Position numbers and translations under genes: made by a program
Part shown: positions 1 through 54,765 of the stretch, piece after piece
How the letters are laid out: every line of letters starts with the position of its first letter
Position numbering within the stretch: the first letter of the stretch is position 1
Notes under the pieces: generated by a model
Told to the model about the DNA's origin: nothing
The model's input: the letters and a program-made list of their open reading frames with translations, nothing else
The model's database searches: none
DNA from: an uncultured Thermoleophilia bacterium
GTDB lineage: Bacteria > Actinomycetota > Thermoleophilia > UBA2241
Assembly: GCA_964545565.1 (NCBI GenBank)
Contig: CAZJGT010000001.1
Location: forward strand, 5,401 to 60,165
DNA length: 54,765 nt
Reading direction: 5' to 3'

Positions 1-941
1 TCGAACGAGGGCTGCAGCACGTTGGCGGTCGGCGGCGCAAGCTGCATCAGGCCGCTGATGGCCCGGCGCGTGCGCTCCAGCGTCGCGGCCTGCAGGACGG
101 TCCCCAGGCTGAAGAGAAAGGCGACGAGTGCCGCCTCGCTCCACTGGCCGATGGCCGCCGCGCCGGCCATGGCCAGCGTCATCAGGACGTTCATGTCCAC
201 CTGGCGGGCGCGCACGCTGAAGACCGCCGCACGCGCCACGTAAGCGCCGCCGCTGACGACCGCGGCGCCGAAGAGCCACGGCGCCGCGGTGGGCGCAGCC
301 GCGGTGGCGACGAATCCGGCGCCTGTGAACACGCCGGAGATGAGGGTGGCGAGGGCTCGCGGCTCGGCGAGCCAGAACCCTCGCCCGGCGCCGGCGGCGC
401 CGGCCTGATCGCGCCGCTTTGCGTCCTCAGCGCGCCGCTCCACGGTGTCGTAACCCAGGCGCCGCACGGCACGGAAGACGTCCACCATACCCGCCCGCGA
501 CGGATCGACGGCGACCGCGAGGGTCGCCGCGCCGAAGTTGACGTCGGCGCTGCGCACGCCGCGCTCCTTGCGCAGCGCCCCCTGAAGCTTGACCGCGCAG
601 TCTGCGCAGTCCATGCCGGTGACGTGCAGGATGCGGCGCTCCTCACCGTTCTCGCCGGGCAGTGGCCGGGAGAGGTCGAGCGGCCCGTGCACGTGCGCCT
701 CGAGCGGGCAGTGATCCTCACAGTGGGCCTGCGCGCCCGCCCGTCGTGCGAAGGTCCCGACGGCTTCTTCCGTCAGCTCCGCCTCGTCGAAGCGGACACG
801 GATGAGGCCATGAGGCACATCCGGCTCGGCGGCGTGGATGCCGTCGAGCCGGACCAGCTCGCGACTCACCTCGTGTACGCAGCCCCCGCACTCGGCGGCC
901 CGCGGCAGCAGAAGCGAGAGCTCGAGACTGCGTTCGGTCAT
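1..941 (-). CDS. Heavy-metal (Cd/Zn/Pb-type) P1B ATPase, N-terminal part; the gene continues past the left window edge
   Basis: Absent from the ORF track because it runs off the window. My translation from ATG at 941 gives MTERSLELSLLLPRAAECGGCVHEV...RILHVTGMDCADCAVKLQGAL (HMA domain with CxxC), then TM helices and ...RAISGLMQLAPPTANV. The start forms an ATGA overlap (938-941) with the stop of the ArsR-family gene. Confidence 0.8.
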   Translation of the reverse strand, partial: MTERSLELSLLLPRAAECGGCVHEVSRELVRLDGIHAAEPDVPHGLIRVRFDEAELTEEAVGTFARRAGAQAHCEDHCPLEAHVHGPLDLSRPLPGENGEERRILHVTGMDCADCAVKLQGALRKERGVRSADVNFGAATLAVAVDPSRAGMVDVFRAVRRLGYDTVERRAEDAKRRDQAGAAGAGRGFWLAEPRALATLISGVFTGAGFVATAAAPTAAPWLFGAAVVSGGAYVARAAVFSVRARQVDMNVLMTLAMAGAAAIGQWSEAALVAFLFSLGTVLQAATLERTRRAISGLMQLAPPTANVLQPSF

Positions 942-1453
942 GACGCCGACCGTCCGTCGCCGGCCGAAGCCGCCCCCGCCGGCGAACCGTCACCGGCGGC
1001 TTTGCCGGACGGGCTCTCGGGTCCGTGCTCGACGTGCTCGCGCGTGATGTCGAGCAGCACACGGATGTGCGCGTCGTCCGGAGAGTAGAAGACCCTCTTG
1101 CCGGCGCGGCGGGCGCGCACGAGGCCGTTTGCGCGCAGGACGCGCAGGTGATGGCTCACGTTGCTCTCGCTCATGGCGACGGTCGCGGCGAGGTCGCAGA
1201 CGCAGAGCTCTCCGGCCTCGATGATCGCCGCCATGAGGCGGCAGCGGCTCTGGTCGGCGAGCACCTTGAACACCGCTGCCATCCGGTCGGCGACATGGGC
1301 AGACACGAGGCGTGCCCTGACGGCCGTGACACGCTCTGCGTCGACCACGCGAACATCGCACCGGTCATCGAGCAGGTCCTCGCCGTCCTTGGCGCAGATC
1401 ACCGGATCGGAGGTGAAGCCGTTCCCCATGTCGACCGCCCAGTCAATGAACAT
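938..1453 (-). CDS. ArsR/SmtB-family metal-responsive repressor (CadC/CzrA-like)
   Basis: Winged-helix core RLMAAIIEAGELCVCDLAATVAMSESNVSHHLRVLRANGLV carries the ELCVCDL thiolate site. The stop overlaps the ATPase start. The true start may be the in-frame ATG at 1429 (MGNGF...), because ATG 1451-1453 lies inside the operator palindrome. Confidence 0.85.
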   Translation of the reverse strand: MFIDWAVDMGNGFTSDPVICAKDGEDLLDDRCDVRVVDAERVTAVRARLVSAHVADRMAAVFKVLADQSRCRLMAAIIEAGELCVCDLAATVAMSESNVSHHLRVLRANGLVRARRAGKRVFYSPDDAHIRVLLDITREHVEHGPESPSGKAAGDGSPAGAASAGDGRSAS

Positions 1454-1472
1454 ATGAACAGGTGTTCATATG
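1451..1472. promoter_or_regulatory. Perfect 10-2-10 palindrome CATATGAACA-GG-TGTTCATATG; candidate ArsR/SmtB operator
   Basis: The two arms are exact reverse complements. The TGAACA-N2-TGTTCA core resembles the 12-2-12 operators of SmtB/CzrA-type repressors. It lies at the 5' end of the arsR-ATPase operon and is AT-rich in a GC-rich genome. Confidence 0.7.
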
Positions 1473-1646
1473 ATACTCAGGAGGCACTGCGCCCGCAAGG
1501 CCGACGGCGGCCGGCGGTGCCGGGGCGGAGACAACGGCAGGCCGGCTCCACGGGGCGGGGCGAACGCGCCGCCCGGCGGCAGCGGCACGGCGAGGCCCCT
1601 GACGGTGCGTTCCGACGCGCCACATCGGATCTCATCGATACGGCTC

Positions 1647-1668
1647 TACATCAATGGAAGTTGATGTA
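1647..1668. repeat. AT-rich inverted repeat TACATCAA-N6-TTGATGTA immediately 3' of terC
   Basis: Exact 8-bp arms with a 6-nt spacer, 7 nt downstream of the terC stop (1675-1677). Whether it is a weak terminator or a protein-binding site is unknown. Confidence 0.5.
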
Positions 1669-1674
1669 AACGCA

Positions 1675-2670
1675 TCACCCGTCGTCTTCCTCCGCCGTCT
1701 TGATGAGGTCGCCGTGCCCGGCCGCCTCGAGTACGGCGGTGTCCGGCTCTGCGCCCTTCGTCAGCACCAGGGAGACGATCACCGACGTCCCGATGGCGAC
1801 GACGATCACCGCGAGTGAGGCAAGCACCGGGATGTGCACCCAGTGGCTGATCAGCATCTTGACGCCCACGAAGCCGAGCACGCCGGCGAGTCCCCAGCTC
1901 AGGTACTCGAACCGCTGCAGGCTGCCGGCGAGGGCGAAGTACAGCGAGCGCAGGCCCAGGATCGCGGCGATGTTGCTGGTGAAGACGACGAAGGTGATGT
2001 TGGAGATGGCCAGCACGGCGGGCACCGAGTCGATGGCGAACACGAGGTCGGCCGACTCGATCGCCACCAGGGCGATGATGAGCGGCGTGATGAACAGCTT
2101 GTCGCCGCGGCGGATGAAGAAGCGGTGCCCCTGGTAGTCGGCGGCCACCGGGAAGACCCGCCGCGAGAAACGTACGAGAGGGTTCTTCGCCGGCTCCACC
2201 TGGACGCCGTGCGAACGCACGAGTCGGTAGGCGGTGTAGACGAGCAGCGCCCCGAACAGGTAGATGATCCACTCGAAACGCTGGATGAGGCTTACGCCGG
2301 CAACGATGAAGGCGCCGCGCATGACCATCGCCCCGAGGATGCCCCAGAAGAGCACCTTGCGCTGATGCTGCAGGGCGATCCCGAGTGACCCGAAGACGAG
2401 GAGGAAGACAAAGAGATTGTCGATGCTGAGCGACTCTTCGATGAGGTAGCCGGCGAGGTACTGCTGCGCCGCCTCGCCGCCGTACCACAGCCAGACGAAT
2501 CCCGAGAAGCCCACCCCGAGGGAGATCCACACGGCACTCCATGCGAAGGCGGTGCGCGTGCTGACCACGCCGCTCTTGCGTCCCACGAAACCGAGGTCGA
2601 TGGTCAGGGCTACGGCGACGATGGCGAAGAACACCGCCCAGTGCAGCCCGGAACTCTCGATGTCGCTCAC
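1675..2670 (-). CDS. terC: TerC/Alx-family integral membrane protein
   Basis: 331-aa polytopic protein: ...YLAGYLIEESLSIDNLFVFLLVF... and ...ESADLVFAIDSVPAVLAI..., the duplicated TerC signature. GTG start at 2670. Confidence 0.9.
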   Translation of the reverse strand: MSDIESSGLHWAVFFAIVAVALTIDLGFVGRKSGVVSTRTAFAWSAVWISLGVGFSGFVWLWYGGEAAQQYLAGYLIEESLSIDNLFVFLLVFGSLGIALQHQRKVLFWGILGAMVMRGAFIVAGVSLIQRFEWIIYLFGALLVYTAYRLVRSHGVQVEPAKNPLVRFSRRVFPVAADYQGHRFFIRRGDKLFITPLIIALVAIESADLVFAIDSVPAVLAISNITFVVFTSNIAAILGLRSLYFALAGSLQRFEYLSWGLAGVLGFVGVKMLISHWVHIPVLASLAVIVVAIGTSVIVSLVLTKGAEPDTAVLEAAGHGDLIKTAEEDDG

Positions 2671-2703
2671 GTCGCGCCCCCCGGCGGTCGTCCCGCGCCG
2701 GCA

Positions 2704-2738
2704 TCAAGAAGACCCCCGACACGCTGTGCCGAAGGTCT
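2704..2738 (-). terminator. Expression-platform terminator of the Mn riboswitch
   Basis: The RNA AGACCUUCGGCAC-AGC-GUGUCGGGGGUCU forms a 13-bp stem (3 G-U pairs) followed by UCUUGAU. Its 5' arm (2726-2738) overlaps the 3' strand of aptamer helix P1 (2729-2735), so P1 and the terminator exclude each other. Confidence 0.6.
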
Positions 2739-2825
2739 TGCCGAACGCCGGCGCGCCCGGGGCCTGGGCCCGTGATGACGACCGCGCCGCTCACGCTGAC
2801 GGGCGAGCCGGCTACTCCCCTACGG
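2729..2825 (-). ncRNA. yybP-ykoY-type Mn2+ riboswitch aptamer (candidate)
   Basis: The RNA reads CCGUAGGGGAGUAGCCGG...GUCAGCGUGA...UCAUCAC...GGCAAGACCUUCGG. It has the conserved GGGGAGUAGC and CAAGACC blocks flanked by a P1 pairing (CCGUAGG with CCUUCGG). It lies in the 5' leader of terC, the classical partner gene family. The UUGAC-type element of the 3' half is not obvious. Confidence 0.7.
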
Positions 2826-2831
2826 ACCCCG

Positions 2832-2861
2832 AGCCTACTCGGCGGGCGCCCCGGGGGTCAA
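2832..2861 (-). promoter_or_regulatory. Candidate promoter of the riboswitch-terC transcript (TTGACC-18 nt-TAGGCT)
   Basis: On the minus strand the -35 TTGACC is at 2861-2856 and the -10 TAGGCT at 2837-2832. The -10 ends 6 nt before the start of aptamer helix P1. Confidence 0.45.
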
Positions 2862-2981
2862 CCGCGCCGAGGATCGTCCGGAGTCCCCTGCTGATCACTG
2901 GTCTGAACGCTTCCGGCTCCGTAGAATCGGGTCTCCGGCACGGATCGGCGGCGGGACGCACGCCCGCGAGGAGGACTCGAG

Positions 2982-4193
2982 ATGACCAGCACGCGACAGC
3001 CGTCCGAAGGCCAGCCCCGGGAGGCTCTCTCGCTCGATACCCTCGCCGTGCGCGGCGGAGAGGATGCCGCCCTCGCCCATGGGGCGACGCAGGTGCCCAT
3101 CGTCTACAGCGCCGCGTTCGGCTACGAGGACGTCGATACCTGGGTCGACGCGGCGCTCGGCCGCGCCCCGGGCCACATCTACACGCGCAACACCAACCCC
3201 ACGGTGGCGGCCTTCGAGGAGAAGGTCCGCCTGCTCGAAGGAGCGGAGGCGGCCACCAGCTTCTCCACCGGTATGGCCGCCGTCAGCAACACGCTCTTCG
3301 CGCTGCTGGCGCCCGGCGACCGCGTGGTCTCGGTCAAGGACACCTACGGCGGCACCAACCGGATGTTCCTCGACTTCCTGCCGCGCATCGGTGTGCGGGT
3401 AGAGCTCTGCGACACCACCGACCTCCAGCAAATCGAGACCGCCGTGGCCGAGGGATGCGACCTCCTCTATCTGGAGACGCCGACGAACCCGACGCTCAAG
3501 GTCATGGACATCGCCCGGCTCTCGGCGGCTGCGCACCACGCGGGCGCGATCGTGGTCGCCGACAACACCTTCGCGACGCCCATCAACCAGAACCCCCTGG
3601 CGCTGGGCGCGGACCTCGTACTGCACAGCGCCACCAAGTTCCTCGGCGGCCACGCCGACGCCCTCGGGGGCGTGCTCTGCGGCCCGCCCGAGCTCATCGA
3701 GAAGGTCTACCACTACCGCGAGATCACCGGCGCATCGCTCGATCCCATGGCCGCCTACCTGCTCGTGCGCAGCCTCAAGACTCTCGCCCTGCGCGTGCGG
3801 CAGCACAACGAGAACGCGCTCGCGATCGCGCGGTGGCTCCAGGAGCAGCCGTCCGTGGAGGCCGTGAACTACCCGGGGCTTGAGACCCACATGCATCACG
3901 ACGTTGCCGCCCGGCAGATGCGCGGGTACGGCGGCGTGCTCAGCTTCTCGCTTCGGGGCGGCTTCGAGGCCGTCAAGCGCGCCCTTCCGCGACTGCGGCT
4001 CGCCCATCTCGCCGCGAATCTGGGCGCCGTGGAGACGCTCGCGGGAGTGCCCGCGACCACCAGCCACGTGGAGTGCACCGCCGACGAGAGGGCGGCGATG
4101 GGCATCCCGGAAGGGCTCATCCGCTATTCCGTGGGCATCGAGGACGCAGACGATTTGATCAGGGACCTCGAGCAGGCGTTGGCCGTCGCATAG
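2982..4193 (+). CDS. Cys/Met-metabolism PLP enzyme (cystathionine gamma-synthase/lyase or methionine gamma-lyase family)
   Basis: YTRNTNPTV, LETPTNPTLKV and the PLP-lysine motif HSATKFLGGHAD are present, with C-terminal IRYSVGIED. SD GAGGAGGA lies upstream of the ATG. Confidence 0.9.
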   Translation: MTSTRQPSEGQPREALSLDTLAVRGGEDAALAHGATQVPIVYSAAFGYEDVDTWVDAALGRAPGHIYTRNTNPTVAAFEEKVRLLEGAEAATSFSTGMAAVSNTLFALLAPGDRVVSVKDTYGGTNRMFLDFLPRIGVRVELCDTTDLQQIETAVAEGCDLLYLETPTNPTLKVMDIARLSAAAHHAGAIVVADNTFATPINQNPLALGADLVLHSATKFLGGHADALGGVLCGPPELIEKVYHYREITGASLDPMAAYLLVRSLKTLALRVRQHNENALAIARWLQEQPSVEAVNYPGLETHMHHDVAARQMRGYGGVLSFSLRGGFEAVKRALPRLRLAHLAANLGAVETLAGVPATTSHVECTADERAAMGIPEGLIRYSVGIEDADDLIRDLEQALAVA

Positions 4194-4260
4194 GCTTCTG
4201 GGCAGCGACGCTGAGTGACATGATGGAGCGGATACCGGCCAGAGATTGGAGGACGCCGCC

Positions 4261-5652
4261 ATGAAGGACGACGTTGATGACGGCGGCGGGGGCAACGTAC
4301 CCGTGCCGGATGAGGTCACGAGTGTGACGCAGGCCGGCGGGTCGTCGGCGGACGAGAACGGTCCGACGGACGAGGTTGCGACGACGGTCCTCCCGGCGCA
4401 CAGGCCCAGCCGGTTGCGGCGCGTCCTGATCGGGCTGCTCATCGTCCTCTCGTGTCTGGCCGTGGTCGCCACCGGCCTCACGATCTGGACCCACTACACG
4501 GTCATGAACACCGACGGCTACATGAACCTGGTCGGGCCGATCGGCAAGGATCCCGAGGCGATCAAGAAGCTCAGCGGCTACATCGGTGATCAAGCCGCGA
4601 CGGCGACCGATCTGCAGCAGCGCGTGACGGAGGCGCTGCCGGAGCAGGCGCAGTTCTTCGCGGGGCCCATCACCGCTGCCGTCACCGACTTCATCGCCAA
4701 GGGCGCCAACAAGGTGCTGAGCACGCCGCGTGCCTACGACCTGTGGCTCAAGGTCAACCGCCTCGCGCACGAGAAGATCGTCGCGCTGTTGCGCGGCGAG
4801 ACGACGCGGGTCTACACGGAGGGCGACGACGTCAAGCTCAACCTGCTGCCCCTGGTGAGCCAGGTCCTCGTCTGGGTGGACGACAGGCTGCCGGGCGGGC
4901 TGGCGAGCAGATTCAGCCCGCCGGTCATCGCTCCCGAGACCGATCCCGCGGTCGCGATCCAAGAGGTCGCGAATTGGTCCGGCAAGCCGCTGCCTTCCGA
5001 TTTCGGGCAGGTCACACTGCTGCAGTCCGGCGCGCTCGCCCAGGCTCAGACGGTGGTCAAATGGTTCGACAGGCTGGTCTGGATCGTCCCGCTCGTCACG
5101 GTCGCGCTCATCGCCGTGACGATCTGGCTCTCGCGCCGTCGCGGGCGGACGGCGATCGCCCTCGGCATCGGCGCCGCGATCGCCATCGTCCTCACTCGCG
5201 TGGCCATCAAGCGCGCGTCCATCGCGTTGACCGACGATCTCGAGGAGGGCGGCGGCCTCAGCGTCGCGAAGGACGTGGTCAACGCCTCCCTCGGCCCACT
5301 CACGACGATCACCATCTGGATCGTGGTCATCGGCGTCGTGGCGGCCGTCGTCGCCTGGTTCCTCGGCCGCCGGGACCTGCGAAATGCCGCCGTCGCCGTC
5401 GGCAGGCGAGCCGTCAGCGGCAGCGGAGAGATCAGGCTCCCCGACTCGCCGGTGACCTCCTGGGTGGTCGATCACGTGACCGGCGTGCGCTGGGGTGTCC
5501 TCGTCGTGGGCCTCATCGTCCTCTCACTGGTGACCTCCTCGTGGTCCGGTATCGTCGCTGCGATCGTCGTGGTGCTGTTGCTTGAGGGCGCGCTCAGCCT
5601 TGTCGCCGAGCAATGGCCGTTCGCGCGATCGCAGGGCGATGAGTCCAGCTGA
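4261..5652 (+). CDS. Hypothetical membrane protein (one N-terminal TM, soluble middle part, about 5 C-terminal TMs)
   Basis: The frame is coding-like and hydrophobic helices are obvious (LIGLLIVLSCLAVVATGLTIW; WIVPLVTVALIAVTIWL). I prefer ATG 4261, preceded by GGAGGA, over the TTG at 4246 in the ORF track. No family recognised. Confidence 0.6.
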   Translation: MKDDVDDGGGGNVPVPDEVTSVTQAGGSSADENGPTDEVATTVLPAHRPSRLRRVLIGLLIVLSCLAVVATGLTIWTHYTVMNTDGYMNLVGPIGKDPEAIKKLSGYIGDQAATATDLQQRVTEALPEQAQFFAGPITAAVTDFIAKGANKVLSTPRAYDLWLKVNRLAHEKIVALLRGETTRVYTEGDDVKLNLLPLVSQVLVWVDDRLPGGLASRFSPPVIAPETDPAVAIQEVANWSGKPLPSDFGQVTLLQSGALAQAQTVVKWFDRLVWIVPLVTVALIAVTIWLSRRRGRTAIALGIGAAIAIVLTRVAIKRASIALTDDLEEGGGLSVAKDVVNASLGPLTTITIWIVVIGVVAAVVAWFLGRRDLRNAAVAVGRRAVSGSGEIRLPDSPVTSWVVDHVTGVRWGVLVVGLIVLSLVTSSWSGIVAAIVVVLLLEGALSLVAEQWPFARSQGDESS

Positions 5653-5674
5653 GGGGTCACACCCGGCGGCGAGG

Positions 5675-5680
5675 TAGAGT
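5675..5680 (+). promoter_or_regulatory. -10 box TAGAGT 6 nt upstream of the mntH ATG (leaderless candidate)
   Basis: TAGAGT-ggcgcc-ATG. There is no SD. The geometry matches five other genes in the window. Confidence 0.4.
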
Positions 5681-5686
5681 GGCGCC

Positions 5687-7069
5687 ATGACCGGGCACGA
5701 GGACAGGCCGGGGAGCGGGACTGCCGGGCAAGCCGGGCGGGCGCAGCCCGACCCGGCCGCCGAGCCGGCCGCGCCCGACCCGGGGCTCGAGCCGCCGGCC
5801 GACCTTGCGGACGACTCGCGCCCCAACGGGCCGCGCGACTTCGTGCGCGACCTGTTCTCGCGTGAGCTGCTCCGCTATCTCGGGCCGGGGTTCATCGTCA
5901 CCATCGGGTTCATCGACCCCGGCAACTGGGCCACCAACATCGCCGGCGGGTCCGAGTTCGGGTATGCGCTGCTGTGGGTCGTTTCGCTGAGCACGCTCAT
6001 GCTCATCTTTCTGCAGCACCTCTCGGCCAAGCTGGGGATCGTCACCGGGCGCTCGCTGGCGGTGAACGTTCGTGAGCGGCTGCCGAAGCCCGTCGTCTGG
6101 GTCGCCGGCGTGACCATCGTGCTGGCCTGCATGGCGACCGACCTCGCGGAGTACCTCGGCGCGGCGCTCGGCTTCTACCTCCTCTTCGGTCTCCCCCTGT
6201 GGCTCGGCACGCCCCTTACCGTGGCGCTGGTCTTCGTCGCGATCCTGGGGCAGCAGTACCATCGGCTCGAACGCATGATCGTCGTCTTTCTCGCGGTCAT
6301 CGCCGGCTGCTACATCATCGAGCTCTTTCTCGTCCATCCGGACTGGGGCGCCGCCGCCCCGCGATGGGTGATCCCGTCCGTGGACGGCGCCAGCATCCTG
6401 GTCGCGCTCGGCATGCTCGGCGCCATCGTGATGCCGCACAACATCTACGTGCACTCCAACGTGATCCTGTCGCGCGACTGGGACCTGGCGCCGGAGCGCC
6501 GCCGCCGGCTGATGAACTTCGAGCTCATCGACACGAGCCTCGCCATGGGCATGGGCTGGCTCGTGAACTCAGCGATGATCATCGTCGCGGCGGCGGTGTT
6601 CTTCGGGGCCGGTGTCACCGTGACGAGCATCGAGCAGGCGTCGGAGACGCTCGAGCCGCTGGTCGGGCCGCTGTCGCGGCTGCTCTTCGGCCTGGCGCTG
6701 CTCGTGGCGGGACTCGCCTCGTCCATCACGTCGTCGCTGGCGGAGGCCAACGTCGTCACGGGGTATCTCGGCAGGCCGGAGGACCCGCGTACCACCTTCT
6801 ACAGGGTCGGCCTCGTCGTCACCTCGCTGCCGGCGATGTTCGTCATCGTCATCGGGGTCGACACGTTCATGGCTTTGATCGTCAGCCAGGTGCTGCTGAG
6901 CATCCAGTTGCCGTTCACGATCATTCCCCTGCTGTGGTTGTCACGCAGCCGCCGGGTCATGGGTGTCGAGCGCATGAACCTGGTGCAGCTCGGCGTCGGC
7001 GTTCTCCTGGCCGCAGTCATCATCGGGCTGAACGGGTACCTCCTCTACGAGATCTTCTTCGGAGGCTGA
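5687..7069 (+). CDS. mntH: NRAMP-family divalent metal (Mn2+/Fe2+) transporter
   Basis: GPGFIVTIGFIDPGNWATNIAGGSEFGYALLWVV (DPGN motif) and MPHNIYVHS, about 11 TM helices. The N-terminus is low-complexity. Confidence 0.9.
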   Translation: MTGHEDRPGSGTAGQAGRAQPDPAAEPAAPDPGLEPPADLADDSRPNGPRDFVRDLFSRELLRYLGPGFIVTIGFIDPGNWATNIAGGSEFGYALLWVVSLSTLMLIFLQHLSAKLGIVTGRSLAVNVRERLPKPVVWVAGVTIVLACMATDLAEYLGAALGFYLLFGLPLWLGTPLTVALVFVAILGQQYHRLERMIVVFLAVIAGCYIIELFLVHPDWGAAAPRWVIPSVDGASILVALGMLGAIVMPHNIYVHSNVILSRDWDLAPERRRRLMNFELIDTSLAMGMGWLVNSAMIIVAAAVFFGAGVTVTSIEQASETLEPLVGPLSRLLFGLALLVAGLASSITSSLAEANVVTGYLGRPEDPRTTFYRVGLVVTSLPAMFVIVIGVDTFMALIVSQVLLSIQLPFTIIPLLWLSRSRRVMGVERMNLVQLGVGVLLAAVIIGLNGYLLYEIFFGG

Positions 7070-7072
7070 GCG

Positions 7073-7510
7073 ATGGGCGTCTACGATCACATCCTTGTCC
7101 CGCTCGAGGGCGGCGAGACCGACACCGTGGTGCTCGACCACGTCGCTCAGCTGGCCAGTGCCTGCGGCGCGGATGTCACGTTGCTTCGCGTGGCGCACTT
7201 CCACACACGCGATCAGCGCGCCTGCGAGCTGGAGGACGGCGAGGGCGCCCTGGAGCGCGCCTCAGGACTGCTGCGCGGCCGCGGCGTCACCGTGCACACG
7301 CTCCTGGTCTCGGGCGAACCACAGGACGTGATCGTGCAGCAGGCAGCCGAGCTGCGACCGGACCTCATCGCCATGGCCACGCACGGGCACGGCTGGGCGA
7401 AGCGCATGGTGCTCGGCAGCGTGGCCGACCACGTGCGGCACAACACCGACGTGCCGCTGCTGCTGCTCAAGGGCGGGGACGAGCTGCGCGATCCGGAACC
7501 GTCCGGCTGA
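7073..7510 (+). CDS. Universal stress protein (UspA family)
   Basis: YDHILVPLEGGETDTVVLDHV...IAMATHGHGWAKRMVLGSVADHVRHNTDVPLLLL. SD GGAGG; starts 3 nt after the mntH stop. Confidence 0.85.
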   Translation: MGVYDHILVPLEGGETDTVVLDHVAQLASACGADVTLLRVAHFHTRDQRACELEDGEGALERASGLLRGRGVTVHTLLVSGEPQDVIVQQAAELRPDLIAMATHGHGWAKRMVLGSVADHVRHNTDVPLLLLKGGDELRDPEPSG

Positions 7511-7529
7511 GGCTCTGCGGCGCACTCGC

Positions 7530-7535
7530 TATACT
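7530..7535 (+). promoter_or_regulatory. -10 box TATACT 9 nt upstream of the HAD gene ATG
   Basis: TATACT-tgcccggcc-ATG, no SD. Confidence 0.4.
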
Positions 7536-7544
7536 TGCCCGGCC

Positions 7545-8318
7545 ATGCCCGACCGTCTCATCCTCTTCGACATCGACTGCACGCTGATCGACGCCCACGG
7601 CGCCGGCGGCCGTGCGATGAGGCGCGCCATCCTCGATGTCTACGGCGTCGAGGGCGAGCTGGGCGACTACTCCTTCCACGGTCGCACCGATCCGGGCATC
7701 ATCCGCGACCTGGCCGATCTCTGGGGCGCCGGCGACCCAGAGGCGGTCTTCGCCGGCCACGAGGGCGAGATGCAGCCCCAGGTCATGCACGATCTGGCGG
7801 AGAGCCTCGGTACGCCCGACGATCTGATAGACGACCTCGTCGACGTCTGCATCGAGCGCTACCTGGAACTGATCGCACGCGAGATCGCCGAGGGCCGGGT
7901 GGATCTGCTGCCCGGGATCAAGGAGCTGGTGACCGCGCTCGCCGCCGACCGCCGGGCGCTCGTCGGTCTGGTCACCGGCAACGTGGAGGAGGGCGCCCGG
8001 ATCAAGCTGACGCCCACGGGCCTCTACCCGCTCTTCAAGGTCGGCGCGTACGGCTCCGACTCCGCCCACCGGCCGGAGCTGCCCGCCGTCGCCGTGACCC
8101 GGGCCGAGGCGCTCACCGGCCGGCGCTACGCCGGCAAGGACGTCGTGGTGATCGGTGACACGCCGGCCGACGTCGAGTGCGGCGCCGGCATCGGCGTCAC
8201 GTCCGTCGCGGTCGCGACCGGCCGGCACGGCGCGGAGGAGCTGGCCGCGTACGCGCCGGATCACCTCTTCACCGACTTCTCCGACTGGCGCGCCGCGTAC
8301 GCGGCCATCATCGACTGA
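7545..8318 (+). CDS. HAD-superfamily hydrolase (phosphoglycolate phosphatase-like)
   Basis: Motif I LILFDIDCTLID (DxDxT), motif II GLVTGN, motif IV VVIGDTPADVE. Confidence 0.85.
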   Translation: MPDRLILFDIDCTLIDAHGAGGRAMRRAILDVYGVEGELGDYSFHGRTDPGIIRDLADLWGAGDPEAVFAGHEGEMQPQVMHDLAESLGTPDDLIDDLVDVCIERYLELIAREIAEGRVDLLPGIKELVTALAADRRALVGLVTGNVEEGARIKLTPTGLYPLFKVGAYGSDSAHRPELPAVAVTRAEALTGRRYAGKDVVVIGDTPADVECGAGIGVTSVAVATGRHGAEELAAYAPDHLFTDFSDWRAAYAAIID

Positions 8319-8348
8319 CGTCGCAGCTGCCCTTCGCGGCGCCGGAGG

Positions 8349-9605
8349 CTACGACCAGCGCGCCGGGGAGAGCTGAGCAAGGTCGACCGAGGGCGCTCGT
8401 CCTCCGGCCAGCTCCGCGACGAGCCGGCCTGTCACCGGTCCGAGAGAGAGCCCGAGCATGCAGTGGCCGCCGGCGACGATCACGCGCTCGCGGCCGGGCA
8501 GGCGACCGATGACGGGCAGGCCGTCCGGCGTCACCGGTCGCGGCCCGCGCCAGCGCTGCCGCACCGGGCCGTCCGCCGGCAGGCCGATGGCGCGCCGGGC
8601 GCCCTCCCTCAGGTAGGCGACACGCTTGGGCCGCACGCGCATGTCCCAGCCGGAGAGCTCCAGGGTGCTCCCCAGCCGCAGCGTGTCTCCCAGCGGGGTC
8701 AGGACGACATGCGCGTCGCCGAGATACAGCGGCATCTCCGGAAAGTCATCCGGTCGCTCGACATCGACGCTGTACCCCTTGGCCGGCTCGATCGGCAGAC
8801 GCAGACCAAGGGGGCCCGTGAGGGCCGGCGTCCAGGCGCCGGCCGCCAGCACCACCTGGCCGGCGGTGAAATCGCCGCGCGTCGTAAGCACGCGCACGCC
8901 CTCCGCCGCGGGCTCCAATGAGAGCGCCTCCGCGCCGGTGAGGACCTCCGCGCCGGCGCCCTCGGCCAGACCCGACACCGCCCTCGTGAAGCGCAGCGGG
9001 TCGAGGTGGCCGTCCTCGGGGAAGAGGACGGCGCCCGCCAGCTCGCAGTCCAGGGCCGGGAAGATCCGCTTGGCCTCCTCCGCCGTGAGCTCGTCGGCGC
9101 GCCCCCCGAGGGCCCTTGCTTGCTCCGCTTCTTCGCGCGCCGCGCTCATGCCGGCCGGCGTCTCGTAGACCTGCAGCACGCCGTCGTGATGGAAGTGCCA
9201 CTGCTCGCCGTTCTCCCGGGCGAGCTCGTCGTGCAGGTCGGCGCTTGCCACGTGCAGGGCGCGGAGGACGGGCATGGCTGCTCGGCATCGCTCGGCGAAG
9301 CAGGCGGCGTGGAACAGCCAGAGCCAGCGCGCCAGTGCCGGACTCGGTCGCGGCGCGATGTAGAACGGGCTCGAGCTGTCCAGCATCCAGCGGAGTCCCT
9401 GCCCGAGGACGCCGGGGACGGCCATCGGCGTCGTGTCGCTCGGCACGAGCAGGCCGCAGTTGGCATGCGCCCCGCTCGCCGGTGGGCAGACCTGCAGCTC
9501 TCTTTCAAGCAGGACGGTATGGGCGCCGGCCCTCGCCAGTTCGAGGGCGCAGCAGGCGCCGACCGGTCCCCCGCCCACCACGATGACATCGCTCGTTGCG
9601 TTCAC
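8349..9605 (-). CDS. FAD-dependent oxidoreductase (DAO family; D-amino-acid dehydrogenase or glycine oxidase-like)
   Basis: N-terminal dinucleotide fold DVIVVGGGPVGACCALELARAG and C-terminal VIVAGGHCMLGLSLGPVTG. GTG start with SD GAAAGGA. Confidence 0.85.
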   Translation of the reverse strand: MNATSDVIVVGGGPVGACCALELARAGAHTVLLERELQVCPPASGAHANCGLLVPSDTTPMAVPGVLGQGLRWMLDSSSPFYIAPRPSPALARWLWLFHAACFAERCRAAMPVLRALHVASADLHDELARENGEQWHFHHDGVLQVYETPAGMSAAREEAEQARALGGRADELTAEEAKRIFPALDCELAGAVLFPEDGHLDPLRFTRAVSGLAEGAGAEVLTGAEALSLEPAAEGVRVLTTRGDFTAGQVVLAAGAWTPALTGPLGLRLPIEPAKGYSVDVERPDDFPEMPLYLGDAHVVLTPLGDTLRLGSTLELSGWDMRVRPKRVAYLREGARRAIGLPADGPVRQRWRGPRPVTPDGLPVIGRLPGRERVIVAGGHCMLGLSLGPVTGRLVAELAGGRAPSVDLAQLSPARWS

Positions 9606-9664
9606 GTCCGTCCTTTCGCCGGCGACCGCGCCGGTACTCGGCTGTCTCCGAAGTAGCCCTCACG

Positions 9665-9696
9665 CTAACGAAGTCCTAACATCGCCTTGCTAGTGT
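9665..9696 (+). promoter_or_regulatory. Candidate Pho box (CTAAC-N6-CTAAC) plus -10 TAGTGT upstream of the phoP-like gene
   Basis: CTAAC occurs at 9665-9669 and 9676-9680 (11-bp period). TAGTGT at 9691-9696 follows exactly 10 nt after the second repeat. The pstS promoter has identical geometry. Confidence 0.5.
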
Positions 9697-9757
9697 ACGG
9701 CACGCTTTCGGGGGGGCGAGGTGTTGCTCGTCCCCTTCCGCGACTCCCGACACGGAT

Positions 9758-10465
9758 GTGACGATGGCCAGAGAGAATGTGCTCGTGGTCGACGACGAGC
9801 GGGACATCCTCGAGCTCGTCAAGTACAACCTGGACAAGGAAGGCTATCGCGTGACCGTGGTGGCCAGCGGCGAGGACGCCCTCTCTGCGACGCGGGCGAA
9901 GATGCCGGACCTCATCGTGCTCGATCTGATGCTGCCCGGGGTCGACGGCCTCGAAGTGTGCCGCCGCCTCAAGGCGGACGCCAAGACCCGTGCCATCCCC
10001 ATCGTGATGCTGACCGCCAAGGGCAGTGAGGCGGACGTCGTCACGGGGCTCGAGCTGGGAGCATCCGACTACATGACCAAGCCGTTCAGCCCGCGGGTCC
10101 TCACGGCCCGGATCCGGGCCGTGCTGCGCCGCGGGTCCGAGGCCGCCGACGACGAGGCGACGGTCCACATGAAGGGCCTCACCATCCATCCGGGACGGCA
10201 CCAGGTCCTCATCGGCGAGAAGCCCGTCGAGCTGACCGCCACCGAGTTCCGCATCCTGTTGTATCTGGCCAAACGGCCCGGCTGGGTGTTCACGAGACAG
10301 CAGATCGTCGACGCCGCGCAGGCGGACGACTCATTCGTCGGCGACCGCTTCGTGACCGACCGCTCCGTGGACGTGCACATCGTCTCGCTGCGCCGCAAGC
10401 TGGGGTGCTGCGGCGCCTACATCGAGACCGTGCGCGGCGTCGGGTATCGCCTGCAGGACCAGTGA
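9758..10465 (+). CDS. phoP: OmpR/PhoB-family response regulator (PhoP-like)
   Basis: VLVVDDERDILELV...LIVLDLMLPGVDG...KPFSPRVLTARIRAVLRR, then a winged-helix domain (TEFRILLYLAKRPGWVFTRQQI...VRGVGYRL). It heads the two-component pair directly upstream of pstSCAB-phoU. Confidence 0.9.
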   Translation: MTMARENVLVVDDERDILELVKYNLDKEGYRVTVVASGEDALSATRAKMPDLIVLDLMLPGVDGLEVCRRLKADAKTRAIPIVMLTAKGSEADVVTGLELGASDYMTKPFSPRVLTARIRAVLRRGSEAADDEATVHMKGLTIHPGRHQVLIGEKPVELTATEFRILLYLAKRPGWVFTRQQIVDAAQADDSFVGDRFVTDRSVDVHIVSLRRKLGCCGAYIETVRGVGYRLQDQ

Positions 10466-12264
10466 GCGTGCACAGGCCGCGGCTCTTCTGGCGCATCTAC
10501 GCCACCTACCTCGTCGTCATCATCCTCTGCACGGCCGCCATGGCGTTCTATGCCGGGCGCAGTGTGCGGACCTTCTACATCAAGCAGACGGAGTCGGAGT
10601 TGCTTGCGCGCGCCCAGCTCGTTCGCGAGGAGATCGCGGCGCGGGGCGCGACTCTGGGTCCTGCCGATCTCCAGGCTCTCGTCGACCGGCTCGGCGACGC
10701 CTCCGGCACACGGCTGACCGTCATCGCGGCGGACATGCCGGGCACGCCGATCGGCACCGCCCTCGCCGACTCGGACGCGGACCCGGCGAAGATGCCGAAC
10801 CACGGCGCCCGGACTGAGTTCGAGAGGGCCCTGGCGACGTCCTCCGGCGCTGCCATCCACTACAGCATCGAGCTGGGCAAGCGCATGATCTACGTCGCGG
10901 TTCCCGCCAAGGAGGGCGACCGCGTCGCCACCGTGGTGCGTGCGGCCATCCCGCTGACGAGCGTCAATGATGCTCTGATGACACTGTACGGCCGCATCGC
11001 TCTGAGCGCGGTCGTCGTCGCAGTTCTCGCCGCCCTCATCGGGTTGTACGTCACGCGACGGATCAGCGCGCCGATCCGTGAGATCCAGATCGGCGCTGAG
11101 CGGCTCGCCGCGGGGGACTTCACGCACAGGCTCTTCGTGCCGCGTACGGAGGAGTTCGCGTCCGTCGCCGAGAGCCTGAACCGCATGGCGGAGGAGCTCG
11201 ACGACAAGCTGCGCACGCTCACGCATGAGCGCAACGAGCGAGAGGCAGTGCTGTCGAGCATGGTGGAAGGCGTCCTTGCGGTGGACACCGAAGAGCGCAT
11301 CATCGCGGTGAACGCCGCTGCCGCCCGCCTGCTCGACACCGAGCCGGCGGCGGCTGAGGGCAGGACGATCCAGGAGGTCGTGCGCAACCCCGACCTGCAG
11401 TACGTGGTCGCCCAGACACTCGACGGGCACAAGCCGGTCGAGGCCGACATCGTCGTCCGTGTAGGCGTCGAGGATCGCAACCTGCAGGCGAACGGAACGC
11501 TGCTGTACGGCGACGACGACGGGGACGAGGTCGGCGCGGTCGTCGTGCTCAACGACGTGACACGGCTCAAGCGGCTCGAGGCGGTGCGCCGCGACTTCGT
11601 CGCCAACGTCTCTCACGAGCTGAAGACGCCGGTGACGTCCATCAAAGGCTTCGCCGAGACGCTCGAGGACGGCGCCCTCGACGATCCGCCGGCGGCGCAT
11701 CGCTTCGTGCGCATCATCGCCGGCCAGGCCGATCGCCTGAACTCGATCATCGAGGACCTCCTGGCGCTGTCGGCGCTGGAGCAGTCGGCCGACGGCCCCC
11801 TTCTCCAGCTCGAAGACGCCGATCTCTGCGACGTGGTCGCCGCGGCGCTCGAGGTCTGCGGCCCCAAGGCGGAGGCGAAGAGCATCGACCTGAGCGAGGA
11901 GTGCCCGGGGCGTCTGCTCGCGCGCGTGAGTCCGCCGCTGCTCGAGCAAGCCGTGGTCAATCTCGTCGACAACGCGGTCAAGTACAGCCCCGACGAGGGC
12001 GTCGTGGTCGTCAGGCTCAAGGAGGGAGGCGACGAGATCGTCGTCAGCGTCACCGACGCGGGCCAGGGGATCGCGCGCGAGCACCTGCCGCGTCTCTTCG
12101 AGCGGTTCTACCGGGTTGACAAGGCCCGCAGTCGCGATCTCGGCGGCACCGGCCTTGGGCTTGCGATCGTGAAACACATCGCCCAGATCCATGGCGGACG
12201 CGTCTCCGTTGAAAGCGTGGTCGGCGGCGGGAGCACGTTCCGCGTCCACCTGCCCCGTTCCTGA
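10462..12264 (+). CDS. phoR: Sensor histidine kinase, PhoR-like (2 TM, HAMP, PAS, HisKA, HATPase)
   Basis: H-box SHELKTPVTSIKGF, N-box NLVDNAVKYS, G-boxes TDAGQGI and GGTGLGLAIVKHI. I prefer the GTG at 10462 (GTGA overlap with the regulator stop) over the upstream start at 10405 in the ORF track. Confidence 0.85.
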   Translation: MSVHRPRLFWRIYATYLVVIILCTAAMAFYAGRSVRTFYIKQTESELLARAQLVREEIAARGATLGPADLQALVDRLGDASGTRLTVIAADMPGTPIGTALADSDADPAKMPNHGARTEFERALATSSGAAIHYSIELGKRMIYVAVPAKEGDRVATVVRAAIPLTSVNDALMTLYGRIALSAVVVAVLAALIGLYVTRRISAPIREIQIGAERLAAGDFTHRLFVPRTEEFASVAESLNRMAEELDDKLRTLTHERNEREAVLSSMVEGVLAVDTEERIIAVNAAAARLLDTEPAAAEGRTIQEVVRNPDLQYVVAQTLDGHKPVEADIVVRVGVEDRNLQANGTLLYGDDDGDEVGAVVVLNDVTRLKRLEAVRRDFVANVSHELKTPVTSIKGFAETLEDGALDDPPAAHRFVRIIAGQADRLNSIIEDLLALSALEQSADGPLLQLEDADLCDVVAAALEVCGPKAEAKSIDLSEECPGRLLARVSPPLLEQAVVNLVDNAVKYSPDEGVVVVRLKEGGDEIVVSVTDAGQGIAREHLPRLFERFYRVDKARSRDLGGTGLGLAIVKHIAQIHGGRVSVESVVGGGSTFRVHLPRS

Positions 12265-12293
12265 TCGCGGCCGTCATCGTCCTTCGCGCCCAT

Positions 12294-12336
12294 CTGACTC
12301 TTCGCTAACCGTCCGCTAACGCGCGCCGGGTAGGTT
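12294..12336 (+). promoter_or_regulatory. Candidate Pho boxes (CTGAC-N6-CTAAC-N6-CTAAC) plus -10 TAGGTT upstream of pstS
   Basis: Repeats occur at 12294, 12305 and 12316 (11-bp period). TAGGTT at 12331-12336 follows 10 nt after the last repeat, the same spacing as at 9665-9696. Confidence 0.5.
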
Positions 12337-12413
12337 CCGTATCCGGCGTCGACTTCGTGGCATCGTCAGCCAGGTCGACACGCGAACGCTCAGACGCGAA
12401 AGCGAGGTCACGA

Positions 12414-13511
12414 ATGAAGGGATCCGCAAGTCCGAGGCACCCTTGGGTGATCGTAGCCGTCGCGGCGCTGATCGCGACGGCGCTTGCGGTCTCCGCCTGC
12501 GGCGCGAACGGCGCGTCCGACGCAGCGTCCCCTGCTGCCGCCGACACCATCATCGGCGCCGGCGCGAGCTTCCCGTACCCGCTGTACTCCAAGTGGGGCG
12601 AGGAGCACGCTGCGACGGGCGGCGCGAAGCTCAACTACCAGTCGATCGGCTCCGGCGGCGGCATCTCGGCCGTCAGAGCGAAGACGGTCGACTTCGGCGC
12701 TTCGGACGCTCCGCTTGAGCAGACCGAGCTCGACGAAAGCGGCCTCGCGCAGTTCCCGCTCTGCGTCGGAGGAGTCGTGCCGGTCGTCAATCTCGAGGGC
12801 GTCGCGGACGGCCAGCTCAAGCTGACCGCCGGCCTGCTCGCGAAGATCTTCAACGGCGACATCACGATGTGGAACGACCAGGCGATCGCCGTCGAGAATG
12901 CCGGTGTCCCGCTGCCGGACACGAGGATCAACGTCGTGCATCGCTCGGACAGCTCGGGCACCACATGGATCTTCACCAACTACCTCGCCGCCGCGGCTCC
13001 GGGCGCGTGGAAGGCCGGCGCGGATAAGGAGGTCCCGTGGCCGACCGGCGTCGGCGGCAAGGGCAACGAGGGCGTCGCCGCGAGCGTGCAACAACTGAAC
13101 GGCTCTATCGGATACGTCGAGTACGCCTACGCCAAGCAGGCGCAGATGACCGCCGTTCAGCTGCAGAACAAGGACGGCGAGTTCGTGGCGCCGAGCCTCG
13201 AAGCCTTTGAGGCCGCGGTCGCGGCGGCCGACTGGAAGGCCACCCTGCCGAGCATGTACCTGATCCTCGTCGACCAGCCGGGTGCTGCAACGTGGCCCAT
13301 CGCGGGCGCCTCGTTCATCCTCGTGCGGAGGGAGCAGACCGACGCTGCTCGCGCCGACGCCATGCTGAGGTTCTTCGACTGGTGCTATACGAACGGCGCC
13401 GCGACGGCCACGAGACTCGACTATGTGGCGATCCCGCAGAACGTCTACGACCTCGTCCGGGCCGACGTGTGGGGCGGCATCACCGCGGCAGGCACCCCTG
13501 TCTGGCAATGA
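12414..13511 (+). CDS. pstS: Phosphate ABC transporter substrate-binding lipoprotein
   Basis: Signal peptide with lipobox MKGSASPRHPWVIVAVAALIATALAVSAC, then GAGASFPYPLYSKWGEE...YQSIGSGGGI...DFGASDAPL. I prefer ATG 12414 over the upstream start at 12357. Confidence 0.9.
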   Translation: MKGSASPRHPWVIVAVAALIATALAVSACGANGASDAASPAAADTIIGAGASFPYPLYSKWGEEHAATGGAKLNYQSIGSGGGISAVRAKTVDFGASDAPLEQTELDESGLAQFPLCVGGVVPVVNLEGVADGQLKLTAGLLAKIFNGDITMWNDQAIAVENAGVPLPDTRINVVHRSDSSGTTWIFTNYLAAAAPGAWKAGADKEVPWPTGVGGKGNEGVAASVQQLNGSIGYVEYAYAKQAQMTAVQLQNKDGEFVAPSLEAFEAAVAAADWKATLPSMYLILVDQPGAATWPIAGASFILVRREQTDAARADAMLRFFDWCYTNGAATATRLDYVAIPQNVYDLVRADVWGGITAAGTPVWQ

Positions 13512-13548
13512 TCGAGAGACGCTGATCCGAGCTCCGGGGGCAGGAACC

Positions 13549-14559
13549 GTGAGAACGGTCAAGACCGAGTACCTGGCCGGCCCGAGAGACTCGCACGACG
13601 CCGCCAAAGCGGCGTCGCGCGGCCGTCTCCGGCTGGGCGATCCCATCTTCCGAGTCGTCGCTACCGCCTGTGGCCTCGCCGTCGCGGTGGCGATGTCCGG
13701 GCTGACGGCCGTCCTCGTCTTCAATTCGTGGCCGGCCATCATTGGCCTGAAGACACAAGTCCTGACGACGGTGGCGTGGTCGCCGAGCAGTGGTCAGTAC
13801 GGCGCTCTCGCGGCACTCGCCGGGACGGCGCTCTCGACCGTCGTCGCCATGGTCATCGCGGTGCCGCTCGCGCTCGTCATCGCGCTGTTGCTGGTCGAGC
13901 TCGTCCACCCGACGGTGGGCAAGGTCGTGGGCATGGCGGTCGAGATGCTCGCCGCCATTCCCAGCATCATCTTCGGCATGGTGGGCCTCTTCGTCGTCGT
14001 GCCGTTCATGCAGGAGACGGTCGTGCCCTGGATCGTGGAGTCGCCGCTGGGGAGCATCCCGGGGATCAAGCCCGGCCCGACGTTCCAAGGCGGCGGCCTG
14101 AGCGTCCTCACCACCGGCATCGTCCTCGCATTCATGGTGCTCCCGTACATCACCGCGGTCTCGCGCGACGTGTTGCGCATGGTCCCTCAAGTGACCAAAG
14201 AGGCCGGCTACGGCATGGGTTCCACGACATGGGAGGTCCTGAGGAGGATCAGCCTGCGATACGCCAATAGCGGCATCGTCGGCGCCGTCTTCATCGGTCT
14301 CGGCCGAGCGTTGGGCGAGACGATGGCCGTCGCCTTCATCATCGGCAGCGTCTACACGGACCTGCCCCGCTCGCTGCTCGACCCGGGCACGACGATCGCC
14401 TCACTGATCGCCAATACCTTCAACGAGGCAACCGACGAGATCCAGGTCGCCGCGCTCATCGAGCTCGGCCTCGTCCTCTTCGTCGTCACCATGGCGTTTC
14501 AGTTCATCGCCCAGGCGTGGTTGCGCCGGGTCCAGCGGACGACGGGAGGCCGGGCATGA
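13549..14559 (+). CDS. pstC: Phosphate ABC transporter permease PstC
   Basis: Six-TM permease with the EAA-type loop (VLPYITAVSRDVLRMVPQVTKEAGYGMGSTTWEV). GTG 13549 is the first start downstream of the pstS stop. Confidence 0.85.
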   Translation: MRTVKTEYLAGPRDSHDAAKAASRGRLRLGDPIFRVVATACGLAVAVAMSGLTAVLVFNSWPAIIGLKTQVLTTVAWSPSSGQYGALAALAGTALSTVVAMVIAVPLALVIALLLVELVHPTVGKVVGMAVEMLAAIPSIIFGMVGLFVVVPFMQETVVPWIVESPLGSIPGIKPGPTFQGGGLSVLTTGIVLAFMVLPYITAVSRDVLRMVPQVTKEAGYGMGSTTWEVLRRISLRYANSGIVGAVFIGLGRALGETMAVAFIIGSVYTDLPRSLLDPGTTIASLIANTFNEATDEIQVAALIELGLVLFVVTMAFQFIAQAWLRRVQRTTGGRA

Positions 14560-15467
14560 GCACCATGGCGCAGACAGGGAGCACGACCGCGCCGCTCCGT
14601 CGCCGTTCGGTCGCGCGGCGAAAGGCAGTCGACCTGGTCATCAAGGTGCTCGCCTGGATCGGAGCCTGGTTCGGCATCGCCGTGATGGCCTTCGTCGTCT
14701 ACGAGGTCGTCGCCCGCGGCATCACGGCGATCAGCTGGAGCTTCTTCACCCAGTCCACGCCGCAGGACGTCACTTCAGCGAGCGGCGGACTCGCCAACGC
14801 GATGGTAGGGACTCTGGTGATCACCCTGGTGGCCGCCGCCATCGGCATCCCGACGGGGTTCTTCGGCGGCATCTACCTTGCCGAGTTCGGCCGTAACGGG
14901 CGCGTGGCGACGGCAGTGCGGATGATCGCCAACGTCGTCATGGGCGTGCCGTCGATCATCGTCGGCGTGTTCGCCTTTGCGATCATGGTGAGGCCGGTCG
15001 AGCACTATTCCGGCTTCGCCGGCTCCATCGCCCTCGCCTTCATCATGCTTCCCGTGATGGCGCGCACCACGGAGGACATCCTCAATCTGGTGCCCAACGA
15101 GTTGCGCGAATCAGGGCTGGCGATGGGGGCGCCGCGCTGGAAGGTCACGCTCGGCGTGGTCTGCAGAGCGGCGCGCGGCGGACTGATCACCGGCGCGACC
15201 CTGGCAGTCGTACGCGTCGCCGGCGAGACGGCGCCGCTCCTCTTCACCGCGCTCAGCAGCCCGTACTGGATCAGCGGGCTGACGGGATCGGGTGGCTTCT
15301 TCGGGGGCCCGGTCTCCAACCTCACCAAGACGATCTACGACCTGGCCGGAACCCCGTATCCGGCTTGGCAGAGCCTCGCGTGGGGCGGGGCGCTCGTGAT
15401 CATCGTGGCCGTGCTCGGGATGAACCTGCTCGTGCGGCTGCTCTTCCAGCGAGGCAAGGAATGGTAG
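14556..15467 (+). CDS. pstA: Phosphate ABC transporter permease PstA
   Basis: [34 protein letters not shown]. The start forms an ATGA overlap with the pstC stop. Confidence 0.9.
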
Positions 15468-16330
15468 GGACGACCGTGAACGAAGAGACACAGACATACG
15501 CGTCGGCGACCGTCGTGCCGCCCCGGCTTGAAGCTGCCGAGGCGCGTCGCGGCGTCGACGAGGACTTCGACGCTCTCCTGAGCCAGATCTCGGTGCGACA
15601 CCTCGACTTCTTCTACGGTAAGTCGCAGGCGCTCTTCGACAACCAGATCGAGATCAAGAAGAATCGCGTCACGGCGGTCATCGGGCCTTCGGGTTGCGGC
15701 AAGTCTACGCACATCCGGGCGTACAACCGGATCTTCAACCTCTACCGCGACCAGCGGGCGACGGGCGAGATCCTGATGGACGGCGTGGACCTCCTGGCGC
15801 CGCAGACGGACCTCCTTGAGCTGCGGCGTCGTATCGGCATGATCTTCCAGAAGCCCAGCCCGTTCCCGATGACCGTGTTCGACAACGTTGCCTACGGACT
15901 GCGCCAGCACTATCGCCTCGGCCGGTCGGAGCTCTCGGACCGGGTCGAGGATGCGCTCAAGCGCTCGGCGATCTGGGACGAGGTCAGGCACAAGCTGAAC
16001 GACCCGGGCAACGCGCTGAGCGGCGGTCAGCAGCAGCGCCTTTGCATCGCCCGCGCGATCGCCGCTGAACCCGAGGTGTTGCTCATGGACGAGCCGTGCT
16101 CGGCCATCGACCCCGTCGGCACGGCGAAGATCGAGGAGCTGATCCTCCAGCTCAAGAGCAACTACACGATCGTGCTCGTCACCCACAACATGCAGCAGGC
16201 CGCCCGCGTGAGCGACTACACCGCGTTCTTCTTCGAAGGCAACATCGTCGAGTTCGGACCGACGACGCAGATCTTCTCCAATCCGGCGCGGAAACAGACC
16301 GAGGAATACATCACCGGCCGGTTCGGCTGA
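15461..16330 (+). CDS. pstB: Phosphate ABC transporter ATPase PstB
   Basis: Walker [10 protein letters not shown], signature [14 protein letters not shown], Walker [15 protein letters not shown] 15461 overlaps the pstA stop. Confidence 0.9.
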
Positions 16331-16344
16331 GCCGCGGAGGCATT

Positions 16345-17067
16345 ATGAGACATCTGCAACGAGAAACAGAGAGGCTGAAGCGCAAGATCCTGGCGCTCGG
16401 CGCGCTCGTGGAGGAGAACCTGCGCCTCGCCTTCCAGGCGATCGAGATGCGCGACGCCGCCAAGGCCCGTCGTGTGATCGCGACGGACGCCCTGGTCGAC
16501 CAGCACGAGGTCGACGTCGAGGAAGACTGCCTCAAGATCCTGGCGCTCTACCAGCCGGTCGCGGGCGACCTGAGGTTCGTCGCCGCCGTCATCAAGATCA
16601 ACAGCGAGATGGAACGGATCGGCGACCTCGCCGCGAACATCGCCGAGCGGGCGCTGCAGCTCCTCGACGAGCCGCCCGTGCCTGTGCCTCACGGCGTCGC
16701 CGTGATGGCCGACCGCACGGAGACCATCTTGGAGAAAGCGCTCGACGCGCTCGTCCGTCAGGATGCCGTGACGGCACGGGAGGTGCTGGTCGCCGACGAC
16801 GAGATCGACGAGCTCTACGCGGCGCTGATCGACCAGCTCAAATCCGAGATCCGAGCAGATCTCGAGCATCTCGACCCCATCGTTCTGCTGTTCAGCGTGG
16901 CCCGGTATCTGGAGCGGCTGGCGGACCACGCCACCAACATCGCCGAGGATGTGCTCTACATGGTCGAGGGCGAGATCCAGCGGCACAACCAGCCGCCGGT
17001 GGCTCCCGGGACCGCCGAGGAGCTGCTCCAACTGCGCGAGTCGGGGCTCGGCGACGAGGCGATGTGA
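16345..17067 (+). CDS. phoU: Phosphate signalling regulator PhoU
   Basis: MRHLQRETERLKRKILALGALVEENL... with two PhoU repeats (E(I/M)ERIGD and LERLADHATNIAE). SD GGAGG lies 5 nt upstream. Confidence 0.9.
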   Translation: MRHLQRETERLKRKILALGALVEENLRLAFQAIEMRDAAKARRVIATDALVDQHEVDVEEDCLKILALYQPVAGDLRFVAAVIKINSEMERIGDLAANIAERALQLLDEPPVPVPHGVAVMADRTETILEKALDALVRQDAVTAREVLVADDEIDELYAALIDQLKSEIRADLEHLDPIVLLFSVARYLERLADHATNIAEDVLYMVEGEIQRHNQPPVAPGTAEELLQLRESGLGDEAM

Positions 17068-17091
17068 CGCGCTGCCGACCTGACACCCCGT

Positions 17092-17134
17092 CCGCCTCCC
17101 GGTGGCCGGCCCTGCGCCGGTCGGTGGAAGGCGG
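17092..17134 (+). terminator. Imperfect 19-bp hairpin after phoU (terminator candidate)
   Basis: CCGCCTCCCGGTGGCCGGC-cctgc-GCCGGTCGGTGGAAGGCGG has 2 mismatches and 3 G-U pairs. It starts 25 nt after the phoU stop. No clear U tract. Confidence 0.45.
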
Positions 17135-17220
17135 AAGGCGGCCCCGACCGACCCCCTACCAGAGCAAGGCCGTCGCGCGTACACGGAGTCCGCTCGTCTG
17201 GCGGCCCGGCTCGGGGTCGG

Positions 17221-18723
17221 CTACCTGACCGTGATGGTCGTGGTCGGTGACTTCGCCGTGCCGCTCGCGAAGTAGTACTTGGTGGTCTGCGCCGGGCGCA
17301 CGGAGGTGCTGTAGGCGGAGTAGCGGGCCTTGTAGCCTCCGGTCAGGGTCTCCGACATACGTGTGGTCTTGATGCTCCTCGAGCGCCAGCGCCCGTCGTA
17401 GTAGAAGCGCATGGTGACGCTGCGGCCGGCGGGCAGCGCCGGATACAGGCGGCCCTTGAGGGTGATGCGACCGCCCGCCGAGATGCTGGCGTGGTCGCGG
17501 GCCGCCGGGCTGATGCTCATGCTCTTGAAGACCGCCCAGGCGCTGTTCAGCCCCAGCTTCATACGCAGCGACCCGCCGTCGATGAACGTGGTACCGCCGC
17601 TGCCGATGATCGCCGCCTTGACGATGCGCGGCGACGTTCCGCGTTTGACGGTGTAGACGGCGCGCACGGAGCCCTTGGCCGCCAGGGGCTTGCCGATCTG
17701 CGACGTCGAACGACGCAGCGGGCCCCAGTTGTGCCGCGGCCCGTAGGAGTCGTAGGGGTCCTTGACGCCCTTGAGATACGGGAGCTTGCTCGCGCCCGCC
17801 CAGGCCAGCTCGATGTTCTCGGTGCGACCGCCGGAGCAGGAGAAGTACGCGGCGAAGATCGGCTTGCCGCCGTACGTCGGGCACACGCCGGCGGTGTCGC
17901 GGATGGCGCGGGTGGTACGCGCATCCTCGATGTCGACGCCGGCATAGGCCTGGTCGCGGACATCGCAGTAGACGTCCCAGGCCTGGTCCGGCTGGCGGCT
18001 GCCGAGGCTGTAGGCGCGTGCTGCGCAGGCCTGCGCCTTGAGGGACTCCCTCGGCCAGGATGGCGATACCTCGTGCGGCACCACGCCGCGCAGATAGCTC
18101 TCCAGCGCCACGCGATTGATCATCATGAGCGACCCGCCGATGCGCGCCACCCTGATGGTGCCGCGGTAGGCGCCGGTGTCTCCGAGGTCGGTCGCCGTGA
18201 GGATGCGCAGTGCCGCGGACGTGGGTGACAAGGTCGGGACGGCGCCAAAGTCCCTGCTGAACGAGCCGGCGACGACGCGGTACTTGCCTCCGGTGTAGGT
18301 GACCGTCGCCGTCTCGCCGCCGGGGATGGTCGAGGCCTTGCCCGTGCCCTTGACGGTGAAGTCCTTGGGGCAGGTCACCTTGACGGCGCTGAGGCCGCTG
18401 CGCAGACGCACGCGGATGATCGGATTGGCGACGTTCGAGAGTGAGATGCCGCTGTAGTAGTGCTTGAGGATGGCCCGGTAGGTCCAGCCGTGCTTGGCGT
18501 ACCCGTAGGCGCCCCACTGCGACATGCCGACGCCGTGACCCCAGCCGTGACCCGTGATCGTGAACGCGTACTGCGAAGAGCGCGCGGACGCCGGACCTGC
18601 GGCTACGAGGAGGACGAGCGCGGCGAGCAGGCCGGCGAGTGCCGGCTTGCCCCAGCGACCGGCGAGTCGTCGCACAGTGGATGGGTCGTGGGTGCTTGGG
18701 GATGTGGGGTGAAAGGGGGTCAT
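17221..18723 (-). CDS. SpoIID/LytB-domain protein (peptidoglycan lytic transglycosylase or amidase-enhancer family), secreted
   Basis: LESYLRGVVPHEVSPSWPRESLKAQACAARAYS...DVYCDVRDQAYAG...AAYFSCSGGRTENIE. I prefer ATG 18723 (SD AGGAG; signal peptide ...LLVAAGPASARS) over 18816. Confidence 0.85.
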   Translation of the reverse strand: MTPFHPTSPSTHDPSTVRRLAGRWGKPALAGLLAALVLLVAAGPASARSSQYAFTITGHGWGHGVGMSQWGAYGYAKHGWTYRAILKHYYSGISLSNVANPIIRVRLRSGLSAVKVTCPKDFTVKGTGKASTIPGGETATVTYTGGKYRVVAGSFSRDFGAVPTLSPTSAALRILTATDLGDTGAYRGTIRVARIGGSLMMINRVALESYLRGVVPHEVSPSWPRESLKAQACAARAYSLGSRQPDQAWDVYCDVRDQAYAGVDIEDARTTRAIRDTAGVCPTYGGKPIFAAYFSCSGGRTENIELAWAGASKLPYLKGVKDPYDSYGPRHNWGPLRRSTSQIGKPLAAKGSVRAVYTVKRGTSPRIVKAAIIGSGGTTFIDGGSLRMKLGLNSAWAVFKSMSISPAARDHASISAGGRITLKGRLYPALPAGRSVTMRFYYDGRWRSRSIKTTRMSETLTGGYKARYSAYSTSVRPAQTTKYYFASGTAKSPTTTITVR

Positions 18724-18939
18724 AGGCTCCTGAGGCGCCGGCGCCTCCGCGGCTGAGGATACGCGCTCCGCATGAGAGGGGCAAACGCACTGGTTGTGGT
18801 CATCACTGCTTCTCACATCGGCCGCGATCTCCTTTTCTGAAGACGCTGCTGAGGCGTGCCGTCCTAGCGGCGGCCGGCGTTCACACGTGATACCCTCGAT
18901 CGACGCTTCGCACAGGGGAAGACGGGGCCGGCGGCGAAA

Positions 18940-18975
18940 GCGTGGCCGGGCCCGCAGGGGCGGTCCCGGCCACGC
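18940..18975 (+). other. 11-bp perfect-stem hairpin in the leader of the NlpC/P60 gene
   Basis: GCGTGGCCGGG-N14-CCCGGCCACGC, 39 nt upstream of ATG 19014 in a 290-nt divergent intergenic region. Confidence 0.5.
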
Positions 18976-19013
18976 TCAAGGCGCCGGCCCACACGCCGAT
19001 AGCAGTACGAGAT

Positions 19014-20345
19014 ATGAGTCCACGTCGCATCTTCCTCCACCTCATCACCCTCGTGGCGCTGTCCGCGGCGACAGCGGCCGTGCTCGCCGCGCCGGCGTTC
19101 GCCAAGTCGTACAGCGACGTGCCGAGGAGTCACTGGGCCTCCTCGTACATCTCCTCGGTGACGAATCACAGCGCTCGCGGCCATCGCCTGCTCGATGACT
19201 TCGGCGCCGCGTTCAAGCCGGAGCGCGCCATCACGCGCGAGCATCTGGCGCGCTCCCTTGTCCTCGCCTCCGGTCACTATCGTGAGAAGATCACGCCGGT
19301 GGAGATCAAGGACGTGCCCAAGGGCCACCGCTACTACACGGTGATCCAGATGGCGGTGCATTTGGGCTACCTCTCCCTGGACCGCAAGGGCAATTTCCAG
19401 CCGAAGAGGAAGGTCGCGGCTGCCAAGGCCGAGGCCGCGATCATCCGCTGGCTCAAGGAGCGGTACTCCTCGTCCAACTGGGAACTGCTCGACACGCTGC
19501 ATCCCGGTCGCTGGCAACCGAACCCGGGCTGGAAGACCGGCGCGCGGTCCACTCTGCCCTGGGTGGTCGCCTCGCGCCAACTGCAGCTGCGCTTCAATCA
19601 TCCGAGCTCCGGCGACGGCCACGAGGTGACGCCGGCCGAACCGATCGACCGGGCGGAGGTGGCCTACCTGTTCTACCGCGCCTATCAGGTCGCCGGCAGC
19701 TGGATGCTCGTGGGGCTCGCCGATTACTCGGACGTCACCTTCCCGGCGCTGAGCGATCGCCAGAAGCAGGTGGTCAAGTACGCGCTGAAGTATGTCGGCT
19801 ACCCCTACATCTGGGGTGGCGAGTACCCGACGAAGGACTCGCCGTACGGCTACCAGAAGGCCGGCGGCTTCGACTGCTCGGGCTACGTCTTCTACGTCAT
19901 GAAGATGCACTTCGGCTACGGCATCACCGTGAACGAACGGGGCGCGCATGACATGGCCGCTCGCGCCAAGCCGCGCATCAAGCGCAGCCGGCTCAAGTGC
20001 GGCGACCTCATCTTCTTCGGTCCCAAGGGCACTACCTCGAGTGTCAACTCGATCTACCACGCGGCGCTCTACCTCGGCAACGGCTGGTTCATCCACTCCA
20101 CGGGGTCGAGTGACGGTGTGACACTTGCATCGCTCGACAAGTCGAGCTACTGGAAGGCCGCGTTCGCGTGGGGTCGCCGTCTGCTCACCCCGGCGGAGCT
20201 CGTGCTGCCCTCGCCCTCGCCTTCCGCCAGCGCCGTTGCGGCGCCGGAGCCGGCGACCACGCCGTCGCCGTCGCCCGACGCGACGTCGCCGTCCCCTGTG
20301 CCCGAGCTGTCGCCGTCCGAGTCCCCTGCGCCGGTCCAGCCGTGA
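19014..20345 (+). CDS. Secreted NlpC/P60 peptidoglycan endopeptidase with N-terminal SLH-like repeats and a Pro/Ser-rich tail
   Basis: Signal peptide MSPRRIFLHLITLVALSAATAAVLAAPAFA. SLH-like segment YSDVPRSHWASSYISSV...ITREHLARSLV. Catalytic GGFDCSGYVFYV and HAALYLGNGWFIHS. The alternative GTG at 18942 would include the hairpin. Confidence 0.85.
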   Translation: MSPRRIFLHLITLVALSAATAAVLAAPAFAKSYSDVPRSHWASSYISSVTNHSARGHRLLDDFGAAFKPERAITREHLARSLVLASGHYREKITPVEIKDVPKGHRYYTVIQMAVHLGYLSLDRKGNFQPKRKVAAAKAEAAIIRWLKERYSSSNWELLDTLHPGRWQPNPGWKTGARSTLPWVVASRQLQLRFNHPSSGDGHEVTPAEPIDRAEVAYLFYRAYQVAGSWMLVGLADYSDVTFPALSDRQKQVVKYALKYVGYPYIWGGEYPTKDSPYGYQKAGGFDCSGYVFYVMKMHFGYGITVNERGAHDMAARAKPRIKRSRLKCGDLIFFGPKGTTSSVNSIYHAALYLGNGWFIHSTGSSDGVTLASLDKSSYWKAAFAWGRRLLTPAELVLPSPSPSASAVAAPEPATTPSPSPDATSPSPVPELSPSESPAPVQP

Positions 20346-21394
20346 CGACTCGACGTGACCCTCGTGCGCCGCGCCGGCCAGGACTCGTCGCCGTCCTCGT
20401 GCTGCCCGTCCTCTGCGCCTTGGCGTCCTTCGCCGGCGCCGCGAGTGCTGCCGCGCCCACGCAGCTCAGCGTGAGCGTGGCGCCGCGGACGGTCGTCCAT
20501 TCCGCGTCGGCGGTCATCAGCGGTTCCATCGCGGACGTACCGGGCGCCGGCATCTCTCTGCTCGCGCGCCCGGCCGGCGCCGCCGACTGGTCACCGGCCG
20601 GCTCGAGGACGGCAGGCGCCGACGGCGCCTTCCGCTTCAAGGTGAAGCCGGCCGTCACCACAGACTATCGCGTCGAGTACGCCGGCGACGCCGAGCACGA
20701 GCCGGCCGCGGTCGACGTGACGGTGCGCGTGCGGCCGAAGGTCACGACCTCCTTCCCCGCCAGTCTCTGGCTCGGGCGTTCCGTCACGCTCAGGGGCGCC
20801 GTCGCGCCCAGGCTGCCCGGAGGTACGGTGACCATCGAGCGGCGCGTCGCTGGGGTTTGGCAGCCGCTGTTGACGACGACGCTCGACGCGGACTCACGCT
20901 TCTCCCTGCGCTGGACGCCGGACAGCTTCGGCTTCTTCCGTCTGCGCGCCCGTGTCGATGCCGGCGTCGATCTCGCCGCGGGCGCCTCCGCCTGGGAGTT
21001 GGTGGTCGTCAACCGGCCGAACGCGCACCGCGTGCCGTACCGGTACGCGCACTACATCGTCATCGTGCGGCACCAGTACCGCCTCTACTACTACGAGCAC
21101 GGTGCCCTCATCAGGGCGTTCGATGTGGCCCTCGGTCGCCCCGGCTACCGCACGCCGCTCGGCTACTACCGCATCTACACGAAGCGCAAGCCGGGTGGCG
21201 GGGCGCTCGGCTCCTGCGTGATGTTCTACCGGAAGAAGCGCGGTATCGCGATCCACGGCACCAACCAGCCGCACCTCGTTCGTCGTCCCGCTCCGCGGGC
21301 TTCTTCGCACGGCTGCGCGCGCATGCTGAACCGTCAGGCGCTGTGGCTGTACGCTCGCTGCCCAGTGGGTACCCGCATCCACAATCTGCGCTGA
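20342..21394 (+). CDS. L,D-transpeptidase (YkuD domain) with two N-terminal Ig-like beta-sandwich repeats
   Basis: YIVIVRHQYRLYYYEHGALIRAFDVALGR...IAIHGTN...SHGCARM. GTG 20342 forms a GTGA overlap with the P60 stop. Signal-like segment LVAVLVLPVLCALASFAGAASA. Confidence 0.85.
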   Translation: MTTRRDPRAPRRPGLVAVLVLPVLCALASFAGAASAAAPTQLSVSVAPRTVVHSASAVISGSIADVPGAGISLLARPAGAADWSPAGSRTAGADGAFRFKVKPAVTTDYRVEYAGDAEHEPAAVDVTVRVRPKVTTSFPASLWLGRSVTLRGAVAPRLPGGTVTIERRVAGVWQPLLTTTLDADSRFSLRWTPDSFGFFRLRARVDAGVDLAAGASAWELVVVNRPNAHRVPYRYAHYIVIVRHQYRLYYYEHGALIRAFDVALGRPGYRTPLGYYRIYTKRKPGGGALGSCVMFYRKKRGIAIHGTNQPHLVRRPAPRASSHGCARMLNRQALWLYARCPVGTRIHNLR

Positions 21395-21477
21395 CGGATG
21401 CGCGCACGGGGGCCCTCTCTCCGGGGGCTGGGCTTCTGAGACGCCCGTAGCGTAGACTCCGCTAGGAGGATCCGATC

Positions 21478-22521
21478 GTGGAGGCCACTGTGAACGCTCG
21501 CCCGAACCTTTTCGTCGCCGTCGTCCTGCTGGCGCTCGCCGCTGCGCTGGTCGCCTGCCTGCCGGCCGTCGCGCCGGCGGCGGAGGCGCCGTCGCCGACG
21601 CTCAGCGCCGCGCCGGCGACGCTGGTCTACGGCGCGACGACCAAGCTCACGGCGCGAATCGGGATCCCCGATGCCGTGCTGACGCTGAGTCGTCAACGCC
21701 TCGGCGAGACTGAGTTCACCACCGTCGCCACGGGCGTCGCCGACGCGCGCGGCGTCGCCTCCTGGACGCGGAAGCCTTCGGCTTCGACCACCTTCCGCAT
21801 TGATTTCGCGGGAGACGCCACGTGGGAGGCCGCCTACGCGGAGGCGTTCGTGGGCGTGCGGCCCCGAATCACGCTCAGCGCCACGGCACGCAAGCCGGTG
21901 CTGGAGCACCACCGCGTGCGCTACGCGGTGACCGTGCGGCCCGCGCACCCTGGCGGACTCGTTCAGCTGCAGCGCCGGTCGGCGGACGGCTGGACGCCGC
22001 TCAAGGAGCTCACCTTGGGCGCCGACTCGCGGGCGACCGTCAGGCTGCCGGCCGGCAAGCCGGGCCGGCTGGTCGTGCGCGCCGAGATGGCCGCGGACGC
22101 GGCCCACCTCTCGGCGCGCAGTCCGTCGTGGAAGACCACCGTGTTCGATCGCCGCAATCCCTACGGCGTCCCGCCGAAGCTCGCGCGCCTCATCCTCGTC
22201 GACCTCAGCAAGTACAAGCTCTACTACCACGAGCGCGGTCGCGTGATCCGCGTCTTCGACTGCGTCCTCGGACGTCCCGGGCTCCCCACGCCCAAAGGCC
22301 ACTACAGGATCTATGCCATGGATCCACGCATGGGCGGGCCCTACGGACCGCGACGGATGCGCTACCGCGGGCTCTACGCCATCCACGGCACCAACGAGCC
22401 GTGGCTGCTACGCCGCTTCCCGCGCAACTACTCCCACGGCTGCACACGGCTCTCCAACACGCACGTCAAGTGGTTGTACGCACGCGTGCGCGTCGGCACG
22501 CCGGTCTGGAACGTGCCGTGA
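21478..22521 (+). CDS. L,D-transpeptidase (YkuD domain), paralog of the preceding gene
   Basis: Same architecture: signal peptide, two Ig-like repeats, LILVDLSKYKLYYHERGRVIRVFDCVLGR...YAIHGTN...SHGCTRL. SD AGGAGGA. Confidence 0.9.
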   Translation: MEATVNARPNLFVAVVLLALAAALVACLPAVAPAAEAPSPTLSAAPATLVYGATTKLTARIGIPDAVLTLSRQRLGETEFTTVATGVADARGVASWTRKPSASTTFRIDFAGDATWEAAYAEAFVGVRPRITLSATARKPVLEHHRVRYAVTVRPAHPGGLVQLQRRSADGWTPLKELTLGADSRATVRLPAGKPGRLVVRAEMAADAAHLSARSPSWKTTVFDRRNPYGVPPKLARLILVDLSKYKLYYHERGRVIRVFDCVLGRPGLPTPKGHYRIYAMDPRMGGPYGPRRMRYRGLYAIHGTNEPWLLRRFPRNYSHGCTRLSNTHVKWLYARVRVGTPVWNVP

Positions 22522-22575
22522 GCTGAGCGTGGCCGTCGCTGCGCCGGGGCGTCGGCCGTTCGCCGTCGCCGGCGC

Positions 22576-23577
22576 TCAGCCGACCTCGCCGTACTGGCGC
22601 GCGTAGTACTCGCGCCACTCGCCCGACTTGATGGGCCGCCACCACTGCGTATGGTCGCGGTACCACTCCACCGTCCGCGCGAGACCGGCCTCGAACTCGA
22701 CCTCCGGCCGCCATCCCAGCGCCCTGAGCTTCGTGCAGTCGACGGCGTAGCGGCGATCGTGGCCCGGCCGGTCGGCCACGTGGCGGATGAGGTCCTCGCC
22801 CTTGCCGAGCAACTCGAGGATGCGCCGCGTGAGCGCGAGGTTGCGCACCTCGTTGCCGCCGCCGATGTTGTAGATCTCTCCGGCCGCGCCCTCGCGCAGC
22901 ACCAGGTCGATGCCGGCGCAGTTGTCGTCCACGTGAAGCCAGTCGCGCACGTTGAGGCCGTCGCCGTACACCGGCAGCGGCAGATCGTCGATAGCGTTGG
23001 TGATGAACAGGGGGATGATCTTCTCCGGGAACTGCCAGGCGCCGTAGTTGTTCGAGCTGCGCGTGATCACGACGGGCGTACCGAAGGTGCGGTGAGAGGC
23101 GAGCACGAGGAGGTCCGCCCCTGCCTTGCTGGCAGAGTATGGGCTGGAGGGATCGAGGTCCGATTCCTCGGTGAAGGCGCCGACCTCCGTGCTCCCGTAG
23201 ACCTCGTCGGTGCTGATCTGCAGGTAGCGGGAGATCTCGAGCTCGCGCACCGCCTCGAGCAGCGTGTGCGTACCGAGAACGTCGGTGCGGATGAAGTCCT
23301 GGGGACCGCTGATGGAGCGGTCGACGTGCGTCTCCGCGGCGAAGTTGACGACGGCGTCGGCGCCGCGCAGCGTCTCGCCGACGACGGCGGCGTCGCAGAT
23401 ATCGCCGCGGAAGAAGCTGTAGCGCGGGTCATCCTCGACGTCGCGCAGGTTCTCGAGGTTGCCGGCGTAGGTGAGCTTGTCGAGGTTGACGACCTCGACG
23501 TCGTCATAGCGATCGAGCATGAAGCGGACGAAGTTGGAGCCGATGAAGCCGGCGCCGCCGGTGACCACGAGTCTCAC
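22576..23577 (-). CDS. rmlB: dTDP-glucose 4,6-dehydratase
   Basis: VRLVVTGGAGFIGSNFV, catalytic YSASKAGADLL, C-terminal WYRDH. GTG 23577 is preceded by AAGGAGG; the ORF-track start at 23700 is an upstream extension. Confidence 0.9.
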   Translation of the reverse strand: MRLVVTGGAGFIGSNFVRFMLDRYDDVEVVNLDKLTYAGNLENLRDVEDDPRYSFFRGDICDAAVVGETLRGADAVVNFAAETHVDRSISGPQDFIRTDVLGTHTLLEAVRELEISRYLQISTDEVYGSTEVGAFTEESDLDPSSPYSASKAGADLLVLASHRTFGTPVVITRSSNNYGAWQFPEKIIPLFITNAIDDLPLPVYGDGLNVRDWLHVDDNCAGIDLVLREGAAGEIYNIGGGNEVRNLALTRRILELLGKGEDLIRHVADRPGHDRRYAVDCTKLRALGWRPEVEFEAGLARTVEWYRDHTQWWRPIKSGEWREYYARQYGEVG

Positions 23578-23648
23578 GTTGCGCCCTCCTTTGGTGACTT
23601 GCCGGCGCGGTCTCGCCAACGTGCGGTCTGCGGCAGACCGGCCCCACG

Positions 23649-24494
23649 CTACCTGAGCGGGGCGAGCCTGTCGACGGCCTCGGCGACGCCCTCCGCCCAA
23701 TGCGGCAGGCGCGGGACGGGCCGCTCACTGCCGAGGGCCGAGAAGGCCGGCCGGCGCGCCGGCCGGCCCGCCTCGGCCGTGGTGATCGGTTCGACCTCGA
23801 CCTCGATGCCGGCGAGCTGTGCGACCTCGCGAGCCATCTCGCACCACGAGCAATAGCCGCTGCCGGCGAGGTGGTAGATGCCGGGGCCGAGGCCGCGGCG
23901 CAGCGCCTCGTCGACGGCTGCCGCGAGGTGCGCGGCGTAGGTGGGCGAACCGACCTGGTCGTCGACGACCTTGAGCGGCTCGCCCGTCCCGGCGCGCTTG
24001 CGCGCCGCGGCGAGGATCGTCTTCACGAAGTTGTGGCCGGTCTCGCTGAACAGCCACGACGTTCTGATCACGATGCCGTGTGCCCAGCCGAGCACCTCCT
24101 TCTCTGCGGCGAGCTTGGTGCGTCCGTAGACGTTGAGCGGATGCGGGCCGTCCGTCTCGACGTAGGGCGCGCCCTTGGCGCCGTCGAAGACGTAGTCGGT
24201 GCTGAAGAAGACGACGGTGGTGTGCGTGCCGCGCACCGCCTCCACCACGCTGCGCGTGCCGAGTAGGTTGACCGCCTCGGCGGTCGCGGGATCCGACTCG
24301 GCGCCGTCGACGTCGGTGTAGGCGGCGCAGTGCACCACGGCGTCAGGGGAGAATCCGTGCACCGCCGCCTTCACGGCGTCGGCATCGCGGATGTCCAGCG
24401 CCTCCTCGCGGCTGAGGAAGACCTCGCCCTCGAGGACGTGCGCGAAGGCGGTCGCCAGCTGGCCTCCCGCTCCAGTGACGAACCAGCGCGGCAT
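23649..24494 (-). CDS. rmlD: dTDP-4-dehydrorhamnose reductase
   Basis: MPRWFVTGAGGQLA...HCAAYTDVDGAE...YGRTKLAAE...TSWLF..., typical of RmlD. Confidence 0.9.
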   Translation of the reverse strand: MPRWFVTGAGGQLATAFAHVLEGEVFLSREEALDIRDADAVKAAVHGFSPDAVVHCAAYTDVDGAESDPATAEAVNLLGTRSVVEAVRGTHTTVVFFSTDYVFDGAKGAPYVETDGPHPLNVYGRTKLAAEKEVLGWAHGIVIRTSWLFSETGHNFVKTILAAARKRAGTGEPLKVVDDQVGSPTYAAHLAAAVDEALRRGLGPGIYHLAGSGYCSWCEMAREVAQLAGIEVEVEPITTAEAGRPARRPAFSALGSERPVPRLPHWAEGVAEAVDRLAPLR

Positions 24495-24512
24495 GTGCGT
24501 CGTCGGCCGCGC

Positions 24513-25001
24513 CTAGCGCAGCTTGACGCCCCAGTCGTACGGGATCGCTGCGCTGTCGTGGGGCAGCTCGAGCTGGTCGGGGTCGTCGTACTTGTACACC
24601 TCTGACGGGGCGTTCACGATGTACGCCTCCTCGGTGCTGACGCACTTCCAGCCGTGCCAGAGGCCCGGCGGAACGCGCACCAGCAGTGGCCGGTGCTCAC
24701 CGAGGAAGAACTCGTCGATCTGGCCGGCCGTCGGCGAGGGCTCGTGTCCCGGCGCGGCCGCGTCGCCCGCGACCCCGCGACCGTCGAACAACGCGAGCTT
24801 GATCATGCCCTTGACGCAAACGATGGCGTCCCATTGCGCGTCGTGCAGATGCCACCCCTTGACCACACCGGGGAAGGTTGTCGTCATGTAGAACTGCCCG
24901 AAGCGGACGAAGAGCTCGTCGTCGCAGCGCAGGCACTCCATGAGACGGCCGCGCTCGTCGGGGATCACCTTGAGTCGCTTGGTCATGACACCGTCGATCA
25001 T
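24513..25001 (-). CDS. rmlC: dTDP-4-dehydrorhamnose 3,5-epimerase-like cupin (short RmlC-family form)
   Basis: IPDERGRLMECL...FPGVVKGWHLHDAQWDAIVCVKG... in a cupin fold, placed between rmlA and rmlD. A keto-isomerase function cannot be excluded. Confidence 0.7.
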   Translation of the reverse strand: MIDGVMTKRLKVIPDERGRLMECLRCDDELFVRFGQFYMTTTFPGVVKGWHLHDAQWDAIVCVKGMIKLALFDGRGVAGDAAAPGHEPSPTAGQIDEFFLGEHRPLLVRVPPGLWHGWKCVSTEEAYIVNAPSEVYKYDDPDQLELPHDSAAIPYDWGVKLR

Positions 25002-25038
25002 CTGTGCTCCTCCTCCGGATGCACCGCGACGGGTCCCA

Positions 25039-26103
25039 CTACAGGATCCCGATCCGGCACGAGTCGCCCACCAGAAAGCGGTAGGCCACGGGCCGCGCCT
25101 CGCTGTGGGCGATCACGCAGTCGCGACCGATGAGGCTGTCCGTCATACGTGTGCCCAGGTGCGAGATGCGACTGTTCTCGAGCACGATCGAGTGCTCGAG
25201 CTCGGCGTAGTCCACCACCACGCCGTCACTGATCGACGTGTAGGGGCCGACGAAGGTGTCGGAGAGGCGGCAGCCGGAGCCGATCACGACCGGCCCGCGC
25301 ACCGTGCAGCGGTCGAGCCGGCTGCCCTTGCCGATCCGCACCGGGCCTTCGAGGGTGGTCTCGTGCAGCACGCCGCGGACGTCACCGACCAGGGTGCTGA
25401 GCACCAGCCGGTTGGCCTCGAGCATGTCCTCGAGCTTACCGGTGTCCTTCCACCAGCCGGTGACCACATGCGGCTCCACGCGCAGGCCGCGTTCGACCAT
25501 GTGCTGGATCGCGTCGGTGATCTCGAGCTCGCCGCGCGCGCTCGGTGCGATCGCCTTGACGCTGTCGAAGACGGCCGCGGTGAAGAGATACACGCCCACA
25601 AGGGCGAGGTCGCTGCGCGGCTCGGCCGGCTTCTCCGCCAGCCGCGCGACCCGACCTTCCCCGTCCAGCTCGGCGATGCCGTAGTTCTGGGGGTCGGGGA
25701 CCTTCTGGAGAAGGATGAGGGCGTCGGGGCGGCTCTCGTCGAACGCCCTCACGAACGGTGCGACGCCCTCCTTCAGGAGGTTGTCGCCGAGGTACATGAC
25801 GAAGGGCTCGTCGCCGAGATAAGCCTCGCTGATCAGCACCGCGTGCGCGAGCCCCAGCGGCGCCTCCTGGGGCAGGTACGTGACGGCGAGACCGAAGGCG
25901 CTGCCGTCGCCCACGGCGGCCTCGATCGCGGCGCGGGTGTCGCCGACGACGATGCCCACCTCGGTGATCCCCGACGCGCGAAGAGCCTCGAGGCCGTAGA
26001 ACAACACGGGCTTGTTGGCGACCGGCACGAGCTGCTTGGCGGCGGTGTGGGTGATGGGCCGCAGGCGGGTCCCGGCGCCGCCGCTGAGGATGAGGCCTTT
26101 CAT
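25039..26103 (-). CDS. rmlA: Glucose-1-phosphate thymidylyltransferase (long form with C-terminal left-handed beta-helix)
   Basis: MKGLILSGGAGTRLRPITHTAAKQLVPVANKPVL...; hexapeptide repeats in the C-terminal third. Confidence 0.9.
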   Translation of the reverse strand: MKGLILSGGAGTRLRPITHTAAKQLVPVANKPVLFYGLEALRASGITEVGIVVGDTRAAIEAAVGDGSAFGLAVTYLPQEAPLGLAHAVLISEAYLGDEPFVMYLGDNLLKEGVAPFVRAFDESRPDALILLQKVPDPQNYGIAELDGEGRVARLAEKPAEPRSDLALVGVYLFTAAVFDSVKAIAPSARGELEITDAIQHMVERGLRVEPHVVTGWWKDTGKLEDMLEANRLVLSTLVGDVRGVLHETTLEGPVRIGKGSRLDRCTVRGPVVIGSGCRLSDTFVGPYTSISDGVVVDYAELEHSIVLENSRISHLGTRMTDSLIGRDCVIAHSEARPVAYRFLVGDSCRIGIL

Positions 26104-26128
26104 GGGCGTGCCCCCCTGCGCCCGCAGC

Positions 26129-26404
26129 TCAGATGGTCTCGTCGCCGGCCAGCTCGTCGTCCGTCTCGGTGGAGAGCAGGTCGAGCACGTGATGCTCGTC
26201 GACCGCCTTGCCGACGAAAACCACGTTGGGGCCCGTCCAAAGGGTGACGCGGGCCCCCACCGGCAGACGGTACGGACCCCCGTCGAGGACGATGCTCGTC
26301 AGTGTGGAGCGCTCGATGTCGCGCGTGACCTCGGCGCTGTCGATGCGGAAGGGTTCCGCATCGCCGAGCTGCAGGCGCGGCTCTCTGCTGTCGTCGATGA
26401 TCAC
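26129..26404 (-). CDS. Hypothetical small acidic protein, first gene of the rml operon
   Basis: Third-codon positions in this frame are almost all G/C. VIIDDSREPRLQLGDAEPFRIDSAEVTRDIERSTL...VDEHHVLDLLSTETDDELAGDETI. I prefer GTG 26404, 7 nt after a TATACT box, over 26449. No family recognised. Confidence 0.5.
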   Translation of the reverse strand: MIIDDSREPRLQLGDAEPFRIDSAEVTRDIERSTLTSIVLDGGPYRLPVGARVTLWTGPNVVFVGKAVDEHHVLDLLSTETDDELAGDETI

Positions 26405-26411
26405 GCGGCGG

Positions 26412-26417
26412 AGTATA
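26412..26417 (-). promoter_or_regulatory. -10 box TATACT 7 nt upstream of GTG 26404 (leaderless candidate; rml operon promoter)
   Basis: On the minus strand, TATACT-ccgccgc-GTG. Confidence 0.4.
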
Positions 26418-26527
26418 GCACCATGAGCCGGCGAGACCCGGCGCGGCACTGGTCGGGGAGTGCTGTTCGTGCTTTAGTAGAAGAGACCGATATGGTCTGC
26501 CCGTTGGGGGAACGGAAGGAGTCGAAC

Positions 26528-28378
26528 GTGGCTGTGGTATCCACACGCACTAGAAGCCGCCTGCTCGTGGCGGCGATCGTCGCGCTGTTGGCCGTCGGGC
26601 TGCTCTGGGGCATCGCCGGCGCGATGGCCTCGAGCGAGAGCCCCGCCGCCGATGGCGGCAAGACCATCCTGCGGCTGGGGTGGACCAACGACCCGGACAA
26701 CCTCAACCCGTTCATCGGCTACGAGTCGTCGTCCTACGAGATCTGGGCGATCAACTACGAGCTGCTGGTCGGCTTCCGCGCGGAGGACTACGCCAACGTG
26801 CCCGGCGTCGGCCTCGCGACCGACTGGCAGACCTCCGACGACGGCAAGGTCTGGACGTTCACCATCACCGACCAGAGCAAGTGGCAGGACGGCAAGCCCC
26901 TCACCGCCGCCGACGTCGCCTTCACCTTCACCTACATCATCGACAACAAGCTCGGCATGTTCACCGACTACACCAAGTTCATCGAGAAGGTCGAGGCGCC
27001 CGACGACGTCACCGTCGTCTTCACCTGCTCGAAGCCGAAGGCCAACATGCTGGGCCTCTGGATCCCTATCCTGCCCGAGCACATCTGGAGCAAGGTCAAG
27101 CCCTCCGAGGTCGAGAACAAGTTCAAGAACGCGCCGCCGATCATCGGCTCGGGGCCCTTCCAGACCGTGGAGTGGAAGAAGGGCGAGTTCGTGCGCATGG
27201 CCGCCAACAAGGACTACTGGCGCGGCGCCCCCAAGGTCGACGAGGTCATCTTCCAGACCTACCAGAACCAGGACACGATGGCGCAGGACCTCAAGACCGG
27301 CAACATCCAGAGCGGCTGGAACATCCCGGCGGCGCAGTTCGACCCGCTGAACAACGAGCCCGACCTCGAGTCGATCCGCGGGGTCGTGATCGGGCTCGAC
27401 CAGCTCGGCTTCAACTGCGCCGACCAGAAGGTGTTCCCCAAGTCGACCGGTCATCCTGTGCTGCAGGACCCGGCATTCCGCAGCGCCCTGCAGTGGGCCG
27501 TGGACAAGGAGAAGATCGTCAGCATCGGCTACACGGGGAACGCAGAACCCGGCGATACCCTGATCACGCGTGACTTCCATGATCCCGAGGCCGACTTCCA
27601 CTGGACGCCGCCGGCCGAGCAGGCCTACACCTTCGATCTCGACAGGGCGCGTCAGGCCTTGGACGAGGCCGGCTACCCCGACGGCGACGGCAACGGCATC
27701 CGTGAGTACAAGGGCAAGGACATCAAGCTGCGCCTGTACGCCCGCACCGAGTCACCCGAGAGCCAGAAGTGCGGCAAGCTGATCACGGGGTGGTTCAAGG
27801 AGGTCGGGCTCGACATCGACTTCCAGATCATCGACGACGGCGCCCTCGGCGACAAGCAGTACAACTACGACGGCGACCAGTTCGCCCCCGACTTCGACCT
27901 GTTCATCTGGGGCTGGGGCGGCGACGTCGACCCCAACTTCATCCTTGGGGTGATGACGACGGACTCGATCGAGAACTGGAGCGACTGCAACTGGTCCAAC
28001 CCCGAGTACGACAAGCTCTTCCTCGAGCAGCAGACGACGATCGACGTGCAGGAGCGTGTCGGGATCGTCCACCGGATGCAGGAGCTCATCTACGACGAGT
28101 CGCCCTACATCCCGCTCGTCTACCCGCTCGACCTCGAGACCGCCAACAAGGGCAAGTGGACCGGCTGGGTGCGGGCCGGCAACGACAAGGGCCTGTGGTG
28201 GTACAACACGCAGCCCGATACCTATGTGGCCGTGCACCCGGGTGCCACCACCACTACGAGTGAAGGCGGCTCGAGCACCGGTCTCATCGTCGGTATCGCG
28301 ATCGCCGCGCTCATCGTCATCGGCGTCGTCTGGGTCCTGATCAGGCGCCGCAGCGGACGCGCCGAGACGGAAGCCTAG
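26528..28378 (+). CDS. Family-5 (peptide/nickel/oligosaccharide type) ABC substrate-binding protein with a C-terminal TM anchor
   Basis: ...LRLGWTNDPDNLNPFIGYESSSYEIWAINYELLVGF...PFQTVEWKKGEFVRMAANKDYWRG... The tail is GATTTTSEGGSSTGLIVGIAIAALIVIGVVWVLIRRRSGR. GTG 26528 is preceded by GGAAGGAG; the 788-aa ORF-track version overlaps rmlA. Confidence 0.85.
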   Translation: MAVVSTRTRSRLLVAAIVALLAVGLLWGIAGAMASSESPAADGGKTILRLGWTNDPDNLNPFIGYESSSYEIWAINYELLVGFRAEDYANVPGVGLATDWQTSDDGKVWTFTITDQSKWQDGKPLTAADVAFTFTYIIDNKLGMFTDYTKFIEKVEAPDDVTVVFTCSKPKANMLGLWIPILPEHIWSKVKPSEVENKFKNAPPIIGSGPFQTVEWKKGEFVRMAANKDYWRGAPKVDEVIFQTYQNQDTMAQDLKTGNIQSGWNIPAAQFDPLNNEPDLESIRGVVIGLDQLGFNCADQKVFPKSTGHPVLQDPAFRSALQWAVDKEKIVSIGYTGNAEPGDTLITRDFHDPEADFHWTPPAEQAYTFDLDRARQALDEAGYPDGDGNGIREYKGKDIKLRLYARTESPESQKCGKLITGWFKEVGLDIDFQIIDDGALGDKQYNYDGDQFAPDFDLFIWGWGGDVDPNFILGVMTTDSIENWSDCNWSNPEYDKLFLEQQTTIDVQERVGIVHRMQELIYDESPYIPLVYPLDLETANKGKWTGWVRAGNDKGLWWYNTQPDTYVAVHPGATTTTSEGGSSTGLIVGIAIAALIVIGVVWVLIRRRSGRAETEA

Positions 28379-28409
28379 GCGACGCAATCCGCCAACGGGT
28401 GATGGCGAG

Positions 28410-28433
28410 GCGGCCGGGGAGCACCCCGGCCGC
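28410..28433. terminator. Perfect 10-bp GC hairpin between the convergent SBP and HNH genes
   Basis: GCGGCCGGGG-agca-CCCCGGCCGC followed by TTCG, with flanking GCGAG/CTTCGC extending the stem. Confidence 0.55.
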
Positions 28434-28443
28434 TTCGCCGCGT

Positions 28444-28947
28444 CTAGGAGGCGAAGCTGAGGTACGGTCGCCAGCTCTCGTGGACGTGGTCCACGTGAAG
28501 CAGGACGAAGGCTGCCGGACCCGGCGGTCGCGGCGGCCGCGCCAGGTGCAGGCCGGCGACGTGCAGCGGCCTGTCTCCCTTTCTGCGGTTGCACGGCGCG
28601 CACGAGGTGACGAGGTTGTCCCATGTGTCGGCTCCGCCCCTCGACCGCGGCACCACGTGGTCGACGGTGAGGTGGCGGGAGCTGCCGCAGTACTGGCAGC
28701 GGTGCTTGTCGCGGGCCAGGACGGCACGTCGCGAGATGCGTGCGGAGGCGGCGTGCCGGGGGATGCGGACGTACGTGGTGAGACGGATAACGAGGGGGAT
28801 CTCGTACGCCGCACGCTCGCTGCGCAGCGCGGTGCCGGACTGCTCGAGCACTTCCGCCTTGTCTTTGAGCAGGAGCACGAGAGCGCGCCGCACCGAACAC
28901 ACATTGAGCGGCTCGTAGGTCGTGTTCAGGACCAGGACCTTGCGCAT
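28444..28947 (-). CDS. HNH endonuclease (small stand-alone type)
   Basis: CQYCGSSRHLTVDHVVPRSRGGADTWDNLVTSCAPCNRRKG. ATG 28947 gives 167 aa; the 313-aa ORF-track version is an Arg-rich upstream extension. Confidence 0.85.
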   Translation of the reverse strand: MRKVLVLNTTYEPLNVCSVRRALVLLLKDKAEVLEQSGTALRSERAAYEIPLVIRLTTYVRIPRHAASARISRRAVLARDKHRCQYCGSSRHLTVDHVVPRSRGGADTWDNLVTSCAPCNRRKGDRPLHVAGLHLARPPRPPGPAAFVLLHVDHVHESWRPYLSFAS

Positions 28948-28955
28948 GACTTTCG

Positions 28956-29007
28956 ATAGTAGCAGATGGCCTCGCGCCTGTGAGAGGCCTCCGCCCTGAC
29001 GTAGACT
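28956..29007. promoter_or_regulatory. Back-to-back -10 boxes for the divergent HNH and rarA genes, both leaderless candidates
   Basis: Minus strand: TACTAT (28961-28956), 8 nt, ATG 28947. Plus strand: TAGACT (29002-29007), 6 nt, GTG 29014. Neither side has an SD. Confidence 0.4.
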
Positions 29008-29013
29008 GGACTC

Positions 29014-30351
29014 GTGGACCTCTTCTCGATGAGTGACGAGCAGGTGGCGGCCGAGGCGCCGCTGGCGGCGCGCATGCGGCCGCGCACCCTCGCGGAGTTC
29101 GCCGGGCAGGAGCACATCGTGGGTCCCGGCACCGTGCTGCGCGCGGCCGTGGAGGGCGGTCAGCTGTTCAGCATGCTCTTCTTCGGACCGCCAGGCAGCG
29201 GCAAGACGACGCTCGCCCGGCTGATCGCGGCCGAGACCGGCGCTCGCCTCGTGCAGCTCTCGGCGGTCAGTTCGGGCACGGCCGACGTGCGCGCCGCGAT
29301 CCAGGGCGCGCGCGAGGCGCGCGCCCTCAGCGCGGCGCGGACCGTCCTGTTCATCGACGAGATCCACCGCTTCAACAAGGCGCAACAGGACGCCCTGCTT
29401 CCCGCCATCGAGGACGGCATCGTGACGCTGATCGGGGCCACGACGGAGAACCCGTATTTCGAGGTCAACTCGGCGCTGATCAGCCGCTGTCAGCTCTACC
29501 GCTTCGAGCCGCTGCCGGCGGAGCTGGTGGAGCGCGTGGTGGAGGCCGCGCTACGGGACGAGGAGCGCGGCCTGGGCCGCGCGCGCGTGACGCTGGGCGA
29601 CGGCGCGCTCGCCTTCCTCGCGGGGATCTCCCGCGGAGACGCGCGCGTGGCGCTCAACGCACTGGAGGCCGCCTGGCGCTCGCGCTCGGCGGCGGCGCCG
29701 GACGGTCCTGCCAGGCTGACGCGCGACGACCTCCAGGATGCGGCGCAGAAGGCACCGGTGATGTACGATCGCGACGACGCGCACTACGACACCATCTCGG
29801 CCTTCATCAAGAGCATGCGCGGCAGCGACGCCGACGCGGCCGTGTACTACCTCGCCTCGATGATCGCCGGCGGCGAGGATCCCAAGTTCATCGCCCGCCG
29901 CATGATCGTCTTCGCCAGCGAGGACGTCGGCAACGCCGACCCGGACGCGCTGCAGGTGGCCGTGGCGGCAGCGCGAGCTGTGGAGTTCGTGGGGCTGCCT
30001 GAGTGCCGTATCAACCTCAGTCAGGCGGCGACGTATCTGGCGCTGGCGCCCAAGAGCAACGCCGCCTACAAGGCGATCGACGCCGCCCTGGACGACGTGC
30101 GCCGGGACGGCAACCAGCCGCCGCCGGCGCATCTGCGGGACGCCAACTATCGCGGCGCGAAGGAACTGGGGCACGGCGCGGGGTACAAGTACCCGCACGC
30201 GAGCGGCGGCTGGGCCGAGCAGCAGTATCTGCCCGATGCGCTCTCAGGCCGGCGCTACTACGTGCCGATACGAGGGGTCGAGAGCGCTTCGGCTGCCCGC
30301 CTGGACGAGGTCAGGCGGCGGGCGCTCGCCGGCAGTGACGACGAGGGGTGA
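29014..30351 (+). CDS. rarA: Replication-associated recombination protein A (AAA+ ATPase RarA/MgsA)
   Basis: [17 protein letters not shown]..., Walker [18 protein letters not shown], Walker [42 protein letters not shown]-terminal MgsA domain. Confidence 0.9.
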
Positions 30352-30358
30352 ATATGGC

Positions 30359-30754
30359 GTGACGGGCGTCTATGTGTGGATCCTGATCTTCCTGGTGGTC
30401 GCGCTGGCCGCACTCGTCGCGGTGTGGGCCTATGCACGGATCGTGAAGCGCGACCTCGACACGTCGCCCACCGCGGTGGCCGGCGCACGAGCGATCCTCG
30501 AGGTGACGCCCGCTCACGCCGCGCGGCTGCACGAACTGAGCCCCGAGCCGATCCTGCTCAAACAGAGCGAGGAAGGCGTACGCGTGCAGATAGAGCACCG
30601 GCCGATGCTGCCTTTGATGGCGTTCGTCGGTCAGGACGTGAGCAAGGCGCTCACGGAGGCGTCGGTCCGCGTGACCGAGCAGTGGGGTCCTCGCTGGGTG
30701 GTGCTTCTCAGCGCCGGAGACGACGGGACGGTGTCGGCGCAGCGCCTTGCCTGA
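30359..30754 (+). CDS. Hypothetical single-pass membrane protein
   Basis: VTGVYVWILIFLVVALAALVAVWAYARIV, then a soluble domain of about 100 aa. GTG lies 8 nt after the rarA stop. No family recognised. Confidence 0.5.
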   Translation: MTGVYVWILIFLVVALAALVAVWAYARIVKRDLDTSPTAVAGARAILEVTPAHAARLHELSPEPILLKQSEEGVRVQIEHRPMLPLMAFVGQDVSKALTEASVRVTEQWGPRWVVLLSAGDDGTVSAQRLA

Positions 30755-30795
30755 GCCGTGCGGCAGGACTGCACACCGCCCCAGCGTATACAGAG

Positions 30796-30838
30796 CTGTA
30801 AACTGTAAAGCTCGGGCACGTTTCTTCCGACGTACACT
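30796..30838 (+). promoter_or_regulatory. Tandem CTGTAAA-CTGTAAA element plus -10 TACACT upstream of the ytxH-like gene
   Basis: Exact 7-mer duplication at 30796-30809, flanked by the inverted pair GAGCT/AGCTC. TACACT at 30833-30838. This is the most AT-rich stretch of the intergenic region. Confidence 0.35.
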
Positions 30839-30892
30839 CCGCCGGCTTCGCGCGCCTGTGCGGCTGGCACGGCAGCGGTGAAGGAGGCAGCA

Positions 30893-32176
30893 ATGAAGGT
30901 GATGAGGTTTCTGCTCGGGCTCGCGATAGGGGCAGGCGTCGCGATGCTGTTCGCCCCGAAGAGCGGGCGTGCGCTGAGGGAGCAGCTGATCGGTGGCGCA
31001 AGCGGCCCGCTTCTGGAAGCAGCACCCGATGACTACCCGCGGCCCGAGCCAGTCGGAGACTGGGGCGGTCCGGCGGCAGGCGTGGCGGACGAGCCGGCAG
31101 TGGTTGACGAAGAGCCCGCCGTTGCAGCGGAGACGGTGATCGTCGAGGACGCGGCAGCTGATGCCGTCGCCGAGGAGCCCGCCGCGGCGCCGGTCGTCGA
31201 GCCCCCGTCTCCAGAGGCTCAGCCCGAGGCTCCGGCGAGCGACGACTTGAGGGAGCGCATCGACGAGACGCGTGCCGCCGTCGAGAGTGAGCTGGCCGAA
31301 CCATTTGCGGACGGGGCTGTCGAAGAGGCCGTGGTGGCCGAAGAGGCGGCCGAAGAGGCCGTGGCTGAGGAGATCGTCGCCGAAGCCGTCGCCGAAGAGG
31401 CAGTCGAAGAGGCCGTGGTGGCCGTAGAGGTCGCCGAAGAAGCCGTTGTCGAGGCCGCGGTGGCAGAAGAGGTCGCCGAAGAAGCCGTCGCCGAGGCCGT
31501 GGTGGCAGAAGAGGTCGCCGAAGAAGCCGTCGCCGAGGCTGTGGTGGCCGAGGAGCTCGCCGAAGAGGCGGTTGCCGAGGAGATCGCGGAAGACGCCGTC
31601 GAGGAGGCCGTCGCGGACGCGGAGGCCGCCGAAGCCGTCGCCGAGGCTGCCGTCGAGGAGGCCGTCATCACGGAAGAGGTCGCCGAAGAAGCCGTCGCCG
31701 AGGCCGTGGTGGCCGAGGAGCTCGCCGAAGACGCCGTGGCGGAGGAGATCGTCGCCGAAGCCGTCGCCGAGGCTGCCGTCGAGGAGGCCGTGGTCACGGA
31801 AGAGGTCGCCGAAGAGGCAGTTGCCGAAGCCATCCCTGGAGAGCCGAAGCCGGAGCTCATCGCCGACACGGGTGTGACCGCCGCCGCGACGGTCGTCGAC
31901 GAGCCCGTCGTATCGGAGGACGAGGCGGCGCCCGCGGCCGAGGAGGTCCCGCGCGAGGGCGGCAGCATCGACCAGGCGGAGATGCGTCGTCGCATCGAGG
32001 AGACGCGTGCTCGCCTCAAGGCCAAGGCCTTCGACGCGATGATGAGCGGTGAGGCTGCTCTCCTCTCCCGCGACAGCGGGGAGAAGCCGGTGCCGACCGG
32101 CGACGACGCCGGACTCGACCTCGACGCCGAGACAGACACGGTCATCGACGAGTCGCTCTCCCAGGAAGACTACTGA
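30893..32176 (+). CDS. YtxH-domain protein with a long acidic Ala/Glu/Val repeat region
   Basis: N-terminus MKVMRFLLGLAIGAGVAMLFAPKSGRALREQL (YtxH signature), followed by about 175 aa built almost only from A, E and V. ATG 30893 lies 6 nt after GAAGGAGG. Confidence 0.75.
   Translation: MKVMRFLLGLAIGAGVAMLFAPKSGRALREQLIGGASGPLLEAAPDDYPRPEPVGDWGGPAAGVADEPAVVDEEPAVAAETVIVEDAAADAVAEEPAAAPVVEPPSPEAQPEAPASDDLRERIDETRAAVESELAEPFADGAVEEAVVAEEAAEEAVAEEIVAEAVAEEAVEEAVVAVEVAEEAVVEAAVAEEVAEEAVAEAVVAEEVAEEAVAEAVVAEELAEEAVAEEIAEDAVEEAVADAEAAEAVAEAAVEEAVITEEVAEEAVAEAVVAEELAEDAVAEEIVAEAVAEAAVEEAVVTEEVAEEAVAEAIPGEPKPELIADTGVTAAATVVDEPVVSEDEAAPAAEEVPREGGSIDQAEMRRRIEETRARLKAKAFDAMMSGEAALLSRDSGEKPVPTGDDAGLDLDAETDTVIDESLSQEDY
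31316..31835 (+). repeat. In-frame tandem repeat array (42-nt units inside a higher-order repeat of about 170 nt) encoding AEEAVAE-type heptads
   Basis: 31461-31502 and 31503-31544 are 42-nt copies differing at one base. 31505-31590 recurs near 31673-31760. The antisense frame yields the spurious SSATASS ORF 31219-32145. Confidence 0.85.
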
Positions 32177-32188
32177 TCGAAGGACGAG

Positions 32189-32230
32189 CGAGGCCGGCGG
32201 GCTCTAGCGTTTGAGAGCCCGCCGGCCTCG
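32189..32230. terminator. Perfect 17-bp hairpin between the convergent ytxH-like and M28 genes
   Basis: CGAGGCCGGCGGGCTCT-agcgtttg-AGAGCCCGCCGGCCTCG. It covers the last 9 codons of the M28 gene (stop at 32204-32206). Confidence 0.6.
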
Positions 32231-34051
32231 CCATCGTGCCCGGCCACTGTCGCTTCTGCTTCGCGGATCCGCCTGCGCGATGGCGGCCCATTCCTCGTCG
32301 CTCGGTCTCCCCGCCCCGCGTCGCTCGATCGCCGGCCAGGTGAGGGACCCGGGAGCCAGGCCGCGTTCGTGCAGAGTGTGGGCGAGCACACCGGCCGTGG
32401 AGAAGAACAGCGCTGCCAGCAGCACGGCTCCCGCGGGGATCGTGCGGTTCTCGAACAGCAGGAAGAAGTACCACCAGATCTTCCAGCCCGTGTCCAACTG
32501 CAGGGCGTAGTAGATCAGCGGCACCGGCACCATGACGAGCCCGAGGTACACGGGAAGGACGGAGCGCGCCCAGCCGCCGGGTCGGGCAAGAGGCCAGAGG
32601 ACGGCGGCCGGCAACACCAGCAGGATGGTGTAGGGCTCGATGAGAAGCGCCAGCAGCGCGATGGCGACGAGCACCAGGTGCGAGATGAAGATGGTGGCAC
32701 GCGCGTCGGAGGTGATGCGTCGGTCCAGACGCCGCTCCACGGCGACTGCATAGGCGTACGCGAGGACCATCAGAGCGACGAGGACGACGACGCGGAGGTA
32801 GCGCGGGTTGGCGGCGAGGCGTGAATCCGGCGGGATCACGGCATCGGGGCTGTGTGGCAGCAGGCCTACGAGATTGGCGAAGTAGACGATCGCGATGAGA
32901 ACGAGCCATGGGGCGAGGTGCAGTCCCGCGCGCACGAGCGCCGGGCGCACAAGCACGCGCGCGCGACGGCAATGCGCGAAGAGGTCGACGGTGACCGCGC
33001 CGAGCGGCAGGAGCAAGGCGGCGAGGATCGCGGCGAGCGCGCCGCCCGGAAGCGTCGCCCCGTGGGTCAGGAAGATGGCGCCGCCGCTCGGCGCTCCGGG
33101 CTCGGTGGTCTCGTCGACGGCCATCACCATGCTCTGCACGGTCATTCCCACCTTCGTGAGCGTCTCGCTGGAGACGGTGTCGAGCGTGTCGTTCTGCGCC
33201 GGCTCCGACGAGCCGGCAGCGCTCACCGTGATGGCCGGCACCCCGGCGGCCACGAAGGGCCCCTGGCTGCCGGCGCTCGTCGGCACCGCCAGCCGGAGTA
33301 TCTGGGCGGCGACGGTCGGCAGCTCAGCCTGCATGTTGGCGTCGCGTCTGGCCGCCGGCGCGGTCAGCAGCCACAACCAGGGCGGCGCCGTCCGCGGCTC
33401 CGAGCTCCAGCCGTCCAGTTCGATGCCGTCGCTATCGCGCTTGGCCACGTCGCGCAGGGCGATCACGGCGTAGAGGTCGTCGGTCTGGTGGGCTTCGACG
33501 AACTGGCGCGCGCCGAGAGCGCCGTAGGCGTCCCCGGTGGTGCAAAGGAAGATGAGGGTGTGCTCGTGCGCCGTCACGGTGAAGGTCTCGGCGAGGGTCA
33601 GGAGGGCGGCGACGCCGGAAGCGTTGTCGCCGGCGCCCTGCGTCGCCAGAGGCGGGACGTCGCGGTTGGCGAGGATCATGATGGTCCCCCGGGAACGCCC
33701 CTTGGAGACGGCCCAGACGTTCTGCAGGGCCACACTCTCGCCGTTGACCGTCGCGGCGAGGCCGTCGATGTGCGTCTCGAGCCCAGCCTCTTTGAACTGC
33801 TGCTCGACCCAGATGCCCAGACGGTTGTCCGGATCGGTGCCGGCGACACGCTGTGGATAGTCCTCGACGATGGTCTTGAGATCGGCGTACGCCGACTCGC
33901 CGTCGAAGGACGGTGGATCTTGGCTGAGCTTGGGAGTGCCGGGGCTGCCGAGGGTGAACAGCGCCACGACGACGAGTACCGCCGCGATCACCCAGGCGGC
34001 TCGATACACCTTCAGGTTGGGCAGGGAGACCTCCTCGGGCGTGCCGAGCAT
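32204..34051 (-). CDS. M28-family metallopeptidase fused to a C-terminal polytopic membrane domain
   Basis: N-terminal TM, then ...GTIMILANRDVPPLATQGAGDNASGVAALLTLAE...LIFLCTTGDAYGALGARQF (M28 zinc ligand region), then about 9 TM helices. I prefer ATG 34051 over 34171. Confidence 0.8.
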   Translation of the reverse strand: MLGTPEEVSLPNLKVYRAAWVIAAVLVVVALFTLGSPGTPKLSQDPPSFDGESAYADLKTIVEDYPQRVAGTDPDNRLGIWVEQQFKEAGLETHIDGLAATVNGESVALQNVWAVSKGRSRGTIMILANRDVPPLATQGAGDNASGVAALLTLAETFTVTAHEHTLIFLCTTGDAYGALGARQFVEAHQTDDLYAVIALRDVAKRDSDGIELDGWSSEPRTAPPWLWLLTAPAARRDANMQAELPTVAAQILRLAVPTSAGSQGPFVAAGVPAITVSAAGSSEPAQNDTLDTVSSETLTKVGMTVQSMVMAVDETTEPGAPSGGAIFLTHGATLPGGALAAILAALLLPLGAVTVDLFAHCRRARVLVRPALVRAGLHLAPWLVLIAIVYFANLVGLLPHSPDAVIPPDSRLAANPRYLRVVVLVALMVLAYAYAVAVERRLDRRITSDARATIFISHLVLVAIALLALLIEPYTILLVLPAAVLWPLARPGGWARSVLPVYLGLVMVPVPLIYYALQLDTGWKIWWYFFLLFENRTIPAGAVLLAALFFSTAGVLAHTLHERGLAPGSLTWPAIERRGAGRPSDEEWAAIAQADPRSRSDSGRARWRGRRALKR

Positions 34052-34109
34052 CCTATCAGAAGCCTCGCACGGGGCATCATGGGTATGATGACGCCATGGA
34101 GCACCGGGG

Positions 34110-35519
34110 GTGAAGCGCGAGTTGCGGTCACGGCTCGCCCTGACGCATCTGGCGATCGCCCTTGTGGCCATCGTCGCCGTCGGCGGCGTGGTCGCGTACG
34201 CCGCCTCGCATCGGTTCGACGGCTACCTGGATCAGGTGCGGAGCGAGCGCGACGGGGAGATCGTCAGGGCGTTGCAGCGCACCTACCAGCCACCGGACGG
34301 CTGGGACGCGACGGCGATCTACGCGCTCAGTCAGGTGGCGACGTTCGACGACGTCGCCGTCGCCGTCTTCTCGACGGAGGGTCAGGTCCTCTTCACCGTC
34401 CAGGGGCGGGCGGACGGTGGCGGCGCATCGCCGGCGCCCGAGGCCGCCCCACGCAGCCGAGCAGATCTGGCCGTGACCAGTTCGGCGATCGTGGTCGACG
34501 GCCGGGCGGTGGCGAGCGCCGAGATCTACGCACCGAGACGCGCTCGCGCCGCCGCTGAGGAAGCCTACCGGAGCGCGCTCACGCGCGATCTGTTGATCGC
34601 CGGCGGCATCGCCGGCGTCCTCGCCGTGCTGATGAGCCTGCTCGTCAGCCGGCGGGTCACCGCTCCGCTCGAGGAGCTCGTCGATGCCGCCGGCGACGTC
34701 GCGGGCGGGAGCCTGGGAGTGCGGGTCGCGCCGCGCGGCGACGGCGAGGTCGCGGCGCTCGCCACCGCCTTGAATGCGATGGCCGACAGGCTGGCCCGCG
34801 AGGAGGAGCGGCGGCGTGACGTGGCTGGTGACCTCTGCCAAGGATTGCGCACGCCGTTGGCGACCATCCAGTCCCGTGTGCAGGAGCTGGAGAGCGGCGC
34901 GCTGCCGGCCACGCCCGAGAACCTACGCGTGATCGGCGCAGAGGTGGAGCGTCTCGGCCGCCTGGTGGACCACCTGCGCAGCCTCGACGAACTCGAGAGC
35001 GAGGATCTCGGCGTCGAGCACGACCCGGTCGATCTGGCAGAGGTCGCAGCCGGGGCTGCGGACCGGCTGCGACCCGCGTTCAGGGCCAAGGGCGTCGAGC
35101 TCGTCGCCGAGATGGGTCCAGGTATCGTCTTCGGCGACCCTGACCGGCTGTCGCAAGTGGTCACCCACCTGCTGGATAACGCGCTCGCGTTCACACCGGC
35201 CGGTGGCCGTGTAGCCGTCACGGTCGACGGCGGTGAAGGCGCTGCCAAGGCATCCGGTGCGCTCGCGGGGCCGGCGGGGACCGCGGTCCGGCTCACCGTG
35301 ACCGATGACGGGCCGGGCGTGGACCCGATCGACCTGCCCTTCGTCTTCGATCGGTTCTACCGGGCGCAGGCGCGGCGGGGCGCCCCGGGGGCCGGGCTCG
35401 GTCTGGCCGTCTGCCGCGCGCTCGTCGAGTCGCAGGGTGGGTCCATCGAGGTCGGTAACGCGCCCGGCGGCGGGGCACGGTTCACCGTCTTGTTGCCCTT
35501 GGCGGGCCCCCGGGGTTGA
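34110..35519 (+). CDS. Orphan sensor histidine kinase-like protein with a degenerate H-box (His replaced by Gln)
   Basis: 2 TM plus HAMP. The DHp segment reads VAGDLCQGLRTPLATIQ where a kinase has (S/A)HELRTPL. The catalytic domain looks intact (HLLDNALAFTP, TDDGPGVD, FDRFYR, GAGLGLAVCRALVE). No response regulator is adjacent. Confidence 0.8.
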   Translation: MKRELRSRLALTHLAIALVAIVAVGGVVAYAASHRFDGYLDQVRSERDGEIVRALQRTYQPPDGWDATAIYALSQVATFDDVAVAVFSTEGQVLFTVQGRADGGGASPAPEAAPRSRADLAVTSSAIVVDGRAVASAEIYAPRRARAAAEEAYRSALTRDLLIAGGIAGVLAVLMSLLVSRRVTAPLEELVDAAGDVAGGSLGVRVAPRGDGEVAALATALNAMADRLAREEERRRDVAGDLCQGLRTPLATIQSRVQELESGALPATPENLRVIGAEVERLGRLVDHLRSLDELESEDLGVEHDPVDLAEVAAGAADRLRPAFRAKGVELVAEMGPGIVFGDPDRLSQVVTHLLDNALAFTPAGGRVAVTVDGGEGAAKASGALAGPAGTAVRLTVTDDGPGVDPIDLPFVFDRFYRAQARRGAPGAGLGLAVCRALVESQGGSIEVGNAPGGGARFTVLLPLAGPRG

Positions 35520-36292
35520 CGCGCGCCGCGATGGCCCCATCGGGAAGCGCGCGCGTCCTCGTCGCCTGTGACCTCGACGGCACTGTGCTCCAGGACGACG
35601 GCTCTCTCGTCCCGGGGATCGCCGGCGTGCTCGCGGAGCTGATCGCCGCCGGTGCGGCCTTCGTCGTCTGCACCGGCCGCCCGCTCTCCACCGCGCGCAC
35701 GGCCACCACCGCACTCCGCGTGGACCCAGCCGCCTTCGCGTGCTATCACGGGGCGCTGGTGGTCAACGGATCCGGCGAGTTCCTCCGGCACCTGCCGCTG
35801 CCGGAGGACGCCGCGCGTGCAGTCGCGGCCGAGGCTCTTCGACAGGGGCTCGGCGTGACCGTCTACGACTACGACGAGCCGCGGGAACTCCTCGCCACAG
35901 GCGATCGTGACGACCAGCCGGGGGACGCCGTCAGCCGCCTCGTCCTCCACGGCGAGACGGCGACCGCGGCATGCCTTCTCGAGGAGCTTCGGGTCGAGTG
36001 GCACGGACGGCTTCGCGTCGAACCCATCCGGCCCGGCTTTCTCGGCGTCTTCGCTCGCGGCGCCGACAAGGGCGACGCGTTGCGGCTGCTGGCCGGGAGC
36101 ATCGGCGTTCCGCCCGGCAGGGTGGCCGCCTGCGGGGACTCGCTCCAGGACGAGTCGCTGCTCGCCGCCGCGGCGGTCCGCATCGCCGTCGGCGACCCTC
36201 CGCATGTCCTTGACCATCTGGAGGGCGTCGTGGTGGTCGCTCGCTCACGGCTCGCGGAGACGTTGCGGGCTCTCGTCCTGCCGTTGTTCTGA
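35516..36292 (+). CDS. Cof-type HAD-IIB phosphatase
   Basis: VLVACDLDGTVL (DxDGT)...VVCTGRP...GADKGDAL...AACGDSLQDESLL. TTG 35516 overlaps the kinase stop (TTGA); ATG 35531 is an alternative start. Confidence 0.8.
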   Translation: MTRAAMAPSGSARVLVACDLDGTVLQDDGSLVPGIAGVLAELIAAGAAFVVCTGRPLSTARTATTALRVDPAAFACYHGALVVNGSGEFLRHLPLPEDAARAVAAEALRQGLGVTVYDYDEPRELLATGDRDDQPGDAVSRLVLHGETATAACLLEELRVEWHGRLRVEPIRPGFLGVFARGADKGDALRLLAGSIGVPPGRVAACGDSLQDESLLAAAAVRIAVGDPPHVLDHLEGVVVVARSRLAETLRALVLPLF

Positions 36293-36298
36293 AGCGGA

Positions 36299-36326
36299 GG
36301 GCGGCGGGGCCTTCGCCCCGCCGCCC
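36299..36326. terminator. Perfect 12-bp GC hairpin between the convergent HAD and trpB2 genes
   Basis: GGGCGGCGGGGC-cttc-GCCCCGCCGCCC. Confidence 0.55.
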
Positions 36327-36362
36327 ATGCACGCATACTGCGCTGTGCTCGCTCCCTCGCGG

Positions 36363-37727
36363 TCAGTCGACCTGCGGCAGCTTGGCGATCGACGCGGCGA
36401 TCGCCGCCTCCGGGTGGTCGTAGTCCTCGAGCTCGCCGCCCAGGTACCTGTCGTACGAGCCGAGATCGAGCAGGCCGTGACCGGTGAGGTTGAAGAGGAT
36501 GTTGCGGCTCACGCCCTCATCCTTGGCCTTGAGCGCCTCATTGACCGCGGCGAGGATCGCGTGAGCGCTCTCGGGAGCCGGAACGATGGCCTCGGTTCGC
36601 GTGAAGAGGGCCGCAGCCTCGAAGACCTTGGTCTGCGGCACGGAGACGGCCTCGAGAAGTCCGAGGTCGTAGACGTGACTGAGCAGCGGCGCCATGCCGT
36701 GGTAGCGCAGGCCCCCGGCGTGGATGCCGGGCGGCATGTAGTCGTGGCCCAGCGTGTACATCTTGAACAGCGGAGTGGTCTGGGCCTCGTCGCCGAAATC
36801 GTAGCGGAATTGCCCCTTCGTGAGTGATGGACAAGCCGTGGGCTCCACGGCGACCAGGCGAGTCTTGGTCTTGCCCGCGAGGTTCTCGCGCAGGAAGGGG
36901 AAAGCCATGCCGCCGAAGCTCGAGCCGCCGCCGACACAGCCGATGACCACGTCGGGGTAGGCGTCGGCGTCCTGCGTCTGGAGGATGCACTCCTCGCCGA
37001 TGATGGTCTGGTGCAGCAGCACGTGGTTGGTGACGCTGCCGAGGGCGTACTTGGAGCCGGGGTGCGTCACCGCGTCCTCGACGGCCTCACTGATGGCGAT
37101 GCCGAGGCTGCCGAGGGAATCCGGATCCTCGGCCAGGACGGCGCGTCCGGCATTGGTCTGGTCGCTTGGGCTGGGGATCACGGTGCCGCCCCACAGCTGC
37201 ATCATGCTGCGCCGGTACGGCTTCTGGTGATAGCTGACCTTGACCATGTAGACCATGCACTCGAGGTCGAACATCTGGCAGGCCATGCTCAGGGCGCTGC
37301 CCCACTGGCCGGCGCCGGTCTCGGTGGCAAGGCGCGTGGTGCCGTCGAGCTTGTTGTAATAGGCCTGTGCGACGGCGGTGTTGCTCTTGTGCGAGCCGGC
37401 AGGGCTGACGCCCTCGTGCTTGAAGAAGATCTTGGCCGGCGTGTCGAGCGCCTTCTCGAGTCCGGTGGCGCGGATCAGCGGCGTCGGCCTCCAGATGCGG
37501 TAGATCTGGTGGATCTCCTCGGGGATCTCGATGGAGCGCTCGGCCGAGACCTCCTGGGCGATGATGCTGGGCGGGAAGATCGGCGACAGGTCGTCGGGAC
37601 CGGCCGGCTGCAAGGTCGCCGGGTTGAGCGGCGGCGGCGGAGGCGCGGGGAGGTCGGGAACGATGTTGTACCAGGTCTTGGGGATCCTCTCCTCGTCAAG
37701 GACGAACTTCTTCTTGTACTCGCTCAT
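36363..37727 (-). CDS. trpB: TrpB2-type tryptophan synthase beta-like PLP enzyme (stand-alone)
   Basis: [27 protein letters not shown]...RPTPLIRA...[24 protein letters not shown] (PLP lysine)...[11 protein letters not shown]. The 454-aa length and N-terminal extension are typical of TrpB2. No trpA is adjacent. SD GAGAGGAGG. Confidence 0.9.
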
Positions 37728-37878
37728 GACCGACCTCCTCTCGGGGTGACGCGCGGATCGGACGGACTCTGTTGATGGGGATGCACTGCTGCTGCGCTCC
37801 GTTTCAGGGGACAGAACGACTGCCGGTGCGGTCTTGGGGTGTGGGCAGGGCCCACGCGGGGTTTCGAGAAGGGGCGCG

Positions 37879-37953
37879 CTAGGCGCGCCAGGCCCAGAGA
37901 CGCCAGTCGGCGCAAGCGATGGTGCTGCGGATGGCGTCGTGGGTCGTCATCAT
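37879..37953 (-). CDS. Candidate leaderless Trp-rich leader peptide [24 protein letters not shown]
   Basis: A 24-codon ORF (the tail of ORF-track entry 37879-38160) starts 7 nt after a TACACT -10 box. Three TGG codons fall among the last eight sense codons. The stop lies in a 7-bp hairpin. It sits 151 nt upstream of trpB2. Confidence 0.55.
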
Positions 37954-37960
37954 GCGCGGC

Positions 37961-37988
37961 AGTGTACCACACCACTGCGACCGCGCAA
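37961..37988 (-). promoter_or_regulatory. Candidate promoter TTGCGC-16 nt-TACACT for the trp leader-trpB2 transcript
   Basis: On the minus strand the -35 is at 37988-37983 and the -10 at 37966-37961. The ATG at 37953 is 7 nt downstream of the -10. Confidence 0.45.
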
Positions 37989-38038
37989 CAGCACGAGGCA
38001 CGGCGGCCGCTACCGAACGCCGCGGGGCAGCGCGGCCG

Positions 38039-39784
38039 TCAACCGATGCCCGCCACCGCCGGCTTGAGTGGCGGACACGTCTCGCGCAGCGGGTACGGTG
38101 AACCCGGCAGCCCGAAGAGGAAGCCTTGGCCGTGGGAGACACCGAGCTCGTGCAGGGCATCGAGCTGCGCCTGGGTCTCGATGCCCTCGGCGATCAGCGT
38201 GATGCCCGCCTCGCGGCAGAACCCCCGCAGAGTCCGCACCAGCTTCTGCTTGACCATGGACTCGTCGAGCTTGCGGATGAGTGAGCGGTCGAGCTTGATG
38301 AAGTCCGGCTCGATCTCGACCATCGTCTGCAGGCCGGCGTAGCCGGCGCCCGCGTCGTCGATGGCGATCCGGAAGCCGTGCGCGCGCAGGCGCCGGACCA
38401 CGTCGCGCATGTAGTCGAAGTCGTCGATGACGCTGTTCTCGGTGAGCTCGATGACCGTCAGTTCTCGCAACTCCGGCGCCATGGCGTCGACGAACTCCTG
38501 CACGAACAGGTCGTCGTGCGACTGGAAGAAGAGCGTCACCGGCTCGGTGTTGATGAAGCGCAGGTAGCGCGCCGGCAGCTTCGCGCTGCCGCGGGCGGCC
38601 ATGAGCCGGCAGAGCCGGTCGAGGTCGGAGACGCGCCCCTCGTCGCGGGCGACGTCGAACAGCGCGTCGGGCCGGTGCAACTCGCTCGCGACCGGCCCGC
38701 GGGCGAGCAGTTCGTAACCCAATACCGCATAGTCGTCGAGGCCGACGATGGGCTGGAAGACGCACGAGACCTGCCTGCCGGTGATGACCTTCTCGAACTC
38801 CTCGCGCAGCCGGTCCTGCTGCTCGCCGCGGTCTTGCTCGATCTCCCTGGTGGCTTGGTTGATCGCCTCCAGCAGGGCGCGCCTGAAGCGCACCTTGGGC
38901 GAGCTCGTCAGGCGCGCACAGCCGACGAAGAGGTCGATCTTCCCCAGCAGCCGGCTCTCCAGGTCGTCTTCGAGGCGGTCGAGCAGCCGTGACTCGAGGC
39001 GCTCCTTGATGGCGAGGAGATCCTTCTGGTCGATGGTCCGGCGTTCGCGAGCCGGTGCCAGGGCGATGAGGAACGCGTTGCCGAGGCTCGAGATGGAGAC
39101 GAGGTCCTCCCCCCGGATGAGCTCGCCCCGGGCGTCCTGCAGCCGTCGGCTGATGAGCCGGAAGACGTCGTCGACGACCTCGAAGCCCTGCAGCGACTCG
39201 AGCGCGTGGACGCCGCCGAGGCTCACGTAGACGAGCCCGAGCTGGCCGTGATCCAGCAGCATGCGCTGCATGCCGACCTGCACGCTCTGCAGCGTGGGCA
39301 GGCCGGTGATCTCGTCGTGATAGATGCTCGCGTCGCGCAGCACGTTCTGGATCGTGTCGACGAGGCGTTCGGAGCGGAACGGCTTGGTGATGTACGCAGA
39401 GGCGCCTGATCGGTTGGCTTCGACCATGTCGGCGAGATCGGTCTTCGCGGTGAGGAAGATGACCGGGATGTCCTTGGTGTAGCCGAACTGGAGCTCGCGG
39501 CAGACCTGGTAGCCGTCCATACCGGGCATCATCACGTCGAGGAGAACGACGTGAGGATGCCGCGTGTAGGCGAGCTCGAGGCCCTTCTCCCCGCTGGTGG
39601 CGGAGAGGACCTCGAACCCCTGTTCGCGCAGCGTAGCGGCGATGGTCTCCACCAGGTCGGCGTCGTCGTCGACCACGAGGATGCGGATGTTCTCGCGCGG
39701 CACGTTCCTCCCCTGGCTGGCTCTGCGCGGGCGCGCCTGCGTGTCAAGCTCCCGCGCACAGGTGCTATCGGCAACGTTCGCCAA
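38039..39784 (-). CDS. Response-regulator receiver + degenerate GGDEF + EAL c-di-GMP phosphodiesterase
   Basis: REC: ILVVDDDADLV...VVLLDVMMPGMDG...KPF. The GGDEF position reads SSLGNAFLIAL (no GG(D/E)EF). EAL domain: FQPIVGL...YELLARG, NTEP, ELTENS, IAIDDAGAGYAGL, DFIKLD, EGIETQAQ, GQGFLFG. Confidence 0.85.
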   Translation of the reverse strand: MANVADSTCARELDTQARPRRASQGRNVPRENIRILVVDDDADLVETIAATLREQGFEVLSATSGEKGLELAYTRHPHVVLLDVMMPGMDGYQVCRELQFGYTKDIPVIFLTAKTDLADMVEANRSGASAYITKPFRSERLVDTIQNVLRDASIYHDEITGLPTLQSVQVGMQRMLLDHGQLGLVYVSLGGVHALESLQGFEVVDDVFRLISRRLQDARGELIRGEDLVSISSLGNAFLIALAPARERRTIDQKDLLAIKERLESRLLDRLEDDLESRLLGKIDLFVGCARLTSSPKVRFRRALLEAINQATREIEQDRGEQQDRLREEFEKVITGRQVSCVFQPIVGLDDYAVLGYELLARGPVASELHRPDALFDVARDEGRVSDLDRLCRLMAARGSAKLPARYLRFINTEPVTLFFQSHDDLFVQEFVDAMAPELRELTVIELTENSVIDDFDYMRDVVRRLRAHGFRIAIDDAGAGYAGLQTMVEIEPDFIKLDRSLIRKLDESMVKQKLVRTLRGFCREAGITLIAEGIETQAQLDALHELGVSHGQGFLFGLPGSPYPLRETCPPLKPAVAGIG

Positions 39785-39792
39785 AGGATTAG

Positions 39793-39802
39793 ACAGTACA
39801 CT
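39793..39802. promoter_or_regulatory. Overlapping divergent -10 boxes (TACTGT on minus, TACACT on plus) between the EAL and agmatinase genes
   Basis: Minus strand: TACTGT (39798-39793), 8 nt, TTG 39784. Plus strand: TACACT (39797-39802), 36 nt upstream of ATG 39839, which has SD GGAGG. Confidence 0.35.
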
Positions 39803-39838
39803 TGTCCGGGTACCCGATGATCACTCGAGGAGGCGTCC

Positions 39839-40789
39839 ATGAAGCGATACGGCCCCGCCGGCGGGTCGCGGTCTCCGCGGGTCGCCGGCGTCAACACGTT
39901 GTTGCGGCTTCCGCACGTCACGCAGTATGACGGCGTGGACGTCGCGGTGCTCGGGCTGCCTTTTGACACGGGTCTCGCCGTGCGCTCGGGCGCCCGCTTT
40001 GGGCCCCGTGCCGTGCGCGAGGCCTCGCTCACCATCCGTGCCGCCTACAACCCGGCGCAGCGCATCGCCGTGTTCGAGCGGCTCTCGGTGGTCGATGCCG
40101 GCGACGCTCGCCTGGTCGCGGGATTCACCGACCGCAGCCTCGTCGCCATGCAGGACGCCCTGGACTCCGTGCTGGCCGCCGGGGCGATCTCGCTGGGCAT
40201 CGGCGGCGACCACACCGTGACGCTGGCCGAGCTTCGCGCCGTAGCGAAGAAGCACGGTCCGCTCGCGCTGCTGCACTTCGGCGCGCACACGGATTGCCTC
40301 GAGGAGAGCGCCGGCCAGCGGCACATCCACAGCACCGTGGTGCGCCGCGCCGCGGAGGAAGGCCTCATCGACCCCGGCCGCTGCGCCCTCTTCGGCATGC
40401 GCGGTGGGCTCGACTCCCCGGACGAGTACGATCAGGCGCGAGACCTCGGCTTCACGGTGGTGCCGTGGGAGGACCTCGCCCAGCTCGGCACCGGCATGGT
40501 CGCGGCGGCGGTCGAGGCGGCTGCCGGCGCCAAGGCGTTCGTGACCGTCGATGTGGACTTCGTCGATCCCGCGTTCGCGCCGGCCGTGGGCACGCCCGAG
40601 GCCGGGGGTCCGAGCTCGATGCAGGCGCTCGCGCTGCTCAGGGCCTGCCGCGGACTCGACCTCGCCGGCGCCGACGTCGTCGAGGTCGTGCCCGAGCTCG
40701 ACAGCAGCAACCTCACGGCGACCTTCGCGGCGACGGTGGCCTACGAGCTGCTGTCGCTGATCGCCTGCGGGCCGGGGACCGGGGCGTGA
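39839..40789 (+). CDS. speB: Ureohydrolase (agmatinase or guanidino-acid hydrolase, arginase family)
   Basis: Mn-ligand motifs HFGAHTD, GGDHTVTL and DVDFVDPAFAPAVGTPEAGG. Confidence 0.85.
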   Translation: MKRYGPAGGSRSPRVAGVNTLLRLPHVTQYDGVDVAVLGLPFDTGLAVRSGARFGPRAVREASLTIRAAYNPAQRIAVFERLSVVDAGDARLVAGFTDRSLVAMQDALDSVLAAGAISLGIGGDHTVTLAELRAVAKKHGPLALLHFGAHTDCLEESAGQRHIHSTVVRRAAEEGLIDPGRCALFGMRGGLDSPDEYDQARDLGFTVVPWEDLAQLGTGMVAAAVEAAAGAKAFVTVDVDFVDPAFAPAVGTPEAGGPSSMQALALLRACRGLDLAGADVVEVVPELDSSNLTATFAATVAYELLSLIACGPGTGA

Positions 40790-41682
40790 TCCCGGGCTCC
40801 GCCGCCGACGTCATGCCGGGTTCCGTCGACGCCGCGGCCGCGACGGATGCCGGCGTGCTTCGCGTCGCCTGCGTGCAGATGAACTCGCAGGCGGACGTGG
40901 CCGCCAACGTCCGCGCTGCCCTCGGGCTCGTGGAGGCGGCCGCCGACCAGGGGGCCCGCCTCGTCGCTCTTCCGGAGACGTGGGCCTTCAAGGGTGGTCG
41001 CGAGGACATGCTGGCGACCGCGGAAGCTCCGGATGGGCCGTCCAACCGCGCCCTCGCCGACCTCGCCGCTCGCCGCGGCATGTGGCTGCTCGCCGGCTCC
41101 CTCTACGAACCCGCATCCTCCGGCGAGCGCGTGTACAACACCTCTGCGCTGTTCGATCCGGCCGGCGTCCTGCGCGCCGTCTATCGCAAGATCCACCTCT
41201 TCGACGCCACCTCGGAGGCCGTCGCGTATCGCGAGTCGGACGAGGTGGCAGCGGGTGAGGACATCGTGACCGCTGAGATCGACACCGCCGAGGGGGTCCC
41301 GGTGCGGCTCGGCCTCTCCATCTGCTACGATCTGCGCTTCCCCGGCCTCTACACCTCGCTGGCTCTGCGTGGCGCTCGCGTGCTGTGCGTGCCTGCGGCG
41401 TTCACGGCGTACACGGGTGCGGCTCACTGGGAGGTGCTGCTCCGCGCCCGGGCCATCGAGACCGGCTCCTTCGTGCTCGCACCGGACCAGATCGGCGAGC
41501 ATCTGCCGGGTCGGGAGTGCTTCGGCAACAGCATGATCGTCGACCCGTGGGGCGTGGTCCTCGCGCGGGTCGACGACGGCATCGGCGTGTGCGTCGCCGA
41601 TCTGCACCTGGCTCGGCTGGACGAGGTGCGGGCGCAGGTGCCGTCCCTTGAACACCGGCGGCCGGACGTGTACGACCGCTGA
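40786..41682 (+). CDS. Carbon-nitrogen hydrolase (nitrilase superfamily; Nit or N-carbamoylputrescine amidase-like)
   Basis: Glu-Lys-Cys triad contexts LVALPETW, YRKIHLFD and LSICYDLRFP. GTG 40786 forms a GTGA overlap with the agmatinase stop; the 462-aa ORF-track version overlaps agmatinase out of frame. Confidence 0.85.
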   Translation: MIPGSAADVMPGSVDAAAATDAGVLRVACVQMNSQADVAANVRAALGLVEAAADQGARLVALPETWAFKGGREDMLATAEAPDGPSNRALADLAARRGMWLLAGSLYEPASSGERVYNTSALFDPAGVLRAVYRKIHLFDATSEAVAYRESDEVAAGEDIVTAEIDTAEGVPVRLGLSICYDLRFPGLYTSLALRGARVLCVPAAFTAYTGAAHWEVLLRARAIETGSFVLAPDQIGEHLPGRECFGNSMIVDPWGVVLARVDDGIGVCVADLHLARLDEVRAQVPSLEHRRPDVYDR

Positions 41683-41707
41683 GCGGGGCCGCTCGGCCCG
41701 GCAGGGA

Positions 41708-42598
41708 TCAGGGGACTGCGGCGCCTTTGGCGGCGCGGCGGTCGGCCAGGCCTCGCCGCGCGAACGCCACGATCACGCCGATCACGATCCCGGCCAGCGC
41801 GCCGATGCCGACGTTGACGGCCATGGTCGGGCCGCTGGGCGCGTCGGGGACGGCGGCCTCGTGAAGGATGCGCGGCTGCTCGACCTGCCTCGCCGTGAGC
41901 AGCTGAAGTTCGGTCTTCTGGTTGCTCGCGACGAGCTGCTCCTGTTCCGTCGCCGCGGCCTGCGTCACGGCGACCCAGGCGGCCGACGCGGTCGCCTTCT
42001 CGGCCGTGGAGCCGCCGCCGGCGGCGATCGCGGCGATCGCCTTCTGCGCCGCGACTCCGCGCGCCACGGAGGCGGCGAGCTGCCTTCTGCCCGCTGCCAA
42101 CTGCTCCTCCAGCAGGGCGATCTTCTCGTCCGTATACGCGCTGAGGCGCTCGAGAAGGACGTCGGCGAGATTGTTGGCGGCCGCCGTGGCGCGCGCCTTC
42201 TTGGTGTCGGTGACGGTGATGATGACGATGTTGACGACGGAGGTGGAGGTCTTGACGGTGGACGACGGCGTCTCGACGGTGGTCTGCCGGCGCAGCTTGC
42301 CCGCCGTCATGCCCATGCCGGTGCGGGTCGCCGCCTCCTTCAGCATGACCTGACTCGCGAGCAGCTGCACGGCGGCCTTGGCGTTGGAGTTGAGGCCGGC
42401 CATGGCGTTGCCGTTGGCGTCGGTGGTCTGGCCGATGTACACGGATGAGGTGGCGCTGTACTCGTCGGGCTGCGCCACGGTGACGACCGCGCCGACGACG
42501 ATGCCGATCACGACGAGTCCCAGGATCACCCACCAGTTGCGGGCGAGCGTGACGAACCAGGAACCGACGTCGATGGTCGTGCTCTCGTCGTTGTTCAT
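41708..42598 (-). CDS. Wzz-type polysaccharide co-polymerase (chain-length determinant), no kinase domain
   Basis: N-terminal TM (WWVILGLVVIGIVVGAVV), a long coiled-coil periplasmic region, C-terminal TM (VGIGALAGIVIGVIVAF) and a basic tail. SD GGAGGA. Last gene of the locus. Confidence 0.75.
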   Translation of the reverse strand: MNNDESTTIDVGSWFVTLARNWWVILGLVVIGIVVGAVVTVAQPDEYSATSSVYIGQTTDANGNAMAGLNSNAKAAVQLLASQVMLKEAATRTGMGMTAGKLRRQTTVETPSSTVKTSTSVVNIVIITVTDTKKARATAAANNLADVLLERLSAYTDEKIALLEEQLAAGRRQLAASVARGVAAQKAIAAIAAGGGSTAEKATASAAWVAVTQAAATEQEQLVASNQKTELQLLTARQVEQPRILHEAAVPDAPSGPTMAVNVGIGALAGIVIGVIVAFARRGLADRRAAKGAAVP

Positions 42599-42631
42599 AC
42601 GCTCCTCCGGAGACGGTCGGTCGCGGACATC

Positions 42632-43912
42632 CTACAGCAGCGCCGCGCGCGGCCGCTCACCGGCGCCCCGCCGGTGCTCGCCGCGCACGCGCTCGAGGAT
42701 CTGGAGGTAGTCGTGTGCGAGCTTGCGGCGATCGAAGCGCTCGAGGACGTAGCGGCGGCCGTTCTCGCCGAGCCGCCGCCGCTCCTCGGCGGGGGCGGCG
42801 GCGAGGCGCTCGACCGCCGCCGCCAGCGCCGTGTCGTTGGACGGCTCAAAGGCGATGCCGCAGTCGGCATCCTCGAGCATCGCCCTGGCGTCGCCCTCGA
42901 AGCCGAGCAGGATGGGCCGCTCCATGGCGGCGTCCTCGAAGAACTTGCTCGGGAGGATGGTGCCGAAGAGATCATCCTTGCGGAAGTGCACGAGGCAGGC
43001 GTCGCTGCTCGCGAGGTACGCCGGCAGCTCCGCGCGGGGCACGAGTCCGGTGAAGACGACGTTGGCGAGGCCTTCCGCGTGCGCCCTCTGCTCCAGTTCG
43101 GCGCGCACGGCGCCGTCGCCGACGAGCAGGAAGGCGATGTCGTCGCGGCCCCTGGACCGCAGCCGCCGAGCGGCGCCCAGCGCGACCTCGAGACCGCTCG
43201 CCATGCCGATCGTGCCCGCGAAGGTGACGACGAACGTCTCCGGCGAGAAGCCGAACCGCGCGCGGAGGTCCTGGTCGGGCTCGCGCGGCTCGAAAAGGTC
43301 GACGTCCACACCGTTGGTGACCACCGAGATCCTGGACGGCCCGACGCCCTTGCGGATCATGTTCATGCGGTAGCCGTCGCCGACGGCGACGATGTGGTCG
43401 GCGGCGTCGTACAGCGCCCGCTCGAGCTTGCCGAGCGCGCGCACGACACGGCCCTGTGCCAGGGCGCCGACGGCGACGATCGAGTCGGGCCAGATGTCGC
43501 GGACCTCGAGCACGAACGGCGCGTCGTGAGCACGGGCGATCGGCCAGCCTGCCCAACCGGCGAAGAACTGCGGGCTGGTCGCGATCACGACGTCGGCGCG
43601 CGGCCGCAGGAGCGGGCCGGCTGCGCCGGCTGCGACCAGGTAGGAGAGGTAGTTGAGGCCGCGGCGCACGCGGCCGCGGTTGGCCGCCAACCAGGTCCAG
43701 ACGCGGACGGTGCGGATGCCGTCGATCCACTCTTCCTGGTACAGCTTGTTCTCGTAGCCCTCGTACACGACGCCGGCGGGTACGTTGGGCGCACAGGTCA
43801 GCACTGTGACCTGGTGACCGCTGCGCGCCCACTCCTTCGCCATGCCCTGCACGCGTGCGGCCGGGGCGTTGTTCTCGGGGGTGAAGTAGTGCGTCAGGAA
43901 GAGGATGTGCAC
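42632..43912 (-). CDS. GT4-family glycosyltransferase (WcaI-like)
   Basis: VHILFLTHYFTPENNAPAARVQGMAKEWARSGHQVTVLT... with a C-terminal GT-B half (...GFEGDARAMLEDADCGIAFEP). GTG 43912 lies 4 nt after the PIG-L stop; the 501-aa track version extends upstream. Confidence 0.85.
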   Translation of the reverse strand: MHILFLTHYFTPENNAPAARVQGMAKEWARSGHQVTVLTCAPNVPAGVVYEGYENKLYQEEWIDGIRTVRVWTWLAANRGRVRRGLNYLSYLVAAGAAGPLLRPRADVVIATSPQFFAGWAGWPIARAHDAPFVLEVRDIWPDSIVAVGALAQGRVVRALGKLERALYDAADHIVAVGDGYRMNMIRKGVGPSRISVVTNGVDVDLFEPREPDQDLRARFGFSPETFVVTFAGTIGMASGLEVALGAARRLRSRGRDDIAFLLVGDGAVRAELEQRAHAEGLANVVFTGLVPRAELPAYLASSDACLVHFRKDDLFGTILPSKFFEDAAMERPILLGFEGDARAMLEDADCGIAFEPSNDTALAAAVERLAAAPAEERRRLGENGRRYVLERFDRRKLAHDYLQILERVRGEHRRGAGERPRAALL

Positions 43913-43916
43913 GGCG

Positions 43917-44555
43917 CTACAGGATCCAGCGGTAGACCTCGAACACCTCGGCGAAGTCGCAGCCGACGTTGACGCCGCGGGTGAGGCCGACATTGCGGAT
44001 GTAGTCCTCGTTGAGATAGTTGCGGTGGCCCTGGCTGGCGTAGCAGGACAGGGCCTCCACTTTCTTCTCGATATGGCGCTCCTCGAGACGAACGTAGGCC
44101 TGCTGTGAGAAGTTGAGGTTGTTCCACGGGATCTCATAGGCCATCACGGTGGTGCGCTTGAAGGCGCGCAACCCCTCTTCGGCGATCGTCTTGTGGTCCT
44201 GATGCAGATCGATGAGCGCCGGCAGGAGGACGCAGTCGGGGTCGAGGTCGCGCTGCAGGACGATCATCTCTTCGAGGATGTCCTGGCGCACGGTCGGGAA
44301 GGTGCGCACCTCGAAGTCGTAGACCCTGAGGTCGGCTCGGGGGATGCCGAGCACTCCCGTGGCGGCGCGCACCTCATGTTTGAGGACATCCTTGGGAAAG
44401 CCCTCGGGGACGCTCTTGGCCGCCGTGCTGAAGGCGGCGTACGTGACCCGGATGCCGTTCTCGTTGAGGCGCGCCATGGTACCGCCGCAGCCGAACTCGC
44501 CGTCGTCGGTGTGCGGCGCCAGGACGAGCACGTTGGTGAAGCCGTCGATGCCCAC
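43917..44555 (-). CDS. PIG-L/LmbE-family N-acetylglucosaminyl deacetylase
   Basis: VLVLAPHTDDGEFGCGGTMA (AHPDDE-type zinc motif) and LIDLHQDHKT (HxDH). SD GGGGAG. Confidence 0.85.
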   Translation of the reverse strand: MGIDGFTNVLVLAPHTDDGEFGCGGTMARLNENGIRVTYAAFSTAAKSVPEGFPKDVLKHEVRAATGVLGIPRADLRVYDFEVRTFPTVRQDILEEMIVLQRDLDPDCVLLPALIDLHQDHKTIAEEGLRAFKRTTVMAYEIPWNNLNFSQQAYVRLEERHIEKKVEALSCYASQGHRNYLNEDYIRNVGLTRGVNVGCDFAEVFEVYRWIL

Positions 44556-44612
44556 GAAGACACTCCCCTCGGTGAGGTACTGGCGTGTCGGGACGATCCG
44601 CGCCGGGGCCGG

Positions 44613-45746
44613 CTACGTCAGCCCGGCGCAGAGCGAACCATAGAAGTCTACCAAATCGCCTTCCACGGCCTCCCAGGAGTAGCGGCGCTCGACTGCGCGC
44701 CGGCCGCGAGCGCCCATCTCGGGGAGCTCCGAGCGGCCGGCGAGCAGGCGCCGGAGGCCGCGGAGGTGACCCTCCACGCTGGGCTCCACCGCGAGGCCGC
44801 ACTCCTCCCGCCGGACGAGCTCGCCGCGCCCCGGAAGATCGCTGACCAGCGCCGGGAGTCTCATCGCCATCCCTTCGAAGAGCTTCGTGGCGACCGCCGG
44901 ATGGCTGTATTGGCTGGTCGGGATCGACGGGACCCAAGCGACGTCGGCCGCGGCCAGGTACGTGGGCAGCTCCGTGGGCGGGATGCGGCCGAGCAGCTTG
45001 ACGCGGTCGTTGAGACCGGCGGCGAGCCGAGCGACGACCTCGATCTCGAGGGCCGGGTCGTTGAAGGTGCCGCCGAGATAGAGCACGGCCTCACGTGGTC
45101 CGAGCCGGTCCATGACGTCGAGCATCACCGTGCAGCCGCGCCCGCGAGAGAGACTGCCGACGTAGATGAGCTTGAGCCGCGGGTCGGAGGCGAGTCCGGG
45201 GACGGGCGCCGCATCCCTGAAGCGTTCGACCCGGGGGTAGTTTGGCAAGACGACGCGCAGCTTCGGCCTGCCGGTCAGCGCCGTGAGCTGGTCGTCGGTG
45301 ACGACGACGACCCCGGCGGCCAGCGTCGCCAGGCTGCGCTGCGCGAGGGCGGCCCCCCGAGAGGCGATCGGCCGGGCAAACGCCGGGATGTACGGCTTGC
45401 CGGCGACGGCCTCAGGCACGTACTCATGCATGTCGTACACGAGACGCGGCACCAGCGTCCTGGCCGCGGGGAACAGCGTGAGCAGCTCGGGATCGTGCAC
45501 GTGCAGGACGTCGGGTCGCAGGGCGCGTAGCGCCCTGATGATCTCGATGGAGGTGAGGAAGCGGGTGCCGCGACCGCGCGCGGGCAGCGGGGCGCGCTGA
45601 ATCCCCCCGGCGTCGCGGCCGCTCCCGGCGCCGGGCGCCATATACATGACCTCGTAGCCGGCCTGCGCCAGGGTCCGGCATTCGCGTTCGTGGATGCGTG
45701 GGTCGTCCGGTCTGTGAACGACGCTCAGGTGCAGGACGCGGGTCAC
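44613..45746 (-). CDS. GT4-family glycosyltransferase
   Basis: VTRVLHLSVVHRPDDPRIHERECRTLAQAGYEVMY...; C-terminal half ...AAADVAWVPSIPTSQYSHPAVATKLFEGMAMRLPALVSDLPG. GTG 45746 forms a GTGA overlap with the upstream stop. Confidence 0.8.
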   Translation of the reverse strand: MTRVLHLSVVHRPDDPRIHERECRTLAQAGYEVMYMAPGAGSGRDAGGIQRAPLPARGRGTRFLTSIEIIRALRALRPDVLHVHDPELLTLFPAARTLVPRLVYDMHEYVPEAVAGKPYIPAFARPIASRGAALAQRSLATLAAGVVVVTDDQLTALTGRPKLRVVLPNYPRVERFRDAAPVPGLASDPRLKLIYVGSLSRGRGCTVMLDVMDRLGPREAVLYLGGTFNDPALEIEVVARLAAGLNDRVKLLGRIPPTELPTYLAAADVAWVPSIPTSQYSHPAVATKLFEGMAMRLPALVSDLPGRGELVRREECGLAVEPSVEGHLRGLRRLLAGRSELPEMGARGRRAVERRYSWEAVEGDLVDFYGSLCAGLT

Positions 45747-47341
45747 GTCGTGCTCCGGGCAGCGGACCCGACACTCCGGCCCACGCACGCCTGGGCCGCG
45801 TACGCTTGCAGCGAGGGGGGTCCGGGCAGCCCGACGGCCTTCCGCCACTGCGCCACGACCTCGCCTGCCGACGTGGCGAGGCCGCCGTGCTCCCTGATGC
45901 CGTCGACCAGGTTCCAGTACACCTTGTCGTAGCCCCTGGAGAGGCGCGGGTCGAAACGGTTGTTGTGCCAGAGCAAGCTGGAGGCGCCGCCGCTGCCGCG
46001 CACGCGCGCGAACACGGCGGCGGCCGTGTGCTCGGCCTCGCGCGCCGGCAGGCCGCGGTAGTGCGGCTGCTGCAGCGTGCCGTCCATCACGGCGAGCGGC
46101 AACTCGATCAGTTCGAGGGGCCGTTCCTCGGCCAGCGAGTAGGGCCGGAAGGGGAAGGAGCAGCCGCAGCGGAAGCCTTCATGCTCGGCGAAGGCGAGGC
46201 TCGTGTCGTAGCCGAACCCCGCCTGTTCCAGGAGGGGCAGTGTCTCGTGATAAAGACAGCGGAGGTAGTGATAGCGGATTCCGCGCACCTCGACGCGGGC
46301 CTCGCGCCCGAGAGATGCGCGGTCTTCGCTCAGCGCGTCGAGAGAGAGGCGGTCGGCGTCGTTGCCGTGCAGGCCGATCTCACGCCGGTGCCGGGCGAGC
46401 AACGCGAGGACCTCGGGCCTTCGCCGGCGGTACGTCTCCGGCTGGTTACCGTCCTGCTTGTGCGTGTGGCGGGCGATGACATAGAAGCTGGAGGTGACGC
46501 CACGGACATCCTCGCCGCCGAGCATCCTCGGGAAGGTCCAGTACGGATCGGTGCGCCGCGGGAGGTGGCGGACGAGCCAGTCCCCGACATCGCCGAGCTC
46601 GCGGCGCGCGGCGCGCCAGTCGCGGCCGCAGACGCCGCGCGCCGTCCGGTACCCCGCGGCGGCAAACCCGCGTCGCGTCCAGCGCCAGAGGTTGTCCAGG
46701 TCATGCGTGAGCGCCACCGCGAATCCCTTGTCCCCCCACATCCAGCCCGGTTGCGGCAGAGGCTGGAGCCCCAAGGTGGCGAGGCGCGGGCCCAGGACCT
46801 CCCGGAGGAGCCCCACATAGCCGTCGACGGCCGGCTCGTCGATCCTGAGTTCGGGGTTGGCGGCGAACACGCTGGCGGAGTACGGCAGGCGGCCATAGCG
46901 GTCGCGCGCGGGGACGGTGCGCTCGTCCCAGCAGGCGAGGAGCGCGAACGACGAGGCGATGAGGTCACAGGGCGTCGCAAAGCCGGCCGGGTCCGACAGG
47001 GGAAAGGCGGCCACGACCACGGGAGTGACGCCGGCAGCGGGCTGCCGGGCGGTCCCGGCCGTCGCCGTGTGGCGCGCGAAGGCGCCGGCCGGCAACGGCT
47101 TCGAGGAGGTGAGGAGGTCCATTGCGTCGGCGCTACACGGTATGGTCGGCACACCGGCCACGGGGGCCGGGGCGTAGGCCAGGGCGACTTCGCCGGCCCG
47201 CGCCGGATCGCGGGTCACCACGGCCGTGCGGCCCAGCGGCGCCAGCAGTGTCTCGAGCGTCCACGTCGCGCGCGACACGAACTCCTCCGGCGCATCGACG
47301 TAGACCTCGAGGCTGGGGAGCGGCGGCGGCACCGGCGTCAC
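45743..47341 (-). CDS. Polysaccharide deacetylase-like protein (NodB/CE4-like core with an N-terminal domain of about 190 aa of unknown function)
   Basis: FAVALTHDLDNLWRW, EIGLHGNDAD, IRYHYLR and LLWHNNRF resemble Asp/His metal and catalytic motifs of deacetylase barrels. The assignment is by eye only. GTG 47341 forms a GTGA overlap with the ATP-grasp stop. Confidence 0.5.
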   Translation of the reverse strand: MTPVPPPLPSLEVYVDAPEEFVSRATWTLETLLAPLGRTAVVTRDPARAGEVALAYAPAPVAGVPTIPCSADAMDLLTSSKPLPAGAFARHTATAGTARQPAAGVTPVVVAAFPLSDPAGFATPCDLIASSFALLACWDERTVPARDRYGRLPYSASVFAANPELRIDEPAVDGYVGLLREVLGPRLATLGLQPLPQPGWMWGDKGFAVALTHDLDNLWRWTRRGFAAAGYRTARGVCGRDWRAARRELGDVGDWLVRHLPRRTDPYWTFPRMLGGEDVRGVTSSFYVIARHTHKQDGNQPETYRRRRPEVLALLARHRREIGLHGNDADRLSLDALSEDRASLGREARVEVRGIRYHYLRCLYHETLPLLEQAGFGYDTSLAFAEHEGFRCGCSFPFRPYSLAEERPLELIELPLAVMDGTLQQPHYRGLPAREAEHTAAAVFARVRGSGGASSLLWHNNRFDPRLSRGYDKVYWNLVDGIREHGGLATSAGEVVAQWRKAVGLPGPPSLQAYAAQACVGRSVGSAARSTT

Positions 47342-48567
47342 GCGTTCGCCTTGCCGCGCGGTCGCCACGTCAGCGCCCTGTCCCGGATCACGCGGCGAAG
47401 CTGGCGGGACGTGGCCAAGAGGCCGGGCACGGGGTCCGCGAGGTCGTAGAGCCCGTCACGCCGTACCTTGGTGTATGTGCCGACCCAAGGCAGCAGTGCC
47501 CGCTCGCCCTTGCGCCATTCGCTGAGCGAATCACGCACGTCGGTGAGGAGGATCACCCACTTGCCGCCGTCCGTCTGGCGGGGCGCGAGGAAGGGACGCC
47601 CGACGGCGTCGGCGTAGGCGGCGTAGGAGAGGTTGACGCCGGAATCGGTGCCCAGTGCGTGCCACATCCAGTGACGGGCGTTGATCTCCATCAGCTTGTA
47701 ACGCCCGTCGTTGCCGTCGCGCTTGAACTCGACCTGGCTCACCCCGTGATAGCCGAGTTCCTGCAGCAGACGGACGCCTGCGTCGGCCATGTCGGGGACC
47801 CAGCGACTGACGGCCATCCGGCAGTGGCCGAACATCGGCGGATGCTGCCGCAGCTTGTGCCCGGTGAAGACGGCGAGTGGGCGCGATTCCTCGTCCAGGT
47901 AGGAGCCGAGCGTGTACAGCTCCTCGTCGCCGCCGGGCACGACCTCCTGCATCATCAGCGTGCCGCAGTCGTCGACCCGGGCGTAGACGCTCTGCAGCTC
48001 CTCGCGAGTGGCGATCGTCAGCACGTGTCGCCGGAAGCGGAGCTTGAAAGCCAGTGACTCGACCGGCTTGAAGATGGCGGGGAACCCGATCTCCTCTGCG
48101 CCGCGTGCGAGATCGGCCGCGGATTCGACGAACACCGTTCTGGGCGTGTCGACGCCGCAGCGCCAGGCGGCCTCGATCTGCGCGCGCTTGTCGTGGATGT
48201 GCCGCATCGTCCCCCAGCGGGAGAACGGGACGATGAACCATGGTTCGAGGCGCTCGGCGTGCCGCGAGATGGGCCAGATGTACTCGTCATGCGTCGGGAA
48301 GAGCACGGCGCGCCGGGGCAGTCTCCGGCCGAGAGCCTCGAGGAAGAGCACGAAGGCCTCCTCGTCTTCCTTGGGGTCGGGGCATACCATGCCGGCGGCG
48401 CGGCGTGAGCTCAGGCCGAGTGCGCGGGGGTTGGCGTCGAGAGCGAGCAGGGGCACGCCGTGGCGAGACAGGTCGCGGATGATGTCGAGGCCGTTGGCCC
48501 AGGAGACCTGAAGGACGACGGCCGGGTGACGCGTCGCCGCCCTCTCAAGAAATCGCTCGAACCTCAT
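47338..48567 (-). CDS. ATP-grasp carboxylate-amine ligase A (pre-ATP-grasp N-domain type)
   Basis: GFPAIFKPVESLAFK (ATP lysine), LMMQEVVPGGDEELYTLGSY and GVSQVEFKRDGNDGRYKLMEINARHW (Mg ligands E-x-N). I prefer ATG 48567 over 48645. Confidence 0.8.
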   Translation of the reverse strand: MRFERFLERAATRHPAVVLQVSWANGLDIIRDLSRHGVPLLALDANPRALGLSSRRAAGMVCPDPKEDEEAFVLFLEALGRRLPRRAVLFPTHDEYIWPISRHAERLEPWFIVPFSRWGTMRHIHDKRAQIEAAWRCGVDTPRTVFVESAADLARGAEEIGFPAIFKPVESLAFKLRFRRHVLTIATREELQSVYARVDDCGTLMMQEVVPGGDEELYTLGSYLDEESRPLAVFTGHKLRQHPPMFGHCRMAVSRWVPDMADAGVRLLQELGYHGVSQVEFKRDGNDGRYKLMEINARHWMWHALGTDSGVNLSYAAYADAVGRPFLAPRQTDGGKWVILLTDVRDSLSEWRKGERALLPWVGTYTKVRRDGLYDLADPVPGLLATSRQLRRVIRDRALTWRPRGKANA

Positions 48568-48690
48568 GCGTGTCCTTTCGCGGCGCGGCCGGCGTCTCAT
48601 CCTGCCCGTCGGCGATGATACAGGCTGGGATGAGGCCATCGCCAATCGGAAGGGGGTGCGCTGGGCGCCTCAGGACCGGGGCGCGTCGGG

Positions 48691-49527
48691 TCAGCGGAGT
48701 CGACGGGCGGGGTTGCCGGCCCAGACCTCACCCGGGCCCACGTCACAGCGCACACACGAGCACATGCCGACGACCGCGCCGTCTCCGACGGTCACGCGGT
48801 TGGCGATGGCGGCCGCCTGCCAGATGACGACGCGGTCGCCGATGCGGCAGCTGCCTCCGAGCTGGGCGTGCCCGGTCACGAGGGTGTCCTCGCCGATCTG
48901 GACGTTGTGCCCGACGTTCACGTGGGGGCCGATCTTGGAGCCCCGGCGCACGAGGGTGTCGCCAAGCGCGCCGCGCTGGATGGTAGCGTGTGCGGCGACG
49001 TCGACGTCGGCCTCGAGCACCACGCCGCCGAGCTGTGGGAAGGAGACGAGGCGACCGTCTGGTTCGCGTTCGTACCCCATCCCGCTGCAGCCGATGACCA
49101 CGTGCTGCGCGATCCGCACGCGGGAGCCGATGACTGCGTTCTTGACCCAGGAGTGGTTCGAGGCGACGGTGTCGGCCAGCTCGGGGTCCGCATACACGGG
49201 GTCACGGTCGCCGCTGAGCTCGCAGAAGAAGCGGCCGAGGACCGCGGCCATGGCCATCCGCGGCGAGGCGCAGACAGCGACGACGTGACCGGGCCGGGGC
49301 CGGTCCTCCGGGGCCGGTCCGCCGCAGACCAGGATGCCTGCCGTGGCATCTGCCGCCGAGGCGACCGGAGTGCGGCGCCAGGCGATGCAGTCCGGTCCCG
49401 CCCCCGCGTCGACGCTCACGCCGGTGAGGACGATGTGCTCGAGATCGTCTCCGGGAGCCGTGCGCAGCGCCTCGAGCTGGCCGGTCTCCTTGAGGAACCG
49501 CGCGATCGCGGCTGCGGTCGCGCTCAC
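48691..49527 (-). CDS. LpxD-like left-handed beta-helix N-acyltransferase
   Basis: N-terminal alpha/beta domain, then hexapeptide repeats ...VVLEADVDVAAHATIQRGALGDTLVRRGSKIGPHVNVGHNVQIGEDTLVTGHAQLGGSCRIGDRVVIWQAAAIANRVTVGDGAVV. Confidence 0.8.
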   Translation of the reverse strand: MSATAAAIARFLKETGQLEALRTAPGDDLEHIVLTGVSVDAGAGPDCIAWRRTPVASAADATAGILVCGGPAPEDRPRPGHVVAVCASPRMAMAAVLGRFFCELSGDRDPVYADPELADTVASNHSWVKNAVIGSRVRIAQHVVIGCSGMGYEREPDGRLVSFPQLGGVVLEADVDVAAHATIQRGALGDTLVRRGSKIGPHVNVGHNVQIGEDTLVTGHAQLGGSCRIGDRVVIWQAAAIANRVTVGDGAVVGMCSCVRCDVGPGEVWAGNPARRLR

Positions 49528-49595
49528 GGCCGGTGGTGCGGCAGGTTGTTCGACATGCGGCTCCCGGCGCGGTCTCGCAGGTGGGTATCCGTCAC
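49524..49595 (-). CDS. Candidate 23-codon upstream sORF (VTDTHLRDRAGSRMSNNLPHHRP) translationally coupled to the acyltransferase gene
   Basis: AAGGAGG (49610-49604) lies 8 nt before GTG 49595. Its TGA overlaps the acyltransferase GTG (GTGA at 49527-49524). The acyltransferase start has no SD of its own. Confidence 0.4.
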   Translation of the reverse strand: MTDTHLRDRAGSRMSNNLPHHRP

Positions 49596-49645
49596 GATGC
49601 GCGCCTCCTTGACCTCGTCAGACCAGCGCGCTCTCGTGAGCGGGC

Positions 49646-49651
49646 AGTATA
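49646..49651 (-). promoter_or_regulatory. Internal -10 box TATACT in the 156-nt gap between ATP-grasp B and the acyltransferase gene
   Basis: On the minus strand TATACT at 49651-49646, 50 nt upstream of the sORF start. Confidence 0.35.
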
Positions 49652-49683
49652 GCACCGCGGCTGCGGGCACGGCGCGCCGAGCC

Positions 49684-50721
49684 TCACTCGTCCCAGAACA
49701 CCTGGTCGTAGTAGCGCACCGAGCGGCGCGAGGTCCGCACGCGCGACTGGGCGAGCGCCGCGTCTTCGGCGCCGAGCTCGCCCAGAGCGTGCTTGATCCC
49801 CAGGTACGGCAGGATGAAGTCCTCCTGGTAGACGAACGTGGACACCCTCGGATTGACCTCGATGAGGTGCGCGCCCATGAACTGGATGCTGACGAACATG
49901 TGCAGATCGAGACCGCGGCAGATGTGACGCGCCGCTTCGACCAGATCCGGTCTCGAGACCGTGCGGAACGACATCGCGAGGCCCCCCCTGACCGCCTCAC
50001 GCGTCTTGACCTGAGAGAGCACGATCTCTCCGTCGTCGACGAGCGCGTCGACCACGAACTCCGGCGCATCGATGTACTCCATGAGGAGGAGTCGCGGAAG
50101 GTCGTCGCCGTCGCGTAGCATGGCTGTGGCCTCCTCCAGCGTGACCGTGGACGCGTGGCCGCGCTGCTCGAGCGGCGCGGCGCGGCTGCCGGCGGCGACG
50201 ATGTGGAAGCCTCGCGAGCCCTTGGCGACGCGGGGCTTGAAGCACACGGGCGCATCCGGGTAGCCGAGCTCACGAGCGCCGGCGATGAAGTCGTCGATGG
50301 TCGCCGGCGTCATCGCGCGGGGCTGCAGAACCGGCGTGCCCTGCAGCGCCGCGTGCATCGCCGCCTTGTCGTTGCAGACGGCGATGGCCTCCGGGCCCGC
50401 GACGAGGACGACTGCGCCGAGATCCGTGAACGCCTCGCGTGAGCGCGCCACCGCCTCCACCTCGGCCGACGACTGCACCAGAAGGATGTCGGGGCGCTCG
50501 CGCCCGACCACCTCGAGCAGGGCCGGCACGTACTCGGGCGTTCCCCCTGGAGGCACCAGGCTGAAGCCGTCGCACAGGAAGCGCCCGACGGCATCCGGGC
50601 GCATGTCGACGCCATGGATCGCCATCTCGCGCTCGCCGTTCGCCTTGAGCATGCGTATGAGGGTGCTGGCGCCGGGGCAGCCGGCCGCGGTGAGGACGAG
50701 TTTGAGCGGGGGCAGGGTCAC
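49684..50721 (-). CDS. ATP-grasp ligase B (CarB/PurK-like compact type)
   Basis: PVCFKPRVAKGSRGFHIV, LLLMEYIDAPEFVVDAL and FVSIQFMGAHLIEVNPRVS (E-x-N-P-R). GTG 50721 forms a GTGA overlap with the Wzy-type gene stop. No obvious similarity to ATP-grasp A outside the fold motifs. Confidence 0.8.
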   Translation of the reverse strand: MTLPPLKLVLTAAGCPGASTLIRMLKANGEREMAIHGVDMRPDAVGRFLCDGFSLVPPGGTPEYVPALLEVVGRERPDILLVQSSAEVEAVARSREAFTDLGAVVLVAGPEAIAVCNDKAAMHAALQGTPVLQPRAMTPATIDDFIAGARELGYPDAPVCFKPRVAKGSRGFHIVAAGSRAAPLEQRGHASTVTLEEATAMLRDGDDLPRLLLMEYIDAPEFVVDALVDDGEIVLSQVKTREAVRGGLAMSFRTVSRPDLVEAARHICRGLDLHMFVSIQFMGAHLIEVNPRVSTFVYQEDFILPYLGIKHALGELGAEDAALAQSRVRTSRRSVRYYDQVFWDE

Positions 50722-52256
50722 TGCAGCCTCAGGGGGTCCTCGGCCCGGGGTTCGTGCGCCTCGAGTCGCGCCGCCAGCCTCGAGCGGGAGACGACGGCGA
50801 GCCCCAGCCCGTACAAGATCCACATCGGCGCGAAGCTCACCGAGCTGCTCGGCCCGACGGATGCGATCGTCCAGCCGATGAGGCCCAGCCACGTCCCGCA
50901 GGCCAGATAGCGGGTCAGGGGATCGGGGTCGTGCCGGGCGACGGGCCAGAGCGCCAAGACCAGCAAGAGGAAGAAGACCAGATGAAGGGCGAACCCCACG
51001 AGGCCGCCGTCGGCGTAGGTCTCAAGCCACCAGTTGTGCAGGTTGCTGATGCCCAGGGCGTCGGTGCCGGAGCCGATGATGCCCTCGGCTTGCCCCGGAC
51101 CGGCGCCGAGGAGCCAGGTGTCGCCGGCGATCCCAAGGCCGCGCTCCGTCAGGCTGGTGCGGATCGCTCCCGAGCCCTTGTTGGCCTGCGCCTGGCTGAG
51201 CAGCGCCTCCAGGCGGAATTGCCGCAGCATGGCGTTGGGGCTGTCGTTGAAGAGCAGCCAGCCGGCGACCGCCACCAGCGCCAGGATCACCAGCCCCATC
51301 GCGATCTTGCCTGCCCGGCTGGAGAGCCTTGGCCCCAGGTGCCAGAAGAGGGCCACCGCGGCCAGCGACGAGATGCCGGCGGCGAGCAGGCTCGACCGCG
51401 AGCCGGTCCTCACGAAGGCGGCGGCCCCCATGGCCATGAAGAGCAGGGTCAGCCCCAGCCAGCGCAGCTTCCGCGTGAAGAAGAACGCGCAGAGCATGAA
51501 CGGCCAGCAGAGGACGATGTACGTGGCGAGGTCGTTCTGGTTGTGGAAGACGCTGGTGACCGCGTAGGTCTGCGAGGTCACCGTGGTCAGCAGACGCGAG
51601 GTGGGCAGGCGGATGCCGAGACGCGCCTCGAGGATGGTGAAGCCGACGACGAAGGCGTAGCCGACAAGCATGCTGTAGCCGAACCAGATGAGCCGCCGCC
51701 GGCCGCCGCCGGCCACCGCCGTCGCCAGCAGCACTGCCGCCATGGTGACGACGATGGCGATGTAGTTGAGCGCCGCGAGCTTGTCCGGCGCCCAGGCGAC
51801 GCTGAGCAGCAGCCAGGCGAACCAGAGCACGGCGGGGACCGCCAGGTCCTTGGCTGCGAAGGGCAGGGGGTCGCGTACCACGAGCGCGAAGCAAACGCCG
51901 GCATAGACGACGAGCGCGAGTACGACGCGGAAGAGAAAGGCCTGGGGGAAGGCCGGGCTCGCGAACGACGGGCCAAGCAAGGCGAGCAGCGGCAGAGAAA
52001 CGAGCAAGGCCGTGAGGACGGCTCCAACACGGGCCCGTGCGATGCGCCCGCGACCAAGCAGCACCAGCGCCCCGAACGACAGCACCGCGAGGGCTCCGAC
52101 GACGGCGACGGGGCGCAGGGTCGCGGCGGCGGCGAGCAGCGCGGTGAGCGCGGCGCCGCCGGCGAGCAGCGCGGCGTCACCGCGGCCCGGCCGCGGCCGT
52201 CGAGCCGCCACGGATCCGGGGCCGGCGCTTGCGTCCGTCGAGGAGCCGACGCTCAT
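50718..52256 (-). CDS. O-antigen polymerase/ligase-family (Wzy_C-type) membrane protein
   Basis: About 12 TM helices with a large external loop (...RTGSRSSLLAAGISSL...GSGAIRTSLTERGLGIAGDTWLLGAGPGQ...NLHNWWLETYADGGLVGF). Confidence 0.8.
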   Translation of the reverse strand: MSVGSSTDASAGPGSVAARRPRPGRGDAALLAGGAALTALLAAAATLRPVAVVGALAVLSFGALVLLGRGRIARARVGAVLTALLVSLPLLALLGPSFASPAFPQAFLFRVVLALVVYAGVCFALVVRDPLPFAAKDLAVPAVLWFAWLLLSVAWAPDKLAALNYIAIVVTMAAVLLATAVAGGGRRRLIWFGYSMLVGYAFVVGFTILEARLGIRLPTSRLLTTVTSQTYAVTSVFHNQNDLATYIVLCWPFMLCAFFFTRKLRWLGLTLLFMAMGAAAFVRTGSRSSLLAAGISSLAAVALFWHLGPRLSSRAGKIAMGLVILALVAVAGWLLFNDSPNAMLRQFRLEALLSQAQANKGSGAIRTSLTERGLGIAGDTWLLGAGPGQAEGIIGSGTDALGISNLHNWWLETYADGGLVGFALHLVFFLLLVLALWPVARHDPDPLTRYLACGTWLGLIGWTIASVGPSSSVSFAPMWILYGLGLAVVSRSRLAARLEAHEPRAEDPLRLQ

Positions 52257-53476
52257 CGGCCCATGGTACCAGCGCCGCCGCCCGGGCGACGGACGCGCGC
52301 GGGCGTCTCGGCCAGGGCGTGCAGGATGGCGGCCAGTTCGCCGGTGAGGCGGCTCATCTCGTAGCGGTCGAGGGCCGCCGGCGCGGCGCTCTCGGTGGCG
52401 CCGTCGCGAACCGCGGCGATGAAGGCCGCCAACGGCGCGGCCATGGGCTCGTCCGGCAGGACGCAGGTGGCGCCACCGACCTCCTGGAAGAGGTGGCGCG
52501 CGGCGGAAGCGGCCGGCGAGATGGCGAAGACGGGCCGGCCGGACTGCAGGTACTCGAACACCTTGCTCGACATGCTCTCCGGCCGGCGTCCGTTCACAAG
52601 CAGCAGCGCGTCGGCTGCGCGCTGGTAGCCGAGGGCGACCGGCAAGGGAGCCAGCGGCTCCACGCGCACGCGGTCGCCGAGGCCGAGCCGCTCGGCGTCC
52701 GGTCGTACCCGGCCTTCATCGATGCCGAGAAACAGCGCCTTGACGTTCGGCGGCTGCGCCGCGAGTGCGGCGAGAAAAGCGGCCACCTGCTGCTCGCGGC
52801 CGTACAGGCGGCCGGTGTGCACGATCCAGAAGCCGTCGCCGAGGGCTACGTCTGCCGGCCGCTCGGCGCGGTCGAACCCGTTGGGAAGCACGTGCGCGCG
52901 ACCGGCGAGCCACGGGTGGCGAGCGACGAGATCGCCGAGGATGGGCTGGTTGATGGCGGTCACCGCCGCGGAGCGGCGCAGCGTCCACGCCTCGAGCCCG
53001 AGGTTGGCGCCGCGGTGCGCCCGCGTGGGGTACCGGCGAAACTGGTACGTCGACCACGGATCGCGGTAGTCGGCGAGCCAGGGCACATCGGCTTGTGCGG
53101 AGAGGATGGCGGCGATCAGGTGCACGCTGGGGCGCGGGGAGCTACTGAAGATGGCGTCGAAACGCTCGCGTCTCACGATCCTCCGCCCCTTGAACACAGC
53201 CGGCCCGACCCAGGCGAAGTACGGGTCGGGCACCGCTACCCAGCGGTTGACCTTTGCGCTGCGCCGGCCGCCGCTGAGAAGTTGCTTCGGCCACGGTACC
53301 GCCGCCCGGAAGACGCGCACGCCGGCCGGGACAGCGGCCGGTCCTTGCGCTGCCGCAGCGAGCACGGAGGGCTCCCAGCCCTCGTCCGGCAGGTGCCGCA
53401 GGAAGCGCACGATGCGGTTCGTACCGGCGCTCGCCATAGGCGGGTACGGGTTGGCGATCACGAGCAGCTTTCTCAC
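52253..53476 (-). CDS. GT-B fold glycosyltransferase (GT4/GT1-like)
   Basis: (V)RKLLVIANPYPPMASAGTNRIVRFLRHLPDEGWEPSVL...; C-terminal ...MSSKVFEYLQSGRPVFAISP. It has GTGA and ATGA overlaps at its two ends. Confidence 0.75.
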   Translation of the reverse strand: MRKLLVIANPYPPMASAGTNRIVRFLRHLPDEGWEPSVLAAAAQGPAAVPAGVRVFRAAVPWPKQLLSGGRRSAKVNRWVAVPDPYFAWVGPAVFKGRRIVRRERFDAIFSSSPRPSVHLIAAILSAQADVPWLADYRDPWSTYQFRRYPTRAHRGANLGLEAWTLRRSAAVTAINQPILGDLVARHPWLAGRAHVLPNGFDRAERPADVALGDGFWIVHTGRLYGREQQVAAFLAALAAQPPNVKALFLGIDEGRVRPDAERLGLGDRVRVEPLAPLPVALGYQRAADALLLVNGRRPESMSSKVFEYLQSGRPVFAISPAASAARHLFQEVGGATCVLPDEPMAAPLAAFIAAVRDGATESAAPAALDRYEMSRLTGELAAILHALAETPARVRRPGGGAGTMGR

Positions 53477-54549
53477 TGGTCCTCCGCGCTCTCGATCCCG
53501 AACGCCTCTGGAAACGCCCCGACAACGGCTCTGATCAGCCGGCGCGCGTTGGCGCGCTTGAAGTGGAAGCCGTCATAGAAGTCACCGGGGTCGCCGTCGA
53601 TCGTGGCGAGCTCGCTGTAGTCGAGGAGGCGGAAGTCGTGTCGCTTCTGCACACGCCTGAGATACGCCATGACCTCCGCATGCCGCTCGCTCCAGCCGGC
53701 CCCGCGCACCGCGGCGAGGAGGCGCGGATGGAGTGGCGCGAGCACGACCACCTGAGAGGTGCCCATCTCGTCGAGCAACGCCACGGTCTTCTCGAAGTAC
53801 CGCTGGGACCGCGGGTACAGCGCCGCGGTCGTGGTCGCGTAGCGTTCAAGAGCGGTGGCGATCGAGTGGTCGATGGCTCGTGAGCGTGGCCGTCCGCGGG
53901 CCTCCGCGAGATCGTAGCGGTTGCGCAGGACGGCGCCGTCGGCGCCGTACCGTGTGCGCGCAAGGTCCTTGCCGGCCGGGACCTCCGCCTGGGTCTGAGG
54001 TAGCTTCTTCTTCTCGGCCCTGATCAGCGCCGGAGGAAACCAGCGGCTCAACCGTTTCTCCTGGACGATGCCCGCCGAGAGCCCCTGCTTGCGGAATGCC
54101 TCCACGTGGATGAACCAGACGATCTGCAGCGGCTTGCCGGGCCGCGTGCGGCGTAGATGGTTGACGAACGCCCAGGCATCCTCGGGGCGTCCGTTCTGGA
54201 AAGCCAGATTGAACGCGGTGCGGCCCGTGAGCCGCCGGAAGTAGGCCGGTTCGATGCGCGTCGCCCGGGAACCGCCGAAGATGAGGATGCGCGGCGGCTC
54301 GGTCGCCTGCCGGAGCAGGCGCAGCTTCACCGTACGGTCGGTGAGCACGAACGGCGGCTTGGCGGGCTGCGCGGCAGCCCCCGAAGCGGCTGCGCCGGCC
54401 GCCGCCTCCGGTTCTCCGGCCACGGGCCGCGCGCAGCCGGCGGCGGAGAGCGCGAGGACCGCCAGGGCGAAGCAGACCGTCGCCCGGCGGCGCGTTCGAC
54501 GCGCCCCCCCTGAGCGGCGCACCAGCCGCTTGTGAGCAGCGGCGTTCAT
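53473..54549 (-). CDS. Secreted lipoprotein, possible SGNH/DltD/AlgX-like esterase or O-acyltransferase accessory
   Basis: Lipobox VLALSAAGC. ILIFGGSRATRIEP resembles block I and DPGDFYDGFHFKR resembles a DxxH block V. The family call is weak. Confidence 0.4.
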   Translation of the reverse strand: MNAAAHKRLVRRSGGARRTRRRATVCFALAVLALSAAGCARPVAGEPEAAAGAAASGAAAQPAKPPFVLTDRTVKLRLLRQATEPPRILIFGGSRATRIEPAYFRRLTGRTAFNLAFQNGRPEDAWAFVNHLRRTRPGKPLQIVWFIHVEAFRKQGLSAGIVQEKRLSRWFPPALIRAEKKKLPQTQAEVPAGKDLARTRYGADGAVLRNRYDLAEARGRPRSRAIDHSIATALERYATTTAALYPRSQRYFEKTVALLDEMGTSQVVVLAPLHPRLLAAVRGAGWSERHAEVMAYLRRVQKRHDFRLLDYSELATIDGDPGDFYDGFHFKRANARRLIRAVVGAFPEAFGIESAEDQ

Positions 54550-54765
54550 GTGATGGTCGTGGTCGAGGGACCCTCGATGAAGTCGACATCTGCGTCCTTC
54601 TCCATCTCGAGCTCTTCTTCCTCGGCGAGAACGTCGTCGGCGCTCAGCCGCGTCGTCCGGTCGGCCTCCGTCGCCGCGGCGCCGGAGGCCGAGGCCGCGC
54701 CGGCCGCGGCGCCGGCCAAGCGCGTGCGCCAGCCGCGTACGTTCTCCATCGGTGAAGAACCGGGT
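54546..54765 (-). CDS. 3' end of an ORF that is open to the right window edge; acidic C-terminus ending in TTTIT
   Basis: ...AEEEELEMEKDADVDFIEGPSTTTIT. The five codons upstream of the ORF-track Met (54749) contain no stop, so the gene may start outside the window. ATGA overlap with the next gene. Confidence 0.4.
   Translation of the reverse strand, partial: PGSSPMENVRGWRTRLAGAAAGAASASGAAATEADRTTRLSADDVLAEEEELEMEKDADVDFIEGPSTTTIT

Follow-up and report, generated by a model that had tools for sequence, protein, structure and literature searches.

In E. coli trpL, the leader of the trp operon, helix 1 begins at the Trp codons, and the leader stop lies in the loop of the 1:2 hairpin. The E. coli tna leader works through a ribosome that stalls at the stop codon of tnaC, where the nascent peptide senses free tryptophan; the stalled ribosome blocks an adjacent Rho site, and tna is thus induced by tryptophan. 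Leaders of the trpL type include those of the Streptomyces and Corynebacterium trp genes, and Seliverstov et al. proposed Rho for actinobacterial cysteine leader peptides that have no terminators (PMC1262725). Mycobacteria carry polycysteine leaderless short open reading frames (sORFs), in which the codon tract pairs directly with the Shine-Dalgarno (SD) region (Canestrari et al. 2020, bioRxiv 10.1101/834739). M. tuberculosis, which also belongs to the Actinomycetota, has few intrinsic terminators, and conditional termination within its 5' leaders is mainly the work of Rho (bioRxiv 10.1101/2022.06.01.494293). In the literature retrieved, trpB2 was mentioned together with a leader peptide or attenuator only in Seliverstov 2005, where the name 'trpB2A' in C. 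diphtheriae seems to number paralogues within operons with classical U-tract attenuators.

The locus described here lies within a 54,765-nt stretch of DNA from an uncultured Thermoleophilia bacterium, the whole of which is referred to as the window. On its minus strand, a gene product scored 716.6 bits against NCBIfam NF009057 (cut-off 366) and 630.4 bits against TIGR01415 (cut-off 518.9), but 135.6 bits against canonical TrpB (TIGR00263), below the cut-off of 392.5. TrpB2 membership requires a score that exceeds the curated cut-off of NF009057/TIGR01415 but stays under that of TIGR00263, and by this rule the gene downstream of the leader encodes a TrpB2-type enzyme (Table 1). It stands alone, with a response-regulator/EAL gene upstream on the same strand and a convergent HAD hydrolase gene downstream. 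The hairpin that follows its stop codon is without a U-tract, so that even gene-end hairpins here lack this canonical element; canonical terminators were not enriched in the window (20 vs about 13 expected).

The promoter-like elements, the ORF, the three TGG codons and both hairpins described in the initial annotation are all present upstream of trpB2, where it had placed them on the minus strand. The -35-like hexamer matches consensus at only three of six positions and the window promoter was not flagged in a consensus promoter scan. A spacer of 16 nt separates TTGCGC from TACACT, which in turn lies 7 nt from ATGATG. Orthologous -35-like elements include CTTGCGC and CTTGAC, and an extended -10 (TGnTAnnnT) was conserved at a fixed distance in essentially all orthologous leaders, 10 nt before the orthologous ATG in most of them and 7 nt in the window, L162 and L164. 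For most relatives, this orthologous start corresponds to the second ATG (37950) of the leader ORF. Because the conserved extended -10 sits 7-10 nt upstream of the ATG, transcription is predicted to begin at the start codon or 3 nt upstream, not downstream of the sORF, in agreement with the initial annotation. This spacing would place the sORF start at or near the transcript 5' end and, together with the lack of an SD before the leader ORF, fits a leaderless sORF.

Within the leader ORF, the last two TGG codons were invariant in the alignment of 51 sequences and the first was either TGG or CGG. When ORFs of 10-60 codons were taken from all six frames of the window (54.7 kb), the leader ORF was the only one with at least three TGG in its last eight codons, and shuffles gave 0.17 such ORFs. 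Alone, this uniqueness is just suggestive, with its significance supplied by the comparative evidence. The trpB2 gene begins 151 nt past the leader ORF stop in the window, within the range of 126-154 nt observed in the main clade.

Table 1. Features of the trpB2 locus, listed in the direction of transcription and numbered by position in the window.
Feature	Positions	Strand	Evidence
-35-like hexamer TTGCGC	37983..37988	-	read directly; TTGnnn at same distance in many orthologues
Extended -10, TGgTACACT (TACACT, 37966-37961)	37961..37969	-	conserved in orthologous leaders
Leader ORF (leaderless by prediction), 24 codons, ending W-R-L-W-A-W-R-A-stop	37879..37953	-	frame conserved
P0, hairpin within sORF, GACGCC (37938-33) / GGCGTC (37904-37899)	37899..37938	-	pairing in relatives
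Sensor codons TGG (37905-03, 37896-94, 37890-88)	37888..37905	-	alignment of 51 sequences
P1, 7-bp GC hairpin, GGCGCGC (37889-37883) / GCGCGCC (37879-37873)	37873..37889	-	near-invariance
Pyrimidine/C-rich, G-poor tract between P1 and P2	37856..37872	-	composition conserved, sequence not
P2, hairpin GTGGGC-CCT-GCCCAC	37841..37855	-	covariation
P3, hairpin, degenerate in window (GACCG...CAGTC)	37818..37833	-	GACCRC/GYGGTC in relatives
Remaining 5' UTR including SD GAGAGGAGG (37742-37734)	37728..37817	-	SD/start region conserved, middle variable
trpB2 (TrpB-like PLP enzyme, 454 aa, monocistronic)	36363..37727	-	NF009057, TIGR01415, PALP domain
12-bp GC hairpin after trpB2 stop, U-poor tail (UCCGCUUCAG)	36299..36326	-	z = -3.9

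Comparisons with relatives, all of which rest on uncultured MAG or metagenome sequence, revealed about 100 distinct leaders from uncultured Thermoleophilia that keep the promoter, the ORF, two to three terminal Trp codons and the stop-codon hairpin. An sORF ending in W[AL]WRA-stop was found in 50 of the 52 Thermoleophilia genome loci having an upstream region, and the leader sORF also preceded trpB2 in 69 metagenome loci; in all, it is conserved in more than a hundred related uncultured bacteria. In 94 of 95 unique leaders, the promoter-anchored ATG shared the reading frame of the Trp codons, despite 12 different ORF lengths (16-42 codons). The 86 distinct leader peptides each contained two or three Trp residues, essentially confined to the last eight residues (fraction 0.001 elsewhere). 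Linkage to trpB2 was exclusive: 69 of the 74 matches with enough downstream sequence in a DNA motif scan of metagenomes preceded trpB2 and the other five were chance matches. The leader core was conserved even though the flanking EAL protein was only 57-76% identical, and the same leader also preceded trpB2 in a different gene neighbourhood.

The residue between the final two Trp varied (A, L or H), and the stop codon was always UAG in the main clade. Divergent clades retained the sORF and Trp codons, with the sORF ending in WRAARA, WRAPRA, WRALRA or WRASRA followed by UGA, a shift of 9 nt in stop position between clades. The Trp sensor is not indispensable, since one orthologue (L030) has lost the Trp codons and a divergent leader (L164) keeps only one. 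Conservation of the Trp codons, reading frame and stop-codon hairpin in relatives supports the initial annotation in its reading of a leader of the Trp-attenuation type. Neither Rfam nor the literature searched yielded an earlier description of such a leader for a TrpB2-type gene, as that annotation had supposed. The window had no Rfam match at gathering score, nor did 37600-38150 at E <= 10, and no match was obtained for the related loci or for the classical trpB2 attenuators of other lineages.

Hairpins P0-P3 were conserved to differing degrees. P0 was paired in 94% of cells in 63 short-form leaders, compared with 19-51% when slid, and one of its pairs showed compensatory change (AU 53, GC 9). 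P1 begins with the second base of the last Trp codon; its loop, together with the first base of the 3' arm, holds the leader stop codon. This hairpin was invariant or nearly so, non-coding 3' arm included, and as it does not vary no covariation was obtainable for it. In the divergent clades the sORF reads through both P1 arms and stops just past the hairpin. Compensatory changes were detected at two pairs of P2 (CG 41/UA 8 in 51 sequences, CG 77/UA 19 in 98), which is followed by ACCCC without any U, whilst P3 showed changes on both sides at four of six pairs and was followed by GUCCCGUCCCC in all relatives. An unbiased covariation scan recovered only P2, P3 and phylogenetic artefacts (e.g. 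columns 119-199), with no long-range helix. RNAalifold on the full alignment returned only a small helix in the Trp-codon region (columns 20-23/29-32), part of P1, and P2. The whole leader folded no better than shuffles (z = -1.12), which is uninformative. As the initial annotation had reported, no U-rich tail was seen on the leader strand, where the terminator scan of the window found no terminator-like site.

Several candidate elements were rejected. P2 is not a repeated genomic element or general terminator motif (4 matches vs 5.7 expected). P1 was discarded as a terminator hairpin on the grounds that a ribosome would cover its 5' arm in both states at the relevant polymerase position; its tail has only two to five U in 9 nt. 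Two candidate partners for AUGAC at the sORF 5' end, GUCAU at the start of trpB2 and GCGUCAU upstream of the SD, were dismissed, as the sORF-start variants ATGCTG, ATGTCG and CGTGTT do not covary with them. A frameshift into the -1 frame (ORF 37975-37724, ending at the ATGA overlap with trpB2) is contradicted by the spacing, with stop-to-ATG distances of 126-154 nt covering all three residues modulo 3, and by the absence of ATGA in the divergent clades. An alternative helix between the Trp codons and the 5' side of P2, noted by eye in the initial annotation, does exist in the window (GGGCCUGGCGCG with CGCGUGGGCCC, 11 bp, one bulge), but its proposed role as a switch was unsupported. Although 91% of cells were paired in the main clade, there was zero compensatory change, the outer three pairs failed in about 8-37% of sequences depending on the pair, and by inspection the helix was not kept in the divergent leaders L160, L162 and L164. 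It is also much weaker, on a rough stacking estimate by hand, than the two hairpins it would replace. A ribosome stalled on the Trp codons would cover this helix. We do not regard it as the switch and judge it incidental to repeated GCGC content.

Compared with leaders of the trpL type, the Thermoleophilia leader shares a short ORF upstream of a Trp-pathway gene, two to three UGG codons close to the stop with an Arg codon next, a stop in the loop of the first hairpin, a second GC hairpin beyond it and an expected starvation-ON logic. It differs in having no U-tract after any hairpin, a candidate 2:3 pairing of at best 4-5 bp without covariation, a probably leaderless sORF, a long stop-to-gene spacer, and a single stand-alone trpB2 rather than a trp operon as its target. 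With the mycobacterial polycysteine attenuators it has in common an actinobacterial, putatively leaderless sORF with regulatory codons clustered at the 3' end, a biosynthetic gene downstream, presumptive ribosome stalling and no intrinsic terminator. However, Trp rather than Cys would be sensed, and there is no conserved complementarity between codon tract and SD. The tna leader resembles it in the abutment of the ORF 3' end on a C-rich, G-poor untranslated stretch, the lack of an intrinsic terminator, the long spacer to the structural gene and a tryptophan-related signal. In contrast to tna, the expected signal is uncharged tRNA-Trp and the expected logic is the reverse; the UGG codons to be sensed lie 3-5 codons ahead of the stop, or up to eight in leaders that have a third Trp, such as that of the window, and the leader peptide is not conserved as such.

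This combination of features makes it very likely that the Thermoleophilia leader is a ribosome-stalling Trp sensor for trpB2. Our preferred reading, to which we assign a probability of roughly 50%, is that this sensor at the 5' end of the trpB2 mRNA is read out by Rho-dependent premature termination. Transcription starting at or 3 nt before the ATG would yield a short ORF translated without a Shine-Dalgarno sequence, whose sole Trp codons are the two or three within the final eight sense codons, the last of them overlapping the 5' arm of the stop-codon-bearing P1. When charged tRNA-Trp is scarce, the ribosome would stall on the Trp codons, occupy the 3' end of the sORF and keep P1 open. When it is plentiful, the ribosome would finish and leave, allowing P0, P1, P2 and P3 all to fold. 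The classical Trp attenuators and the Trp T-box that precede trpB2 elsewhere suggest, as analogues, that stalling should raise trpB2 expression. Termination by Rho, in our view the likeliest read-out step, would occur in the 150-nt untranslated stretch, with a C-rich, G-poor loading region starting at the sORF end. A ribosome parked on the Trp codons would partly cover or split this region, as happens with the stalled ribosome of the tna leader, and a released ribosome would leave it bare.

Past the leader stop, the composition of the RNA would favour attenuation by Rho. In the window leader, the highest C/G ratio over 78 nt was 2.18, within the top 0.2% of all 78-nt windows, and this segment begins at the P1-P2 tract; the ratio averaged 2.22 in orthologues and was 1.6-2.4 in divergent leaders. 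Further C-rich tracts lie at 37840-37834 and 37814-37807. The match to a Rho-loading region is one of composition only, and C>G skew predicts Rho sites only loosely. With the last UGG in its A site, a ribosome should protect the RNA only to about the first bases of the P1 3' arm, so that in the stalled state it would leave most of the C-rich tract uncovered. In those clades where the stop follows P1, it would be further still from the tract. Simple occlusion also leaves unexplained the roles of the conserved P1 and the covarying P2 and P3.

Three-helix attenuation without a U-tract is an unlikely alternative, in which P1 would act as 1:2, the P1 3' arm (GCGCGCC) with a CGCG at the P2 5' arm as 2:3, and P2 or P3 as the 3:4 structure that stops the polymerase. 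The layout copies that of E. coli trpL, in that helix 1 opens with the Trp codons and the 1:2 loop contains the stop, and P2 and P3 are supported by covariation. The CGCG overlapping the P2 5' arm recurs despite a different P2 sequence (L158, L162, L164), and the hairpin at the trpB2 gene end is likewise without a clean U-tract. Nevertheless, the 2:3 pairing of just 4-5 bp showed no compensatory change and was weakened without compensation in nine leaders with the arm GCGCCUC. The best partner of the freed P1 arm was inconsistent between leaders, and constrained folds left P2 intact in the stalled state. The U-free sequence after P2 also counts against this alternative. Mycobacterial RNA polymerase reportedly needs a U-tract in vitro.

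Translational attenuation, whereby an RNA segment dependent on ribosome position would mask the trpB2 SD, is how the closest studied analogue works, a leaderless sORF with regulatory codons at its 3' end (bioRxiv 10.1101/834739). The ermC leader is another example of this type. In the minimum free energy fold of the window, the pyrimidine tract past P1 pairs with GAGAGGAGG, and 81% of cells were paired for this tract-SD interaction on the alignment. The tract was nonetheless rejected as an anti-SD: cognate duplexes were no better than permuted (p = 0.93) or shuffled tracts, and the mean pairing probability was just 0.12-0.21. Partition-function folds gave similar SD unpaired probabilities whatever the ribosome position (0.31 in the free, 0.29 in the stalled and 0.38 in the terminating state), the unbiased covariation scan was without a long-range helix and no conserved sequence close to the SD is complementary to the Trp-codon segment. 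We consider SD masking improbable on this evidence.

We also see little prospect for a read-out through mRNA stability, in which a ribosome halted some 50-110 nt downstream of the 5' end, according to sORF length, would block 5'-to-3' exonucleolytic or endonucleolytic decay. A stalled ribosome stabilises the ermC message in Bacillus in this way. In favour of the idea, Actinomycetota generally carry RNase J and RNase E, the search for an alternative RNA structure was negative and this model needs none, and the stall site is always near the 5' end of the predicted leaderless transcript. On the other side, the strict conservation of the P1 non-coding arm, P2, P3 and the C-rich tracts is unexplained.

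Least credible is a TnaC-like arrest peptide with inverse logic, in which W-x-W-R-A would sense free Trp, block release at UAG and mask the Rho site so that Trp induces trpB2: the conserved C-terminus, the constant UAG of the main clade and a C-rich tract beginning right at the stop codon, as in tna, favour it, but the R and A are imposed by the hairpin, divergent clades continue through the second P1 arm to UGA, the C-terminal residues thus following the RNA hairpin with neither they nor the shifting stop conserved as peptide, the residue between the two Trp varies, and other lineages run trpB2 through starvation-ON devices.

These other-lineage devices (L048-50, L062/63/67/74 and L165) act on the same gene family (NF009057) as the Thermoleophilia leader. 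Melioribacteraceae trpB2 genes have a TTGACA promoter, a MKRTINILNNNWWW... leader and a U-tract terminator, with an antiterminator that forms in folding only under the stall constraint. Spirochaete trpB2 genes have WWW leaders and U-tract terminators, and L165 carries a T-box with a UGG specifier ahead of trpB2-trpS-trpE. The quantity sensed by these devices and, by our reading, by the Thermoleophilia leader is the same, tRNA-Trp charging. Their sequences and architectures are unrelated to the Thermoleophilia leader, and they have U-tract (or short U-run) terminators and clear antiterminators, which it does not. Counting the Thermoleophilia leader, the classical attenuators of Ignavibacteriota and Spirochaetota, and the Trp T-box as three independent devices, we tentatively propose, at slightly less than even odds, that control of stand-alone trpB2 by tRNA-Trp charging arose independently at least three times, and that the Thermoleophilia read-out is neither U-tract termination nor SD masking but Rho antagonism or an undescribed use of P1. 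If true, these independent devices would tie the debated role of TrpB2 to the tryptophan-limitation response.

The role of stand-alone TrpB2 has been debated for two decades, with indole salvage, phosphoserine-dependent Trp synthesis or another function suggested. Merkl 2007 (PMC1854888) explained the position of trpB2 outside the trp operon by the need to regulate the gene individually and by an unidentified extra function. The placement of trpB2 behind three unrelated devices that appear to read tRNA-Trp charging, in four lineages, would be evidence, from regulation, of a greater demand for TrpB2 under tryptophan shortage. With about 100 variants and several clade redesigns, the Thermoleophilia leader represents a putative natural amino-acid-sensing leader peptide without an intrinsic terminator or SD-masking helix, and would be well suited to the study of the read-out of ribosome stalling in Actinomycetota, which are GC-rich and rely on Rho.

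The minus strand of positions 38200-37500 was read directly, and the features that the initial annotation had described upstream of trpB2, including the promoter elements, the Trp-codon-rich leader ORF (sORF) and hairpins P1 and P2, were all present where it had placed them. The 5' arm of P1 begins at the GG of the last Trp codon. Across all frames of the window, the sORF was the only ORF of 10-60 codons with at least three TGG among its last eight codons, compared to 0.17 in shuffled sequences. Folding of the whole leader was not unusually stable (z = -1.12) and Rfam returned no match at this site.

Features of the trpB2 leader, gene and downstream region in the window
Feature	Position	Strand	Remarks
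-35-like TTGCGC	37988-83	-	read directly; 16 nt to TACACT
-10 TACACT	37966-61	-	TGg directly before, giving an extended -10
sORF, 24 residues and stop	37953-37879	-	opened by ATGATG, 7 nt past TACACT
P1, 7-bp hairpin GGCGCGC/GCGCGCC	37889-83 / 37879-73	-	stop codon in loop
P2, hairpin GTGGGC/GCCCAC	37855-41	-	downstream of P1
trpB2 (TrpB2-type enzyme)	37727-36363	-	151 nt downstream of sORF
12-bp GC hairpin GGGCGGCGGGGC-GAAG-GCCCCGCCGCCC	36299-36326	both	between convergent trpB2 and HAD genes; z = -3.9

The encoded enzyme scored 716.6 bits against the TrpB2 profile NF009057 (cut-off 366) and 135.6 against canonical TrpB (cut-off 392). Its gene stands alone, with a response-regulator/EAL gene upstream and a convergent HAD hydrolase gene downstream, and the strong intervening hairpin, with U-poor tails on both strands, is likely a transcript-end structure without a canonical U-tract. 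The downstream neighbour, on the + strand at 35516-36292, is a Cof-type HAD phosphatase gene; 27 related loci have it at that position too, convergent to trpB2 throughout the clade, a curious retention given that some TrpB2 enzymes reportedly use O-phosphoserine.

A protein-anchored scan, using one genome per species, recovered 74 trpB2 loci, the closest of which (83-97% identical) were from uncultured Thermoleophilia MAGs, placing the window in that lineage. The sORF and its Trp codons were retained upstream of these orthologues, with an sORF that starts at ATG and closes with W[A/L]WRA-stop in 50 of the 52 Thermoleophilia loci that had an upstream region, about 126-154 nt from trpB2 (95 nt in L073). 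The two exceptions were L055, in which the motif is present and the sORF frameshifted (L055:2300-2500), and L030, from which the Trp codons are gone. In the latter (L030:2280-2500, Thermoleophilia bin AnMBR.bin210), the promoter remains with a leaderless sORF behind it (MTIIDVRSRRCARPAARRREPRGT), but P1 and P2 have disappeared too, making it a natural loss of the predicted sensor. In L073 (2400-2500), a ~55-nt deletion places an internal ACGGAG-like motif at Shine-Dalgarno (SD) distance from the trpB2 ATG; this deletion and the L055 frameshift could each be either genuine or an artefact of assembly.

When the start codon was anchored on the conserved promoter alone (TGnTAnnnT plus 10 nt), 94 of 95 distinct leaders had an ATG that shares the frame of the Trp codons and of the stop, L055 being the single exception, despite 12 different sORF lengths (16 to 42 codons). 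All 86 distinct leader peptides contained two or three Trp, every one within the last eight residues, and the Trp fraction elsewhere was 0.001. The long forms of 37-42 codons (L001, L005, L010, L022, L025 and others) carry an in-frame insertion of ~54-57 nt mid-sORF, present in about a third of leaders and itself forming a GC-rich hairpin. Gene order (EAL gene, leader, trpB2, HAD) was kept among related loci. Their EAL proteins share only 57-76% identity, a divergence at which neutral intergenic DNA would no longer align. The sORF is a real feature. Of 79 matches to the Trp-codon/hairpin motif in an exact-pattern scan of metagenome contigs, 69 had TrpB2 130-152 nt downstream, five lay at a contig end and five were evident chance matches; this links the leader to trpB2, and the scan turned it up ahead of no other gene.

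More divergent leaders were obtained by using the TrpB2 of a 70%-identical relative (L041) as query and fetching the contigs of eight homologues. In a different neighbourhood (nitrilase/arginase upstream, M28 peptidase downstream), the sORFs of L154-L157 still end in ...TTAWLWRA and place their stop codon within the P1 loop. L158, L160/161, L162/163 and L164 had no stop in the P1 loop; their sORFs read through both arms to a UGA directly past the hairpin, ending ...WLWRAARA, ...WLWRAPRA, ...WWRALRA and ...RRWRASRA. This read-through means that 'R-A' is a consequence of the hairpin sequence (CGC-GCN in each arm) and is no peptide motif, whilst overlap of the last Trp codon with the P1 5' arm was constant across clades. 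Just upstream of the leader promoter, L154 (1140-1230) and L155 (70-190) carry a tandem ~19-nt unit (GCCGCGCGGGCCGGTCCAC), whose copy number differs between these two contigs with identical encoded TrpB2. The window has ATGATG at 37950-37953 where most relatives have ACGATG. Its extra in-frame ATG lies 7 nt past the -10 and coincides with the predicted +1, an arrangement shared with L162 and L164. The family would thus include leaderless leaders proper as well as ones with a 3-nt 5' UTR.

Comparison supported the two hairpins of the initial annotation and two more, P0 and P3, and no other helix. In a 51-sequence alignment P1 was essentially invariant, non-coding arm included, whilst compensatory changes were detected at two pairs of P2 (CG 41/UA 8; CG 77/UA 19 in a 98-sequence alignment), four pairs of the downstream P3 and one of P0 (GACGCC/GGCGUC, inside the sORF, 94% paired). 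An all-against-all covariation scan of the leaders recovered P2 and P3 only, and base-pair probabilities projected on the alignment gave P1, P2 and P3 only in all three states folded (free RNA, ribosome on the Trp codons, ribosome on the stop codon).

Consistent with the initial annotation, no U-rich tail follows any leader-strand hairpin and a terminator scan flagged none there; because there is no U-tract, textbook termination is excluded on sequence grounds. Conservation past P1, even across clade-level redesigns, lies in composition: a G-poor pyrimidine/C-rich tract, a small GC hairpin, then further C-rich RNA. With a best 78-nt C/G ratio of 2.18, the leader ranks in the top 0.2% of stretches of that length across the 54.7 kb; the ratio averages 2.22 in orthologues and is 1.6-2.4 in divergent leaders. 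Canonical terminators were not enriched anywhere in the window. Most conditional termination in M. tuberculosis 5' leaders is due to Rho (bioRxiv 10.1101/2022.06.01.494293), which was long ago proposed for terminator-less actinobacterial Cys leader peptides (PMC1262725). Taken together, composition, lack of canonical terminators and these precedents lead us to favour Rho-dependent attenuation, in which, by analogy with tna, a ribosome parked at the sORF 3' end would relieve termination. A difficulty for this model is that a ribosome stalled there is expected to leave most of the tract past P1 exposed.

A classical 1:2/2:3/3:4 switch ending in a U-less terminator is the strongest alternative, although improbable. 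Translational attenuation is less probable still, since masking of the SD was unsupported: its unpaired probability was near-constant (0.31 in free RNA, 0.29 with the ribosome on the Trp codons, 0.38 on the stop codon) and a further duplex test was also negative. A stabilizing effect of the stalled ribosome on the mRNA seems equally doubtful. A TnaC-like sensor of free Trp is very unlikely, being largely ruled out by the clade comparison, in which 'R-A' follows the hairpin and the stop is shifted past P1.

Outside Thermoleophilia, the 74-locus scan picked up trpB2 in further phyla. In the Ignavibacteriota, at three Melioribacteraceae loci (L048:2300-2500, L049 and L050, including Stygiobacter electus NZ_JARGDL010000015), a TTGACA promoter precedes a leader MKRTINILNNNWWWLSTNTPS-stop and a UUUUUU-tailed hairpin before a monocistronic trpB2. 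With the stall imposed as a folding constraint, the sORF 3' end (ACGCCAUCC) pairs with GGAUGGCG, forming an 8-bp antiterminator (CGCCAUCC/GGAUGGCG) and abolishing the terminator; with the ribosome at the stop codon, the U6 terminator forms. This predicted classical Trp attenuator had no Rfam match. Four Spirochaetia MAG loci (L062, L063, L067 and L074) encode ...YSWWWRN... leaders (e.g. MYSWWWRNCGEAPRSGPR) within some 140-380 nt ahead of the trpB2 start, and behind each leader come one or two U-tract terminators, GC hairpins that end in U7-8; the ORFs downstream at these loci are not trp genes. Ahead of a trpB2-trpS-trpE cluster, L165:1158-1434 (GCA_034432175.1, DAOUCR010000100.1) matched the T-box over its full length at 62.7 bits (E = 2.4e-13), short of the gathering score of 93. 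Its specifier position reads UGG, and the match is followed by a 12-bp hairpin and a short run of U. The trpB2 genes behind all these devices pass the TrpB2 model. No such leader preceded trpB2 in Azoarcus/Aromatoleum, archaeal and several other loci of the scan. trpB2 thus appears to lie under devices switched on by uncharged tRNA-Trp, in at least three unrelated designs, and these attenuators and the T-box provide a prior that the Thermoleophilia leader, by analogy, would also be starvation-ON.

As a sensor, this is a leader peptide of the standard kind, close to that of E. coli trpL down to its particulars (W-W/W-x-W, Arg, then stop in the loop of the first hairpin) although lacking its U-tract terminator. 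The leaderless arrangement appears to match that of mycobacterial polycysteine sORFs (bioRxiv 10.1101/834739), although the pairing of codon tract with SD was not supported here. The leader differs from known ones in its target, a stand-alone TrpB2, and in its expression platform. As the initial annotation had supposed, no Rfam family or paper was found for a Trp leader, attenuator or T-box before a TrpB2-type gene, although an earlier mention is possible, the older trp-operon literature being thinly covered. The finding bears on TrpB2 function, and the Thermoleophilia trpB2 leader represents a well-sampled, probable terminator-less attenuator.
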